Positions 1 through 64,000 of a stretch of DNA of 64,000 nt are shown piece by piece (positions within the stretch are counted from its first letter, which is position 1; each line of letters starts with the position of its first letter). The DNA lies in NCBI GenBank assembly GCA_000092065.1, contig CP000593.1; one strand, given 5' to 3'. A model generated the notes under the pieces. The model had not been told where the DNA came from. It saw only the letters and a program-made list of their open reading frames with translations, and ran no database searches. Source of the stretch: Ostreococcus lucimarinus. Its lineage: Eukaryota. The position numbers were made by a program, and so were the translations under genes.

Positions 1-131
1 TCCGAGAGTTTAATAATTTCGTTCGTTCGTCTTAAAACGCTATCGGTATCGACATGCCCGATTTCTACAGACGTAAAATTTGTGTTGTTGTGTCGAAGGG
101 AGTTCAACTTGTTTTTGCTAGTGAGACTCAA

Positions 132-991
132 TTACGCGTCGAGCAACTCGTCATCCTCATCCGGCAACGGCTGCGCCGCCGCATCGGCGAGCTCCTTTTC
201 GTACGCGGCAACCTCGGCCAAGTCCACTTGGACGGTCGGCGGCGCCAACGCCGGGGATTCGGTGAACTGCAACGCCGCGTTCCCGCTCAACTTGCGAGCG
301 AGGTACAAGAACGGCTTTTCAAAGTTGTAGTTGGACTTCGCCGACAACTCGTAGTACTGCAAGTTCTTCTTACGGTGGAACGTGATCGATTTCGCGCGCA
401 CCTGACGGTTGCGCACGTCAACCTTGTTACCGCACAACACGATGGGAATGTCCTCGCACACGCGCGTGATGTCGCGGTGCCACGTCGGCACGTTTTTATA
501 CGTCGTCCTCGACGTCACGTCGAACATGATGATCGCGCACTGCCCGTGGATGTAATACCCATCGCGCAGGCCGCCAAACTTTTCCTGCCCCGCGGTGTCC
601 CAGCAATCGAATCGAATCGGCCCGCAGTTCGTGTGGAAATCCAGCGGGTGCACGCTCACGCCCACCGTCGGCAAATACTTCTTCTCAAACTCCCCCGTCA
701 AGTGTCGCTTCACGAACGTCGTCTTCCCTGTCCTCGCGCGTCCCGCGCGTCGCGTCGCGTCGTCAGTCACCCACGTCCGCGTCTCCCGTCGCCCTCGTCT
801 TCTCCCCGCCGCGTCCCGCGCGTCCCGTCGCCCTCGTTTTCCGTTTCCGATGCGCAGATTCGGATTCGCGTCGTTCGATCGCGTTCGGCCCTCATCCGCG
901 CTCGCGTCGCGTCGCGTCGCGCACCCGTCCCGCCGTCGCCGACGAGGATCAGCTTGAACGTCGGCACTTGCCCCTGCGGCGGCGCGGACAT
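132..991 (-). CDS. RAN: Ran GTPase with two exons, 991..925 and 727..132, and a phase-1 intron at 924..728
   Basis: Exon 1 encodes [22 protein letters not shown] and the first G of the next codon; the ATG is at 991..989. Exon 2 starts at GG AAG ACG ACG TTC and reads through [40 protein letters not shown] and [19 protein letters not shown] to the stop at 132. The donor is GTGCGC, the acceptor is CAG, and a CTGAC branch point lies about 40 nt upstream of the acceptor. Confidence 0.9.
728..924 (-). other. Spliceosomal intron of Ran (197 nt)
   Basis: Required to join the two Ran ORF fragments (ORFs 767..1078 and 132..1076) in phase. It has GT..AG ends and a CTGAC branch-like motif. Confidence 0.8.
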
Positions 992-1171
992 CGCGTCGAT
1001 CTCGGCGCGTCGCGCTCTCGCGCATGCCGTCGGCGCGCGCCCTAGGGCGCCCGCTGTTTTTGAATAGAGCACACACACGGTGCTTTATCCACTCTTTATA
1101 CGTACTTCAAACACGTATACTACATCAACCAAGCTCTATATGAAAAGGATCTCAAACCCGGATCGGAACGA
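992..1171. promoter_or_regulatory. Divergent intergenic region between Ran (-) and the starch synthase (+), with a local AT-rich island around 1077-1160
   Basis: It is the only AT-rich stretch in this region and holds a TATA-like tatatgaaaagg element. The two start codons lie 180 bp apart. Confidence 0.4.
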
Positions 1172-3346
1172 GTGGCCCAGCGCGCGCGCGACCGCGGCGC
1201 GCACACCCCGACGCCGCGGCGACGCGACGACGCGATGGCGAGCGCGCGAGGCGCGACGACGGCGACGCGCTCGCGCGGCGTCGCGACCGCGACGCGCGTC
1301 GCGACGCGACGACGACGCGCGACGCGGGCGAACGCGACGAACGACGCGCGCGATGGGTCGAGCAAAGCGGCGCTCGCGGCGAAGATCGCGGCGCTCAGGG
1401 CGGAGAACGAGGCGATCAAGGCGCGGATGACGACGCGAGGCGCGGAGGGAAGCGGCGCGGCGCGCGAGGGGCGCGGGGGGGGGGTAGCGACGATGCGGGG
1501 GGAGACGAAGGCGGAGGCGAGGACGACGGCGAAGGCGGAGGCGGAGGCGTTCGCGGGCGATCTTCCGAGCGCGTACGAGGGGGAATCGGAATACGGCGCG
1601 AAGGCGAAGGCGGCGGCGGCGAAGAAGGCGATGGGGGGGGAGGAGACGGAGGCGACGACGGCGACGACGGCGACGACGGATACCGCCATGTTCGCGGAGG
1701 CGTTACCGCCGCCGACGACGACGGCGCCGACGACGGCGCGACCGCCGGTGGAGAAGACGGATAATCCGATGCAAATCGTGTTCGTGTCGAGCGAGGTGGC
1801 GCCGTGGTCGAAGACTGGGGGGCTAGCGGACGTGTGCGGTTCTTTGCCGCAGGCGCTCGTCGCGCGCGGGCACCGCGTCATGGTCATCGCGCCCAAGTAT
1901 CAAAACGGCTCAAAGTCGGACGTTTTGTACGAAGGCGCGTTCGATACGTGCGTCAAGGCGAAGCTCGGATGCTTCGGTGGCGAACAAGAGGTGGGTTACT
2001 TTCATCAAATGAAGAACGGCGTCGATTACGTCTTCGTCGATCATCCGTCGTTCCACCGCAAGGGTGGACTGTACGGAGATTCGTACGGCGTGTACGGCGA
2101 CAACCAGTTCAGATTCACTTTGTTGTCCCACGCCGCGTGCGAAGCGCCGCTTCAGTTGCCATTCGCGGAGTGCGGTGGTTATTACGGACAAGACGTCGTC
2201 TTCGTCGCCAACGACTGGCACGCCGGTTTGGTACCGACTTTGGTGGCGTCCAAATACCGTCCTCACGGCGTCTACAAGGATGCGCGCACGATTTGCGCCA
2301 TTCACAACATTTTGCACCAAGGCGCGGAACCGTCGACGACGTTCCCGAACCTCGGCGTGCCGAACGAGTGGTACGGCGCGCTCGAGTACCAGTACCCCGA
2401 GCACATGCGCGCGCACGAACTCGATGAGGGTAGAGTGGTGAACATTTTGAAGGGTGCGATCGCGACGTCCGACCGCGTGTTGACCGTCTCTCAAGGGTAT
2501 GCGTACGAAATCACCACCCCAGAAGGTGGTCAGGGCATGGAAGGTTTGCTCTTGAGTCGCCAAAACCGCTTGGACGGCATCGCGAACGGCATAGACATGG
2601 ATGAGTGGAATCCGGAGGCGGATGCGGATTGTGCGGCGGCCTTTACGGTGACGGACATGTCCGGAAAGCTCGAGTGCAAACGCGCGCTGCAGAAGGAACT
2701 GGGCTTGCCGCAACGTGACGACGTGCCATTGATGGGCTTCATCGGACGTTTGGATTGGCAAAAGGGTCCGGATTTGCTCCAGAACGCGCTCCACGACATG
2801 ATGCGCGAGGACGTCCAGGTGGTGATGCTCGGCAGCGGTTTGCCCGAGCTCGAAGACTTCATGCGTTGGGCCGAGAGCACGTACCCGGACAAGTTCCGCG
2901 GTTGGGTCGGTTTCTCCGTTCCCATGGCGCACCGCATTACCGCTGGTTGCGACATTTTGCTCATGCCTTCGCGCTTCGAGCCGTGTGGCTTGAATCAACT
3001 CTACGCCATGCGTTACGGTACGTTGCCCATCGCGCACGCCACGGGCGGTTTGAAGGACACCATCACCGCGTACAACGCGTTCGGCGACGCCGACAAGGTG
3101 TTGGCGGGCACGGCCGATTACAATCAGGGCGAAGGCGTCGGCACGGGTTGGTTGTTCAAAGACATGAACGCCGATGCTCTGATGTGGGCCGTTCGTTCGG
3201 CGTGCGACGTGTATCGCTCCGAACCGAAGATGTGGCGAGCGATGCAAACGCAAGCGATGACGCAAGATTTGTCCTGGGACAACGCCGCGACAAAGTGGGA
3301 AAAGGTTTTCGAGTGGTCTAAGATCGACCCGCCGCACTGCGGTTAG
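1172..3346 (+). CDS. Soluble starch synthase (GT5 ADP-glucose glucosyltransferase), closest to the SSI type, with an N-terminal transit-peptide-like extension
   Basis: Carries the KTGGLADVCGSLPQALVARGHRVMVIAPKY motif and a C-terminal GT1 half (PSRFEPCGLNQLYAMRYGTLPIAHATGGLKDT). The VCGSLP variant favours SSI over SSII or GBSS. The N-terminal region is rich in R, A and T and has a short coiled-coil. Confidence 0.85.
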   Translation: MAQRARDRGAHTPTPRRRDDAMASARGATTATRSRGVATATRVATRRRRATRANATNDARDGSSKAALAAKIAALRAENEAIKARMTTRGAEGSGAAREGRGGGVATMRGETKAEARTTAKAEAEAFAGDLPSAYEGESEYGAKAKAAAAKKAMGGEETEATTATTATTDTAMFAEALPPPTTTAPTTARPPVEKTDNPMQIVFVSSEVAPWSKTGGLADVCGSLPQALVARGHRVMVIAPKYQNGSKSDVLYEGAFDTCVKAKLGCFGGEQEVGYFHQMKNGVDYVFVDHPSFHRKGGLYGDSYGVYGDNQFRFTLLSHAACEAPLQLPFAECGGYYGQDVVFVANDWHAGLVPTLVASKYRPHGVYKDARTICAIHNILHQGAEPSTTFPNLGVPNEWYGALEYQYPEHMRAHELDEGRVVNILKGAIATSDRVLTVSQGYAYEITTPEGGQGMEGLLLSRQNRLDGIANGIDMDEWNPEADADCAAAFTVTDMSGKLECKRALQKELGLPQRDDVPLMGFIGRLDWQKGPDLLQNALHDMMREDVQVVMLGSGLPELEDFMRWAESTYPDKFRGWVGFSVPMAHRITAGCDILLMPSRFEPCGLNQLYAMRYGTLPIAHATGGLKDTITAYNAFGDADKVLAGTADYNQGEGVGTGWLFKDMNADALMWAVRSACDVYRSEPKMWRAMQTQAMTQDLSWDNAATKWEKVFEWSKIDPPHCG

Positions 3347-3403
3347 ATATCCAATTCAGTTTTACAATATTCATGCCGCTATAAATCAACCTACAGTGTT
3401 CCA

Positions 3404-4195
3404 TCACAGCGCGCTCTTTATGACGGCCGCCTCCCCGTCGCGACATCGCGCGTCCCACACCGCGACGCCATCGTCCGCGGCCACCGCGAACTCGGGCTCT
3501 CGACCGTACACTCGTCGCGCGACCTCGATCAAAATCATCGCCGTGAGCCCCCATATCGTGCGCCCCTCGTACTCAAAGTAATGGACGCGCACGGCTGGGC
3601 GCGCCCCGTTCGGCCGCGCCCAGTCGTCGTACCGGTGACGATCCGCGCTCAGAAACATCTCCAGCGGCGCCGTGAACACCTCCGCCACCTCCTCGCGCGA
3701 GATCTCCTCCTCGCGCACGCGAAATCCCTCCCGAACCACCCCCACCACCGGTCGCACGCTCACGCGATGCCTCGACATCACCACCGGCAACCGTCCCACC
3801 ACCTCCACGTCCCTCGGCGTCCGCATCCCGATCTCCTCCCGCGCCTCCCGCGCCGCCGTGCCCGCGTCGCACGCGTCCCGCGCGTCTCGCTTCCCTCCCG
3901 GCAGCGCGATCTCTCCCGCGTGCGATCGCATCGACGTCGCGCGCGTCGTCAGCGTCACGTCCCAACCGTCGTCCCCGCGCGCCGCGAGCGGGACGAGCAC
4001 CGCCGCGCGATCGCTCCCGCGCATTCGCGCGTGCGCCGCCGCGTCGCCGTCGCCGTCGCCGTCGTCGAACAGTCCGCGCAGCGCGTCCGCGCGGCGCGTC
4101 GGCATCGTCGACGCGCCGACGCGTCGCGACGTCGCGACGCATCGTTCCATCCGTCGCGCGCGCCGTCGATCGCGCGCGCGGCGCTTTTGTATCAC
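3404..4195 (-). CDS. Nudix hydrolase of the CoA pyrophosphatase (NUDT7/NUDX15-like) type
   Basis: Has the NuCoA motif LTTRATSMRSHAGEIALPGGK followed by the Nudix box (REAREEIGM). The true start may be an internal Met (M16 or M31). Confidence 0.75.
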   Translation of the reverse strand: MIQKRRARDRRRARRMERCVATSRRVGASTMPTRRADALRGLFDDGDGDGDAAAHARMRGSDRAAVLVPLAARGDDGWDVTLTTRATSMRSHAGEIALPGGKRDARDACDAGTAAREAREEIGMRTPRDVEVVGRLPVVMSRHRVSVRPVVGVVREGFRVREEEISREEVAEVFTAPLEMFLSADRHRYDDWARPNGARPAVRVHYFEYEGRTIWGLTAMILIEVARRVYGREPEFAVAADDGVAVWDARCRDGEAAVIKSAL

Positions 4196-4228
4196 CTTTT
4201 TCGTCGTACACAGTCACCGTTTCGCGCC
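4196..4228. promoter_or_regulatory. Ultra-short (33 bp) divergent intergenic region between the Nudix and SSIII start codons
   Basis: Follows from the two start-codon positions. It implies overlapping 5' UTRs or promoters. Confidence 0.4.
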
Positions 4229-7200
4229 ATGAGTGAAGTCGCGTCGCCGCCGGGTGATGCAAACACCCGGAAGCGCGGATTCGAACGGACGACCACAGCC
4301 ACTCGATCGCGACGCGCGCCATCGCGCGACGCGACGCGACGCGCGTCCAGCGCGCGAGCACGACGCGCGGTGAAACCGCGCGGTGATCCGAACAACCCGC
4401 GGTGCGCGACGCGCGACCGAGCGATCGGTGCGCGGCGTCGACGGCGATCGGCGAAGACGATCGCGGCGGACGGATCGAATCGGTTTTTCGAGACGCGCGC
4501 GCCGCGGGCGATCGAGGCGCGGAAGACGGACGGGATGGCGCGGACGGCGACGCGCGCGGTGAGGACGACGACGACGGGGGGGGGGCGGAGGCGCGGAAGC
4601 GCGGTGAGACGACGCGGGGGGACGCGGGGACGCGCGAGCGCGAACGCGGCGGATGAGACGACGGCGCGCGCGGACGCGGCGGCGGCGGTGCGAGATCTGG
4701 CGAAGACGCAGTTGAACGGCGCGGATGGGCCGAGGGTGTTTACGGTGCCGGCGGTGCCGGTGGCGGGGGCGCCGGTGAGGGTGTTCGCGGACGTGGAGCG
4801 GGCGGACGCGTTGCGGTCGGCGAGCGAGCGCACGCTCGTCGGCGGGTACAACCAGTGGAAGATTGGGTCGTTCGAGAAGGCGATGGAGCGGGTGGAGGGG
4901 ACGAGCTGGGTGTACGTCGACGTTGACGTCGATGAGCGGGCGTACGAAATGTCTTTCGTGTTCAGGGGTGACGGACAGGCGTATGAAAAAGACGAAGGCC
5001 AAGATTTCGTCGCGGCGGTCGACTTCGGGCCGACGCCGGAGGAGTTTGTGGAAATCCTAAAGGTGGTCGCCATGGAAGACGCGGCGCGCGCGGATGCGAA
5101 CGCCATAGTCGACGCTGAAATGGCGTTCGCCCGCGATGGCGTCGCGGGCGTCGGGGCGACGTTTGAAAAGTACGGGCGCCTCATTTGCAAAACCTCCACG
5201 GGGGACGCGGGCGTCGCCGGTAGCACGGAGCGCGTCTTCTGGAACAAGGCACTGAACCCTATTGGCGGTGACGACGCGGAGAAGCTCATCATGCACGTAG
5301 GATTTAACGGTTGGATGCGTGGCGTTGAGGAGAAGTTGACGCTCGTTCGCGCGACGGGCGAAACGAGAGATGAAAATAACGACTGGTGGGTCGCCGACGT
5401 CCCGATTCGTCCTTCGGCGAGCGTGCTCGACTTTGTCATCTCGGACGAGGACGAAATGGCTTGGGACAACAACGAGAACGCGGACTACCGACTCGCCATG
5501 GACGTCACGTCCGACGAGTCCACGTGGGAGGTCTTGCGAGAGCTCACATTCGAAGAAAAACGCGCGGAGGCGCTGCGAGCTTTGGTTGAGGAAAAGCAGC
5601 GCGTCGCCCGCCGCGCGGAGGAGGCCGCGGCGGCCAAGGCGAAGGCTATTGAAGTGGGCTTGAAGCAGCAGGCGTTCATCATTCACACCGAACCGAAAGT
5701 TCCCGAGGTGGGCAAGCCGCTCAAGGTCTTCTACAACAAGAACAACACCCACCTCAACTGGAGCGAAGAAATTTACTTGACTGGCGGCTTCAACCGTTGG
5801 GCGCACGAAACCGCGGTGGCGCCGATGAAAATGACGCCTCCGACTGAGGGCGAAGAATTTTTCTCCGCCACCGTGCCGAGCGTACCGTCTGACGCGTGGA
5901 TGGTCGACTTCGTCTTCAGCAGTGGCGTTGGCGAAGGTGCGCAGTATGATAACAAGGGCGGACGTGACTATCACATCCCGACGCGCGGAAGCGCGGCGAA
6001 AAAGCCGCCTCTGCACGTCGTGCACGTCGCGGTGGAGATGGCACCCATCGCCAAGGTTGGCGGTTTAGCCGACGTCGTCACCGCCATCGGTCGCGCCATT
6101 CAAGATAATGGACACTTAGTGGAAGTCATTCTTCCGAAGTATCAGTTTTTCAACAACTCAGTCTTGCTCGGCGCCAGAGAATACGAAACGCACTTCGATT
6201 GGGCGGGCACGACGATTCGCGTCGAAAAGTGCAAGGTGGAAGGCTTGCAGTGCTTCTTCATCGAGCCGCAAAACGGCATGTTCCAGACCGACTCGGTGTA
6301 CGGTAGAAACGATGATGCTGAGCGTTTCAACTTCTTCTGCAACGCTGCGCTCGAGTTCCTCCTTCGCACGGCTCGTCAGCCGGATATTCTTCACTGCCAC
6401 GACTGGAGTTCGGCAGAAGTCGCGCGAGCTTACTGGGACCACTACCATCACAATGGTTTGACCAAGCCAAAAGTGGCGTTCACGATTCATAACATGAACT
6501 ACGGGCAAGCCAAGCTCGGTGAGGCCGTGCACCACTCACAGATGACGACCACGGTTTCGCCGTCCTATGCGGGTGAAGTCTCGGGCAGCCCGGTGATCGG
6601 AGGCAACGGCGGCAAGTTTACCGGTATTCGTAACGGCATTGATCCCGACATTTGGGACCCCGAAACGGATGCATTCGTGCCGGTCAAGTATAACGCCGAG
6701 AACGCTGAAAAGGGCAAGGCAGCGGCCAGGGCTGAGCTTCGCAGTCGCCTCGGCATGACTGGTTGGGACGACAAGCCCATCGTCGGCGTCGTCTCTCGTC
6801 TCACCGCTCAAAAAGGTGTACACCTGATCAAGCACGCCGCACATCACACCATCAGTCGTGGTGGGCAATTTGTGTTGCTTGGTAGCGCGCCTGATCCCAA
6901 AATTCAAGGAGATTTCAACGGTCTCGCCAATCAACTCGCCGGCGACAACTCTGGTTTCTTCTTCGCGTTTGACGAGCCGTTGTCGCACCTCATGTACGCT
7001 GGTTGCGACATCATCTTGGTCCCGTCTATGTTCGAGCCGTGTGGTTTGACACAGATGATTTCCATGCGCTACGGTGCTGTACCTGTCGTTCGTGCCACTG
7101 GTGGCCTGCGTGACACCGTCTTCGACGTCGATAATGAAAAAGAGCGCGCGGCTTGGGAAATCGCCGGTTCCACCGACTGGGAAAAAGATGGCGACATGAC

Positions 7201-7390
7201 GAACGGCTTTAGCTTCGAAGGGACCGATGAAGGTTCGCTCAACTACGCGCTCGATAGATGCCTCGATGCCTTCTACAACGATCGCGTGTGGTTCCGTTCG
7301 CTTCAAAAGCGTTGCATGCTCCAAGACTGGTCCTGGAACAAGCCCGCGCTCGAGTACGAAGAGTTGTACTTCAAGATGCTCGGGCAATAA
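4229..7390 (+). CDS. Starch synthase III with three N-terminal CBM53 starch-binding modules and a GT5 catalytic domain
   Basis: Carries the KVGGLADVVTAIGRAIQDNGHLVEVILPKY motif (the KVGGL form typical of SSIII/IV). The three CBM53-like modules include LKVFYNKNNTHLNWSEEIYLTGGFNRWAH. The C-terminal half has SMFEPCGLTQMISMRYGAVPVVRATGGLRDT. The six-frame ORF runs from 3581, but its first 216 codons overlap the Nudix gene on the other strand, so the first non-overlapping in-frame ATG at 4229 (MSEVASPP) is taken as the start. Confidence 0.85.
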   Translation: MSEVASPPGDANTRKRGFERTTTATRSRRAPSRDATRRASSARARRAVKPRGDPNNPRCATRDRAIGARRRRRSAKTIAADGSNRFFETRAPRAIEARKTDGMARTATRAVRTTTTGGGRRRGSAVRRRGGTRGRASANAADETTARADAAAAVRDLAKTQLNGADGPRVFTVPAVPVAGAPVRVFADVERADALRSASERTLVGGYNQWKIGSFEKAMERVEGTSWVYVDVDVDERAYEMSFVFRGDGQAYEKDEGQDFVAAVDFGPTPEEFVEILKVVAMEDAARADANAIVDAEMAFARDGVAGVGATFEKYGRLICKTSTGDAGVAGSTERVFWNKALNPIGGDDAEKLIMHVGFNGWMRGVEEKLTLVRATGETRDENNDWWVADVPIRPSASVLDFVISDEDEMAWDNNENADYRLAMDVTSDESTWEVLRELTFEEKRAEALRALVEEKQRVARRAEEAAAAKAKAIEVGLKQQAFIIHTEPKVPEVGKPLKVFYNKNNTHLNWSEEIYLTGGFNRWAHETAVAPMKMTPPTEGEEFFSATVPSVPSDAWMVDFVFSSGVGEGAQYDNKGGRDYHIPTRGSAAKKPPLHVVHVAVEMAPIAKVGGLADVVTAIGRAIQDNGHLVEVILPKYQFFNNSVLLGAREYETHFDWAGTTIRVEKCKVEGLQCFFIEPQNGMFQTDSVYGRNDDAERFNFFCNAALEFLLRTARQPDILHCHDWSSAEVARAYWDHYHHNGLTKPKVAFTIHNMNYGQAKLGEAVHHSQMTTTVSPSYAGEVSGSPVIGGNGGKFTGIRNGIDPDIWDPETDAFVPVKYNAENAEKGKAAARAELRSRLGMTGWDDKPIVGVVSRLTAQKGVHLIKHAAHHTISRGGQFVLLGSAPDPKIQGDFNGLANQLAGDNSGFFFAFDEPLSHLMYAGCDIILVPSMFEPCGLTQMISMRYGAVPVVRATGGLRDTVFDVDNEKERAAWEIAGSTDWEKDGDMTNGFSFEGTDEGSLNYALDRCLDAFYNDRVWFRSLQKRCMLQDWSWNKPALEYEELYFKMLGQ

Positions 7391-7583
7391 ATAGTCGCGC
7401 GTCCGAGGGATTGCGCGAGTGCGCGAAAACTTCATCACACACAACCGCTAGCAACGCAAGATTAATTCAAATTCAATCACTGTACGCTATCGACCGATCC
7501 TTCAAGTCGCGCGTTTCGCCTTTCCGTCCCGAGGCGCTATCCTTGGGACAAGATGATGCGTTGACGTCAGACACCCGCCCGCG

Positions 7584-8291
7584 ATGCCCACCGCGCTCGC
7601 CTCGCGCGCTTCCACGTTCATCGGGCGCACGAACGCATCTTTGCGCGCGTCCTCGCACGCGTCAACGTCCACGGCGCGTCGTCCCGCGCCGATTCGAGCC
7701 GATGTTCGTCGTTCGTGGCAAAGCCAAAAATCGCTTCGCATGACTTTACAAGACGAACACGAGCGCCACACGTTCGAGTCGTACCTCTCCGACGGTGAGC
7801 GCGTCATCGGAGTCACGTTTCCCGACGGTCGAAGGCGAGAGAAGCTGGACGAGACGACGTGGCGCGTGCGATTGCTGCCGTTTGAGTTTTTGGGCCAACG
7901 CGTGACGGTGTACGCCACGCTCACGCTCACGCCGCTCGAGGAGGGATTGACGATCGGAGCGAAGGAACTGGAGTTCGTGGGATTACCGAAAGAGATGGAT
8001 TTACAAGGCAAGGTGAAACTCACGATGGAAGGCGCGCTTCGACCGCCGAGGGGTGATAAGACGGTGAACGGAGACGTGACGCTCACGCTCGACGCGGCGG
8101 TGAACGACTTCGTCGCGATGACTCCGGGGTTGGATTTCGTGGTCAACGGCATCAACGATACGGTACTGGCTAATTTACAAGGTTCTATCGAAGACAATCT
8201 GCTCGCTGATTACGCTCGATGGTGGAAGCAATGCCAGAGGTTGGCGGCGGTTCGCGCTTCTCGCGCCGCCGCCGCCGCCGCGACCGAGTGA
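7584..8291 (+). CDS. Conserved hypothetical protein, probably plastid-targeted (an N-terminal stretch rich in S, T and R, then a ~150-aa globular part)
   Basis: Clean ORF between SSIII and the WD40 gene with protein-like composition (TLTLTPLEEGLTIGAKELEFVGLPKEMDLQGKVKL). I recognise no domain with confidence. Confidence 0.45.
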   Translation: MPTALASRASTFIGRTNASLRASSHASTSTARRPAPIRADVRRSWQSQKSLRMTLQDEHERHTFESYLSDGERVIGVTFPDGRRREKLDETTWRVRLLPFEFLGQRVTVYATLTLTPLEEGLTIGAKELEFVGLPKEMDLQGKVKLTMEGALRPPRGDKTVNGDVTLTLDAAVNDFVAMTPGLDFVVNGINDTVLANLQGSIEDNLLADYARWWKQCQRLAAVRASRAAAAAATE

Positions 8292-8506
8292 TCCAACATT
8301 CCACGCTTTGCCCTTCGATTCGCGCCGCGTTCCCTCATTCGCCTCGTCGCGTTGATTTTCACGGTCAAGTTGTTTGTAATTTATGATGCCCTAGCCCACA
8401 TCCACGTCGTTCGCCGTCATCCGAATCTTCGCTCGTCTCGCGCCGCGCTTCGCGCTTCGCGTCCCGCTCCGACGTCGTCGCGCCGCACACTCCGTCGTTC
8501 GTCGCC

Positions 8507-9853
8507 ATGGCCACCTCCGCCCTGGACGACGTCGTCCTCATCGCCAGCGCGGCGAAGGACTCGCACATCGTCGCCTTCGACGCGCGCACGGGCGCCGTCG
8601 TCAAGCAATACGTCGCCAAGGACGGCGCCGCCGCCCTGTGCGTGAGCAACTGCGAAAGAATCATCGCCATCGCGCCCGATAAGCGCGCGATGACGACGCA
8701 CGGCGTCGATAAAGAATCTCTCGAACGCGCCTCCGTGCTGCCCGAGCGGCCGAGCGCGGTGTGCGCGTCGAGAGACGGGGCGTACGTCGCGAGCGGGTCG
8801 GCGAGCGGGACGTGCGCGGTGTGGGAAGCGCGGAGCGGGCGGTTGCTCGCGAGGTTTAAAGCGCACTTTAAGGGCGTGACGACGATGACGTTCACGCCTT
8901 GCGGAAGCGCGCTGGTGACGGGAGGAGAGGATGGGGCGGTGCACGCGTGGAGGGTGAGCGCGCTGTGCGACGACGGCGGCGCGGGGACGCGAGCAAACGC
9001 GTGGAGAAGTTGGACCGAACACGCGCTGGGCGTGAGCGGGGTGACGTGTGGGAGCGTCGCGGGCGCGGGTGGAGACGTGAGCGTGGTTTCGTGCAGCGCC
9101 GATCGGACGTGTAAGATTTATAGCTTGGGGAATGGGACGACGCTTCGGCAGGTGCGATGTCCCACGGCGTTGACGTGCTGCGCGTTGGACGCGTGCGAAG
9201 CCACGCTCTACGCCGGTGGGGTCGATGGACGCGTGTTTGAGATCCCACTTAACGGTGCACCGTCGGTGGCGGCGAGTTTGGACGGCGGCATCGACGCGAG
9301 AGACGGCATGGTGGCGCTCGTCGGGCACTCGAAGAAGCTCGTGAGCGTGCGGTGCTCGAGCGACGGCAACTCCATCATCTCCGCGAGCGAAGACGGTACC
9401 GCGCGCGTGTGGGACGTCGCGTCTCGCCAGACGTTACACATTTTGCGTCATCCCAAGGCGCCCATCAGCGACATTGCTCTCATTCCTCGTTCGCGATACA
9501 GCGGTCAAGGCAGAGGCGATTACGGCGCCGATAGAAAGCGCGCCAAGACTTTGCCCGCGCCGACGTTCAGCAAGTTTCTCATCGGTCCGGGGGATCGAAG
9601 TGGATTGAAACCTTGGCAAGGAACGTCGGTTTCTATCTCCGGCATTTCCAAGAAGCGCGCCGTCGATGCATCTCAAACCGTCGGCCACGACGACGCGCCG
9701 ACGACATCCGGCGCCGTAGACGACGACGCTCGCGCCGCGCTCGCCAAGAAATCCACCGAGCTCGATCGCGCGCGCGCCGAGGTGGAAGAGTGGAAAAAGC
9801 TCTACGGCGACCTTAAGTCCTTAGTCGATCGCCAGCTCGTGGACGCGCCGTGA
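8507..9853 (+). CDS. WD40-repeat protein, WDR18/Ipi3-like, with a C-terminal coiled-coil
   Basis: Has several WD repeats (GSASGTCAVWEARSG, GGEDGAVHAWRV, SADRTCKIY, SASEDGTARVWDV) and a C-terminal coiled-coil (ELDRARAEVEEWKKLYGDLK). The architecture resembles the rixosome subunit WDR18. Confidence 0.7.
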   Translation: MATSALDDVVLIASAAKDSHIVAFDARTGAVVKQYVAKDGAAALCVSNCERIIAIAPDKRAMTTHGVDKESLERASVLPERPSAVCASRDGAYVASGSASGTCAVWEARSGRLLARFKAHFKGVTTMTFTPCGSALVTGGEDGAVHAWRVSALCDDGGAGTRANAWRSWTEHALGVSGVTCGSVAGAGGDVSVVSCSADRTCKIYSLGNGTTLRQVRCPTALTCCALDACEATLYAGGVDGRVFEIPLNGAPSVAASLDGGIDARDGMVALVGHSKKLVSVRCSSDGNSIISASEDGTARVWDVASRQTLHILRHPKAPISDIALIPRSRYSGQGRGDYGADRKRAKTLPAPTFSKFLIGPGDRSGLKPWQGTSVSISGISKKRAVDASQTVGHDDAPTTSGAVDDDARAALAKKSTELDRARAEVEEWKKLYGDLKSLVDRQLVDAP

Positions 9854-10055
9854 CACTGTACTAATATAATCGTAGCCAACGCACAACTTTGTCCCGAAGC
9901 GCGTCAACCAACTCCGCACACGCGCGCGCGTTCGCCCCGCACCCGTCATCGCGCGCGCCTGGCGCAGAAAACACGCGTTTTTGACCGTGACTCGCGCGCG
10001 TCGCGCGAACGGACGCTCAACGCGCGCGTGAGACGGATCGAAAGGCGCCGCCGCC

Positions 10056-12821
10056 ATGGGCAAGAAACGAAACGAATCGCGCGACGAACGCGTCGATGAC
10101 GACGCCGACCACGACGCGTGGCTGCGCGACGACGAGTCGTGGCGGTCGTTAAGCGTGAACACCAACGCGCTCATGCTCGGGGCGCAAGAAGAAGGATTCA
10201 TGAGTTTGGAAGTTTTGGACCCGTCGGCGGCGAGCGACTACGCGAAGACAAACGCGTCAAACGGCGACGCAAAGGGAACGACGAAGAAAGGTGAAACGAA
10301 AGCGAAAGCGTCAATGAAGAGCGATGGTGATCGAGCGAAGGCCAAAGCGGGGAAGAAGAAGGCTTCGAAGAAGTCGAATGAGAATTCGACGACGACGGCG
10401 GTGCCGAGCGCGTTAGCGGCGCTGGACGAAGCCGCTCTGGAGGGCTTGTCGGGGAAGGAGGCGCGAATTATGAAGAGAAAACTGCGCTGGAAGGCAAAGA
10501 TCGAGGCGAAGAAAATAGCGAAGAAGAGTGGTGCGGTGGCGGTACCGGCGGCGAAGAAGAACAGTGGTGACGGCGTTGCCATCGTGGACGACGCGCCGAC
10601 AACGTCTGGCGCGACTCAAGCTAAGAAGAAGAAGGACACGAAAGTCACAGAGAAGAAAGAAAACAGAAAGACTTTAGTGAAACCGGATGAAGAGCTCGTT
10701 GCGGATGCAGCATTGGACGTGGAAGAGGATTGGGAAAAGATTACACACAAAAAGGTGGCGGCGAAAGATGCGCCGATGAATAAGGCGTCGACGGCGAGTG
10801 GTTTCGATTACAACAAGCACCCGACATCAGGAATGAGTGCTGTCGTCGATGGCGTGGATTTAGATCGTGGTTGCGACGTGAGTGCATGGTTTGAGTTTGA
10901 TTTACACCCGCTCATCATGCGCGCGATTCAAGATTGCGGTTTTACCACGCCAACGCCTATTCAGCGCGAGTGCTTGCTACCGGCGACAAAGGGTCGATGC
11001 GATATCATCGGTGCGGCGCAAACGGGGAGTGGGAAAACTTTAGCGTTTGCGTTGCCTATTTTGCAACGCTTACTTTCCCAAGGTATCGGTTTACCCGAAG
11101 GATACGCGACGAAAGAGGAAGAAGATTCAGAGCAATTGCCAGACGTGCTTCGAGCACTCATCGTCGCGCCCACGCGCGAATTAGCGCTCCAAGTCTGCGC
11201 CATGATGCGCGCAGTCGCGGTGTACACGAAAATTGACGTATGTCCTGTCGTTGGTGGGATGTCGAAGGAAAAGCAAGAACGACTTTTGAATAGGAAACCG
11301 GCAGTCATCGTCGCCACGCCTGGGCGGATGTGGGACACAATGCAAAGCGGCCACGAGCACTTGACCGAACTCAGCGCGCTTTCGTTTTTCGTCCTCGACG
11401 AAGCCGATCGTATGGTGGAGCGAGGTCATTTTAGCGAGCTCACGAGCATCATTCAGAACATCCCGCAGCCGCCGCGCATCAAGCGTCCGGGCGGCGCCGC
11501 AAAGCTCACTAGCGTAGAACGCGAGGCTGCGGGGGCGACGGATGCGTTCGCTGAGGACACGGAAGAGGATGATAAACAGAAAGTGTTAGCCCTGCGCCCA
11601 AAGCAGATGCTTGATCGACAAACATTCGTCTTCAGCGCTACGCTCACGGTTCCGGATTCTGTGCGCAGAAAGTTGAAAAAAGGTAAGGCGTGGACGTCGA
11701 AACGTCCGGCATCCATGAGCGGAAAGCCGCAGAGCGGTTCTTTAGAATCACTCATGGAGGCTGTTCCGTTTTACGGGCGTGTGAAAATGGTCGATCTGAC
11801 CACAAAAGAGCGTAAAGGGGGTGCCGTGGCGAAATCAATCGCGGAAAGTGCGCTGGAGTGCACCGAGGACGATCGCGACTCGCTGTTGTACTATCTCCTC
11901 TCGGCGCATCCCGGGATGACCATCGTCTTCGTCAACGCTATTTCATGCTTGCGTCGGGTCGTGGCGCTTTTGAAGATTCTTCGCGTGCCCGTGGAAGGGC
12001 TTCACGCGGGTATGCAACAGCGTGCTCGTTTGAAGGCGCTCGATCGATTCAAAGCCGCTGCGGCGGCGGCGGACAAGGGCGATCGCCACGCGCACTCGGT
12101 GCTCGTAGCCACCGACGTCGCCGCACGAGGTCTCGACGTCAAGGGCGTGGAACTGGTCATTCATTACCAAATCCCACTCAGTGCGGACACGTATATTCAT
12201 CGAAGCGGCCGCACTGGGCGCGCGGATAAGTTGGGCGCGGCGGTTTCCTTGGTGACGCCGAAGGATCGCGCGCGATATTACTCGCTGTTGAAGTCTCTCA
12301 ACCGCGACGGACCATTAGACCCGTTCCCGATCGCGGAAGAGACTTTGACCGCCGCGAGCAGACGTTTAGCCGTGACGCGTAAGATCGACAAGCTGTCGCA
12401 CGCGAAGAAGAAGGCCAAGGCGGACAAGGAGTGGCGCAAGACGAACGCCGAGGAGCTCGGCATCATTCTCAGCGAATCCGAGTCCGACGAAGATTTACAA
12501 GAGTACCAAGAAGACCAAAGCGCCAAGAGCACGGCTGCGGCAAACGAGCGCAAGCTTCGCGCTGAACTCGATGCCATGATCGCCATCCCGCTCGGCTCTC
12601 ATCGTCACTCCTTGATCGGAAGCGCGAAATTCCCCAGTCGCGGCGGCGGCGACGCGTTGCTCAAAGCCAAGCGCGCGCGCGCTCGAGACGAATCCAACGT
12701 CTCCGCCGTCGCCATGCTCAACGGCGACAAATCCTCAAAATCTCAGCCTTTACCCGCCGCAATCACCGGCGCCATCGCCGGCGGCGCTCGCGGCAAGCGT
12801 CGCAAGACCAAGAAAATGTAG
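10056..12821 (+). CDS. DEAD-box ATP-dependent RNA helicase, DDX24/MAK5-like
   Basis: Q-motif/motif I (TPIQRECLLPATKGRCDIIGAAQTGSGKT), motif Ia (APTRELALQV), motif II (VLDEADRM), motif III (SAT) and motif VI (HRSGRTGRA). The lysine-rich N-terminus and the long insert between DEAD and SAT are typical of DDX24/Mak5. Confidence 0.85.
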   Translation: MGKKRNESRDERVDDDADHDAWLRDDESWRSLSVNTNALMLGAQEEGFMSLEVLDPSAASDYAKTNASNGDAKGTTKKGETKAKASMKSDGDRAKAKAGKKKASKKSNENSTTTAVPSALAALDEAALEGLSGKEARIMKRKLRWKAKIEAKKIAKKSGAVAVPAAKKNSGDGVAIVDDAPTTSGATQAKKKKDTKVTEKKENRKTLVKPDEELVADAALDVEEDWEKITHKKVAAKDAPMNKASTASGFDYNKHPTSGMSAVVDGVDLDRGCDVSAWFEFDLHPLIMRAIQDCGFTTPTPIQRECLLPATKGRCDIIGAAQTGSGKTLAFALPILQRLLSQGIGLPEGYATKEEEDSEQLPDVLRALIVAPTRELALQVCAMMRAVAVYTKIDVCPVVGGMSKEKQERLLNRKPAVIVATPGRMWDTMQSGHEHLTELSALSFFVLDEADRMVERGHFSELTSIIQNIPQPPRIKRPGGAAKLTSVEREAAGATDAFAEDTEEDDKQKVLALRPKQMLDRQTFVFSATLTVPDSVRRKLKKGKAWTSKRPASMSGKPQSGSLESLMEAVPFYGRVKMVDLTTKERKGGAVAKSIAESALECTEDDRDSLLYYLLSAHPGMTIVFVNAISCLRRVVALLKILRVPVEGLHAGMQQRARLKALDRFKAAAAAADKGDRHAHSVLVATDVAARGLDVKGVELVIHYQIPLSADTYIHRSGRTGRADKLGAAVSLVTPKDRARYYSLLKSLNRDGPLDPFPIAEETLTAASRRLAVTRKIDKLSHAKKKAKADKEWRKTNAEELGIILSESESDEDLQEYQEDQSAKSTAAANERKLRAELDAMIAIPLGSHRHSLIGSAKFPSRGGGDALLKAKRARARDESNVSAVAMLNGDKSSKSQPLPAAITGAIAGGARGKRRKTKKM

Positions 12822-12916
12822 ACTTCGCCGCGATTCGCGCTCTCATCAATGCACGCGTCGCCGTCATCTCATCGCCTCGCGCGCGTCACACCTCGCCGCG
12901 TCTCGCGCCCGACCGC

Positions 12917-13565
12917 ATGCCGTCGCGATCGATCGACGATTTCTGCCACCTCCCGCGCGACCTCGCGCCCGGGTCGATCGGCGCCGACGTGCACTGCCTG
13001 CAAAGACTCCTCGTCCGGGAAAAGTTTTTGAAACGCGGCGCCCGAGCCGATGGACGATACGATGCGAACACGCGCGACGCCGTCAAGGCGTGGGCGACGG
13101 CGAACAAGTGGGCGAACGTCAGTGGCGGCGTAGACTCCGCGATGCGGCGCGCGTACGGCGAGGTGCGTGATGGACGCGGACCGATGACGAACGACCGACC
13201 GACCGACCAGTTGGACCGAAGACTGACGAGACGACGGACGCGCGCGCGCGAGATAGGCGAACGATTACGCGACGACGTCGAGCGGACGGTTGGTGAACGA
13301 TTGCGCGAATGGGAAAAATGTCGATGGGTTGGCGTGCGTGGACGTGTGCGTGGAACACGGGGAGACGACGCAGTATTGTCAGACGAAGTGCGCGACGCGA
13401 GACGACGATAAAAAGTTTGCGTGCAGAGCGGCGTGTCAGGACGCGTTCGCGGGTGCGTGCGATCGTGCGTTTCCACCGACGAGCGAAGAAAATCGGGTGA
13501 AGTTTGAGGGGTGCTTAGAAAACATGGCGGCGGAGTGCGCGCGCTCGTGCAAGCGATGGAAGTGA
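12917..13565 (+). CDS. Small cysteine-rich protein with a peptidoglycan-binding-like (PF01471-type) domain; predicted exons 12917..13162 and 13257..13565 joined by a 94-nt intron
   Basis: Exon 1 carries GSIGADVHCLQRLLVREKFL...DGRYDANTRDAVKAWATANKW, which fits the PG_binding_1 pattern. The GTGCGT donor at 13163 lies in phase 0, and the ATAG acceptor ends at 13256. A CTGAC branch point lies about 22 nt upstream of the acceptor. Exon 2, in the other frame, adds a C-terminus rich in cysteine (VNDCANGKNVDGLACVDVC...CKRWK). Confidence 0.45.
13163..13256 (+). other. Predicted short spliceosomal intron (94 nt) containing a (GACC)4 microsatellite
   Basis: Donor AG|GTGCGT, CTGAC branch motif and TAG acceptor. 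It joins two ORFs in different frames into one plausible protein. Confidence 0.4.
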
Positions 13566-13727
13566 TGAAATCGTCGAGTCAAACGTGTAAATCGCGCGGC
13601 GTAGCCGGCTCTGGATTAACATTTTCACAACAAACTCGGTCGGCGTCGTCTCCCTAACGGCATCCTAACGGCTCATTCCTCGAGATTAATCGAGTTTCCT
13701 AGTCGCTCGTACAATTTCTAAATCTCG

Positions 13728-14090
13728 TCAGTCGTCGAACGCGCGCGCGGTCCGACGCGCGAGGCGCACCTTTTTCAACTCCTCCATGCCTTCTCGCAAC
13801 ACCTTCCTCTCCCCCTTCAGCGCCTCCAACGCCGCGCGCTCGCGCGTCAGCATCGCCTCAACCTTCGCCTCCGCCTGTTCGTTGTCCATCTTCACGAAGC
13901 ACTCCCCCATGAGCACGCACGCGTCGTCCTCGTCGTTGACCGCGAGCTCGGTCGAGGCTTCGTCCAAGTCATCGATCTGCTTCTCTTTGTGTTTAATCTC
14001 CGAGTTTATCTCGTGCGCGCGCGCGTTCATGCGCGAGAAGGCGCATATGCGCTGTTGGTCCTCCCACGTCACCTCCTTCGCGGCGCTCAT
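13728..14090 (-). CDS. PFDN4: Prefoldin subunit 4
   Basis: MSAAKEVTWEDQQRICAFSRMNARAHEINSEIK matches the PFD4 N-terminus (VTFEDQQKINKF...). The rest is the coiled-coil beta-prefoldin. Start set at the Met of MSAAKEV (ATG 14090..14088); the ORF extends upstream but has no homology there. Confidence 0.8.
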   Translation of the reverse strand: MSAAKEVTWEDQQRICAFSRMNARAHEINSEIKHKEKQIDDLDEASTELAVNDEDDACVLMGECFVKMDNEQAEAKVEAMLTRERAALEALKGERKVLREGMEELKKVRLARRTARAFDD

Positions 14091-14522
14091 GGGCGCGGCG
14101 AGGCGTCGTCTGGCGCCCGCGCGATGGTTGGCGCGAATGACCCGGGCGCGCGCGCAGCGCAAATCCAAGAGCGATCGGCGTAAAAAAAGTAACGCATCTT
14201 CAAGTCCACCTGGAGCGACGCACGCGTGAGTCACGGAGTTCACGACGCGGACGCGCGGCACGCACCTCCTTAACCACTCGGACACAGTGACCGCGTCGCG
14301 CGAACGTCACCGACGAGATTTGAACTCGCGCACGCATAGCGTAGTGGATATCTTTAATACGAAAGAATACTGCATAAATGCACATGTCGGCTTCAGTGCG
14401 TTCGCGCGATGCGATTTCGTTGATGTTACAGGTTGAATACGAAACCACGCGCGGGGCGTCGGACGATGCTCGACGAGAGCGCGGGGAGGCGTCGCGAGGG
14501 CGAACGCGAAAAGGGAGAAGCG

Positions 14523-16853
14523 TTACAATTTCGCGCCGCACTCGTAACAAAACTTGAGCGCGACGGCGCCTACGGGATGGTTGAGCGCGCACGCGCACGC
14601 GGGACACGAAATAGACGATGATTTTGCGACGTGGTTTTCCTTGAGCGGATCTCGCGCGTCGGCGGCGACGGCGTCGAACGCGAGCGCCTGGTGACGTTGC
14701 GACTGTTGCGCCGCCGCCGCCGCGCGCGGACGCGCGATGGCGTCGCGCTCGATGATCGAGGACGATGTCGTCGTCGCCGTCGAAGGTTTGCGTATACCGA
14801 GCGCCAAGAAAGTCTTCTCCCTGCGTTCTTCGATCTGTCGCTTGCGTTCGGCGCGACGCTGCGCTCTCGCGTCCTCATCCGTTTCGCTGATGAGCTGACG
14901 GAACGACTTCTCACGCGCCTCGGCGTCTTCGACGACGTTCGATCGACCTATTCTCGGTAGAATGGTCGCCGCCGCGGCGTTTTGATCGAATTGCGACATC
15001 GCGACGTCGATTGATTTCGAAAACGTCTCGATGAGGAACCCTTCGACGAGGGCGTCTTGTTCGCCAACACGACGAGACGTCGGATTTGACACGCTGGATT
15101 CGTTCACGTCCATCAATCTATCCGCGATATCGTCGAATCGTAGCGCGTACGCGTGCGAGGCGGCGGTATTCGTAGCCTTCGTCGCGCCGGGATCGACGCG
15201 AATGCCGACGCGCGTCGCTTCGCCGCCGCGATCCCATCGCCGCGCATACGCGGCGTACGCATCGCCTTCGCTCGATCTGGTCCCACGCGACGCCGCAGCG
15301 ACGGCGGAAAAGATTTGCGAGCTCTTCACGGCACCGATCTCGGGCGAGATCGCTTCGTCGAGCGGTACCAAATTCGGTTCGGCGTCTTTGTACACGTCTT
15401 CGTTCACGTCTTCGACGACGTCTGCGTCTTCCACGATATCCTTGAGCTTGACGCTCTGTCGAGCGCTGAGTAAACCGAGCGCGTGATCCGCTTCGTCTAA
15501 TGCGTTTTGACGTGCGAGTGTGCTCATGTTGTCCATCGCGACGTTGACTTTGTTCAACCCACTCGCGCCCGCGCTCGCGGAGAGACGCCGCAACAATTCG
15601 GGCACCGTCGCGAACGCACGAAGATGAAACTCTAACCCATCGGCACCGCGGCGCACGGGATAGAGCAGCATCGGCGTAGCGTCGAGTTGTCCGTCGCTCG
15701 ACACGTCGCGGTACTGACGCCGCGCCGCCGTGCCGCTCATCCATTGAGTCTTCACTACCATCGCCGGGACGTCGCCTGGCGTCGGCGCGTCCGCGAACGC
15801 CGCGCTCCACGACGAAAACAACGCCTCGCGCACGTCTCGCGACTCCGGGACGTCGTCCATGCGCACGCACAGAGATAACGTCGAGCTCAAGTACACGCTC
15901 GGGATGTCGCGCGCGCGCACAATTTCCACCACGCGCAACGCGCTCGCTCTAGGCGGCGCGGGCGCGGGCGGTCTCGGCGCCGAGCTCGTCGTCGCCGTCG
16001 CATCCATCGTCTCCTCCTCCCCATCATCCGCGCTCGCTCGCGGCTGCAAACGCGTCGCGCGTAACCCGTGAATTTCTACCCTATCTTTCCCGCTCGACGA
16101 CGCGAACGCCAACGTTCCTCGCCACCGCTCGCCCAAATCCACCGTCTCGTCGTCGCCGACGTTTGAAATCGACGCCCCCGCGGCGTCCGCCACCGCTCGC
16201 GCCATCTCCGACCCCCCCCCCTCGCCGCACAGCACCACGCGACACCGCGCGAACGTCCCGAAGCACGCCTTCGCGCGTCGAAACACGCCGTACGCCGCGA
16301 CCATTCCCGTCGTCCACGCCGCGCCGCGTTTAAAATCGCCGACAGCCGCCGCGTTCGGCGCGAACCAAATCACATCCACCCACACCCCTCGCTCGCGATT
16401 CGCTCGCTCCATCGCCCCGCACGCGCTCGCCGCCGCCTCCTCCGCGCTCGCGCCGCGTCCGCCTTCGCCGTTTTCCCGCGACAATTCAATCCTCGCGTCT
16501 CGCAGCGTCTCCCGCAGCGTCTCCGCGTCGACCCCCGTCGTCGTCTCGCTTTCCCGCCCATCGCTCGCGAGCGCGCGCGCGATCCCGGTCCCCCACGCGC
16601 GCGCGACGTATCGCGCTCCCCTCGACGCCGCGCCGAGGCCGTTCGCGCGCAGCGCGTCGTCGTCGTCGTCGTTCGCGCGCGTCGTCCGCGTCGCGCACCC
16701 ATCGTCGTCGTCATCTTCCCCGTCCCGCATCGCGCGTTCGCACGCCGCGACGCCGTCGAGCGCGTCGATCGCGTCCGCGCACCACCGCGCGCTCGCGGCG
16801 CGCGCGTCGAGGTCGCTCGCGGCGTCGCCGACGAGCGCGACGACCAAACGCAT
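14523..16853 (-). CDS. Hypothetical 776-aa protein with a possible vWA/Rossmann-like N-terminal region and a C-terminal C4 zinc ribbon
   Basis: Long ORF with non-repetitive composition. The N-terminus [15 protein letters not shown]...[10 protein letters not shown] is Rossmann-like. The C-terminus has a CPACAC...(16 residues)...CYEC zinc ribbon. I cannot name a family. Confidence 0.5.
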
Positions 16854-16922
16854 CGCGGCGCGGCGACGAATGAAGTCGAAAATTCGTCACAACGCCGCGT
16901 CGCGCGGTGCGGCGCGCGCGCG
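16854..16922. promoter_or_regulatory. 69-bp divergent intergenic region between the 776-aa hypothetical gene and the bZIP gene
   Basis: Follows from the two start-codon positions. Confidence 0.4.
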
Positions 16923-17390
16923 ATGTCGCCGCGCTCGAGCGCGATGACGCCGACGCCCGGTAAGCACCGACGGTCGCTGAGCACGCCCGTGGACGTGCTG
17001 GCGTCGAGCGCGCTGCAACGGGCGCTCGATCGCGCGCGGGACCGACACGGCGGCGACGACGCGCCGAGCCGAAGCGATTCGCTGTTCGGGGACGAGGACG
17101 CGATGGCGCACGCGATGGCGATCGATTTGGACGACGCGCCGCTGGACGTGCGAGAGCTGGCGATGCAGGATCCGAAGCGAGCGAAGAGGATTTTGGCCAA
17201 CCGCCTGAGCGCGGCGCGGAGCAAGGAGCGAAAGACGCGATACGTCAAGGGGTTGGAAAAGAAACTGAACGAGCTGGAGGAGTGCGAGAGGACGTTGATT
17301 TTGGAGAGAGAAAGAATGGCGACGGCGGTGGCGACGCTGGCGGCGGAGAATAGCGCGTTGCAGATGATGATGGGGACGCCGGCGCGGTGA
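16923..17390 (+). CDS. Plant-type bZIP transcription factor
   Basis: Basic region [20 protein letters not shown] (the plant N-x7-R signature [16 protein letters not shown]), followed by a heptad leucine zipper ([36 protein letters not shown]). Confidence 0.8.
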
Positions 17391-17526
17391 GACAATCGGA
17401 GGGGAACGTCGAGACGAGGGGAATTTCGATGAAGAAATGTAATTTTACTGCAAGTGTACCGTACTGGACGACGCGCGTAAGAGCTAAGATGCGTTCTAAG
17501 CGCTCGCGGCGAGAGCGTGCGCGCGA

Positions 17527-18459
17527 TCATCCAAAGTGGCTAAAAAATTCGTAATCTGGGTGCACCGTCTTGCGCATGCGAAGCCAGGTGTAGGCGCCGT
17601 CCATGAGCTTGTTCATCCAGTCAGTGACGTCGTCGTTCGCGGCCCAGACGTCGCCTTGCATTTTGTACATCGATAATCCGAACGGGCGAAGGATGTGTGC
17701 GTGCGGTGCGGCGGTCGATCCGCCGCCCGCGCCCGCGTCGTCCGACGCAGACGCCCGCTCCTTCGCTCGCGCGGCGCGCAGCGCGAGCAAATCTTCCGAT
17801 AACATCGTCATCTCCGGCGGCAACGGACACGCGATGTCACCATCGCACAATTCTCCCGCGTACAACGCGTGATAGGTCAAGAAACACCCCTGCACGTCGT
17901 GTAACATCGTCCCTTGCGGTATGCGATAAATCGGATACCACGCCACGCTCATCCAACTACTCGGCGCCAAGTCCGCGCTCGTCATCGTCCTCAACTCCGC
18001 CCGCTCATCTAGTATCAAATCAATTATCTCTCGAAACGGCGCTCTCGAGTACGGCGACGCCTTTTCAAAGAATTCATAAATCAATCTCGTCCCCGTTCCG
18101 ACTCGTCTTCGTCTCGCGCCGTCCTCGCCGTCCTCGCCGTCCTCGCCGTCCCCGCGCACGAACAACTGCATTCCGGACAAAAACGGCACGTAATACTGCG
18201 ACACGCACGGTTGGCCGTCTTGCAAGCGCAGCGGGACCTCGGCGCCGAACGCGCTCGGCTCGGTAAACGCGTCCCAAAGCTCGGATAAGGCGAAATCTCG
18301 ACTCGACTCGGCGCGCGACGAGAAAACGGGCGCGGACGACGCGACGAAGGCTTCGATGTTCGCCATCTCGTGCGTCGACGCGAGGTCGAGCGCGGGAGGC
18401 GCGCCGGCGTCGACGCGCGCGGCGGGCGTGCGCGGGACGTCCGCGTCGGGGGCGGACAT
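17527..18459 (-). CDS. DUF789 family protein (plant-lineage protein of unknown function)
   Basis: Has the SWMSVAWYPIYRIP signature and the C-terminal HPDYEFF motif typical of DUF789. Contains a short (GED)3 repeat. Confidence 0.7.
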   Translation of the reverse strand: MSAPDADVPRTPAARVDAGAPPALDLASTHEMANIEAFVASSAPVFSSRAESSRDFALSELWDAFTEPSAFGAEVPLRLQDGQPCVSQYYVPFLSGMQLFVRGDGEDGEDGEDGARRRRVGTGTRLIYEFFEKASPYSRAPFREIIDLILDERAELRTMTSADLAPSSWMSVAWYPIYRIPQGTMLHDVQGCFLTYHALYAGELCDGDIACPLPPEMTMLSEDLLALRAARAKERASASDDAGAGGGSTAAPHAHILRPFGLSMYKMQGDVWAANDDVTDWMNKLMDGAYTWLRMRKTVHPDYEFFSHFG

Positions 18460-18580
18460 CGCGACGCGAGGCGCGCACTGCGGCGCGGCGCGAGGCGACG
18501 ACGAGAGAAGACCGAGCGGAGCGTCGAGATCAAGTCGCGGTTCGCCGCGCGAGTGATAATTACACTGATGATAACATTCT

Positions 18581-19522
18581 TCACGAAGACGCGGCGGCGG
18601 TCGCGACGGCGGCGTTCGGGGCGAGGAGAAGCCTGACTTTGGCGTACGAGCTCGCCGCGCGCACGAGAAACGAGGCGACGCGCAAGAGTTTCGGTAATCC
18701 GCTCGTCACGCCTTCCCTGCGCTCTTCGCGCCCGGCCCAGATGCGAACCTCGCTGTGGGCGACGAGCAAGGCGAGATTTCCCGCGCTGCTCGCGCTCCGC
18801 GGCAGGGATACGCCCTTTCGTCGTAACAACGCGTTCGCCGCGCTCTGAATCCACGCGCGCGAGTACTCGTTCAACCGATCCCTCGCTCGGAACGAAAACC
18901 AAAACCTCGGCCCGCGTCGCGCCTCCTTGCTCCAAATTTTCGATTCGTACGTGTAATTCGCGTGACACACCCTGCACTGCGTCTCGCGCGCGCCGCGCGT
19001 TTGATAACTCACGCGCTGCCATCGTCGTAGGCACCTCTTGTGCACGTACGCCTGCGACCCCGCGCACGCGCACGGCTCGATCAGCGTCCCACACTCGGAC
19101 CCCGTGAAACAAAACCTGCACGTCCCCTCCGACGCCTTCTTCGCCGACGCGACGCTCGGCGACGTCTCCACCGCCGCCGTCGCCGTCGTCCCGCTCGTCG
19201 TCCCGCTCGTCGTCCCGCTCGCCGTCCCGCTCGCCGCGCTCGCCAGCTCCCTCGCGCTCGCGCTCCTCGACAGCCGTCCCATCGCCGCGCGTCCGCTCGG
19301 CGACATCCGACGCGCGTTTACCTCTTCCGCACCGCGCGCCGGCGTCGCGCTCGCATCGCTCGCGTCGCTCTCGTCGTCGTCGTCGTCCTCGCGCGCCTCC
19401 TCGTCGTCGCTCGAGCTCGTCTCCGCCTCGCTCGCGCTCGCGCGCGCGCGCGCCTCGGCCTCGTTCGCGCGTCGGTGCGCCTCGAGCAGGGCGAGCCCGG
19501 TGAGAATCACGGGCGAGCTCAT
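18581..19522 (-). CDS. RING-CH (MARCH-type, C4HC3) zinc-finger protein, a putative E3 ubiquitin ligase
   Basis: The RING-CH/RINGv domain reads CRFCFTGSECGTLIEPCACAGSQAYVHKRCLRRWQRV...CRVCHANY. Start chosen at MSSPVILTGL (ATG 19522..19520). The upstream part of the stop-to-stop ORF is an R-rich antisense artefact over the WOX gene. Confidence 0.7.
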   Translation of the reverse strand: MSSPVILTGLALLEAHRRANEAEARARASASEAETSSSDDEEAREDDDDDESDASDASATPARGAEEVNARRMSPSGRAAMGRLSRSASARELASAASGTASGTTSGTTSGTTATAAVETSPSVASAKKASEGTCRFCFTGSECGTLIEPCACAGSQAYVHKRCLRRWQRVSYQTRGARETQCRVCHANYTYESKIWSKEARRGPRFWFSFRARDRLNEYSRAWIQSAANALLRRKGVSLPRSASSAGNLALLVAHSEVRIWAGREERREGVTSGLPKLLRVASFLVRAASSYAKVRLLLAPNAAVATAAASS

Positions 19523-19816
19523 CGCCGACGCGCGCGGCGTCGCGCTCTGCCGCGCGCGTCCGCGTCGCCGCGAAACCGAAAGGTCGAGGCGAAGGGTCGT
19601 TGGCGTCGACCGCGCGCTTCGGCGCGTCGCGCGCGCGCGCGAGCGGCGCCGACCGCCGCGACGCGCGATCGATCGTCGGTTCGCGCGCGCGGGCGCGCGG
19701 CGGCGCGCGGCGCGCGGGCGCGGCGTCGACGATCGATCGCGACGGCTCGGGACACGGCGACGCGACGACGCGCGAGGACGACCGCGCGAGCGACGGCGCG
19801 CGCGAGGACGACGGCG

Positions 19817-20623
19817 ATGGACGGCGGTGAAGTCGAGGCGGCGGCGCGCGCGCGCGAGGGCGACGCCGCGGGCGAGGCGGGACGCGACGGCGACGACGAG
19901 GGCGCGAAGGCGATGAACGCGACGACGACGACGACGGCGACGACGGGCGGCGACGACGACGACGGCGCGACGGCGAACGCGACGGCGGAGGACGCGCGCG
20001 CGATGCCGCACAACGCGGCGACGGTGACGCGGCCGGGAGAGGGGAAGGCGCCCCCGCGCGGGGCGGCGGTGCACATGACGGAGCGACAGTTGTACGCGTT
20101 TCGGCAGCAGATCGCGGCGTACGCGCACATATGTCAACAGTTGTTGCAGATAACGACGGTGAGCGCGACGCAACAGACGCCGAGACAGCGTGAGGCGAGG
20201 TACGAGGTGCCGGGATCGGCGGGCGCGCACGCGGGGGCGAACGCGAGCGCGCAGGCGTTCGCGGCGATGGCGGCGAGCGGGACGGCGAACGCGCAGCAGA
20301 GAAAGACGTACGAGGAGGGACAGCGCGTCGGACGCGGGGAAGATAAGGGCGTGCGAGGACCGAGATGGAGTGGAACGCCGGATCAGTACAAGATTTTGGA
20401 GGATTTGTTCTTGGCGGGCGAGCAACCGCCCGTGCGAGCGAGATTGACGGAGATTACGAAGCGGCTGCAAGAACACGGGCCCATTCAAGAACACAACGTG
20501 TACAATTGGTTTCAAAACCGACGGAGCAGGGAAAAGAAAAGGTTGGCGGAAGAACGCGCGTCGAACGATGCGGCGCTCGACAATCAACCGCTCGCGTCGC
20601 GGTACGGCGTGGGCGAACGATGA
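19817..20623 (+). CDS. WOX-family (WUSCHEL-related) homeobox transcription factor
   Basis: The homeodomain RWSGTPDQYKILEDLFLAGEQPP...EITKRLQEHGPIQEHNVYNWFQNRRSREKK carries the WOX-specific YNWFQNRRSR and the typical loop insertion. Upstream is a QLQ-like motif (ERQLYAFRQQIAAYAHICQQLL). Start taken at MDGGEVEA (ATG 19817); the real start could be elsewhere in the overlap. Confidence 0.75.
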   Translation: MDGGEVEAAARAREGDAAGEAGRDGDDEGAKAMNATTTTTATTGGDDDDGATANATAEDARAMPHNAATVTRPGEGKAPPRGAAVHMTERQLYAFRQQIAAYAHICQQLLQITTVSATQQTPRQREARYEVPGSAGAHAGANASAQAFAAMAASGTANAQQRKTYEEGQRVGRGEDKGVRGPRWSGTPDQYKILEDLFLAGEQPPVRARLTEITKRLQEHGPIQEHNVYNWFQNRRSREKKRLAEERASNDAALDNQPLASRYGVGER

Positions 20624-20693
20624 ACGACAAAGCGCGCGAGGTGTAATACGTAGCTACATACTTTTGCGAATAATATTAAATCGAATCGTCTGC

Positions 20694-21539
20694 TCAGTCG
20701 AGTTGCCCGCGGCGGCGCAATCGAAGCGTGATCTCTTCCAACCTTTCGCTCGCCGTGGGGTTGTTCGGCGACAACACTAAGCTCTCCTCGTAGCACTTGA
20801 TCGCTTCCTTGAGCTCCTTCTTCTTCTCGTACGCCTCGCCGAGATTGTTCCACGCCGTGACGTAGCCAGGCTGTAACGCCACCGACTTCTTAAACTCCAC
20901 GATCGCGTCATCAATCTTATCGGTATTGGAGTATCCAAACCCCAAAGCGTTGTGCACCAACGCCAAGTCCTGTTCGTCTCCGTCCCAGTTCTCCTCCGCC
21001 GCCTGCAAATTTCTCACCGCCTGCGTGAACACCTTCTTCCTCAACAAAATGCTCCCCATCTCGAAGTAATCCTCCGCGCTCGCGTTCCCCGCCCGTATTC
21101 TCTCACCCATTTTCTTCGCTTGGTCGTCCAACTCTCGACGAATCAGCACTTGTCGCACGACGATGAACCCGGCGCCGCCGAGGATCGCGAGCAGCGTCCC
21201 CAGGTAAAACGCCTGGATCCCTCCCTCGAGTTCCGCCGTCTGCGCGATCGCCCGCGCGTGCGCGACGTGCGTCGACGCCGAGGCGTAATCTATGTCACTC
21301 AGCGACACGCCGCGCGTCGCGTGCGTCGCGCCGCGTCGCGCCGCGACGACGACGCGCGCCGATCGTCGATTGGATAAAGTCGACGCCGGCGCGCTTCTCG
21401 CCGCGCCGGCGCGACGCGGCGGCGCGCGCGGCGGCGACGTCGAGCGCATCGCGAGCGTCGCTTCCGCGGCGAGCATCGTGGCGCGGGCGATCGAGCGCGC
21501 GCGAGGGTGTGGCGCTTCGCCGATCGCATCGCAGCGCAT
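20694..21539 (-). CDS. Plastid-targeted TPR protein with one transmembrane helix, Ycf37/PYG7-like (photosystem I assembly factor family)
   Basis: N-terminal S/R/A-rich presequence, then a TM segment (AFYLGTLLAILGGAGFIVV) and three TPRs (AEDYFEMGSILLRKK, LHNALGFGYSNTDKIDDAIVEFKKSV, YVTAWNNLGEAYEKKKELKEAIKCYEESL). This matches the Ycf37 layout. Confidence 0.6.
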   Translation of the reverse strand: MRCDAIGEAPHPRARSIARATMLAAEATLAMRSTSPPRAPPRRAGAARSAPASTLSNRRSARVVVAARRGATHATRGVSLSDIDYASASTHVAHARAIAQTAELEGGIQAFYLGTLLAILGGAGFIVVRQVLIRRELDDQAKKMGERIRAGNASAEDYFEMGSILLRKKVFTQAVRNLQAAEENWDGDEQDLALVHNALGFGYSNTDKIDDAIVEFKKSVALQPGYVTAWNNLGEAYEKKKELKEAIKCYEESLVLSPNNPTASERLEEITLRLRRRGQLD

Positions 21540-22067
21540 CGCGACCGCACTCGAACGCGCGCGATGTCGCTCGCGATGACGACGCGCGCGCGAAGCGCGC
21601 CGGTGGTGGGCGTCGATGCGCGCAGACGACGAGGCGCGAACGCCGACGTCAAGGCGCGCGCGCGATGCGTCGCGCGAGCGTCGGAAGCGAACGATGACGA
21701 CGATGGCATCCAGCTCGGAACGGCGAAACTGCCGCCGACGTGCGATGAAACCGCGCTATGCGATGCGCTGTACCAGTGGGCGAGCACACTGACGAGCTCG
21801 GGGCAAAATTTGCCGTTCGCGCTGTCGCAGCGCGTGGATCGGACGAACGATGGGTTTGAGTTGGCGTTTTTGACGGCGGCGAAGAACGGCGCGCCGGGGG
21901 AGTTGGCGGCGGTAGGGGCGATCGCGGCGAGCGTTGAGGTCGCTGGACAAGAGAAGGTGTTGATGATACGTGGATATGGGAATGTAATGAATTTGGTGGA
22001 CACGCCTGTGGTGATGGGGGCGATGCCGGCGGCGATTCGACGCGCCGTCGCGATGTCTTCGGCGTGA
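21507..22067 (+). CDS. Hypothetical small protein, possibly organelle-targeted (alternative start at 21564, MSLAMTTRARS)
   Basis: ORF with a conserved-looking C-terminal core (VLMIRGYGNVMNLVDTPVVMGAMPAAIRRAVA). No domain recognised. It overlaps the 5' end of the PYG7-like ORF if both use their first Met. Confidence 0.35.
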   Translation: MWRFADRIAAHRDRTRTRAMSLAMTTRARSAPVVGVDARRRRGANADVKARARCVARASEANDDDDGIQLGTAKLPPTCDETALCDALYQWASTLTSSGQNLPFALSQRVDRTNDGFELAFLTAAKNGAPGELAAVGAIAASVEVAGQEKVLMIRGYGNVMNLVDTPVVMGAMPAAIRRAVAMSSA

Positions 22068-22189
22068 GTAAAGAGTTGGCGTCTTACGCGTTTGATTTGC
22101 GTCTTTTCGGCCGATATTCGCGGTCGTCGCTCTTGTACAGCGTTGCATAAATTAATTTTACATATTTAGATCGCGCGACGTCGCCGCGC

Positions 22190-22966
22190 CTACGCGCGCG
22201 GCCCAGGAACGATGCTATTATAGTGCACTTCTGCAAAGAAGGACAGCCATAAACTTCTCGGCGAATTCACATCGGCGCCCTCTTTTGGTGTAATCTCGAT
22301 GAAACCGTGCTCGGAGTACGAAGTTATGATGTTTATATCGACTCCGTACGCATCTGCCGCGGCTTGCAACGTAATGTGATCGCCCCACTCGCCCGCGTTT
22401 GACATTTTCTGGACGTATTCGTCGAAATCGAGAGGAGCGGCGTAAGGCGCGTAGTCGTCCGGATTTCGCACCAATCGATCGCAAACTGCCGCGCGGACGG
22501 CGTCGTGATTTTCTCCCCCATCCCGAAATAATTGATCACTGAGCGCTCGAAACTGACAGTTCCCATCGCCAGTGATGATTTTTTCCCGAACGCCGTAGAA
22601 GTCCAGACGCAACAGCAAGCGTGAGTGGTCAGCATCGACTACCGCCGATGCCGGTGGGCCTGTCGTAGATGCATCGACGACGAAATCGTTCAATTTCGGC
22701 ACGAACGCATTCTTTAACGCAGACCGCTCGCCGATGACGTCCACGAGACCGGCCTCGGCCTCCGCCACGGCGCGCGCGATGGCTCGGTCAAGTTCGCCGT
22801 CAACGTCCAAGACCAACTCCTGTGCATCACTCAAGCTCCTGGCGAGCGCCGCGTCGCGCTCAATTTGTGCGTCGATACTTGCGACGTCGCGTTCGTCGAT
22901 CGATAACGCCGCGGCGATGGCAGCGTCGTCGATGGTCGAGTCTTCACCGCGCTCATTCGTCCCCAT
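22190..22966 (-). CDS. OTU-domain cysteine protease (deubiquitinase) with two N-terminal ubiquitin-interacting motifs
   Basis: OTU catalytic motifs GDGNCQFRALSDQL and HYNSI. Two UIM-like motifs: DDAAIAAALSIDERD and ERDAALARSLSDAQE. Confidence 0.8.
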   Translation of the reverse strand: MGTNERGEDSTIDDAAIAAALSIDERDVASIDAQIERDAALARSLSDAQELVLDVDGELDRAIARAVAEAEAGLVDVIGERSALKNAFVPKLNDFVVDASTTGPPASAVVDADHSRLLLRLDFYGVREKIITGDGNCQFRALSDQLFRDGGENHDAVRAAVCDRLVRNPDDYAPYAAPLDFDEYVQKMSNAGEWGDHITLQAAADAYGVDINIITSYSEHGFIEITPKEGADVNSPRSLWLSFFAEVHYNSIVPGPRA

Positions 22967-23203
22967 GGCGAGACAGTTACTCCGCGGTGGCGGCGAAGAA
23001 ATAGACGTCGCGCAGCGCTTCTAATACGTGACGATGCGAAACATTTCTTTCACCTCCACGTCGATGATTCGCGTCGCGGAGCGCGCGCGGACGGGGACGC
23101 GCGCGATGCAAAGTGAGGAGACGCGAGCAAGCGCGGGCACGGTGTTCGTATCAAAGCTTCGTATCAAAGGTCAGAGTCTTGATGCGCTCGGCGAACCGTC
23201 GTT

Positions 23204-26200
23204 TCACGACGTTGCACAGAACGCGGCGTCTTCGGTGAAGATGTTAGCGATGGTGACGTTCTGCTCAGGGAGCTGTAACGCCAAACCGTCGATGTGACGA
23301 ACGGTGAAGAGGGCGCTCGATGGACCGCCGACAATCCAGCACTCGGCACAGAGAGAGATATCGCGGAACGTGAGCTCGACGCCGGCCTCGACAACTTTAG
23401 CTTCGACGTAGACGCCACAGCCATTGTCATCGCTTGATGGTGGTCCATCGCGAGATCGCACGCCGACGAAGATGCAATCGACGATGAAGTCTTCTGGAGG
23501 CGCGACAATCGGAGCTTCGTTCGCAGCAACGACGATTCTCTCAAATGGAAGCATCACGGCGACACCATTCAGGCAGATTTGATCGCTCACGCGTCCAAAA
23601 TTGATCGCTGTTCCTGTAACGACAGCTTGAGAACCACCTTCGCCGCGTAAGAGCTGGAGACTCAAGCGTGCGTCCGTCTCGCGTAAACGCTCTGGCGCGG
23701 ACTCCGTCGGACAAATCGTTGCGTCGTCGGGTGAGCACGTTCTCGAAAGTCCATCGACCGGAATCGGCGCCGGAGTCGGTGTGGATGGCGGTGCACCAGG
23801 AGGCAACTGTGCGCCCGGTATTACCGTAATCGTCGACGCTGGGATCTGCACAGGGACACCAGGCTGAAGAGTGAAGTAAGTCGCGGAATCCGGAGCTGGA
23901 GGCGTGGGCGATGATTCTGTCGGAGGCGTAGGCGTAGGCGTTGGCGTAGGCGTTGGCGAAGGCGTTGGCGTAGGCGTTGGCGAAGGCGTTGGCGAAGGCG
24001 TTGGTGAAGGCGTTGGCGAAGGCGTTGGTGAAGGCGTTGGTGAAGGCGTTGGTGGTGGTGATGGCGATGGTGGAGACCTTTGCGTAGGAAACCATCCGCT
24101 CGTCCAAGGAACGTCCGGACCTCGATCCCATGCGGCAATTTCCGTAGGTCCACGCTCCGCGGTGTATCCACCGCCAATCGCCCGTTTCAACCAACACGAG
24201 TGATATGCAAAGTCTTTGCAATCGCCGGTACAGTAAACCCACGTATCACAGTCGCGCGTTCGAAAGCATGCTTGGCAACACGCCTCTTCGGTATCGACGA
24301 TGAATTTTGAGCCATCGCGAAGAAGTATGCCTTTGAGGTTCAATCCTTTTTCGCCGTTGCACACGAGACCGTTTACCGGTGTTGGCGTCATCGGAGGTGA
24401 AGTCGGAAGCATCGCAATTGGCTCAACGAGTTGTCCTTGTATGTCTCTTCGACAAGTGGGGTTTCCAACCGATGGCCCAACGTAATCAAAACGCGCGCCC
24501 GAAAGCGATACAACGCGAAACAAGGTCTCATTGTCGCCCTGGAGTTTGCATCCAGCACACAGCGTGACGTTCGACAGGGAGACTTCGAGCAAAGTAACTT
24601 TCGGCAGTGGTCGTCCACTCGCCTCGTTGAAGACGCCGTCGGGTGCGTACGATGCCATGCGGAATTGAAGCCCTGCACAAGGTTCGAGGCTCGGAGTGCG
24701 AGATTCGCCGTTCACGACGGTTATCATCAAACACTCAATGGCGTACTCGTCGAAAGGATTTTGAACTTCTCTCCACGTACCGTTGATGTCATTTACCCAC
24801 GAACTCAGCACGATTGGGATGTTGACATCAATCAACCGAATCGCACCACCGTCGTTGTTTACTCCAATCGAGCCGCGGAAATCATAGCGGTTGAATGGCG
24901 CGACTCGGAAGTCGCCACCGACGTCGACGCGTTCACCAAACCACGACAGCGAGGCTTGAACGCGTGGAAGGACATCGAGACAATCCACGGGGCGTCCTCC
25001 ATCTGAGGTTTCGCCGTCGAAACCGTCGCGAAAAGATGGACGTGCGTATTGCGTCAAATTGAAGCCAGCGAGCGGTCGTAACGGCGCGATCGATGGTGTG
25101 ATGTCTGTGCGATTTGCGTCGCCAAACTGGTCTTGATCTGGAAAGAAGGGAATGCCACCAAAGAACTGTAGCAATTTGCGTCGTGAATCGTTAGGAGGAC
25201 TCTCGAATACGTCTGTCCAACTACCTCCGACATCGCATTGAAGCGCTCGAATCGTTGGCGCGAGTGCGTCGAGTGTCGCCTCTGATTCATGCTTTGCGGT
25301 GAACAGTTTACCATCTTGAACACGTCCCGTGATGGCGGCATCCGGAGGAATCGTCAAGTTTGCAAGTGTTATTTTGATACCGGCGATACTTTCTTCAATC
25401 GTCGCGCGATCGCACAGCGTATCATCTAGGACTTCTCCGCGAGCGGATATGAGCGAGAGTCCAGCGCATTCCACAGATGGAACGCTCAAAGCATCAACGA
25501 ATTCATTCATGTTACCTTCCCGACGTCGATAGCCAATCACGACCGTGACTTCAGGAACACGAATTGTGCTATTCGCGCAACAACCGATTGCGCCGAGAAC
25601 GTCGTAATCGGTCGAGTTTGGCCGCGAGGCGACGACGAGAAAGTTCTTCAGTTCTCGGACCGGATCGCACTCGCTGCGTCCAGGCGTGTCGCTTGGAATC
25701 ACTTGACCGTTTTCAACGACAACACCGTATCCTTCAAGCGGGCGTGTAATGGGTGGAGTGTCCGTTCCGATCGGAATCGTCGGATCGGTGTCATTTCCGG
25801 GCCGTTCAACGACGATGGTTTGAACCCCTAATTCCTCGGAGAGCGCCGGGCAGGCTTCCGTCAAATTGAACCCGCATCCTAGCGGCGTGAACCCAACAAT
25901 CTCTCGCAAGAACATGACGTTATCGTCGGTGATGAGTGTGAAATCATCGCACAGACAGCTTTCGTTGTGCAATCGAGCTGCAGCGCCGCAGCACGGTGCA
26001 AAATCAGAGATGCGTGGTATCACTCCGACATCGTTTTGCTGAATCGCGCTGCAGTATTTCCGCGTCACGTCAATCGTATCGGCGCAGGAGATGTCATCTC
26101 GCAACGCGCCACCATCGTCAACAATGCGCTCCCACTTTTCGTCGGGGATGACGAACTCGGGTACCGCAGTCGGAGTGCTCAAGAATTGCGTCAAAAGCTG

Positions 26201-29200
26201 CTGATCCTCGCACACGTCACCGACTTTGATTCTAAAACCGCACGCAAGAGGCGTAAATGCTGAAAGTTCACCTACGGACGGGCGGATGCCTTCGAAACTT
26301 TGAATGAACTCTGGAACGCAGAAACATCCAGCTTCATCCAAGTCGCTCAGCGCAACGCAACAACTCGGGAACGAAGCAGGGTTCGGACCACTGATGGTCG
26401 CAGTTTCAAATCCCACGCACAGTTCTTCGACACGTGGGATATTCGACACGCACAACGATGTGAGCTGCGAGTATTCCGAAGTCGGTACGAGAGCTATGAC
26501 ACGAACAAGGCGTTCTGCGGAGACATCGCATCCACCTGAGTCACGCACTCGGTAATACACGCGATAAGTGCCGACACGACTGGTGTCCACTTCGCTTGTG
26601 TCTGCCTCGATTGCGTCTGAAATGTCACCGTCGAGTTCATCCGTCGCAACAGCCCCGGGGTCAACGTACAGCGAGTTGAGCAAGACTTCATTTTGCACTG
26701 CATTTGGTCCGCCGACGAGACGTAGCGTTGGGCATTCATCGACTGGAGGTGGTGGACTCGGCGGTGGCGGTGGAGGCGGCAACGGTGGCGGCGATGGTGG
26801 AGGGGGGCTTGGTGGCGGGGGGCTCGGCACTGGAGGCGGCGGTGGTGGACTCGGCGGCGACGGCGATGGGGGCGATGGGGGTGGTGGTGATGGGCTCGGT
26901 GGTAGAGGACTCGGCGGCGGCGGCGATGGAGAAGGCGGGCTCGGCGGCGGCGGCGATGGAAGCGGACTCGGCGGCGGTGGCGATGGCGGAGGTGGACTTG
27001 GAGGCGGACTCGGAAAGCAAGACAGGCCGGAAACGAGCTCAAGTCCAGAGTCACAGAGAGTCGGTGCAGTGATTTGAACGGTGCGAATCGCATCACCGAG
27101 TTCGTCGATGATGGCTGTATCGCAAAAGCAACGCTCGACGTTCATTCCCCTAACAATGTCGCAGCATGACGGATCGAAAGCTTCGTCATTTTCGATGCCA
27201 AAAATTGATCCACATCGACCTTGTAAATCCTGAAGAAGTCGGAGACAAGTAGGAAGAATCGGAGGGGATGGAGATGGCACCGCCACCGGCGGTGGAGGTG
27301 GCGGCGATGGAACTTCCACCGGCGGTTGCGGCGGAGGTGATGGCGATGGAACTTCCACCGGCGGTTGCGGCGGAGGTGATGGCGATGGAACTTCCACCGG
27401 CGGTTGCGGCGGAGGTGATGGCGATGGAACTTCCACCGGCGGTTGCGGCGGAGGTGATGGCGATGGAACTTCCACCGGCGGTTGCGGCGGAGGTGATGGC
27501 GATGGAACTTCCACCGGCGGTGACGGCGAGGGAGGTGATGGTGATGGAACTTCCACCGGTGGAGGAGGAGACGGTGAAGGTTGCACGATCGGAGGCGATG
27601 GTGGTGGTGATGGCATCATGACTTCAGCGCCGACTACGCCGCTTGTCCATGTCACGTTTTCCCCGCGTTCCCAAGCCGGCACCGGAATCGTTTCCACATC
27701 TTCTTTCGAAAGCTTCTTCAGCCAGCATTCGCCGAACTTGTAGTCGTAGTACTCGTTGCCACAGCCATCGATAGACGCGCAGAATACCCAAGCATTGCAC
27801 TTTTTCATTTTTTTGCACTCGGCGCAGCATTCGGTTTCGCTATCGACAACCAAGTCCGAGCCGCTATTCAACGGATGTCCCTTGTAATTGGCGTTTTCTT
27901 CTACTCGACACCCCTCAATCGACGGGACGGGTTCAGGAATTCGATCGACGAGCGAGCCACTGACCCAAGGAACGCCGTCGCCTCGCGCGATGGCTGGTGG
28001 TTTTTGAGGGTCGCCGCCGACGAGAAAAAGTTTCAACACACACGTCTGGTAAGCGAATTCGCCATCGCATCCGCTGACGTCATCGCAAAAGTTCCACACA
28101 GCACACGCTGGATCAGCGAGGCAAGCGTCGCAGCACGCGCTCCAAGAGACTGCGTTAACAATTGAAATCTGGATTCCGTCGTAGTTTGCGTTTGTCTCTG
28201 CTCGACATTCTTTGCGCTCGTTTGATGTATCAAACGGCACTGGCTCCACTTCTTTATCACGCAGCGCACCGGAGATATAAGTCGCGTTTGGTCCACGTTT
28301 GCCAGGAATGGTGTCTTGAGAAATGATTTCCGGTGCGGCGTACTTGAGTTCGCAGGATGAGTACGAATAAGCGAACTCCGATCGCCCGCATCCGTCGTTG
28401 GCGGTACAGAACGTCCACACGTTGCAGTTTGGATTTTCTCTACAGGCTAAGCAGCAAGCTTCGGGAGATGGAACCAAGAACAAACCAGTAGTGAGTGTAG
28501 ATCCTTCGTACTCTGCGTTTGCCTCCTCGTCGCACGGGCGGACGAGCTCCGCGTCAGTCGGCCCGTCGCCCCGCGGAAATCCAGCGCAAATCGGTTCGCG
28601 TAAACCATTCGGCGAAATTTCTGTGCTCGAGAAACCACGACCATCCGCGTACGAGAGATCGAGAACGACGTTGTTTGGACCACCGACGATGAAGCAGCCC
28701 GGGCACAGCACTAAATCATCACCAAAACTGAGTTCTACGCCTCGTTCGGTAACGACGGCTTTGCATGTTGCCGCGGCGTCGCTCATGGGTACCGATGAGA
28801 TCGGATAGACGATTTGCAACCCCTCGCACGCGGCTTGCAACTGAGACTGCTCGTAGTCTCCGCCGAGATCGATCGCGAACGTCACCTTTGACGCGTCAAG
28901 AGTGCTGCACGAGCGATGTCCGACGATGCCGCGAATTCGAGCGACGCCGTCTTCAATCTGAGACTCGAGAGTGCTGAAGACGACGTCGAGAAGACTCGGA
29001 CACGCACTCAGCATGATTTGAGCGTTTGGATTCCAGCCAAACGTTGACGTTGGTGCGACACTTACGATTGAGGATGCGGTGGTAAACGCGCTGGGATCGC
29101 ACGTGGGATCGAGCGCGCGCACCGATTCGGCGTCAAGCACGCGCGATTCGCGATCTCGAAAAGAAAACAAAAAGTTCGAGTATCCTCCGGCGAGGAACTC

Positions 29201-29644
29201 GCCAGCGTTTAAAGCGATGGCGCCAAACGTCACACGTGGGCCGACATCATTCATCTGGATGCTTAAATCGCCGCAGTCGACGATTCGCCGCGCACCGCTC
29301 GGAGCGACGATCTGCGACCCCCAACACGTAAACTCAAACTCGCCGAGCGTCGTAAACTCGCTCGCGGCGTCATCCAATCGTATCAATTTCGAAAATTCAA
29401 ACTGAACCGTAACTCCATTCAAATTCACCTCGCGATCGGCATCATTCACGATCAACACGCTCGCGTACGTCTCGCGCGCGCCGCGATCCGCGTCGTCGGC
29501 GCGCGGCGCGTCGACGCCGACGCGAAGCATCGAATCCGTCGGCGTCGAGTGACTCCACGCGTACGCATCGATGGACAACGCCCCACCACCGAATCCTTCG
29601 CAATTCACACCCGCAAAATCCACGTTCGTCGCTTCATCGTCCAC
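23204..29644 (-). CDS. Giant (>=2146 aa) mosaic extracellular protein with extensin/HRGP-like proline repeats, four PAN/apple-like modules, three plant 8-cysteine-motif (nsLTP/HyPRP-like) modules and a novel ~100-aa module repeated four times; the 5' end is incomplete
   Basis: Continuous 6.4-kb ORF. Proline-rich blocks: SPPPPSPPPPSP..., (PPQPPVEVPSPSPP)x7 and (PSPTPS/PTPT)n. PAN-like units: CCLACRENPNCNVWTFC, CCDACLADPACAVWNFC, CCAECKKMKKCNAWVFC and CCQACFRTRDCDTWVYC, each followed by a W(T/V)SG motif. The three 8CM units follow C..C..CC..CXC..C..C. The repeated module reads ...GVEL(S/T)F(G/R)D..LC..C.IVGGP.... The ORF begins directly after a TAG with GTG as its first codon, so no ATG or signal peptide is present at the ORF start and the first exon is probably upstream. 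Confidence 0.8.
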   Translation of the reverse strand: MDDEATNVDFAGVNCEGFGGGALSIDAYAWSHSTPTDSMLRVGVDAPRADDADRGARETYASVLIVNDADREVNLNGVTVQFEFSKLIRLDDAASEFTTLGEFEFTCWGSQIVAPSGARRIVDCGDLSIQMNDVGPRVTFGAIALNAGEFLAGGYSNFLFSFRDRESRVLDAESVRALDPTCDPSAFTTASSIVSVAPTSTFGWNPNAQIMLSACPSLLDVVFSTLESQIEDGVARIRGIVGHRSCSTLDASKVTFAIDLGGDYEQSQLQAACEGLQIVYPISSVPMSDAAATCKAVVTERGVELSFGDDLVLCPGCFIVGGPNNVVLDLSYADGRGFSSTEISPNGLREPICAGFPRGDGPTDAELVRPCDEEANAEYEGSTLTTGLFLVPSPEACCLACRENPNCNVWTFCTANDGCGRSEFAYSYSSCELKYAAPEIISQDTIPGKRGPNATYISGALRDKEVEPVPFDTSNERKECRAETNANYDGIQISIVNAVSWSACCDACLADPACAVWNFCDDVSGCDGEFAYQTCVLKLFLVGGDPQKPPAIARGDGVPWVSGSLVDRIPEPVPSIEGCRVEENANYKGHPLNSGSDLVVDSETECCAECKKMKKCNAWVFCASIDGCGNEYYDYKFGECWLKKLSKEDVETIPVPAWERGENVTWTSGVVGAEVMMPSPPPSPPIVQPSPSPPPPVEVPSPSPPSPSPPVEVPSPSPPPQPPVEVPSPSPPPQPPVEVPSPSPPPQPPVEVPSPSPPPQPPVEVPSPSPPPQPPVEVPSPPPPPPVAVPSPSPPILPTCLRLLQDLQGRCGSIFGIENDEAFDPSCCDIVRGMNVERCFCDTAIIDELGDAIRTVQITAPTLCDSGLELVSGLSCFPSPPPSPPPPSPPPPSPLPSPPPPSPPSPSPPPPSPLPPSPSPPPPSPPSPSPPSPPPPPPVPSPPPPSPPPPSPPPLPPPPPPPSPPPPVDECPTLRLVGGPNAVQNEVLLNSLYVDPGAVATDELDGDISDAIEADTSEVDTSRVGTYRVYYRVRDSGGCDVSAERLVRVIALVPTSEYSQLTSLCVSNIPRVEELCVGFETATISGPNPASFPSCCVALSDLDEAGCFCVPEFIQSFEGIRPSVGELSAFTPLACGFRIKVGDVCEDQQLLTQFLSTPTAVPEFVIPDEKWERIVDDGGALRDDISCADTIDVTRKYCSAIQQNDVGVIPRISDFAPCCGAAARLHNESCLCDDFTLITDDNVMFLREIVGFTPLGCGFNLTEACPALSEELGVQTIVVERPGNDTDPTIPIGTDTPPITRPLEGYGVVVENGQVIPSDTPGRSECDPVRELKNFLVVASRPNSTDYDVLGAIGCCANSTIRVPEVTVVIGYRRREGNMNEFVDALSVPSVECAGLSLISARGEVLDDTLCDRATIEESIAGIKITLANLTIPPDAAITGRVQDGKLFTAKHESEATLDALAPTIRALQCDVGGSWTDVFESPPNDSRRKLLQFFGGIPFFPDQDQFGDANRTDITPSIAPLRPLAGFNLTQYARPSFRDGFDGETSDGGRPVDCLDVLPRVQASLSWFGERVDVGGDFRVAPFNRYDFRGSIGVNNDGGAIRLIDVNIPIVLSSWVNDINGTWREVQNPFDEYAIECLMITVVNGESRTPSLEPCAGLQFRMASYAPDGVFNEASGRPLPKVTLLEVSLSNVTLCAGCKLQGDNETLFRVVSLSGARFDYVGPSVGNPTCRRDIQGQLVEPIAMLPTSPPMTPTPVNGLVCNGEKGLNLKGILLRDGSKFIVDTEEACCQACFRTRDCDTWVYCTGDCKDFAYHSCWLKRAIGGGYTAERGPTEIAAWDRGPDVPWTSGWFPTQRSPPSPSPPPTPSPTPSPTPSPTPSPTPSPTPSPTPTPTPSPTPTPTPTPTPPTESSPTPPAPDSATYFTLQPGVPVQIPASTITVIPGAQLPPGAPPSTPTPAPIPVDGLSRTCSPDDATICPTESAPERLRETDARLSLQLLRGEGGSQAVVTGTAINFGRVSDQICLNGVAVMLPFERIVVAANEAPIVAPPEDFIVDCIFVGVRSRDGPPSSDDNGCGVYVEAKVVEAGVELTFRDISLCAECWIVGGPSSALFTVRHIDGLALQLPEQNVTIANIFTEDAAFCATS
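23895..24065. repeat. Tandem 6/12-nt repeat (ggcgtaggcgtt / ggcgaaggcgtt units) encoding the (PSPTPS/PTPT)n track of the giant protein
   Basis: Direct periodicity visible in the sequence at 23904-24060. The alternate frames give the NAFTNAFANAF... and GVGVGEGVGEGV... ORFs. Confidence 0.85.
26740..27040. repeat. Low-complexity GGN/CCN-rich block encoding the SPPPP-type extensin-like region
   Basis: ggtggcgg... and ggcggcgg... runs. The giant ORF reads PSPPPPSPPPPSPLPSPPPPSPPSPSPPPPSP here. Confidence 0.8.
27268..27610. repeat. 42-nt tandem repeat (about 7-8 copies) encoding the 14-aa unit PPQPPVEVPSPSPP of the giant protein
   Basis: The plus-strand unit ggcgatggaacttccaccggcggttgcggcggaggtgatg recurs nearly perfectly, giving the ELPPAVAAEVMAM x5 periodicity in ORF 27268..27621. 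Confidence 0.85.
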
Positions 29645-30117
29645 CTACACCGCCGCGCGCGCGTCAGTCGCGTCCTTCATCCTCGTCTCGCGATTCCATC
29701 GCGGCGTCTCGACGCCGACGCCGCGTCCCGCGCGAATCCTCGCCTCGCACCTGCAGCATCGTCCGCGACGTCCCGAGCCCTTCCCGCGCGCGCGCCACTC
29801 GCGTCTTCGTCCCACCGCCGCGCTTTCGTCAGTCTTTCCCTTCGTCGTCGCGCGCCGTCCCGTTCGAATCGTCCTTCGTCGCGTCGCGTCGCTTTCGAGA
29901 TACGAAGCGTCGTTCGGTCCCATCGTTCGCGTCGTTCGCACCATCGCGCACGCCGCGACGACCGCGTCGCGCACGCGCGCCGCGCCGCGCGTCGTTCGTC
30001 GTCGCGTCGCTCTCGCGTCGCGTCGCATCGTTTCGTCGTTCCCCGTCGTCGCGATGTGTCGTCCATCGTCCGTCCGTCATCCATTCACTCATCATGCATT
30101 CGACCCGGTCGCGCGTC

Positions 30118-30175
30118 GTCGATGTCGACCGACCGACCGACCGACCGATCGATGCGATGCGATGCGATGCGATGG
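30118..30175. repeat. Compound microsatellite (GACC)5(GATC)(GCGAT)5 in the 5' region of the ACBP gene
   Basis: cgaccgaccgaccgaccgaccgatcgatgcgatgcgatgcgatgcgatgg, read directly. Confidence 0.8.
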
Positions 30176-30207
30176 ATGACGCGCGGCACACGTCCGCGAC
30201 GCGCGGC

Positions 30208-31311
30208 ATGGCGAGCGACGCGCGAACGAATCGCGCCAAGGCGTACGCGTACGCGTGCGGACTCGCGATCGGCGCGTTCGCCGTCGTCGCGGGCGCGATG
30301 CGCGACGGACGCGCGGGGACGATGACGGCGGTCGCGCGACGCGCGATGACGGGCGACGGCGGGACGCGCGAGGGCGCGACGGCGATGACGGAGGACGAGA
30401 AAGGGACGACGACGACGACGAGGACGGACGAGGACGAGGACGCGAACGAGGACGAGGACGTCGGGGAGATGGAACGAAGATTCACGCGGTGCGCGGGACA
30501 GTTTAAAAAGTTGCTCGCGGACGCCGACGCGTACTTTGAGCCCGGGCTCAAGGCGAAGATGTACGGGTTGTATAAGCGATGCACGAAGGATTTCGATCGA
30601 GAATTTGAGGGTGGTAAAACGTTCGGCGCGTTGGATGTCGTGGCGAGGGCGAAATACGAGGCGTGGAAGGAGGTGAAGGATTTGACGCGGGAGGAGGCGA
30701 TGGAGCGATACGTGCGGACGTTTGAGATGTGGGGGGCGAGGCGGGACTCGATGCGACCGTCGACGGCGACGCGGAACGCCGATGGGTTCACCGAGGAGGA
30801 CAGACTCGCCGCAGAGGAGTTTCACGCGAGAGATGAGGAGGAGAAGGAGGTGTACGCGAATATGTGGTCGATAAACCGGTCGCAGAGTCGACCGGCGCCG
30901 CTCGAGGACGACGACGAAGCGTCGCAGAGCGCGTCGAACAGCGGCGAGTTGGGGGCGCTGAGCGCGGCGTGTAAGGCAGGTGATGAGGACGCGGCGATGA
31001 AAGCGATCGAGGGCGGTGCGGATGTTAACGAACGCGATGCACTCGGGCGAACGCCGTTGCATTGGTGCGCAGACGGCGGACACTCGAAAATCGCCATGCA
31101 CCTGGCGCTTTTGAAGGCTGACGTCAACGCTCGCGATAGATACGGGCAAACGCCTTTGCACTTTTCGGTCAACTTAGATGACACGGAGACGGTAAATTTA
31201 TTCCTTGACTGGGGCGCAGATCCTTCGATCGCGGACGAGGAAGGGGAGACGCCTGAATCGCTCGGGATTTGGCAGCTCGCCGCGGCGCGCGAAGAAAACG
31301 CGACGGCGTGA
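30208..31311 (+). CDS. Acyl-CoA-binding protein with an N-terminal membrane anchor and C-terminal ankyrin repeats (plant ACBP1/2 or ACBD6-like)
   Basis: TM-like AYAYACGLAIGAFAVVAGAM. ACB domain KKLLADADAYFEPGLKAKMYGLYKRCTKDFDREF...ARAKYEAWKEVKDLTREEAMERYV. Two or three ANK repeats (GRTPLHWCADGGH..., GQTPLHFSV...). Start at MASDAR (ATG 30208). Confidence 0.85.
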   Translation: MASDARTNRAKAYAYACGLAIGAFAVVAGAMRDGRAGTMTAVARRAMTGDGGTREGATAMTEDEKGTTTTTRTDEDEDANEDEDVGEMERRFTRCAGQFKKLLADADAYFEPGLKAKMYGLYKRCTKDFDREFEGGKTFGALDVVARAKYEAWKEVKDLTREEAMERYVRTFEMWGARRDSMRPSTATRNADGFTEEDRLAAEEFHARDEEEKEVYANMWSINRSQSRPAPLEDDDEASQSASNSGELGALSAACKAGDEDAAMKAIEGGADVNERDALGRTPLHWCADGGHSKIAMHLALLKADVNARDRYGQTPLHFSVNLDDTETVNLFLDWGADPSIADEEGETPESLGIWQLAAAREENATA

Positions 31312-31377
31312 GGTATCTACTTTATTGTGTAAAAGAATCTTCTATCGTACAATGGAAATTTCGCTAGCGTCCTAAAT

Positions 31378-33078
31378 CTATTTTTTCTTCACGTTAGTCG
31401 CGGCGGAAGTCTTCGCCGCTGTCATCGCAGCCGTCGCCGCGTGCGTCTTCGACACTTTCCAAAACGCGATGGCGAGCTGGCTCTTCAGCAGCATGAGCTG
31501 AAGTGGAAGCAGTGAAATCGCCACGGCGTCTCCAAGCTTCGCGCGCGCACGGGCGAAAGCCCCTCGCTTGATGGTCGATACATCGTCGTGTGGCGAGGGC
31601 GTCGAGGATTTCGCCAACCCCTCGCTCGCGCTCTTCCAAATGATCTTGTAACGATTGACGGGCGAGCCCAACTGCTCGTTGACGTATCGCAACAAATTAT
31701 TCGCCTTGAGCACGAGCAAAAGATCGCGAGGCAAGGTCTCAAAAAGCTTTGTTTGATCCTCTAATTTTACCCCCATGATTTGCTTCATGACCGAGCGCTT
31801 TTCCGCCACGGTGAAAGAGTCAGAGGAAGAATCGTCGTTTCGCTTGATCGACCCCGCGAGAGGCTCCTCAACGACGCGCGTCGGAACGACGGCGAGAATG
31901 AGCTTGAAGAACTGCGACATGTCGGGATCTATCCCAAGTGATCCAGTCGCTTCGCGCAAAGCGTTATCGTCCGATCTAATGATAGAGAGCCATACATTTG
32001 CCCACTTCTTTCGCAAATCGTCGTCGAGCGTGCGATACACGCCGTGATCAAGCAGCACAATGCCTCCCTTATCTGTAATCAAGATGTTCCCCGGGTGCGG
32101 ATCAGCGTGCACGAATCCGTGCACAAAAGTCATTTGCGCGAATATTTTCTGTATTCTCGCCGCGACGTCGGCTAAATCGATCCCCTTGCCTTTGAGCGCC
32201 TCGACGTCGTCTATTCTCACCCCGGGCACAAACTCCATCGTGAGCACTCGCTTACCGCTCAAATGTCTGTGCACGCGCGGTATCTTCAACTCACTCTCGT
32301 CGAACTCATCCGCGAGCATCTTGCTCGCCTTGAGCGCGTTCGCTGCCTCGCGAGTAAAATCCATCTCCTCTCCCATGTGCCTTCGCGTCTCCTTTGCCAG
32401 CCACCCAAATCGCAACGACGGCACGAGCCATTCCATGAGCGAGTAATACCCTTCTATCGTAAAAAGATCGCTCTCCAGGAACCTCGCCACCGGTCGCTGC
32501 TGAATCTTCACCGCGACATCTTCCCCCCCGAACGTTTTCGCTCGATACACCTGCGCCAACGACGCCGACGCCACCGGCGTCTCGTCGAACTCCGCGAACG
32601 CCTCTTCGATTTCCAACCCGGTTTCCTCCGCGAACGTCTTTCGATCCTCCTCAAACGGCCGTCGCGCCGCGTCGTCCATCAGCGCTCGCAGCACGATTTG
32701 AAAAGGTTTCGGCGCGATCGGCTGCGCCGCCAGGTGTTGCCCAGCCTTGACGTATATCCCTCCCAGCGCCCGCGCGCACGCCAAAAATCGCTCGCTCACC
32801 GCGCGCCACAAAATTTGTCTCGACGCCCGTCGCTCGTCCTCGCTCGCGCTCGCCCCGAGCGCGCGCACCCGCGCGCGGTGTTCGCGATAATCGATCGCGT
32901 ACATCGGCACGAAGTGCGTCGACGCCACGGCGAAGCGCCGCGCGGACGTCACCGCGCGATCGACGTCGTCGACGAGGCGTCCCGGCGTCGGCGTCGACGT
33001 CGACGTCGCGACGTGCGCGAGCGCGGCGCCGCACGCGAGCGCGGGCGCGAGGGCGCGCAACGCCGGCGCGCGCGCCAT
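31378..33078 (-). CDS. ABC1/ADCK (UbiB-family) atypical protein kinase with an N-terminal targeting peptide
   Basis: ABC1-domain motifs: SLAQVYRAKTFGGEDVAVKIQ, MDFTREAANALK and FVHADPHPGNILI with the LLDHG loop. Confidence 0.85.
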   Translation of the reverse strand: MARAPALRALAPALACGAALAHVATSTSTPTPGRLVDDVDRAVTSARRFAVASTHFVPMYAIDYREHRARVRALGASASEDERRASRQILWRAVSERFLACARALGGIYVKAGQHLAAQPIAPKPFQIVLRALMDDAARRPFEEDRKTFAEETGLEIEEAFAEFDETPVASASLAQVYRAKTFGGEDVAVKIQQRPVARFLESDLFTIEGYYSLMEWLVPSLRFGWLAKETRRHMGEEMDFTREAANALKASKMLADEFDESELKIPRVHRHLSGKRVLTMEFVPGVRIDDVEALKGKGIDLADVAARIQKIFAQMTFVHGFVHADPHPGNILITDKGGIVLLDHGVYRTLDDDLRKKWANVWLSIIRSDDNALREATGSLGIDPDMSQFFKLILAVVPTRVVEEPLAGSIKRNDDSSSDSFTVAEKRSVMKQIMGVKLEDQTKLFETLPRDLLLVLKANNLLRYVNEQLGSPVNRYKIIWKSASEGLAKSSTPSPHDDVSTIKRGAFARARAKLGDAVAISLLPLQLMLLKSQLAIAFWKVSKTHAATAAMTAAKTSAATNVKKK

Positions 33079-33324
33079 GCCGAGCGCGCCGCGTCGCGTC
33101 CGCGCGCGCGAGTGCGGTCCGACGGGCGGACGAGGCGACGACCGTCACGTCGCGACGCGTCGCGCGGGATGCGAGGCCGCGCGCGCGCGGTCGCGGCGCG
33201 ATCGGCGCGTCTGATCGCGCGCGATGCGCGACGGCGCGCGGTCGTCTCGCGCGCGAGCGGTGATGGGCGCGAGGCGCTCGTGCCGCGCGCGCGCGAGGGA
33301 GCGACGGCGCTCGCGACGCTGAGC

Positions 33325-34224
33325 ATGGCGAGCTACTGGCGCTTCGGACAGCGCGGATACTTCGACGCGGACGCGCGAGAGGCGGAGTTAGACTTCGCGA
33401 CGCCGCTTGGATTCGAACCGCTGATAGGAGACGGGCGAGCGCTGCGGCGAGCGACGCTGGAGGCGTTTCCAAAGCTGAAGCGACTGTCGTGGAACGACGG
33501 CGGCGAGGCGACGACGCGCGCGGGGGTGTTCGCGACGAGCGATGAGGAGTGGGTGGTGGTGGTTTTCAGAGGTACGACGCCGAGCCCGCTGAGAGGGTTG
33601 ATTCGAGAGTCGCAGATCAACGGTAGGGCGGGGCAGGTGAAGATGAAGGAAGGACGCGCGCACGCGGGATACGCGCGGGCGTACGAGGCGTTACGAGACG
33701 AGATCGAGACGACGGTGCGCGATGAACTAGAGCGTGGACGCGGAAAGAAAGTCGTCGTCACGGGACACTCGTTGGGGGGGGCGCTGACGACGCTGTGCGC
33801 GGCGTCATTGGCGGAGGCGCACGCCGACGTCGAGGTGGAGGCTGTGACATTCGGACAACCGCGCGTGGGCGACAAAGCCTTCGCGCGTTACCTCGATCAA
33901 GGGTTGACAAATTTGAATTACGCCCGCATCGTGCACGGCGGCGATTTATTCGCTCGCGTGCCAACGAGCGGTTATTGGTTGCCGTCCGCAAATGACGGGA
34001 AATTTGCCGTCGAGTACGCGCACGCGGGTTCGATGCTCTGGACGAATTCAAACTCAGGCGGCGGTCACACGTACGTCGCCAAGGGCGAAGAAGAACCCGA
34101 AGAGTTTTCTCGCGACGTGCGCATGCTGAATCCAATCACGGTGGCGAACCATCACAGCGGGTACGCGCGTTTCTTCGAGGACTCGACCATCGCCGACGCG
34201 TGGCCGAAGGCTGGTCTACTCTGA
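33325..34224 (+). CDS. Class-3 (fungal-type) lipase / alpha-beta hydrolase
   Basis: GHSLGGALTTL nucleophile elbow with the preceding VVVTGHS. Start taken at MASYWRF (ATG 33325); the upstream in-frame ORF is an artefact overlapping the ABC1 gene. Confidence 0.75.
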   Translation: MASYWRFGQRGYFDADAREAELDFATPLGFEPLIGDGRALRRATLEAFPKLKRLSWNDGGEATTRAGVFATSDEEWVVVVFRGTTPSPLRGLIRESQINGRAGQVKMKEGRAHAGYARAYEALRDEIETTVRDELERGRGKKVVVTGHSLGGALTTLCAASLAEAHADVEVEAVTFGQPRVGDKAFARYLDQGLTNLNYARIVHGGDLFARVPTSGYWLPSANDGKFAVEYAHAGSMLWTNSNSGGGHTYVAKGEEEPEEFSRDVRMLNPITVANHHSGYARFFEDSTIADAWPKAGLL

Positions 34225-34429
34225 GACGCGACATCTAGCGCGCTTGGAATCGCACAGTAGCGCATCGTTGTATTTCATTGTTGTATTTTATGAAATTTTA
34301 TGAATTGATCGCGCGATTCGCGCGCGCCTTCGCGCCGATCGTCCGCCCGCTCTTCGCCTTGCGCGCGCCTTCGCGTCTCGCGAGCGCGAGCTCGCTCGTT
34401 ATCCAAGCCTCACACACGCGCTCGACGCG

Positions 34430-35110
34430 ATGTCCGCGCGCTCTTTCGCGTCCACCGCGCGACCGCACGTCGCGGTGCGATCCAAAGCCCCGTCGCGCAC
34501 CGTCGCCGTTCGCCGCCTCGCCGCGATTCCGTGCACGGCGAGCGCGTCGTCGTCGTCCGAAGACGACGCGCGCCACGTCACCAAGCGTGGTCGTCGACCG
34601 CTCATCGTGCTCCCGCTCGCCGGCGCCGCGCTCGCGGCCTCCGCGCCGAGCGGCGACGCGAAGGCGAACGGTGAATTCGTCACCGACGCCCAGCTCGCCG
34701 TGCTCGAGCGACGGGGACCGATCGCGTTCACGGAGGATGAGTGGAAGAACAAGCTGGAACCGTTCTCGTACAAGGTGCTGCGGAAAGAGGCGACGGAGCG
34801 ACCGTTTTCGAGCGAGTTGAACTCGGAGAAACGAACTGGACGGTTCGTGTGCGCTGGGTGTGGAACGCCGCTGTTCGACTCGAAGGCGAAGTACGATTCG
34901 GGGACGGGTTGGCCGAGCTTTTACGAGCCGCTCGCGGGCGCGGTGATGGAGGTTCCGGATTACTCCATCATGTTCTTACCGCGCTCGGAGGTGCGATGCA
35001 CGGCGTGCCAAGGGCACCTTGGGCATGTGTTCGAAGATGGGCCGCCGCCAACGGGCTTGCGATACTGCATGAACGGTGCGGCGATGAAATTTGAGCCGGC
35101 GTCGGCGTAA
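34430..35110 (+). CDS. MSRB: Peptide methionine sulfoxide reductase B (SelR domain), plastid-targeted
   Basis: SelR motifs: FVCAGCGTPLFDSKAKYDSGTGWPSF...CTACQGHLGHVFEDGPPPTGLRYCMN (the CxxC...CxxC zinc site and the catalytic RYC). N-terminal S/A/R-rich presequence. Confidence 0.85.
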   Translation: MSARSFASTARPHVAVRSKAPSRTVAVRRLAAIPCTASASSSSEDDARHVTKRGRRPLIVLPLAGAALAASAPSGDAKANGEFVTDAQLAVLERRGPIAFTEDEWKNKLEPFSYKVLRKEATERPFSSELNSEKRTGRFVCAGCGTPLFDSKAKYDSGTGWPSFYEPLAGAVMEVPDYSIMFLPRSEVRCTACQGHLGHVFEDGPPPTGLRYCMNGAAMKFEPASA

Positions 35111-35128
35111 AAAATATTGCACGATATG

Positions 35129-37726
35129 CTAGAAATTTGTAGTGTCGGAAACCGCACAGTTTTGTTCGTCGATCCACTTAAACCAACTTCGCCACATCTC
35201 ATTGTTTGACAAAGTTTTGCGATTTCCGAGGACGATCAATCCACGTTTCGCTCGCGTGATTCCCACGTTGAGCCGGCGCGGGTCGGCGACGAAGCCGATG
35301 TCTCCAGACGGGTTGCTTCGCACGGTGCACAAAACGATCACTTCCTTTTCTCTGCCTTGGAATCCATCAACGGAACGTATTTCGAGCTCCTCTATTTTAT
35401 CCTCTTCGGTGTAGTCCAAGTAATTTCGTTTCGGACTTCCTCCTACGCCGTATTCTTCTTGCAACCGTCGAACTTGCGCGGCGTACGGCGAGATGACGCC
35501 GATGTCCCCGGGTCCCGCTAAATCGCCCGCCGCGAGAAGTTTTCTCACCACACCGATGGCCATCTTCGCTTCTCCGACGTTATACAGACTGTTTCCATCG
35601 GGTGCTCGCGATTCAGGGGCGGAGATTTCTACGAAGGCTACTGGAACGTTCGGCGACGGCCAAGCGATACCCGGCACCAACGGACGATCTTGCGGCGTCG
35701 GTACCGATCCTACTTTCCCTTTGTAAAACGCCAGAGACGGAAATTCGGCGATTTGCGGATGCATGCGGTACTGCATGTCTAGCAAAGACACCTTCACCCC
35801 GAGCCTCTCCATGCGCTCAAAGATTGAAACTTGTAAGCCAGCGTCGACGGCGTCACGAGACACCACCGTGGGAGGCAATTGCTTGGAATCACCCACGAGC
35901 ACGGCGCTCAAGGCTTTCGTGAGAGAGATTAACGCTCCTGGTTCGGTGCATTGTGTCGCCTCATCCACGACAGCCACTGGGAACGTGAAGTCCTCCAGTA
36001 ACTCGTCGCCTGCGCCGACGCATGTGGTGCACACGACATCCACAGACTTTAATATGCTCTTCGCAGCCGTCAGTTCCAACTGCGTCGCTTGCTTGCGCTG
36101 GCGAGCAAACGCTGGACCAGATTGTCCTCGGATAGCTTCACGCATGGCCGCCGCTTGACGCCCGAGAGGGTGCAACGCGATTTGAGCATCCAGCGTGAGT
36201 TGCTGAAGCCAAGGTTGCACCTTTGCGGGCGCTCCCACGCGCACGACTCGCAGCGGTCGTCCATCGACGATGAAAGATTCTTTTGCCAGTCCTTCGAGGA
36301 TATTATCCACGGCTACGTTCGACGCAGCGGAAGCGAGAACGATCGGACCCCTTCCTCGCCTCTTTTGGATGGACGCCAGGTGTACGGCAGCACCGATGTA
36401 CGCTATGAGCGTGCGAGTCTTACCCGTACCGGGCGGACCTTGCCAAACCGCGAGCGAAGAGCTTAGCGCGCTTTTCACGGCGACGCGCTGGCTTGGGTTC
36501 AACGGCTCTCGCACTTCCTTCAACGCCATCGCGAGTTGCGGCTTTTGCGCCTTGCCCGCCCAATGCGGCGGCGTCGCCGCCAATTCCTCCAGCGTTCCGT
36601 TTTCATCGGGCACGCCGAGCAAGGCGCGCTGCAAAGTTGCGTACGCCGTGGAAGAACTGTTCTTATCGCTCGCGCGCGTGGACATGGAAGACGCGCCGGA
36701 CATGCCTCCCGGTTCAGAAAATGCGACGAGCGCCGCGAGCGAGCGATCGTGGGCCACCGTGTTCGCGCTCAAATCCACCCTCCATCTCGAGCCTTCGGAC
36801 ACGAGTCGAGAGAGATCATCCTCGTGAATGGCGACGGTGATGAAAAACATCGACCTCAGCGCGACGACGCCCGTGATTCCACCCGCGGCTTCGTGGTCGT
36901 CGCCTTCGCTGAGCTGTACCATGTCTCCAGTCGTGAAGCGATGATACGGCAACTCTTGTCCGAGCGGATTCGCCTCGCTCGCGTCCTTGTAAGGAATCGT
37001 CAAACGCACGAGCGAATCTCGCTGAAGCGTTCCTTCGTACTTCGCGCGCACGCCTAAAATCGCGTATCCCTCCGCGACGAGCCGCTCTCGCGGCCACGTG
37101 TTCAATCGCTCCTCCGCGAGCGCCATCTCTTCCTCGAGCTCGCACTTCAAACCTTTCGCAAACCTCTCCCTGTGCGCGGCGTACCCCAATCGCAGCGCCG
37201 CTCGATTACTCCCTCTCGATCTCGACGACGACGACGCGGACGAAGACGCGTTCCTCGCGTCTCCGTCGAGCAAGTGCGCGTACCGCGCGCCCCCGCTCTC
37301 GCCGCCCGTCGCCCCCAACCGCGCCCACATCTTTTCCCGTTCCTCCGCCGCCTTCCTCGGATCTCTCGCCCCCGCCTTACTGTACCCGATCGTCTTCTCC
37401 GCCCTCTCCGGCGTCGCCGTCAAGTCCCTCACCCTCGTCCGTCGCCGCGCCGGCGCCGCGCGCGTCCCCTCTCCTCCCCTCGTCGTCGCGTCGCCGCGTC
37501 CCGTTCCCTCCACCTTTCGTCGCGCGCGCGCCGCCCGACGTCGCTCGCCCCTCGCGCTCGCGCTCTCCGTCCTCGTCGCCTCCGTCCCGTCGTCGCCATC
37601 GCGCGCGTCGTCGCCCGTCCGTCGTCGTCGTCCCGTCGCCGCGACGCGACCGCCCCGTCCCTTCCCGCGCGCCGTCGTCGTCGCGACGCCGCGACGCGCG
37701 CCATCGCGCGACGCCGCGACGCGCAT
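35129..37726 (-). CDS. SF1 UPF1-like helicase, IGHMBP2/SMUBP-2 (Hcs1)-type
   Basis: The N-terminal domain aligns with IGHMBP2 (EEEMALAEERLNTW...GYAILGV...FTTGDMVQL...GVVALRSMFFITVAIHED). Walker A is GPPGTGKTRT, motif II is VVDEATQ, then GDSKQLPPTV, YRMHPQIAEF, and the C-terminal SVDGFQGREKEVIVLCTVRSN...NVGITRAKRGLIV. The extreme N-terminus (R/G/T-rich) may be shorter than the ORF. Confidence 0.85.
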   Translation of the reverse strand: MRVAASRDGARRGVATTTARGKGRGGRVAATGRRRRTGDDARDGDDGTEATRTESASARGERRRAARARRKVEGTGRGDATTRGGEGTRAAPARRRTRVRDLTATPERAEKTIGYSKAGARDPRKAAEEREKMWARLGATGGESGGARYAHLLDGDARNASSSASSSSRSRGSNRAALRLGYAAHRERFAKGLKCELEEEMALAEERLNTWPRERLVAEGYAILGVRAKYEGTLQRDSLVRLTIPYKDASEANPLGQELPYHRFTTGDMVQLSEGDDHEAAGGITGVVALRSMFFITVAIHEDDLSRLVSEGSRWRVDLSANTVAHDRSLAALVAFSEPGGMSGASSMSTRASDKNSSSTAYATLQRALLGVPDENGTLEELAATPPHWAGKAQKPQLAMALKEVREPLNPSQRVAVKSALSSSLAVWQGPPGTGKTRTLIAYIGAAVHLASIQKRRGRGPIVLASAASNVAVDNILEGLAKESFIVDGRPLRVVRVGAPAKVQPWLQQLTLDAQIALHPLGRQAAAMREAIRGQSGPAFARQRKQATQLELTAAKSILKSVDVVCTTCVGAGDELLEDFTFPVAVVDEATQCTEPGALISLTKALSAVLVGDSKQLPPTVVSRDAVDAGLQVSIFERMERLGVKVSLLDMQYRMHPQIAEFPSLAFYKGKVGSVPTPQDRPLVPGIAWPSPNVPVAFVEISAPESRAPDGNSLYNVGEAKMAIGVVRKLLAAGDLAGPGDIGVISPYAAQVRRLQEEYGVGGSPKRNYLDYTEEDKIEELEIRSVDGFQGREKEVIVLCTVRSNPSGDIGFVADPRRLNVGITRAKRGLIVLGNRKTLSNNEMWRSWFKWIDEQNCAVSDTTNF

Positions 37727-37968
37727 GTCGGCTTGTTCGCTTCGTTCGCGCGTCGCGTCGCGCGCTCGCGCCGACGCGTCTCGCCGCGCGCGTCGACGCG
37801 CCGAGCTGTCGCCGGCGGATTCGAATCGGATTTGAATCCGTGTTGTGAACGAGTCTCGAATGCGTGACGGTCCGTGTGTGAGAACACCGACACGAAACCG
37901 AACCGACGGCGACCCGCGCGACGGCGACGGAGCGCGACGCGCGAGCGACGGCGACGGCGCGACGCGCG

Positions 37969-39066
37969 ATGATGCTGACCGCGACGACGACGACGACGAC
38001 GACGACGGTGCGGTGCGCGCGCGCGAGACGGACGCCGACGACGACGGGCGCGGGACGGGGACGCGCGCGGTTGACCTCGCGCGCGCGCGCGACGGGACGC
38101 GCGACGCGCGCGCTGGGACGCGAAACGACGCGCGAGCGCGCGAGCGGGACGCGGGATGGACGCGACGCGGCGCGGAGAGGCGCGAACGGGCGCGCGAGGG
38201 CGACGAGGGATGGGATGGAGGGCGACGCGCGCGAGGACGACGCGCGCGAGGGTCTCGCGCGCGAGGACGCGCGGGAAAAACGCGGTCGGGCGCTCGGGGC
38301 GTGCGCGATGGTGGCGTGCGCGGTGGCGGTGACGGCGATGGTGATGCCGGAGAGCGCGCTCGCGGCGAAAGCGGCGGCGGTGGCGTCGTCGAGCGAGGGC
38401 TTGTTGGCCAAGGCGTTGTCGTGGGTGATGCACTTGGACAAACACCTCGCCGAGTTGTTCGTGAGTCAGGGGATGTTTGCGTACGGGATCTTGTTCGCGA
38501 TCATCTTCGCCGAGACTGGGTTCGTGGTGACGCCGTTCTTGCCGGGGGACTCTCTGCTGTTCGCCACCGGCGCGCTCGGCGCGCTGGGCGTGGTGAACTT
38601 TCCGTTGACGTGCGCTCTGCTCTTCGCCGCGGCGACGCTCGGGGACACGGTGAACTACTCCATCGGCTCTTACGTCGGTGCGAATTTCATGGAGACGCAT
38701 CCGAAAATCTTTCCTCCTGAATATATCGCGAAAACACGAAAGTTTTACGATCAGTACGGTGGTAAGACGGTGGTCCTCGCGCGCTTCTTCGTAATCGTGC
38801 GCACGTTTGCGCCGTTCGTCGCCGGCGTGGCAAACATGAACTATTCCAAGTTCATCACGTACAACGTTGTGGGTGCCGCGTTATGGATCGCGAGTTTCAT
38901 GGGACTGGGTTACTTTTTCGGCGCCATTCCCGCGGTGCAGGAGAACTTTGCCCTCGCCGTTGCCGGCATCGTCGTTCTCTCGCTCGTGCCCGTCATCGTA
39001 GAAATTATTCAACACGCCACGGGCAGTAAAGGGGACGAGAGCGAGACCGCCCCGGCCGCGACGTAA
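37969..39066 (+). CDS. DedA/TVP38-family (SNARE-associated Golgi protein-like) membrane protein with a long low-complexity N-terminal extension
   Basis: DedA core: FAETGFVVTPFLPGDSLLFATGALGALG...LGDTVNYSIGSYVG...GGKTVVLARFFVIVRTFAPFVAGVANMNYSKF. The real start may be a downstream Met. Confidence 0.8.
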   Translation: MMLTATTTTTTTTVRCARARRTPTTTGAGRGRARLTSRARATGRATRALGRETTRERASGTRDGRDAARRGANGRARATRDGMEGDAREDDAREGLAREDAREKRGRALGACAMVACAVAVTAMVMPESALAAKAAAVASSSEGLLAKALSWVMHLDKHLAELFVSQGMFAYGILFAIIFAETGFVVTPFLPGDSLLFATGALGALGVVNFPLTCALLFAAATLGDTVNYSIGSYVGANFMETHPKIFPPEYIAKTRKFYDQYGGKTVVLARFFVIVRTFAPFVAGVANMNYSKFITYNVVGAALWIASFMGLGYFFGAIPAVQENFALAVAGIVVLSLVPVIVEIIQHATGSKGDESETAPAAT

Positions 39067-39097
39067 ATCTCTTACAACATTCGTTCAATTTCGTGCG

Positions 39098-39877
39098 TTG
39101 CTTTTCAATATCCATTTTTCAATAGTTTTCGCTCGGCGCCGCACAACGCCGCTCTCGACGATGGCGTCTCTCGCGCGCGTAACCCCTCTCCTCCCATCGC
39201 TCTCGCGAGCGCACGCCCGTCGACGCGCGTCGACGATTAGAGCATCCTCGAGCGGCCCGAACGAAGGGCAGAGTGGGTACCTTCCCGGAACGATGGCGTC
39301 GGCGGAAGAGATTCTCATGCAAGTCATCGACCGAAGAGAGTTCAAGCCCACGAGCGAAGAGTGCCCGTTCTGTCGCGAAGCGCGCGTGAAAGAGAACGGG
39401 TCGAAGTGCTTGGGGATCTGTCGAAACCCGCAAAACGTGCCGGGGCCTCTGGTGTACCCGCACGCGATGCAAACGTGGGAAGACGCGGTTGATTGTATAT
39501 TGTGGGCGATGAGAGACATATCGACGCCGCGAACCGACCACGGCGTTCAAGTGATGTGGGAGTACGCCGTGGAGCACGGAAATATGGAACGCTCGCGATT
39601 CTTTGGGTTTTCGAGTGATATGTATCACTTTGACCATTTCATCGGCAAGGCTTTGAACACTTACGACGCCTTCGTGAGGAACACTGGGCACGAAATCACG
39701 CAAGTGTCGACTATGGAAGACGGCCGAACAAGAGTTGATGTTCGAGTGAAGGATAGGGTAGGAGAGGAGACCGAATGGATTTTCATCATGGTGCGTAGGA
39801 CGTTTGGGAAATACGAGGGCTGCATCCAGGCTCATCGGATCGTGCGCGCGGATTTTCCGCACCTCGGCGATATTTAG
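39098..39877 (+). CDS. Hypothetical protein, probably plastid-targeted (likely start MASLARVTPLLP at 39161)
   Basis: Clean ORF with a transit-peptide-like N-terminus and a diverse globular C-terminal part (CPFCREARVKENGSKCLGIC...). No domain recognised. Confidence 0.45.
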   Translation: MLFNIHFSIVFARRRTTPLSTMASLARVTPLLPSLSRAHARRRASTIRASSSGPNEGQSGYLPGTMASAEEILMQVIDRREFKPTSEECPFCREARVKENGSKCLGICRNPQNVPGPLVYPHAMQTWEDAVDCILWAMRDISTPRTDHGVQVMWEYAVEHGNMERSRFFGFSSDMYHFDHFIGKALNTYDAFVRNTGHEITQVSTMEDGRTRVDVRVKDRVGEETEWIFIMVRRTFGKYEGCIQAHRIVRADFPHLGDI

Positions 39878-39898
39878 GCCTTGTCATATCATAATCCT

Positions 39899-40954
39899 CT
39901 AGACATTCTCTACTTCGCGCGGCATCTCGCTCATTTCCTCGCTTCTATCTAAATCTACTTCCCTAAAGGCTCCTGGATCGCGATGCGTCGGCTGGAACGA
40001 TTTGCTTATCGCGGTGAGAAGAGGCGTGCCTTTCGGCGCGTACGTCCAACCGCTCTTCCACGCCAACAAGCACAAAATCCCAAGCGAAAACACCTGCACG
40101 AACTGATAAAACGTCGGCACGCCGCTCGCGACGCCGACGACGTTACACGCCGATCCTGCGCTCGATGCGCACGACGGATCGTCCTCAAATGAGCTTAAAA
40201 TCACCGCCAACGAGATGGCGGTGTTCTGATAGCACACCTCGATGGCCACCGCCAGGGCTTGAGGCATATCCAACCGAGTCAATTTGGCGAATCCCAAACT
40301 AACCACTAATCCAGCGACGCAGGGCACGATGAGGGCGACGTAGAACTTCCATTCGCGATCCCAAATCGGCGCCGAAGAATTTGACGAAAAGAAGAACCCC
40401 AAGAGCACAAGCAAGACGCCGCACACGTTGCCCACAAAGTTGAGAGGCGCGCGCGCTTTCGGCGCTCGCCGACCGACAAACAACCCCAACACGATCCCGC
40501 TAATCACCATCGAGATCGACAGAAACAGTCCCCCCCATTTCATCCGCACATTCGTTCCGTTAGGATACGCTCCCTCGGTGTACATGTACAGATTCAGCGG
40601 TAAAAATCCCACCGATAAAATCGAACTCACCGTCGTCATCGCCACGCTCAGCGACAGGTCCGCGTTGAACAGTGACGTCCACCAATTACTGTACGAACCC
40701 CCAGGCGAGCTCGTGGTGATAATGAGCGGTATTCCCAGCGCCGGTTGATCCCACAGCAGCGTCCGCGCCATCGTAAACCCAAACAGCGGTAAGAAGACGA
40801 ACTGCGAAAACACGCCTATGACCAAACCTCGGCTCCTCAACGACTTTTTAAACGCCTCGAATTCCACCGTCACCGCTAATCCGAGCACCAGCGCGAATAA
40901 CAGCACGTTACCCACGATCGCGGCCCACGACCCGAGCCCACCGCTCACCGCCAT
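39899..40954 (-). CDS. Bile acid:sodium symporter (BASS/SBF, SLC10-like) family transporter
   Basis: Multi-pass hydrophobic protein with the SBF signature PGGSYSNWWTSLFNADLSLSVAMTTVSSILSVGFLP. Confidence 0.8.
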   Translation of the reverse strand: MAVSGGLGSWAAIVGNVLLFALVLGLAVTVEFEAFKKSLRSRGLVIGVFSQFVFLPLFGFTMARTLLWDQPALGIPLIITTSSPGGSYSNWWTSLFNADLSLSVAMTTVSSILSVGFLPLNLYMYTEGAYPNGTNVRMKWGGLFLSISMVISGIVLGLFVGRRAPKARAPLNFVGNVCGVLLVLLGFFFSSNSSAPIWDREWKFYVALIVPCVAGLVVSLGFAKLTRLDMPQALAVAIEVCYQNTAISLAVILSSFEDDPSCASSAGSACNVVGVASGVPTFYQFVQVFSLGILCLLAWKSGWTYAPKGTPLLTAISKSFQPTHRDPGAFREVDLDRSEEMSEMPREVENV

Positions 40955-41293
40955 GACGTCTCGAACGTTCGATCAAACGCGCAGTCAATCGGCCGGAGAC
41001 GACGCTCGCATCTCCGCTCGAGGTCTTCGCCCGCGTCGCGTCGACGCGCGCGCGTTTTCGTCGATCGATCCGCCGTCCGACGAAAGATACAGCGCGCGCG
41101 CGTCGCTCGCGTCGCTCGCGTCGCTCGCGTCGCTCGCGCGCGCGACTGTGACCGGATAAACAGCGCGCGGCGACCGGACGCTTTTGCGGTCGGTCGCCGC
41201 GCGCGGACGTTGGCGCCACGCGAATGTTGATTTTGCGACACCGCGAGGCGGCGACGACGCGGCGTCAGATCGCGCGCGCGACCGACGCCGACG

Positions 41294-42169
41294 ATGGCGC
41301 GCGATCCGCGCGGGTTAGATCTGTTACTGCGCGCCGCGCGCACGGCGACGGAGGCGCGAGCGAGGGATAGGGATGAGACGGTGAAGAAGAGCACGACGGT
41401 TCGATTTCAAACCGCCGACGCGACGGGACGAGTCGAGGCGAAGACGAGACGACAGGGCAAAGCGCGAGCCGATGGGGCGATGCGGGACAGGACGAACGAT
41501 TTTGAACGAGGCGGGACGGCGGGTAAAGGGAAGAGAGGACGCGGGCGAGCGACGATGACGATGAAGGCGAAGGCGAACGCGCCGCCGCCAGACGTCGACG
41601 ACTCGGCCGAGGCGACGACGGTGCGCGAGGAAACGTTAGCGATCGGGGCGGAGACGTTGGCGAGGGAACACGCCGATGTGGTGATTGAACGTGTGCGGCA
41701 GTGGTTAGATGTGATGATGAGCGATGCGCGCGGGCGGTTAACGGCGCTCGAACGGAGCCAAACGAGGACGCATCGCGCGCTGGAAAAATACGACTCAGAG
41801 GAAGCACAGGACGACGTCGGGATCGAGATGCTGGTCGAGTTCGATAAGACATTGGAAATCGAGCGCAGCATCCTGGAGGAGACGATGAAGAATTTGGAGG
41901 CGATGCGCACGAAGGTTGAGTTTGAGAGCGCGAATTTGGCACTTCGGTGGTTACGCCGCTCAAATTGTGGAGGCGATGACGACGGCCAGGCGAGCGAGGA
42001 AGATCAAGCGACGGATGGACGCAAGTATTTTTATTCCTCGAGTGCGTACGCATTTCTTCAAACCGCCATCGGTGCGTTCATGAACGACACCACGCCCGCA
42101 AAGTCGGCAAAGAGCGCCGATGCGCACTCGCCGAGCGGCGTTCTAGACGCCGCGCGACTCTTTACGTGA
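41294..42169 (+). CDS. Hypothetical coiled-coil protein
   Basis: ORF with protein-like charged and hydrophobic heptad regions (LEIERSILEETMKNLEAMRTKVEFESANLALRWL). The antisense ORF 41265..42053 is S/P/R low-complexity and judged an artefact. Confidence 0.35.
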   Translation: MARDPRGLDLLLRAARTATEARARDRDETVKKSTTVRFQTADATGRVEAKTRRQGKARADGAMRDRTNDFERGGTAGKGKRGRGRATMTMKAKANAPPPDVDDSAEATTVREETLAIGAETLAREHADVVIERVRQWLDVMMSDARGRLTALERSQTRTHRALEKYDSEEAQDDVGIEMLVEFDKTLEIERSILEETMKNLEAMRTKVEFESANLALRWLRRSNCGGDDDGQASEEDQATDGRKYFYSSSAYAFLQTAIGAFMNDTTPAKSAKSADAHSPSGVLDAARLFT

Positions 42170-42345
42170 TCCCACTCGCACTAGGCCGCACTAGGCGCTG
42201 AAAAACGTAGTACGAATTGAATGCCGATCTTAGCCGCGCGCGTAGCATTTTTAATCGGTAACCACGCCGTCGACAGATTGACGCCAAACCCTGGCGCGCG
42301 TACGAGTGCGCGCGCGCCTGCGTTCGTCCCCAGAAGCCGCCCGTC

Positions 42346-43446
42346 ATGCCCGTCGGCGTGTGCGTCATCACCGGTTTTCTCGGCAGTGGCAAGACGACGC
42401 TGGTGAATTACATCTTAAAAGCTGATCATGGGTACAGGATAGCCGTCATTCTCAACGATTTCGGCGCCGAACTCGGCGTGGAGAAGATGCTCGTCCAACA
42501 GGATGGCGTCGACGGGGACAACGCCTCGCGCACGCTCGTCGAGGATTGGGTCGAACTTAACAACGGATGCGTGTGTTGCACGGTTAAGGGGAGTTTGGTG
42601 CAAACCATCGAGGGTTTGCTGGAGAAGCGGAAGGAGATGGGGGAAAAGTTTGACTTCATCCTCCTCGAAACCACCGGACTCGCTGACCCGGGGCCAGTGG
42701 CGCGCGAGCTGTGGGTAGACGACGAACTCGTGGAGGAAGACGGGGCAGTTTTAGACTCCATCGTGACTTTAGTCGACGCATCGAACATCGAGAAGCAGAT
42801 CGAGGAGAACAAAGAGGCGACGCTGCAGGTGGCGTATGCGGATACGATTTTGTTAAATAAAGCCGACTTGGTGAAGGCGGAAGACTTAGAGCGCGTGAAA
42901 GCGCGAATAGCAGCGATTAACGCCGAAGCCGAGATAGTGGTGACGACGAGATCGAGCGTGGATTTAGGCATCGTGCTCAATCAAGGCACGGTCGCCGGTG
43001 GAGGTTGCGGTAGGAAGCCGGTTTTAGGCGAATTCGCGTCGGCGCCTCCGAGCGCGGTGGTCGCCTCGGGGGGCGGTTTCTGGGCCAAGGGTGTCGAAAA
43101 GTACGCACCTGCGTCGAGCGTGCACAATTCAGACATCAGAACCGTGTGCATCGCCACGAGTGGGTTCTTGGATGGCGAATCCTTTCAAAACTGGCTCGAA
43201 GACTTGCTGTGGGAACGACGAAACGCCGAGGGCGGCGCGGACATTTTACGCGCCAAAGGTCTCGTTTACACCGCAGGATCGGACAAGCGCCGAGTGTTAC
43301 AAGCGGTTCGCGAAGTGTACGAAATCACGGACGGGCCCGTCGAAGAGAACTCGGACGAAGTGATGAACAAGCTGGTGTTCATCGGACGTAACTTGGACGA
43401 AGACGCCTTGGCAGTCGGCCTGAAATCGTGCGTCGCGCGCGACTGA
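42346..43446 (+). CDS. COG0523/CobW-family G3E GTPase (a CBWD/ZNG1-like metallochaperone)
   Basis: N-terminal P-loop VITGFLGSGKTTLVNYIL, the metal-binding GCVCC motif (NNGCVCCTVKGSLV), ILLETTGLADP, and a CobW C-terminal domain. Confidence 0.85.
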   Translation: MPVGVCVITGFLGSGKTTLVNYILKADHGYRIAVILNDFGAELGVEKMLVQQDGVDGDNASRTLVEDWVELNNGCVCCTVKGSLVQTIEGLLEKRKEMGEKFDFILLETTGLADPGPVARELWVDDELVEEDGAVLDSIVTLVDASNIEKQIEENKEATLQVAYADTILLNKADLVKAEDLERVKARIAAINAEAEIVVTTRSSVDLGIVLNQGTVAGGGCGRKPVLGEFASAPPSAVVASGGGFWAKGVEKYAPASSVHNSDIRTVCIATSGFLDGESFQNWLEDLLWERRNAEGGADILRAKGLVYTAGSDKRRVLQAVREVYEITDGPVEENSDEVMNKLVFIGRNLDEDALAVGLKSCVARD

Positions 43447-43503
43447 CTGTGTTTCATAGAATTCTTTCCATGTATGTAATGTACAAATTGTGTTGCTATC
43501 GCG

Positions 43504-44220
43504 CTAACGTTCGGCCTCGATCTGCGCCAGCGCGCTCACGAGCTTGGGCGCGAGCTCCTCGACGCCGCGTTTCTCGCCATCCTTGGCGCCGACGTTTGCG
43601 CCGTGCTTCGCCAGTCGAATCGCCGCTTCGTCTTGCCCCGCTTCGCACGCCACTAAAAGCGGCGTCTGTCCGCGCTTATCTCTCGCCTCGAGCGCCATTT
43701 TCGGCACCTCTGTCGTCCCGTTCGCGAGCGCGTCCACCAAGAAATCGATCGCCCGCAGCTCCCCTCGCGCCGCCGCCCGATGCAACGGCGTCGCCCCGAC
43801 GTCGTCCTCCATCGTCAACCACCCCCTCCCTCCGCTCACCAGCGTCTCCAGCGTCCCCACGCGTCCCTTGCTCGCCGCGTAGTGCCCCGGCGTCTGCCCC
43901 CCCGGCGTCCGCGCCTCGCAATCCGCCCCTCGCGCGAGCAGCGTCCCGCACGTCTCCCGCTCCCCCAGCGCCGCGCTCGTGTGCAGCGGCGTCCACCCAC
44001 CGTCGTCCGCCGTCGTCACCACCCTCGCCATCGCCTCGCCCTTCATCCGTTCGCGCGCCAGTCGCGTCACGTCGCGTCCGCGCGCGCCCGCGGCGCACGC
44101 GCGATGAAAGCTCGTGCGTCCGTCGTCGTCGCGACGCGTCATCGCGCGCTCGAGCGCGTCGTCGTCGAGCGCGGAGAACCACGCGGCGTCGCCCGCGCTC
44201 GCGCGCTCGAGCGCGTCCAT
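43504..44220 (-). CDS. Ankyrin-repeat protein, gankyrin/PSMD10 (Nas6)-like proteasome assembly chaperone
   Basis: About 230 aa with 6-7 ANK repeats. They align with gankyrin (DDGGWTPLHTSAALGERETCGTLLARGADCEARTPGGQTPGHYAASKGR...GATPLHRAAARGELRAIDFL...GQTPLLVACEAGQDEAAIRLAKHGANV). Confidence 0.7.
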   Translation of the reverse strand: MDALERASAGDAAWFSALDDDALERAMTRRDDDGRTSFHRACAAGARGRDVTRLARERMKGEAMARVVTTADDGGWTPLHTSAALGERETCGTLLARGADCEARTPGGQTPGHYAASKGRVGTLETLVSGGRGWLTMEDDVGATPLHRAAARGELRAIDFLVDALANGTTEVPKMALEARDKRGQTPLLVACEAGQDEAAIRLAKHGANVGAKDGEKRGVEELAPKLVSALAQIEAER

Positions 44221-44255
44221 CGGCGCCGCCGTGTGCCGGTCGCGGGCCGGGGTGA
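44221..44255. promoter_or_regulatory. 35-bp divergent intergenic region between the gankyrin-like and GWD start codons
   Basis: Follows from the two first-ATG positions. The GWD start may be a downstream Met, which would widen the gap. Confidence 0.35.
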
Positions 44256-47200
44256 TTGCGCGATGACTTCCCGGACTGTTTGCCCATACGGAAACTGCCG
44301 CGGACGATTTCGAGCCGTTCGTTCGCCCGTCGCCGCACCGCGCGACGCGCGACGACGGCGACGCGGGCGCCGACGCGCGGCGCGGCGACGACGGCGACGA
44401 TGACGCCGCGCGTCGCGACGACGGCGACGACGCGCCCGACGCCGCGCGCGACGCGAGACGAGAGACGCGCGCGCGGAGGACGACGCGCGGCGGCTGCGGC
44501 GCACGATGGACGACGAAGCGACGCGATGGGACGCGCGATGACGACGCGGGGAGGCGAACGAACGACGCGAGGACGATCGACGTCGTACGATGAAGCGATG
44601 ACGACGCGGGAGTCGGGAGAGACGCGACCGAGACGCGCGGAGACGACGATGGAGGGCGAGGGCGGGTGCGCGGCGACGGCGACGCGGACGACGAACGCGC
44701 AGGGCGTGCACACGGTGTCGATCGCGCTGAAGACGCTGCCGAAGGGAGTGGCGAACGCGAGGGAGGTGACGTTTCATTGGGGGGTGATGCGGGAAAAGAC
44801 GGGGAAGACGTGGCAGGTGTTGCCGAGCGAGTTGCACCCGCCGAACACCGAATATTACAAGGGCGACAAGGCGATGCGGAGCGCGTTTCCGGTGTGGGGA
44901 CCGGTGAACTTAGTGCTCGATCCGCAGGCGAAGAGCGTCGCGTTCGCGCTGTACGTCGAAAAGACTGGAGAGTGGATCAACGCGGTCGGGGGTGGGAATT
45001 TCGAGATCGACCTCGCGGCGGAAACGCCGTCGACGGCGGTCAAAGCGGCGGCGAGCGCCGTCGAAGCGCCCGCGCCGACGCCGAAGGAGGAAATCCTGAA
45101 GACGGCGCCGAAGGTGACTGTGAAGGCGACGGCGACAGAGATGACGAGTGCACTCACCGATCCCATCGAGCTTCTCATCGCGGACATGGCTCGTGTGGAA
45201 TGGGAAGCCGTCGGACGTCCGGGCCTCGACGCCCAGACTCGGGACGACATGCTCAGGCGCGCGGCGGATCAAATCAAAAGTAAGCTCGCCGAGGGTATGA
45301 GTTTTGAGCAAATCGCGGCCGGTGACGCTAGCGTGAAGAGTGTTCCCAAGGTTGTCGCGACTGAAGCGCCCAAGGTGGTTGCGAAGACGATTGAGACGCC
45401 AATCGCGACGAAGAAGTTTTCCCTCGAGGATTTCCAGGCTGTCGCGCAGGACAGAGCGACCGACGACACGAACGTCAAGTGGAATAAACTGTACGAAGAA
45501 GGTGGTACGACGATATTCGTGGAGGCGCGAGAAGTGAATGGTAGTGGGATCCAATTACACGTCTTGGCGGACTCCAAAGACGATCTTATCATTCATTGGG
45601 GCGCGACGACGACGACGGATGGCTCATGGAAACCGCCGCCGCACGGTTTCAGCACTCAACCCTCTCGTTCATGGGCTTCCTCGGGCAGCAGTTGGGAGAC
45701 TGAGCTCGAACGCATCAGTCCCAATCTTCGAGCGGTGACTTTGGATGTGCCGTTGGATGTAAAAGCGCGCGAGGGCATCATCTTTGTGCTACGAACAACG
45801 TCAAACAAATGGATCAAGAATGGTCGAGACGACTTTTTTGCCTCCCTCGAGGGTTCGGTTCTCGAGCGTCCGGCTAAGACGGAGAAAAAGTCGGAGCGTC
45901 GCAAAGATTCCCAACAAGATCGATCGCGTAAAGAGAGCCGTAGCGAACCAGTCGTCGTCAAAGTCGCGAAGAAGGAGAAGCCTGCGCCAATCAAGCGAGA
46001 CCGCTGGGACGTCGACGACATCGCGCTCGATCAGGGCGTATTCCAAAACTTGGGCGGTTTTGTCGCGCAGGATATGGTTGACAGGATTTGTGGCGAAGAA
46101 TCGGGTGCAACACGATCTTTGATGCATCGATACAACGCTGGCGCAGACATGTTGGGCGCAATGCACGGCGCGGGCGAACCCGGACTCACCGCCCTCTTCT
46201 GTTGGTTCCGCTTCATGGCGTTGAGACAGTTGGTCTGGAATAACGATTACAACATCAAGCCACGAGAAATTAGTGCAGCGCAGGCGAGAATGACAGAGGG
46301 TCTGAGTGCGATTTACAGACAAGATCCTGAGTACAGAGACATCGTGCGTCTCATCATGGCTACGATTGGCAGAGGTGGCGACGGAGACGTCGGTCAGCGC
46401 ATTCGAGACGAGATTCTTGCCGTTCAGCAAAAGAACAACTGCAAGGGTGGAATGATGGAAGAGTGGCATCAAAAGTTGCACAACAACACGTCGCCGGACG
46501 ATGTTCCTATTTGTGAGGCGTTGCTCAAATTTATTGCGGCAGATTGCGACATCAGCGTTTATTGGGCGCACCTTCACGCCAACGGCATTGACGCCGCGCG
46601 GATGAAAGCTTACGACCGCCAAATTTGTAGCGAACCCAGCTTCTCTCGAGATCAATACGAAGGTTTGACGGCTGATTTGACCGAGTATCTTCGCACGCTG
46701 AAGGCGGTGCACTCTGGTGCTGATCTTGATTCAGCCGCAGAGGCGTGCCTCGGTTACCACCAAGATGCGTGCAAAGGTAAGGAGATCAATATTCCTCCGA
46801 TTCGTGAAGTTGCGAGCGAACGTCTGGAAGAGCTCTTATGCGCAGCGCGAGAGTTACGTTCTGAAGATCCTTTGCTCGCGCTCGAAGCGATGATTGAGGC
46901 GAGAAGATACCTTTGGACGTGGACTCGTCCCGGCGGAAAATCAAACGATCGCATCAAGGATGTCATTTATCTCGATCTTGCGTTAGAAGGTGCGGCGCGT
47001 TCGGTCATCGAAGGATCTCTTGAATCTTTGCCTACTCGAGCTCCTTACGAAGTTTTGAGAATCATGAGCCTCGTCCTCGAGAATCTTTGCATGTCTGCAA
47101 GCGGCAACCACGAGTTGCGCATTTGCCTGAAAGAGTGGCAAAATGTGCTTGAAGCAGCGAGACGCCAAGGAGATTGGGCTTTGCAGGCAAAAGCGGTGTG

Positions 47201-48833
47201 CGATCGACTGCAAAACTCGCTTGGCGAAATTTCTCAGCGCTATATTGACGCACTTCAGCCGACGGCACAGAGCATGGGAAACAAGCTCGGTGTGGATGGA
47301 CACGTGCTCGACCTGTTCTCGGAAGAAATCATCCGTGGAACTGCAGCGGCGCCACTTTCTCAAATGCTCAGAGTTCTCGACCCAGTTATTCGTAATGTTG
47401 CGAACATGGGCAGCTGGCAAATCGTCAGTAACGCCGAGTGTAGTGGCGTGATTGTTTCGGTCGCATCCCTCGCCGATGTGCAAAATGTCAAGTATTCTCA
47501 ACCGACTGTCATTATTGCCGACCGCGTTGGTGGCGAAGAGGACATTCCGGTTGGCGTGGTCGCGATCGTTACTCCTGATATGCCAGATGTGCTGTCTCAC
47601 TGCGCCGTTCGCGCCCGTAACGAAAAGGTTCTTTTCGCTACTTTGTTTGACGTGAATGTTCTAGAACAGATGAAAGCCATGACCGGGAAATCCGTGCAAC
47701 TCAAGCCGTCTGCGCAGGGCGACGATTTGCAATTCGATGTTGTCGACGGCATCATCGGTACCGACGCGGAGGTCATAGCAACATCGTCGAGCGATTCCGT
47801 TTCGAGTGACATATCGATCATCAAACGTCCGTTTCAAGGAAAATTTGTCGCCACGTCATCAGAGTTTACCCCAGAGCTTGTCGGCGGCAAATCTCGAAAC
47901 TTGCAACTCCTTCGCGGTCGAGTCTCAAACCTCATAAAGTTACCGCCGTCCGTTGCGATGCCTTTTGGTACGTTCGATGCAGTTCTTGATGTCCCTGAGA
48001 ATGCAGGCGCAAAGAGACAAATTGCAGAGTTAGTCAAACAACTTGAAGCGTACGACTCCACAGACGGCGTTGGCTTCAAAGCACTCATTGCGGAAGTCAA
48101 GGCATGTATCGCCACTTTAAAACCGACGGCCGACCTGTCGAAAAGTTTGAAAGTCGCCTTCGAAGCCGAATCACTCGGTTGGCCGGGAGATCTCGTGACG
48201 AGCGCTCAAGGTCAAAAGGCATGGAAGACGATTCTTGGCGTATGGGCAAGCAAGTACAACGAGCGAGCCGTTTTGAGTTGCAAAAAGGCAGGGCTGAATC
48301 ACGCCGATTTGTCCATGGCTGTGCTTTGTCAGCCCGTCGTTCGTGCGCGATACGCATTCGTACTGCACACAGTGAATCCACAAAACAACGACAAGAGCGA
48401 AATTTACGGTGAGCTTGTGTGTGGTCTGGGCGAAGCGCTCGTCGGTAACTTTTCTGGTCGAGCATTGTCATTCAAGACATCCAAGAGCAATTTGGATAAT
48501 CCGACCGTCGTCGGGTTCCCTTCGAAGTCAAAAGGACTTTTCATGGAGCAAGATTCACTTATTTTCCGATCCGATAGTAACGGCGAAGACCTGGAAGGGT
48601 TCGCCGGTGCGGGCTTGTACGATAGCATCACCATGGAGGAGGCAACGTTGAAAAACGTCGACTACTCCACCGACAGCCTCATTACGGACGAAACCAAGCG
48701 ACAAAAGCTTTTAGCGACCATCTCCAAGGTTGCACTAGAGATTGAGACACTTTGTGGGTCTCCTCAAGACATTGAGGGCGCGATATCTGAAGATGGGCAG
48801 CTCTACATCGTTCAAACGCGACCTCAAGTGTAG
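44256..48833 (+). CDS. GWD: Alpha-glucan, water dikinase (GWD/R1-type starch phosphorylating enzyme) with tandem N-terminal CBM45 modules
   Basis: Two CBM45-like modules (VTFHWGVMREKTGKTWQVLP... and LIIHWGATTTTDGSWKPPP...). Phosphohistidine domain PDVLSHCAVRARNEKVLFATLFD. C-terminal nucleotide-binding domain ending EDGQLYIVQTRPQV. The N-terminus is R/T/A-rich and transit-peptide-like. Confidence 0.9.
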   Translation: MRDDFPDCLPIRKLPRTISSRSFARRRTARRATTATRAPTRGAATTATMTPRVATTATTRPTPRATRDERRARGGRRAAAAAHDGRRSDAMGRAMTTRGGERTTRGRSTSYDEAMTTRESGETRPRRAETTMEGEGGCAATATRTTNAQGVHTVSIALKTLPKGVANAREVTFHWGVMREKTGKTWQVLPSELHPPNTEYYKGDKAMRSAFPVWGPVNLVLDPQAKSVAFALYVEKTGEWINAVGGGNFEIDLAAETPSTAVKAAASAVEAPAPTPKEEILKTAPKVTVKATATEMTSALTDPIELLIADMARVEWEAVGRPGLDAQTRDDMLRRAADQIKSKLAEGMSFEQIAAGDASVKSVPKVVATEAPKVVAKTIETPIATKKFSLEDFQAVAQDRATDDTNVKWNKLYEEGGTTIFVEAREVNGSGIQLHVLADSKDDLIIHWGATTTTDGSWKPPPHGFSTQPSRSWASSGSSWETELERISPNLRAVTLDVPLDVKAREGIIFVLRTTSNKWIKNGRDDFFASLEGSVLERPAKTEKKSERRKDSQQDRSRKESRSEPVVVKVAKKEKPAPIKRDRWDVDDIALDQGVFQNLGGFVAQDMVDRICGEESGATRSLMHRYNAGADMLGAMHGAGEPGLTALFCWFRFMALRQLVWNNDYNIKPREISAAQARMTEGLSAIYRQDPEYRDIVRLIMATIGRGGDGDVGQRIRDEILAVQQKNNCKGGMMEEWHQKLHNNTSPDDVPICEALLKFIAADCDISVYWAHLHANGIDAARMKAYDRQICSEPSFSRDQYEGLTADLTEYLRTLKAVHSGADLDSAAEACLGYHQDACKGKEINIPPIREVASERLEELLCAARELRSEDPLLALEAMIEARRYLWTWTRPGGKSNDRIKDVIYLDLALEGAARSVIEGSLESLPTRAPYEVLRIMSLVLENLCMSASGNHELRICLKEWQNVLEAARRQGDWALQAKAVCDRLQNSLGEISQRYIDALQPTAQSMGNKLGVDGHVLDLFSEEIIRGTAAAPLSQMLRVLDPVIRNVANMGSWQIVSNAECSGVIVSVASLADVQNVKYSQPTVIIADRVGGEEDIPVGVVAIVTPDMPDVLSHCAVRARNEKVLFATLFDVNVLEQMKAMTGKSVQLKPSAQGDDLQFDVVDGIIGTDAEVIATSSSDSVSSDISIIKRPFQGKFVATSSEFTPELVGGKSRNLQLLRGRVSNLIKLPPSVAMPFGTFDAVLDVPENAGAKRQIAELVKQLEAYDSTDGVGFKALIAEVKACIATLKPTADLSKSLKVAFEAESLGWPGDLVTSAQGQKAWKTILGVWASKYNERAVLSCKKAGLNHADLSMAVLCQPVVRARYAFVLHTVNPQNNDKSEIYGELVCGLGEALVGNFSGRALSFKTSKSNLDNPTVVGFPSKSKGLFMEQDSLIFRSDSNGEDLEGFAGAGLYDSITMEEATLKNVDYSTDSLITDETKRQKLLATISKVALEIETLCGSPQDIEGAISEDGQLYIVQTRPQV

Positions 48834-48896
48834 ATGCCCGCGCGCGCGGGCACCCATCAAGTATACATCTGCAACGCGCTTCAATTAGTAGTTATT

Positions 48897-48901
48897 GTAA
48901 A
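48897..48901 (+). promoter_or_regulatory. TGTAA polyadenylation signal (green-algal type) 64 nt downstream of the GWD stop
   Basis: tgtaa lies in the AT-richer 3' intergenic region shared with the convergent fumarate reductase gene. Confidence 0.45.
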
Positions 48902-49045
48902 CTTAACGCACGCTAATGATAACGTGAAAGTGAGTCCGAATTTTATTTGACAAAACCGCTATCGAACCGTGATGTACGTACAGTAAATGGAGTGTTGTTA
49001 TAAGCGCAAGATGCGAGTTTTAAGGCGACCGAGTTACGTGTCAAA

Positions 49046-50938
49046 TCACGCGACGGTTCCAATCTTCGCGTCTGGAGAGAGATATTTCTTCAAGACGTTC
49101 GGAGGGTGGAGCATGTTGAACTCTTCAGTGGCATCCTTTCCGGCGAAGAGCATGATCGCTTTCTTTCCACCTGGATGATCGGGCAAGAAAGTCGTGAGAT
49201 CGTAAACGGCGCCCTCGATGATGACCCAGAGGTCGCCCTCGGAGTTGTGCTTCGCGATTTCATCCATGGTGATAGCGCGAGCACCGCCACCGCTAGACAC
49301 TGGCGCGGCGGACGCCGTGCTCATGGATGGGTTGATCTTGTCGTTCAAGTTAGCGACGCGATTAAGAGCGACGGATTGACCAGATCTAAGCGCCTTGATA
49401 GCCGTCGCCATGAGGTGTCGAGAAACTGAGGCACCCGCGACGCGACCAAAGACGACGCAATCCAACAGAGAGTTACCACCGAGTCGGTTACGGCCGTGAA
49501 TACCCCCAACGACCTCGCCCGCACCGTATAAACCAGGAATCGGTCCTGACGACCCGACGATTTGCGAATCAGTGTTGATGGCGAGTCCACCCATGGTGTA
49601 GTGCACGACGGTGCACACGATGGCGGAGTGAAAGAAATCATTCATTTCGAACGGAGCGTTGGTGAAAAACTTTTTACCGAACGGACACTTCTTCGTTCGA
49701 GCGGCTTCGTTGTACTTGGCAAAGGTGTCGGCGAGCTTTTGTGGACTGATGCCCATTTCTTTTGCAACTTCGGCACCCGTATCGTGACGCTTCATGATGC
49801 CTCGCCCGACGTAATGCTTGCAGTGCCATTCGATCTCCTTTGAAGCCTTGCCGTTCAGAATCAAACGGAAAGGCCCTTTGTTTCTGTTCATTTCACCACT
49901 GACGTAGTCTCGTCGACCGAGCTCATCGGCGAATCTGTTCCCGTCTGCGTCCAGGAGGATGCCTCCGACGCCTCGAAGCGCCTCGGCGGCTAAGAACTTC
50001 ACCTTGGAATCTGGCTCTGAAGGGTTGACTAATCCGGTAGGATGCACTTGCACAGACTCCATATCGATCGTATCCGCTCCGACGGCCAAGGCCATCTTGA
50101 TTCCATCCCCCGTGCAGTGGTCACCGTTCGTCGTCGGCAGCGCCTGCAAGTCGGGTCGGTACTTTTTCAACAACGAGTCTGACTGGTAATCCGCACCGAA
50201 ACCACCGGTAGCGATGACGACTGGACCGTACTCTTGATGTAAAGCGCCACCCTTCTCGTATTCCACCCCGATCACGGTACCACTTCCGTCCTTTAGCAAC
50301 CGCTTTGCCTCGGCTTTGGTCACGATTCGCGCAATTTCCCCATTCGTCTCCTCCATAATCTTCTCCAACCCCTCCATCAGGGCGTACGTGATCGTGAACC
50401 CTGGGAACCGCTCTTTGCCTCGATGCGTTCGCGGGAACGAGTGCCCACCGAGCTGCGCGACGAGGGACAAGTCAAGGTTAAACTTTTCCATCAACCAATC
50501 CACGCTCGAACCGCTTCCTTGCGCCAGCACCTTTGCGAGCGGCACCGTGTGTGCCGGCGCTTCGGTGTGCCCGACGCCCGCCGCGCCCTTGATGATATCA
50601 TCTTCAAACTTATCAGCGCTGTCGGGAATGTTCAACCGCGCCTGCGTCTTCGTCAACGCTCCGTTAATCCCACTCGTCGCCTTCGTGCTGTTCCCGCCCA
50701 GGAAGGAACATTTGTCGAGCAACACGACGCGCGCGCCGTGTTCGATGACGGTGTGCGCCGCGGACAGGCCCGCGAGACCACCGCCGATGACGATGACTTG
50801 ATCAGCCATGTCGACGGCGAGTCTGACGACGCACGACGACGCGTTATGACGACGAACACGCGCCGCAATCCGATCGCGATTATTTTTAACGACCTCGCGA
50901 TGGGACGTCGGTCGAGGTTCGCGAACCGCGCTCGGCAC
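49046..50938 (-). CDS. Soluble FAD-dependent fumarate reductase (OSM1/FRDS-like flavoprotein) fused to a C-terminal cytochrome b5 domain
   Basis: FAD-binding N-terminus QVIVIGGGLAGLSAAHTVIEHGARVVLLDKCSFLGGNSTKATSGING, then the flavocytochrome-c fumarate reductase core. The C-terminal b5 domain reads ITMDEIAKHNSEGDLWVIIEGAVYDLTTFLPDHPGGKKAIMLFAGKDATEEF. An alternative start is MADQVIVIGGG (ATG 50809); the upstream 43 codons look like a targeting peptide. Confidence 0.85.
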   Translation of the reverse strand: MPSAVREPRPTSHREVVKNNRDRIAARVRRHNASSCVVRLAVDMADQVIVIGGGLAGLSAAHTVIEHGARVVLLDKCSFLGGNSTKATSGINGALTKTQARLNIPDSADKFEDDIIKGAAGVGHTEAPAHTVPLAKVLAQGSGSSVDWLMEKFNLDLSLVAQLGGHSFPRTHRGKERFPGFTITYALMEGLEKIMEETNGEIARIVTKAEAKRLLKDGSGTVIGVEYEKGGALHQEYGPVVIATGGFGADYQSDSLLKKYRPDLQALPTTNGDHCTGDGIKMALAVGADTIDMESVQVHPTGLVNPSEPDSKVKFLAAEALRGVGGILLDADGNRFADELGRRDYVSGEMNRNKGPFRLILNGKASKEIEWHCKHYVGRGIMKRHDTGAEVAKEMGISPQKLADTFAKYNEAARTKKCPFGKKFFTNAPFEMNDFFHSAIVCTVVHYTMGGLAINTDSQIVGSSGPIPGLYGAGEVVGGIHGRNRLGGNSLLDCVVFGRVAGASVSRHLMATAIKALRSGQSVALNRVANLNDKINPSMSTASAAPVSSGGGARAITMDEIAKHNSEGDLWVIIEGAVYDLTTFLPDHPGGKKAIMLFAGKDATEEFNMLHPPNVLKKYLSPDAKIGTVA

Positions 50939-51051
50939 CGGGACGAGATTTTAGAGACTGTGCTCGACAAACGACGCGATGAAGTCGTCGAGGGGGGAGA
51001 GAGTGGAGCGAAAACGACGCGATGACAACACAAAAATAGTATAATGTTACA

Positions 51052-53655
51052 TCACGCCGCGAGCTCTGTCGCGAGCGCGCTCAAGAGGACGTCGCACGCG
51101 TCTTTGGACGTCGTCGGCGCGCACATGAGGTAGACGACGTTACCCAGAGGACGCGCTTGGATGGAGTGGGGAAGAAGACGCATGACGACGTCTCGAGCGG
51201 CGTTGGAGCTATAACCACCTTCACCTTCGACCTCGAGCTCGACGGCGAGGACACAACCCTGACCGATGACTCGGCGAACGTTGCTCAAAGTGGAAATTTT
51301 CTTCAACGCGTCCTCGTCCCAGAGCTCGCGAAGCACCGACGTAGGCTCGCCCGTACTCGAAGACTTTGAGACGATCACGTTGCGATTTTTCGCGGGGTCT
51401 TTGTACATAGAAAGCGCTTTCGCCGCCACGGCGCATCCCATGGGGTATGCCGTGTACGAGTGCCCGTGTAACAAGCCCTGGGCTTTTCCAGGGCCGTAAA
51501 AAGCGTCGAAGACATCCGCCGTCGCGAGCGTGGCTGACATGGGAATGAGCCCACCAGTGAGAAGTTTTGCGTAGCACGAAATATCGGGTTTTTCGCCTAT
51601 GATTTCCCACGCACCTTCCGTGCCTAATCGCCAAATGCCAGCAAATACCTCGTCCAAGACGACTGGAATCTTTCGCTCGCGGCACGACTTCATGAGAATG
51701 TTTTGAAACAACGGATCAATCAAAACCATCCCACCTGCACCGTGAAGCACGGGTTCCATGATTAAAGCCCCGACGTGACCCATGTTATTATCCTTGGCGT
51801 CTTTCGCGGCGCGTTCTAAGACTTTGTCGATCGCAATTTTGTATTCTTTTGCGAGCGGGCTGTCGAGACGCGCAGCGATGTTGAAAGCCGCCTCCTTGCT
51901 AGTCCAACTGGTGTTCTCATCCACATCTTTGCCTTCGCGGAAGAGTCGATCGCCGTCGTTCAATAATCCATCACGCGGCAACGCCACGTTCCAACGTCCT
52001 TCTCTGATCGCTAAACTCGGAGGCTGAAGGAACAGTCCGCGAGGTTGGTACCAGGGCGTTTGCATTGGACCCGTAAAAACGCTCGGTGATTGCATATCCA
52101 TCGCACCGAGAGTATCACCGTGATACGAACCATCCAATGCTATTATTCGCAGCGGAGGTAAGTCATCGGCTCCTTTGTTGACGAGATCTTTCGCTCTCTG
52201 ATTGCCGTCTTTAGACACAAAGCCTGCGTCGACGTAAAACTTGCGAAAAGCCATTTTCAACCCAACCTCTGTCGCAGTCGATCCGTTGTCGGAATAAAAT
52301 GCTCTAGCTGCCCAACCTTTCCCAGGTCCTTCTAATAATGCCGTCGTCGCGTCCACGGCGGGCTGGTGCACGTTTTCTGGAAACATCGCGTGCCCGAATC
52401 GTCCCGCCGCATGCGTCGCGGTGCGAACCAACTCTTGCTGCAATTCTGGACTCAAACCTTGCGTCCACCAACTCGCTGAACCATCAAAGCGAAGTACTAT
52501 GGAGCCATCTTTCGATGAGTGCGTGTTTTGGGCGTAGATTGCGAAATCTTCACCATATCTCCCATCGATCACCGTGACGGCGTCGCGCTCCACCATCGCG
52601 TGCTGCGTAAACGGCCACCAAATCTTCGTCAGAGCCTCGTCTGGAAGACTTTGCAGAGTTTTGATGCGATCGTCGTGCCATTTTGTGATGTATTTCAGTA
52701 AATCGTCGAACGTGTGCTTTGAGTCTTCGAGCCAAGCGTCCGCTTGTCCTTCTGGGGGCAGAGGCGGAAGCGCCCAGACGCGGGTTTCGCTCGGCAAAAT
52801 CTTTGCCATGGCTTTGTGATTGGCCAAACCATCATCGTCCGCCATGACGATGGCGACGATGTCGTACCCTCTCGCGTGCAGTGATTCGTACGCGGCCGTG
52901 GTGGCAGATATCCCGCCCAAACGCCCGTCACCCACGAGTATGGCTGGCAATCGTAGCCCGCGCAAAAGCTCGCATTGCAGCGTTCCCGACGGCCCCGGAC
53001 TCGCCACCCCTCCCGCGGTTTCGACGAGCGCCAACGCTCGCTGCTGCCCCGATTCGTTCGCTCGCATTTTTTCCGCGAATTCTCTCAAATATCTCGACGT
53101 CGCTCGCACGATGTCATCGTCTAAAACGCCTCTCCCCTCCTCCGCCGCGCTCACGTGCGGCCCCGCGGGGCGTCGCCACGCAAACTCGGTGTGCGCCCAC
53201 GCCCCTCGATCGCCCTCTAATCCTTTCCTCGCCGTTTCTCCCGCCGCCACCGCCGCGTGTTCGCCCATGCTCTCCACGCCACCGCTCACGCGCGCCACGA
53301 ACGCGGCGTCTGAATCTTCTGGGAATCCCGTCTGCACGGGTTTCACGAAGAGCGTCCCCGCCTCCGCGCTCCGCGCCGCGCGCGCCAGTCCTCCCGACAC
53401 CAGCGTCTTCCCGACCGCGGTGTTCGCCCCCCACACCGCGAACGCGGCGCACGTCAGTTCGACGTCCCGCGCCGCCCGCGTCGCCAGCGCGCGGCGTCCC
53501 GCGTCCCGCTCGACCCGTCGCTCGCGCGCGCGCGGTAACCGCCGCGCCGTCGTCGTCGTCGTCGTCGTCGTCGTCGCGCCCGTCGTCGCGCCCGTCGTCG
53601 CGCCCGCGCATCGTCGCGCGAGCGCGCGCATCGCGTCGCGTCGTCCGCCTCGCAT
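51052..53655 (-). CDS. BIO3-BIO1: Bifunctional biotin-synthesis enzyme: dethiobiotin synthetase (BioD) fused to 7,8-diaminopelargonic acid aminotransferase (BioA), the plant/fungal BIO3-BIO1-type fusion
   Basis: BioD part: AVWGANTAVGKTLVSGGL P-loop and LVETAGGVASPGPSG...PAILVGDGRLGGIS. BioA part: the class-III aminotransferase fold LIMEPVLHGAGGMVLIDPLFQ...VLDEVFAGIWRLG. Start chosen at MRGGRRDAMRAL (ATG 53655); the stop-to-stop ORF extends to 54021 but overlaps the CSN7 gene. The N-terminal transit peptide contains a T9 run and (GATT)3. Confidence 0.85.
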   Translation of the reverse strand: MRGGRRDAMRALARRCAGATTGATTGATTTTTTTTTARRLPRARERRVERDAGRRALATRAARDVELTCAAFAVWGANTAVGKTLVSGGLARAARSAEAGTLFVKPVQTGFPEDSDAAFVARVSGGVESMGEHAAVAAGETARKGLEGDRGAWAHTEFAWRRPAGPHVSAAEEGRGVLDDDIVRATSRYLREFAEKMRANESGQQRALALVETAGGVASPGPSGTLQCELLRGLRLPAILVGDGRLGGISATTAAYESLHARGYDIVAIVMADDDGLANHKAMAKILPSETRVWALPPLPPEGQADAWLEDSKHTFDDLLKYITKWHDDRIKTLQSLPDEALTKIWWPFTQHAMVERDAVTVIDGRYGEDFAIYAQNTHSSKDGSIVLRFDGSASWWTQGLSPELQQELVRTATHAAGRFGHAMFPENVHQPAVDATTALLEGPGKGWAARAFYSDNGSTATEVGLKMAFRKFYVDAGFVSKDGNQRAKDLVNKGADDLPPLRIIALDGSYHGDTLGAMDMQSPSVFTGPMQTPWYQPRGLFLQPPSLAIREGRWNVALPRDGLLNDGDRLFREGKDVDENTSWTSKEAAFNIAARLDSPLAKEYKIAIDKVLERAAKDAKDNNMGHVGALIMEPVLHGAGGMVLIDPLFQNILMKSCRERKIPVVLDEVFAGIWRLGTEGAWEIIGEKPDISCYAKLLTGGLIPMSATLATADVFDAFYGPGKAQGLLHGHSYTAYPMGCAVAAKALSMYKDPAKNRNVIVSKSSSTGEPTSVLRELWDEDALKKISTLSNVRRVIGQGCVLAVELEVEGEGGYSSNAARDVVMRLLPHSIQARPLGNVVYLMCAPTTSKDACDVLLSALATELAA

Positions 53656-53787
53656 CGCCCTCGACCGCGCCGACGTCGCGATGTGACCGCGGAGAGAAGA
53701 ATGGATGCGTGGATGGATGGATGAACAGATGGCGCGATTGGGATTCGGGGCCGATCGATCGACACTCGCGCGCGTCGTTCGCTCGCG
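53656..53787. promoter_or_regulatory. 132-bp divergent intergenic region between the BIO3-BIO1 and CSN7 start codons
   Basis: Follows from the two start-codon positions. Confidence 0.35.
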
Positions 53788-54564
53788 ATGCGCGCCGACG
53801 ACGAGGACGATGCGATGGCGTCGATGACGCCCGACGACGGCGCGGTGACGCGGTGCGCGACGTCGATCGCGACGACGAAGACGCTCGATCGCGACGCGCT
53901 CGGCGAGGCGCTCGAGGCGCGCGACGCGATGCGCGTGACGAAGATACTGCACGCCATGGAGCGCACGGAGGGGTTCGAGTGCGCGGCGGAGGTGCGCGCG
54001 ATGGTGGAAATATTCGCGCACGGCACGCTGCGCGAATATCGCGCGCGAGCGGCAAACGAAAAGTTGCCGACGCTGACGACGCGCGAGGAGGCGAAACTGA
54101 AGCGACTGTCGACGTGCGCGCTGTGCGCGGAGGGAGGGACGATCGCGTACGTACGATTGATGCGAGAGCTGGAGTTCACGAGCGAACGCGCGATGGAAAA
54201 GTTCATCGTCGACGAGTGCCTGGGAGAAATCGTGTGGGGAAGGCTCGATCCGAAAAATAAAGTTTTACGGGTTCGACGCGCGAAGGCGAGAGACGCGCGA
54301 GCGAGCGCGCTCGACGGCGTCATCGCGGACGTCTCGCGGTGGCACGCGATAACGGAAACGATGTTGGCGAGTTTGAATGAGCAAATTGCGTACGTGTCGA
54401 GTGAAAAAGCGGAATCACTGGCGCGCGAGGACGAGCTCAACGCCGCGATAGAGGAGACGAAGAAACAACTCAAAGCCGCCGAGCCGGACGTCGCCGAGCG
54501 CGTCGACGAGGACGAGGACATGGACGAGGACGGTCCGAGCACGGGCGTGAAACGAAGACGATAG
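53788..54564 (+). CDS. CSN7: COP9 signalosome subunit 7 (CSN7)-like PCI-domain protein
   Basis: PCI region EIFAHGTLREYRARAANEKLPTLTTREEAKLKRLSTCALCAEGGTIAYVRLMRELEFTSERAMEKFIVDECLGEIVWGRLDPKNKVLRV aligns with CSN7 (FAHGTWGDYK...LKQLTVLTLAE...GKLDQ). It has an acidic C-terminal tail. Confidence 0.7.
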   Translation: MRADDEDDAMASMTPDDGAVTRCATSIATTKTLDRDALGEALEARDAMRVTKILHAMERTEGFECAAEVRAMVEIFAHGTLREYRARAANEKLPTLTTREEAKLKRLSTCALCAEGGTIAYVRLMRELEFTSERAMEKFIVDECLGEIVWGRLDPKNKVLRVRRAKARDARASALDGVIADVSRWHAITETMLASLNEQIAYVSSEKAESLAREDELNAAIEETKKQLKAAEPDVAERVDEDEDMDEDGPSTGVKRRR

Positions 54565-54595
54565 CTACGTCACGATTAGATGCGGCGCGATGATG

Positions 54596-54600
54596 TGTAA
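54596..54600 (+). promoter_or_regulatory. TGTAA polyadenylation signal 32 nt downstream of the CSN7 stop
   Basis: tgatgtgtaattttag. Confidence 0.4.
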
Positions 54601-54655
54601 TTTTAGTTGAATGCGCGTTTAGGAATTTGGTTTGAGCAGGCGTTGCTTCGTTCAA

Positions 54656-54660
54656 TTACA
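54656..54660 (-). promoter_or_regulatory. TGTAA polyadenylation signal (minus strand) about 53 nt downstream of the RACK1 stop
   Basis: The plus strand has ttaca at 54656-54660 within the convergent 3' intergenic region. Confidence 0.4.
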
Positions 54661-54712
54661 CAGTCTCGCTATTTGCTAAGAACGTGAACGAAAGCCAGTA
54701 AGCGTGAGCCGC

Positions 54713-55986
54713 TTACATCATGCCGGTGCCCACGGAACCGACCGACCAAACGCGAATGACGTTATCGGTGTAGCCCGTGTAGAGGGTGGAACCGTCCGCC
54801 GACCATTGGAGGGAGGTGCAGTACGGTTGTTGGGACTTCTTGCCAACCGGCGGGAACTCCGGGCGGAGCTCGTCGACGATGGACTTGGATTCGAGGTCCC
54901 AAATCTTGACGCAGGACTCGGTCGCCGCGCACAACCAGTAGCGGTTGGGGGAGAAGCACAAGCCGTAAATGATGTCACCCGCATCGAGGGAGTACAATCG
55001 CTTGCCCTCGCCGAGATCCCAAAGCATGGCGACGCCATCCTTGCCGCCGGAGGCGCACAAGGAACCGTCCGGAGAGACGGTGACGGCGTTGATGTAGCCG
55101 GTGTGACCAACAAGGTTGGTGCGAATCTTGCAGTTGGTGAGGTTCCAGACCTTGACGAGCTTATCCCAGCCCCCAGACACGATGATCGGGTTGGAGGTGA
55201 CCGGGGAGAAGCGCACGCACGACACCCACTCGGAGTGCGCGTCGGCGTCTTGAATCGTGTACTTGCACTCGCCGAGCGTGTTCCACAACTTGATCGTCTT
55301 ATCCCGGGAGCCGGAGACGATTTGGCGGTTGTCCACGGAGAAAGCCACCGAAAGGACATCCTTGGTGTGTCCGACAAAGCGTCGGGTGGTGGTACCGGTG
55401 TTAAGGTCCCACAATCGAAGGGTGCCGTCCCAAGACCCCGAGAGCGCGAATTGCCCGTCCGAGGAGATGACGACGTCTTGCACGAAGTGCGAGTGTCCGT
55501 GAAGCGATCGGCGCGGGTAACCGTAGTTCTCTTCCTCGCGCGTCAGGTTCCAAAGGATCACCGTCTTGTCTCGCGAGGACGACAAGAGAATGTCAGAGTT
55601 ATCCAACGGAGTCGCGATGGACGTGACCCAGTTTTCGTGCCTGCGCGGAAATGAAAAAAACGTGTGGGTTAGTGTCGTCGTTCGACGTCGTGATCGAGCT
55701 CGTCGAGCTCGAGTCCGTTTCGCGTGAACGGTCACGCGCTCGAGACGACGCGCGTTCGACGCGTGAAATAATCATCGCACGAACGCGTCGCCGTCGTCGC
55801 GCGTCCCATCGCCGCGCGCCGCCGCCGCGAGCGTCAACGTCCGCCTCGTTCGATGGCGCAGACCCTATTCCACGAACGATCGGTTCGCCGCGCGTTCGCC
55901 GTCGACGCGACGCGACGCGCGCTCGGATCATCGATTCGCGCGACGCACCCCTTGAGCACGCCTCTGAGCTGCATTTGAGTCGCCAT
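54713..55986 (-). CDS. RACK1: RACK1 (guanine nucleotide-binding protein subunit beta-like, seven-WD40 ribosomal scaffold) with two exons, 55986..55949 and 55640..54713, and a 308-nt phase-2 intron
   Basis: Exon 2 has near-identity to green-algal RACK1/Cblp over its whole length (WVTSIATPL...[32 protein letters not shown]...). The ORF's own N-terminus does not match RACK1. A short exon 1 encoding [13 protein letters not shown] (ATG 55986..55984) ends ...AAG GG|GTGCGT, and the acceptor CGCGCAG|G restores GG+G=Gly then HENWVT. An ACTAAC branch point lies 29 nt upstream of the acceptor. Confidence 0.88.
55641..55948 (-). other. 5'-proximal spliceosomal intron of RACK1 (308 nt)
   Basis: GTGCGT donor, ACTAAC branch motif, poly-T tract and CAG acceptor. 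It is needed to recover the conserved RACK1 N-terminus. Confidence 0.8.
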
Positions 55987-56127
55987 GTCGCGCGTCGAAC
56001 GCGTCGCGTAGAGGCGGACGTCGTCGCGCGCGCCATCCACCCGGTCGCGCGCGCGGGTGATTGTGATGGTCCGTGTGTTTGACACCGCGGGCGGTCTCAC
56101 GACGTCCCGACGCGCGCGGTCGTTTCA

Positions 56128-56133
<6 letters not shown>

Positions 56134-56178
<45 letters not shown>
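56134..56178. repeat. (GAC)n trinucleotide microsatellite, about 16 units, in the 5' region of ADA2
   Basis: cgacgacgacgacgacgacgacgacgacgacgacgacgacgacgacg, read directly. Confidence 0.85.
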
Positions 56179-56180
<2 letters not shown>

Positions 56181-56307
56181 GCGCGAGTCGCGCGTGAACG
56201 CACGCGAGTGAGCGCGCGCACGACCGTCGAGGACGCGCGCGACGGGAACGCGGACGCGGAGGTAACGCGACGCATCGGCATCGGCGTTCGGCATCGCATT
56301 CGGCGCC

Positions 56308-57954
56308 ATGGCGAGCGCGCTCGTGCCGAAACGGCGACGGGTGGCGACGGAAAACGCGATGACGAAGCTGAGTGGGAACGGGGAGTCGTGCGCACTGTTT
56401 AACTGTAACTATTGCCAAAAGGACATCTCGAACGTGGTGCGCGTACGGTGCGCGGAGTGCGCAAACGTGGATCTGTGCACGGAGTGCTTCGCGGTCGGCG
56501 TGGAGCCGCACCCGCACAAGGCGTATCATCAGTATCACGTCATCGACAACATGTCGTTTCCGCTGTTCACGCGAGATTGGGGGGCTGACGAAGAGTTGTT
56601 ATTGCTGGAGGCAGTGGAGATGTTCGGGTTGGGGAACTGGACCGAGGTGAGCGAACACGTCGGGACGAAGACGCGCGCGCAGTGTCACGCGCACTATTTT
56701 GAAGTCTACGTCAAGTCTCCTTGCGCGCCGTTACCGGATATGTCGAAGATTTTAGGAAAAGGCGTCGCGCGTATGACATCAGACGAGCTCAAAGCGGAGG
56801 CGGAGCAAAAGGCGAACGAAAATAAGGATGTGGAGGAGGAGGAGAAGCTTCTCGAATCGCTTGCTAACCCGAACGCAGTGAAGACGGAGGGCAACGTGCA
56901 GGAACTCACAGGTTACAACATCAAGCGCAATGAGTTCGATCCCGAATACGACATGGATGCCGAACTTCCCCTGGCGGAGATGGAATTTCGCGAAAACGAC
57001 ACCGAAGAAGACGTCCAGATGAAGCTGCGAATGATTGAAATCTACAACAGCCGGCTTCAAGAACGAGCGAGAAGAAAACAATTCATTCTCGAACGCAATC
57101 TGCTGAACGTGAAAAAGCAACAAAACGTGGAAAAGAAGCGTTCACAATACGAGCGCGACTTACACGGCACCATGCGTATATTTGCACGCTTTCTCACGAG
57201 TACCGAGTACGACGTCTTGCTCGAGGGTCTCGCCGCGGAGCACCGAATCCGAACCCGCATCACCGAACTGAAAGAGTACAGACGCAATGGTATTCATACC
57301 ATCGCAGAGGGCGAGGATTACGATTTGGAGAAGCGTCGTCGTGAGACGGAGTTCGCTCGTCTACACGCGATCGAGCATCCAACTAGCAAGAACATAGCCA
57401 GAGCGAACAAGTTCATCGTGCGAGATGCCACACAAATCAATGAGCAGTTGACTCGCATGAACGACGAAGACAAGACGGTATCCGTGATCCCGACGCCTCG
57501 TACGTCGAGCTTAGGTCCTCGCCGTCGAATGTACTTGTCACTTGATCTCGCCGATCTTCCAGGCGTAGACCTTTTGAACGACGACGAAAAGGAGTTGTGC
57601 AGGAGCTGTCGCTTATTGCCTGTGCAGTATCTCTCGATGAAGGTGGAGTTGATGCGAGAGGGTCTCAAGTCCGAAAAGCCGCTCAACAGAAATCACGTTC
57701 GGAATATGTTCAAAGTAGACCCACTCAAGGCTATTCGTGTGTATGAGTTACTCCTACAGCACGGCTGGGTGTTGGAAGACGGCTTCGTGAACCCAGGTGA
57801 GGATGAAGACTCCGAACCTGCGCCGAAAAAGTCAGCCAGCGCAGACGAGGAGGAAGACGAGGAGGACGATGAAGTAGATTACGAAACCGACGATAACGAC
57901 GAAGACGAGGACGAGGAAGACGACGAGGAAGAGGATAGCGAGGAAGACGATTAG
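56308..57954 (+). CDS. ADA2: Transcriptional adaptor ADA2 (ZZ zinc finger, SANT/Myb and SWIRM domains)
   Basis: ZZ finger CNYCQKDISNVVRVRCAECANVDLCTECFAVGVEPHPHKAYHQY. SANT domain WGADEELLLLEAVEMFGLGNWTEVSEHVGTKTRAQCHAHY. C-terminal SWIRM-like region LLNDDEKELCRSCRLLPVQYLSMK. Acidic tail. Confidence 0.85.
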   Translation: MASALVPKRRRVATENAMTKLSGNGESCALFNCNYCQKDISNVVRVRCAECANVDLCTECFAVGVEPHPHKAYHQYHVIDNMSFPLFTRDWGADEELLLLEAVEMFGLGNWTEVSEHVGTKTRAQCHAHYFEVYVKSPCAPLPDMSKILGKGVARMTSDELKAEAEQKANENKDVEEEEKLLESLANPNAVKTEGNVQELTGYNIKRNEFDPEYDMDAELPLAEMEFRENDTEEDVQMKLRMIEIYNSRLQERARRKQFILERNLLNVKKQQNVEKKRSQYERDLHGTMRIFARFLTSTEYDVLLEGLAAEHRIRTRITELKEYRRNGIHTIAEGEDYDLEKRRRETEFARLHAIEHPTSKNIARANKFIVRDATQINEQLTRMNDEDKTVSVIPTPRTSSLGPRRRMYLSLDLADLPGVDLLNDDEKELCRSCRLLPVQYLSMKVELMREGLKSEKPLNRNHVRNMFKVDPLKAIRVYELLLQHGWVLEDGFVNPGEDEDSEPAPKKSASADEEEDEEDDEVDYETDDNDEDEDEEDDEEEDSEEDD

Positions 57955-58072
57955 CATGAGACGTTTTCTCCTCATTAGATTTTACAGTGCTGTAGTGACA
58001 TATGACGGGAGTCATTTATTATTAATTTTTTCCCCAGCGTAGAAGCGATCGCCCCGTGCTGCCTGTCGTCTA

Positions 58073-59590
58073 CTACGTGAATTTCACTCTGTTTTGAGGG
58101 TCCATGCTTTCTTTGATTCCACGATACACCAATCCAAGCGAACGGCCTGCGTTAGAGAGAGTAAGTCGATGCACAAAATAATTAATTTCAAACGCACCAA
58201 TTAATGTCACCAGTAACCAAGAAGCCACCCGGCTGCAGTTGTTCAGTGCGCTTCTGAACAAGGGAAGGCTCACATCAGCGAGTTCTATTATCATAGAAAC
58301 AGCTAAACGAAATCCCTTCACCTTTGCGAGCTCTGGCTGGCGACAAACGTGAATTTTCCTCGTCACGAGCTGTGTGAAAAATAATTAATTTCAGCGACAA
58401 ATTAAAAAATTAATTCAAACGCGCCGTCGCGCGGAGATACGTACCTCGCCGTTTGCATTCATGCCCCACAATTTATGCCAATCTTCGTACATCGCGACCA
58501 CGTCGTAATAATTGCGTGCAAGCCACGTGCGCAATGATGTTTCATTTCGAAATTTTTCCAACGAACGTGTGCTCTTCAAGCGAACGCTCAACGCGTCTCT
58601 GAACGGTGGAATGCGCACGACCGCTCCTGTGTCCTCCGTACGTGCGACTCCACCATTTACAGGCGCTTGTAGCCCGCTTTCACGCGCACACGTCACGTAA
58701 GCACACGCCACGGAGTCGGCAATATTTAATACCACGTCCTGCAAAACCGAAACGCACACCGAAGCCATAGGAGAATTGAAGAATTCCAGCACCGGTTCGA
58801 CGTCTTGAGTGTTAATTTTCGTCGATTTCTCAACGACTTGAACGCTTTCGGAAATATTGTCCGTTCGATTGGAGTTCTGCGATGATTGAAATAATTCAGA
58901 ATAATTAAATAAATATTTGTGAAGCTCAGCGAAAGTTAGACGTACCTTGGCCAAATACATCATCACTCCGGCATACAAAGCCATCTTACTTCCTTCAAGT
59001 ATTTCTCCTGTGAAAAACGCGATCAGCTCGGTCGAAGACGAAAGCGAGATCATACGTACCGTTCTGCCAAATTTTTTCATCGGCCACGTCTCCGGCCACG
59101 CGAACCACCCGAGCGCACCGCTCCTTGGCGCCGATGTCAAGCGCCATCGAATTCATCCAATCATTCGCGGAGACCCTAGCCACTGTTTGAATGAGTTCAC
59201 GCAAGCTTCCGTTGCTCTCTTCTATGTTCTCGAGCCCTTCTTTAAGCGCCAAGAGCACCACCCCTATGAGTTGTGCCCTGGCGCCGTCGTTGAGCGCCTG
59301 CAATTCAAGTTGCGGGGACGTGCCTTCTACCCCGCGTGAGTCCCACCAACCAATCGCTACGACGTCGCCTCCGACACCAGCTAACCCTTGACCCGCGGCG
59401 TGGAATATATCATCTCTTCCCGCGTCGGGCTTAAGCAAACTCTCCACGCGCGCCTGGGTGAGCTCTGCGGCTCGCGTTCTCGAGTTTGTCTTCGCGGCGT
59501 CTAACGACTCGTTTTCCCGCTCGATTTCGACAGTATCGTCGTGTCCAAGCAGTATTGGTAACGCCTTCGATGCCTACGAATGAAAATAAA
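58073..59590 (-). other. Probable intron-containing protein-coding locus of unknown function on the minus strand. Only ORF fragments are seen (59447..58995, 59140..58415, 58366..58073); the exon structure is not resolved.
   Basis: Local drop in GC with frequent in-frame stops, which is unusual for this window. Yet three minus-strand ORF fragments have protein-like, non-repetitive composition (for example LIAFFTGEILEGSKMALYAGVMMYLAKVRLTFAELHKYLFNYSELFQ). Confidence 0.3.
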
Positions 59591-60262
59591 TCGGTCAGCC
59601 TCAATCTTCGTCGCGTTTGCGCTCGTTTGCTTCACCGAGAGCGTGCGGCGAGAGGCAACAAAACCACTCTTGACATCGCTCTGTCGGCGCGCACCGATCG
59701 ATTTTAGGTCCGAATCTCGCGCTTGTCGATAACGTACCCTTTGAACGAACGTCTCCAACCCGTTTCTCGCCGCGTCGACGAGATCGACGCCGATTTGCGC
59801 CCGTCGAACCGTTTCTAACCTGCTCCCGCCGCGACGCCCACGCCATCCTCGGCGCGCCGTCGGTGCGCTCGCGAGCGATCGCGACGACGTCGAAACCGAG
59901 AGCATGTTCGTGTGGACGCTTTCGCAAATTTCGCCGCGCGCTGTGACGCGCGCGCGGTCTCGCGCTCTGGTTCGGCGCTTCAACGGTCGCCACGAACGTC
60001 GCTTCGTTCGCGCGCGCGGCGCGCGGGGGCCGACGCGGCGTTTATCGCGCGCGTACCGTGTTTGCAGATAGTTCTAAATTGTCTTTGAGTGCGTGATTTT
60101 TCGACGACGATTTCGTAGGGTTGCGCGCCCTCGAGACGCCCACGAAATCGCTCGACGCGCGTTCGTTTTGGCGTTCGTTCGTTCGAAATCGACTCGACGC
60201 GCGTCCACGTCGACCGCGCGCGTGATCGGCGGTGCGCCCGCAGACGGACGCGCGCGGCGCGC

Positions 60263-61312
60263 GTGCGGACGAATATCATGCACGTCACCAACGTCGGCGG
60301 TTCGTTAACCACCGCCGTGTGTCTGTCTCTCATCGCCTGGTCCGTGCGCGTCTTGCGAAGCGCCAAGCACAGAGATCGAGCGAGACAGCGAACGACGTCG
60401 AGCTCGCAACCGACGGTGAAATTGAACAAACAGACGTACGGGGTGCTGAGTGCGAAAGCGTTTTGGATGTTGGTTCAAACGAAACCGGTGAAATACTTGC
60501 TATTAGACGTCAGACCGAAGAGCGAGGACGGGGGGGCGACGGCGGTGACGAAGCTGAGCGACAGACTCGCCGTGACGCACATCTTACCGGAAGAGTTGGC
60601 GAACTTGTTGCGCAATCGTAACACACTGTGGAAGAAGAGATTTCCAAACATTCCCGTGCCGAGTTTAAGGACGACGATGATTTTTGTGAGCACGCACGGG
60701 CATAGCTCGTCGCACGCCGCGGCGCTCGCGACGAGCCTGGGATTCACGCGGTGCTCCATCGTGGACGGCGGACTCGCCGCGGCGGTACCTCTAGCACACT
60801 TCGACGAACCCGCTGTGTTTTCATCAGGGAAAGATCGAGCTCTGAGCTTCGACGCGGTGTTACTTCTCCTGGAAACGGTGAGAGACGACGGCAATGCGCT
60901 GGGACTAGTGATTTTGGACATTCGAAGGTTTGACGAGCGCGCGCTTTACGGAACACTCGAGGGGTCAACGCACGTCCCGGTGGATCATCTGCCCAAAGCA
61001 GTGCATATGAACGATGAAGAGTGGGTGCGGATGTTCCGATTTCACAAGCCGACGTCGGATAATCTCATCTTGTTGCATAGCCGAAGCAGTAGTTCCGCGG
61101 CGTGGGCGAAGCAGCTGCTTTCAGACGCCGGTTTGCACAACTGCCATTCTTACGTCGACGGCGCGTATGCCGGTCCTGATGGGACTTTAAGAAGTTACGA
61201 GGCATACGAAGAGGGTGGTGCACCCCCGGAGCCGGTGAGTATCGGACAAAGTGTGACGTTTAATCGAACGAGCGCCGAGCGAGAGTTGCTCAACTTGAGA
61301 ATTCGTGTGTAG
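60263..61312 (+). CDS. Tandem rhodanese-like domain protein with both catalytic cysteines replaced (non-catalytic, TROL/STR-like)
   Basis: Two rhodanese-fold units (YLLLDVRPKSE...IFVSTHGHSSS and LVILDIRRFDERALYGTLEGSTHVP...LILLHSRSSSSAAW). The active-site loops have Ser/His where the Cys would sit. N-terminal hydrophobic anchor. Confidence 0.7.
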   Translation: MRTNIMHVTNVGGSLTTAVCLSLIAWSVRVLRSAKHRDRARQRTTSSSQPTVKLNKQTYGVLSAKAFWMLVQTKPVKYLLLDVRPKSEDGGATAVTKLSDRLAVTHILPEELANLLRNRNTLWKKRFPNIPVPSLRTTMIFVSTHGHSSSHAAALATSLGFTRCSIVDGGLAAAVPLAHFDEPAVFSSGKDRALSFDAVLLLLETVRDDGNALGLVILDIRRFDERALYGTLEGSTHVPVDHLPKAVHMNDEEWVRMFRFHKPTSDNLILLHSRSSSSAAWAKQLLSDAGLHNCHSYVDGAYAGPDGTLRSYEAYEEGGAPPEPVSIGQSVTFNRTSAERELLNLRIRV

Positions 61313-61431
61313 TTTGTAAGTTAGAATTAGATCAAAACAATGATGAGGCGGAGGTGTAAGTATATCACAATAATCGTATTTCTGTCGTTTGCTCGTTTGA
61401 AGTCAACAAGCGCGTAAGGTAAGTTATAATT

Positions 61432-63297
61432 CTAATTGATGGCTGGCGAAAGTTGCGGGTTCGCGAACTTCGGAAGTAAAACGTCGTCGATTTGCTCCGC
61501 CGTGCCCATGTCTCTGACGAATTTCCAGAACGCGACGAAAATGCCGGGAAGTGTTCTGTATGACGAGTAAGGAATGCCCATCTTCGCCGCTTCTTCCGCG
61601 ACAATTTTCGCGATCGCGGGGTAGTGCACAAAGCAAATCGCCGGGAACAGGTGATGCTCGACTTGCAAGTTCAGACCGCCGGTGAAAAAGTTTCCAATCT
61701 TTCCACCCCAGTCAGCGCTAGTCACCAACTGCTGCACGCCCCAATCTCTTTCCCACGCCTCTCCACCGGTATCTTCAGGGAGTTTGGCCTCGGGCACGTT
61801 GTGACTCACCGCGAACGTACACGCGAGGACGACTCCTTGGCACGCCATGAAACCGACGATGCCGGCGACGACGGCGGAAGCCGCGTGGCTCATCAAAGGT
61901 GCAGCCAACAAACCGAAGTGCACAAACTTGCCGATAACTACGGTGGCAAGTTCCCAAGTGGTCGCCCCGTGGAGCTTTGCGCCTTCGGTATCGCGAGTGA
62001 ACAAACCGACGATGTCGCCGACTTGGAACGCCACCTGCAACAACGGAAAGGCCAAGAACATGTACCAGTGCTGGAAGCGGTGGTACCACGCCTTGGGACG
62101 ACGAGCGTCGAAACGCAAGAGAGGCATGGCGGTGTACACGTCTTGATCCATAGCATTGTCGTTGCAGTGAATGTGGTGGCTCACCTGGTGGTGGTATCGC
62201 CACATCAAAGACGAGCCGCCGATGAGATCGTTCGTCAAACCGAGGACGCCGTTGACGGCGGGCGACGGTGACATCGCCCCGTGATTGGCGCAATGCTGAA
62301 TCGTGAGCCCGATCCACGCACCAGCTAAGCCAAGGAGGCAACCCGAGAGAAAGCCCGGGATGGTGGCGTACACACCGTACGCAAACGCGGCGAAAGACAA
62401 AATCGTTATCGTCGCGTGGTCGCCACCCATTCTGTGTTTGTTCTTCCCTTCTTCCGGGAAAAGTTCCTCGCGAACGCGATTGCGGATGTTGTTGTACAGC
62501 GGCGAATCGTTCGGTCTCGGTGACTTCGCCACGGCGTCGACCGGGAACCCCTCGAGCTTGGGTAACATCCTGAAGCGCGCCGTCGCCACCTCTGGTCGCA
62601 AGTGATAGGATTCCATGAGCGCCGTGCAGTCGCGACCGATGGCGAGGTTCAACAACCAGTTCCCGCCCGGATGCTTCTCAAAGAACGGTCCGAGGTCGTA
62701 CGCCACGTCTCGAAACACCGTCCACTTCACCTTTTGCCACTTCTCATCGTTCCACGGATCCTCCATCCCCGGCGCCGCGACGTCCGGGCGCGGCAACCTC
62801 AGCGCCTCGCGTCTCGCCTCCAGGGACATCATCTTCTCCCCCTCCTCGCCCTCGACGCTTCTTTCGACGACCGCGGCGTTCCCTTCGCCCTCGATCGATC
62901 GCGGAACGATCGCATACCTCCCCGATCGCGCGCGCCGCGCGTCCGCGCGCACCGCGCTCGTCGTCGCGCGCGTCGTCGTCGCTCGACGGCGATAATCACA
63001 CCTCGCGCTCGACGTCGTCGTCGTCGCGAACGCGCGCGCGACGGTGCGCATGGCGGGCTCGATCGCTCGGCGCGGATTCGTGGCGTTCGGATCCGTCTCG
63101 GGCGCTTCGCGCGTTCGGGCGTTCGAGCGCTCGCTGTCCCGGACGCGCGCTGTGACGAGCCGACGCGACGACGCCGACGCGACGACGCCGCGCGCGGATC
63201 GGATCGCGTGACGTCGGTCGGGGCGCGTCGGGCGTCGAGGGACTCGTTCTCGAGTCGAGACTCGTCGATGGGATCGGTGTGGTCCGTGTGTATCCAT
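61432..63297 (-). CDS. Front-end fatty-acid desaturase with an N-terminal cytochrome b5-like domain, preceded by a long transit-peptide-like extension (alternative start at 63051)
   Basis: b5-like domain VFRDVAYDLGPFFEKHPGG. Histidine boxes HCANHGA, WRYHHQVSHHIHCN and QVEHHLFP (the Q-x-x-HH box is diagnostic of front-end desaturases). Several TM helices. The first ~150 codons are S/R/T/A-rich. Confidence 0.85.
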   Translation of the reverse strand: MDTHGPHRSHRRVSTRERVPRRPTRPDRRHAIRSARGVVASASSRRLVTARVRDSERSNARTREAPETDPNATNPRRAIEPAMRTVARAFATTTTSSARCDYRRRATTTRATTSAVRADARRARSGRYAIVPRSIEGEGNAAVVERSVEGEEGEKMMSLEARREALRLPRPDVAAPGMEDPWNDEKWQKVKWTVFRDVAYDLGPFFEKHPGGNWLLNLAIGRDCTALMESYHLRPEVATARFRMLPKLEGFPVDAVAKSPRPNDSPLYNNIRNRVREELFPEEGKNKHRMGGDHATITILSFAAFAYGVYATIPGFLSGCLLGLAGAWIGLTIQHCANHGAMSPSPAVNGVLGLTNDLIGGSSLMWRYHHQVSHHIHCNDNAMDQDVYTAMPLLRFDARRPKAWYHRFQHWYMFLAFPLLQVAFQVGDIVGLFTRDTEGAKLHGATTWELATVVIGKFVHFGLLAAPLMSHAASAVVAGIVGFMACQGVVLACTFAVSHNVPEAKLPEDTGGEAWERDWGVQQLVTSADWGGKIGNFFTGGLNLQVEHHLFPAICFVHYPAIAKIVAEEAAKMGIPYSSYRTLPGIFVAFWKFVRDMGTAEQIDDVLLPKFANPQLSPAIN

Positions 63298-64000
63298 TCA
63301 ATCGCACCATCGGTCGCATCGTCCGATCGCGACCGCTCGCGACCGCTCGCGCTCGCGCTCGAGGCGGACGCGCGGGACGCCGCGGGACGACGACGAGACG
63401 ACGATCCGACGACGCGACGACGCCCGGCACAGCGACGCGCGTCGTCGTCGTCGACGTCGTCGTCGACGAGTCGCGAGCGTCGTCGACGCGCGCGCGTCGT
63501 CGACGCGCGAACGCGACGCGCGCGCCGTCGACGCCATGGCGCTGGATAGGGCGCTCGCGACGCGCGCGCGCGCGAGCGGGGCGTCGACGTCGACGTCGAC
63601 GCGCGACGCGAGCGGACGGCGACCGGGACCCGGCGCGCGAGGACGGCCGGCGAAGGGGCGCGGACGGGGGAAGGTGCGCGGCGACCGACGCGACGCGACG
63701 CGCGCGCGACGCGCGTCGATCGGGACGGGACGGGACGTCCGAGGCGCGGTTTTCGCGCGATGGGGGGGGACGGCGACGTCTAAAACCGCGAGCGACGCGC
63801 GAGAAAGGCGCGAGTGCGACTCGATGGAATCGTGACACTGACCGACGGCGATCGCGCGCGCGCAGACGACGACGAACGCGGTTTTCGACGCCTTGAAGTT
63901 TGACCCGGACAGAGTGTCGGTGGCGTTCGACGCGAGCTCGACGCGGGTGGAACCGGAGTCTTTATTGCAGCGGCGTTACACGCTGACGCACAACGATGTG

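Follow-up and report, generated by a model that had tools for sequence, protein, structure and literature searches.

The window, a stretch of 64,000 nucleotides from contig CP000593.1 of Ostreococcus lucimarinus, carries on its minus strand an open reading frame (61432 to 63297, 621 aa) with the motifs of a cytochrome-b5-fused front-end desaturase. Residues 157-621 of its translation are an exact match to RefSeq entry XP_001422856.1 (P0120), listed as a "predicted protein" of O. lucimarinus CCE9901; JGI labels for the gene give nothing beyond "delta-4 desaturase". The gene order Staygreen - desaturase - rhodanese-like gene is kept in five related loci. Pfam recognizes a cytochrome b5 domain (PF00173, E=9e-9; 62590 to 62727, minus strand, ORF residues 191-236) and a membrane FA_desaturase domain (PF00487, E=1e-33; 61558 to 62358, minus strand, ORF residues 314-580). 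The b5 heme ligands are the His of the HPGG motif (62662-62673, minus strand, ORF residues 209-212) and the His of an ESYH sequence. The desaturase portion has three His boxes, all on the minus strand: HCANHGA (62275-62295, ORF residues 335-341), HHQVSHHIH (62167-62193, residues 369-377) and QVEHH (61651-61665, residues 545-549). Residues H127 and H150 (numbered according to the 539-aa form, see below) are invariant across 49 homologues, and so are the His and Gln residues of the His boxes in the same alignment. An earlier note on this DNA had assigned the gene to the front-end desaturases from its His boxes and HPGG motif; with all four motifs located and both Pfam domains significant, the assignment stands.

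The AF2 model of the protein is confident (pLDDT 83, pTM 0.80), except that pLDDT falls below 50 at residues 1-68 of the 539-aa form; the fold starts near residue 90. In Foldseek, the b5 domain matches cytochromes b5, and the sole match of the desaturase domain is one subunit of the Ycf2/Orf2971-FtsHi complex of Chlamydomonas (16% identity), which is uninformative on function. A profile search of the PDB returned cytochrome b5 relatives only and was of no help with function.

Translation most likely starts at the ATG at 63051, defining a coding sequence from 61432 to 63051 (minus strand, stop codon at 61432-61434) for a 539-aa precursor. This choice is favored because four related Ostreococcus loci, the pattern of indels, a step in sequence identity and the GC content at codon positions all agree. 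The ATG is conserved and in frame in the four loci (L001-L004), its context is GCCATG, and none of the relatives compared has an in-frame ATG further upstream. Segment 63051-62830 shows the GC3 periodicity of coding DNA and a frame that survives indels. The N-terminal extension encoded downstream of the ATG has a GC3 of 0.85 versus a GC1 of 0.61, and its DNA is 90.6% identical to that of L001, the net difference in length being 3 nt. Upstream of the ATG the picture changes. The remainder of the open frame (63052 to 63297, minus strand; 246 nt, 82 codons from an ATG at 63297) shares 67.6% identity with L001 in an alignment with 26 gaps, most of a length not divisible by 3; GC1/2/3 are flat (0.74/0.68/0.71), and other strains have the stretch read in other frames (P0128, P0133). 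Judged from these sequence comparisons, it is most likely untranslated, as 5′ UTR or intergenic DNA.

Locus L005 (P0133) at first sight has the conserved ATG in another reading frame; this case was dismissed and the 1-nt offset treated as an assembly indel, because the same contig splits the neighboring Mur-ligase/FOL3-type gene in two. A short contig carrying P0126 was considered as a transcript that might mark the 5′ end. It was rejected as genomic, because the rhodanese-like neighbor is also on it, and it comes from another Ostreococcus lineage.

The main reading of the earlier note was that translation runs through the whole 621-aa ORF from the ATG at 63297; the presequence would then be about 165 residues long. 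This ATG is in frame in the strain analyzed, no other ATG separates it from 63051, and scanning ribosomes would reach it first on a transcript with a 5′ end further upstream. However, it is missing in L001-L004, and in L005 it does not share the frame of the conserved ATG. Its context is poor (T at -3, compared with GCCATG at 63051), it comes directly after a stop codon, midway through a 484-bp divergent spacer to the upstream Staygreen ORF, and the DNA that it would add to the gene has neither codon-position GC periodicity nor the conservation seen in the presequence, most of its gaps breaking the frame. A start at 63297 thus appears quite unlikely. At the other extreme, the RefSeq model begins at M157 (ATG 62827 to 62829, minus strand) and would, if correct, describe an ER enzyme with no presequence; the M. 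pusilla model, XP_003061243.1, similarly begins just before DPW. This start is not conserved. Close relatives have Ile in place of M157 (K-I-S versus K-M-M-S), one such Ile form (P0118) being found on 285 contigs, and the stretch around it is missing from the L003/L004 lineage. In those relatives the next in-frame Met downstream sits inside the conserved core, so their start must be upstream. A start at M157 would leave out the coding-like 63051-62830 segment, as well as an extension present in every green-clade homologue that could be scored, and would bring HPGG down to residue 53, below the 83-159 of the green clade. We regard the RefSeq start as highly improbable.

Since the start is most likely the ATG at 63051, the conserved core would be preceded by an extension of about 85 residues (62797 to 63051, minus strand; ORF residues 83-167). 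It comprises a putative transit peptide (residues 83-134) followed by an acidic linker. Residues 83-134 contain 29% S+T, 21% A, 25% R and 4% D+E, for a net charge of +11. The earlier note had described a long S/R/T/A-rich leader of about 150 residues and had named 63051 as an alternative start. That alternative is the supported one, for the reasons given above, and the composition of the leader holds for residues 83-134; the length does not, as codons 1-82 (63297-63052) look like non-coding DNA. Extensions in other proteins were scored by the position of HPGG, in homologues with the exact motif only: HPGG falls at residues 83-159 in the green clade and at 23-71 in the non-green sister group. 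All scorable green-clade homologues have an extension, and most members of the sister group have little or none. The leader may be a chloroplast transit peptide, which would point to a plastid location, but with so much Arg it could also be mitochondrial. PredAlgo was not discriminating in O. tauri, as it predicted a cTP also for Δ4 and Δ5 desaturases treated as ER enzymes.

An alignment of 506 aa gives 55% identity between the window protein and the Chlamydomonas desaturase CrΔ4FAD (Cre01.g037700, UniProt I2CYZ4). The His boxes of the two proteins, QHC(A/G)NHGAMS, WRYHHQVSHHIHCND and GGLNLQ(V/I)EHHLFPAI, differ by two conservative substitutions only, and the family forms QHCxNHGAMS, WRYHHQVSHHIHCND and LQxEHHLFPAI, with Gln in the third box, are all present. 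An NJ tree (473 columns, 200 bootstraps) places the window protein in a Mamiellophyceae subclade with 100% bootstrap. The chlorophyte clade that includes CrΔ4FAD, together with one sister sequence, also receives 100% and stands apart from the non-green group, in a comparison whose outgroups were uncharacterised non-green sequences plus one bacterial sequence, the characterised ER Δ4, Δ5, Δ6 and sphingolipid Δ8 desaturases being left out. The outgroup search, made with the most distant eukaryotic match (P0114), gave 4873 matches, 120 of them listed. The topology of the tree resembles the species tree. Taken together, these data suggest, with a probability of about 0.8, that O. lucimarinus encodes here its orthologue of CrΔ4FAD, the plastid acyl-lipid Δ4 ("7-3") desaturase of green algae, made as a 539-aa precursor from 63051. 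The likeness to the Chlamydomonas Δ4 enzyme had been anticipated in the earlier note, which called for a phylogeny with that protein; identity, boxes, basic extension and position inside the chlorophyte CrΔ4FAD clade all bear it out.

PMC9419350 confirms Cre01.g037700 as CrΔ4FAD, an MGDG-linked Δ4 desaturase, and its UniProt name is "Acyl-lipid (7-3)-desaturase, chloroplastic". The name "acyl-lipid (7-3)-desaturase" is already the one given to the family in annotation pipelines. CrΔ4FAD is said to have been the subject of Zäuner et al. 2012.

A front-end desaturase outside the plastid with a different specificity, be it a C22 Δ4 (DHA), a sphingolipid Δ8 or a Δ5/Δ6 enzyme, would have the same generic architecture of b5 domain and three His boxes, and the JGI labels go no further than "delta-4 desaturase". 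We consider this very unlikely. The C22 Δ4 desaturase characterised from O. lucimarinus is the product of another gene, XP_001415743.1 (PMC3877907), set apart from the window protein (XP_001422856.1) by its accession. In O. tauri, the protein named "D4p, Ot13.2" (CEG00114.1), which lies beside CrΔ4FAD in a published tree (Degraeve-Guilbault et al. 2020, 2021), has an accession separate from those of 4ER, D5, Ot13.1, Ot05, Ot10 and Ot15; the O. tauri candidate grouped with sphingolipid Δ8 desaturases is Ot15 (CEG01739.1). As far as these accessions go, the sphingolipid Δ8 placement that the earlier note named as a refutation gains no support. The boxes of the window protein (QHCANHGAM, WRYHHQVSHHIH, QVEHHLFP) depart both from the plastid Δ6 consensus of Ot05/Ot10 and from the acyl-CoA Δ6 boxes of Ot13.1 (QHEGGHSSL, WNQMHNKHH, QVIHHLFP); identity to CrΔ4FAD is 55%.

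If the protein is indeed the CrΔ4FAD orthologue, its first ~50-85 residues, a disordered basic Ser/Thr/Ala/Arg leader, would direct import into the chloroplast and then be removed. The mature enzyme would be a membrane di-iron desaturase, whose fused b5 domain would pass electrons to the three-His-box center from a plastid donor rather than from ER b5 reductase. By orthology, it would insert a Δ4 double bond three carbons carboxyl-ward of the Δ7 bond in 16:3(7,10,13), a substrate that galactolipids would carry at sn-2, and so produce 16:4(4,7,10,13). The n-3 form of 16:4 is the signature fatty acid of Chlorophyta (PMC8018280); in O. tauri, plastid lipids are of the 18:X/16:X type with 16:4 at sn-2, and transcripts of D4p (CEG00114.1) have been measured under the name "plastidial Δ4-Des" (PMC8018280). 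The functionally characterised Ostreococcus desaturases in a 2026 preprint do not include the window gene.

A more speculative proposal is that the plastid enzyme has two functions, converting 16:3Δ7 to 16:4Δ4 and, in addition, 18:4Δ6 to 18:5Δ3 on galactolipids. The Mamiellophyceae orthologue would then place the new bond three carbons from the first existing double bond, taking that bond and not the carboxyl end as its reference, and so turn 18:4n-3 into 18:5n-3; extended to a Δ6 substrate, the "(7-3)-desaturase" rule of the UniProt name gives Δ3. E. huxleyi makes 18:5n-3 through a plastid Δ3 desaturation acting on galactolipids, and no organism is known to have a Δ3 front-end desaturase (PMC11418110). 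Among Chlorophyta, 18:5n-3 is confined to some early-emerging classes, Mamiellophyceae included (PMC8018280). On the other hand, Bathycoccus has no 18:5 (PMC8018280) and yet possesses an orthologue 79% identical to the window protein, the authors of PMC8018280 favor a plastid Δ6-Des or the Δ5-Des for the 18:5 step, and no sequence feature was found that splits 18:5 producers from non-producers. A second activity of this kind is therefore a long shot, although it does make the Mamiellophyceae plastid Δ4 desaturase a cheap candidate for the Δ3 step.

The preferred reading, an orthologue of CrΔ4FAD starting at 63051, makes this an ordinary gene: O. lucimarinus would have here its version of an already known chloroplast enzyme of green algae, which forms the 16:4 of thylakoid lipids and has been studied most in Chlamydomonas, as CrΔ4FAD. 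Publications already cover the enzyme family, its location in the Chlamydomonas plastid and a counterpart in O. tauri, and the biological insight from the O. lucimarinus gene is small. Only two points are new, namely that the public gene model is without the targeting leader and that this leader measures about 85 residues, not 150. The reference models XP_001422856.1 (O. lucimarinus) and XP_003061243.1 (M. pusilla) both omit the leader, so anyone using them to predict localisation or to design expression constructs would be misled.

Among the closest known systems is O. tauri D4p (CEG00114.1), the presumed direct orthologue from the sister species, which is labelled a plastid Δ4 enzyme and for which a predicted cTP is reported; the match was made from the description in the papers. 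The two differ in that the RefSeq model for O. lucimarinus has a truncated N-terminus. CrΔ4FAD shares the succession of N-terminal extension, b5 domain and three-His-box desaturase and falls in the same chlorophyte clade. The O. lucimarinus extension is nonetheless longer (HPGG at 127 versus 100) and unrelated in sequence, and the protein is without a 7-residue insertion that CrΔ4FAD has before the conserved RDWGVQQ motif. Head-group specificity may also be broader in Ostreococcus, because O. tauri 16:4 is found in DGDG and extraplastidic lipids as well; for the same reason, the "MGDG-specific" label of the Chlamydomonas enzyme is not simply transferable. Like the window protein, the C22 desaturases XP_001415743.1 (Ahmann et al. 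2011) and Ost809D4 are front-end "Δ4" enzymes with a fused b5 domain, the former encoded in the same genome. They differ in being the products of a separate gene (459 aa in RCC809), in converting C22 PUFA to DHA and in being treated as ER enzymes. Finally, O. tauri Ot05 and Ot10 are likewise b5-fused plastid front-end desaturases from this genus that act on galactolipids, but they are Δ6 enzymes with distinct boxes (xHDYxHGRx, WWSxKHNxHH, QLEHHFLP) and form a separate clade.

An open reading frame encoding 621 residues, running from ATG 63297 to 61432 on the minus strand, carries a cytochrome b5-type HPGG motif (residues 209-212) and three histidine boxes, HCANHGA (335-341), HHQVSHHIH (369-377) and QVEHH (545-549), as an earlier note on this DNA had described. 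Pfam recognizes Cyt-b5 (residues 191-236, E=9e-9) and FA_desaturase (residues 314-580, E=1e-33) domains. The heme-ligand histidines and every His and Gln of the three boxes are invariant across an alignment of 49 sequences. The desaturase ORF is real, far above chance. RefSeq entry XP_001422856.1 (“predicted protein”, O. lucimarinus CCE9901) is identical to residues 157-621.

A homologue search with this protein returned 117 relatives, among them sequences named “fatty acyl delta4 desaturase” and “acyl-lipid (7-3)-desaturase” and numerous hypothetical proteins of chlorophytes (50-64% identity). One cluster includes C. reinhardtii Cre01.g037700 (UniProt I2CYZ4, “Acyl-lipid (7-3)-desaturase, chloroplastic”). 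This is CrΔ4FAD, an MGDG-linked Δ4 desaturase; overproducing it increases 16:4(4,7,10,13) (PMC9419350). CrΔ4FAD shares 55% identity with the window protein over 506 residues, including the b5 core, and its His boxes are the same except for two conservative substitutions. In a neighbor-joining tree (473 columns, 200 bootstraps), the window protein lies closest to two other Ostreococcus lineages (100%); the three are joined by Bathycoccus (86.5%), then by a Micromonas-like sequence (100%), and this Mamiellophyceae group falls inside a clade comprising CrΔ4FAD, other chlorophytes and one sister sequence (100%). As orthology predicts, the branching order resembles that of the species. These comparisons bear out the likeness to the Chlamydomonas plastid enzyme that the earlier note had proposed to check by phylogeny, and support the window protein as a probable orthologue of CrΔ4FAD. 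Also grouping with the chlorophyte Δ4FAD sequences (100%) is P0113, a 496-residue homologue on a 1596-nt Logan contig, 40% identical to the window protein, with boxes QHTANHGAL, WRYHHQVTHHLY and QIEHHLLPG and, as called, no N-terminal extension. Should P0113 stem from a haptophyte or dinoflagellate, it could merit attention in connection with plastid Δ4 or Δ3 desaturation.

To define the translation start, 5′ regions were aligned with those of five related Ostreococcus loci (L001-L005) from two lineages. All five keep the synteny, with Staygreen divergent upstream and a rhodanese-like gene convergent downstream, and all five contain the ATG at 63051 (M83 of the ORF, MRTVARAFATT...). In L001-L004 this ATG is in the desaturase frame, its distance from the DPW motif being a multiple of 3 in each case (291 nt in the window, 294 in L001/L002, 327 in L003/L004). 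In L005 it is shifted by 1 nt, which we read as an assembly indel because the same contig (ERZ10646569:contig_25543) breaks the adjoining Mur-ligase/FOL3-type gene in two, a split that itself looks like an indel; the broken gene and the 1-nt shift are at L005:1033-2515 and L005:4281-4579. The 635-residue P0133 called from this contig is an artefact.

Three measurements against L001 change sharply at 63051. Over the 246 nt upstream, identity is 67.6% and most of the 26 gaps have lengths not divisible by 3. Identity is 90.6% in the presequence, where the length differs by a net 3 nt; the mature part aligns at 97.9% without a gap. GC content at codon positions 1/2/3 is flat upstream (0.74/0.68/0.71) and becomes coding-like from 63051 on (0.61/0.66/0.85 in the presequence, 0.58/0.43/0.74 in the mature part). 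ATG 63297, which immediately follows a stop codon, is confined to the window lineage; in the five relatives, no ATG on the 5′ side of the conserved one is in frame, and in all lineages the conserved ATG is preceded by at least 139 nt without any ATG. Other frames are used across the upstream stretch in strain variants P0128 and P0133, and the context GCCATG at 63051 is better than TGAATG at 63297. With no in-frame counterpart in relatives, low identity, frame-breaking gaps and flat GC, 63297 is a very improbable start. So is the RefSeq start at 62829 (M157): the K-M-M-S of the window is K-I-S in close relatives (P0118, one of the forms with this reading, occurs on 285 contigs), and the L003/L004 lineage lacks the stretch altogether. 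Together, the evidence for 63051 and the non-conservation of M157 argue for a 539-residue product (63051..61432, minus strand) as the best-supported form. The alternative start named in the earlier note is thus the favored one, and the presequence of about 150 residues gives way to a leader of about 85. XP_001422856.1 is judged truncated at its N-terminus. Micromonas pusilla CCMP1545 XP_003061243.1 (P0352, 470 residues) begins MPGAADPW, right at the conserved core; it too is apparently truncated, probably lacking its 5′ exon and leader.

The leader does have the S/R/T/A-rich character ascribed to it: ORF residues 83-134 contain 29% S+T, 21% A, 25% R and 4% D+E (net charge +11) and are followed by an acidic linker. 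An AlphaFold2 model of the 539-residue form (49 homologues; mean pLDDT 83.2, pTM 0.80) has pLDDT below 50 at residues 1-68 and a confident fold from about residue 90. Both the sequence and the length of the extension are hypervariable among Mamiellophyceae up to the PRPD...DPW motif, where conservation begins. HPGG lies at residues 83-159 in green-clade homologues with an exact match to the motif (the six without one being left out), nearly always behind a positively charged segment. It lies at residues 23-71 in the non-green sister group, to which the heterotrophs Cafeteria and Paramoeba belong, and there an extension is short or missing in most members. Such a pattern is expected of a plastid targeting sequence, and we infer from it that the desaturase precursor is probably imported into plastids. 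A Foldseek search of the PDB with the model (m680225802660, 61432-63051, minus strand) gave as best matches to the desaturase domain 8xqw_M and 8xks_K (16% identity, TM ~0.5), chains of the Chlamydomonas Ycf2/Orf2971-FtsHi chloroplast import motor; judging from these matches, that complex seems to include a subunit of membrane-desaturase fold.

By orthology, the enzyme would be a membrane di-iron desaturase, receiving electrons via its own b5 domain; in the chloroplast it would desaturate, at the Δ4 position, 16:3(7,10,13) esterified at sn-2 of galactolipids. The plastid lipids of O. tauri are of the 18:X/16:X type, and their 16:4 is found only at sn-2. Unlike Chlamydomonas, O. tauri also has 16:4 in DGDG and extraplastidic lipids, and the label “MGDG-specific” should therefore not be carried over without testing. 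Could the Mamiellophyceae orthologue also carry out a Δ3 step, from 18:4 to 18:5n-3? With 18:4Δ6 as substrate, a “(7-3)” enzyme would yield a Δ3 bond; E. huxleyi 18:5n-3 arises by plastid Δ3 desaturation on galactolipids, and a front-end desaturase of Δ3 specificity is not known from any organism (PMC11418110). Against this, Bathycoccus has a 79%-identical orthologue yet lacks 18:5 (PMC8018280). Such an activity is speculative and very improbable.

Beyond the desaturase, the stretch 63536-64000 (plus strand) contains the Staygreen homologue, its conserved domain starting at about 63850 and continuing past the window end. A 99-codon ORF from a conserved ATG at 63536 (MALDRALATRARASG...) precedes the domain in the same frame, with two stops between them (...DSMES*H*PTAIARAQ...). 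The arrangement recurs in L001 and may be due to a short 5′ intron or to misassembly of the N-terminus. The sole tRNA in the window is tRNA-Pro (CGG; 34512-34587, minus strand).

The assignment as a plastid-type Δ4 desaturase is unremarkable and not new. Among the seven front-end desaturases of O. tauri listed by Degraeve-Guilbault et al., “CEG00114.1 (D4p, Ot13.2)” stands beside CrΔ4FAD (“[Cr]4p”), and “plastidial Δ4-Des” transcripts of O. tauri were measured later (PMC8018280); the idea was thus in print for the sister species. A 2026 preprint lists characterised Ostreococcus desaturases, the plastid Δ4 enzyme not among them. XP_001415743.1, the Δ4 desaturase of O. lucimarinus with a functional characterisation, is encoded by a separate gene and is a C22 enzyme treated as ER-located (PMC3877907). 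The plastid Δ6 enzymes and the acyl-CoA Δ6 enzyme of O. tauri both differ from the window protein in their His-box signatures.
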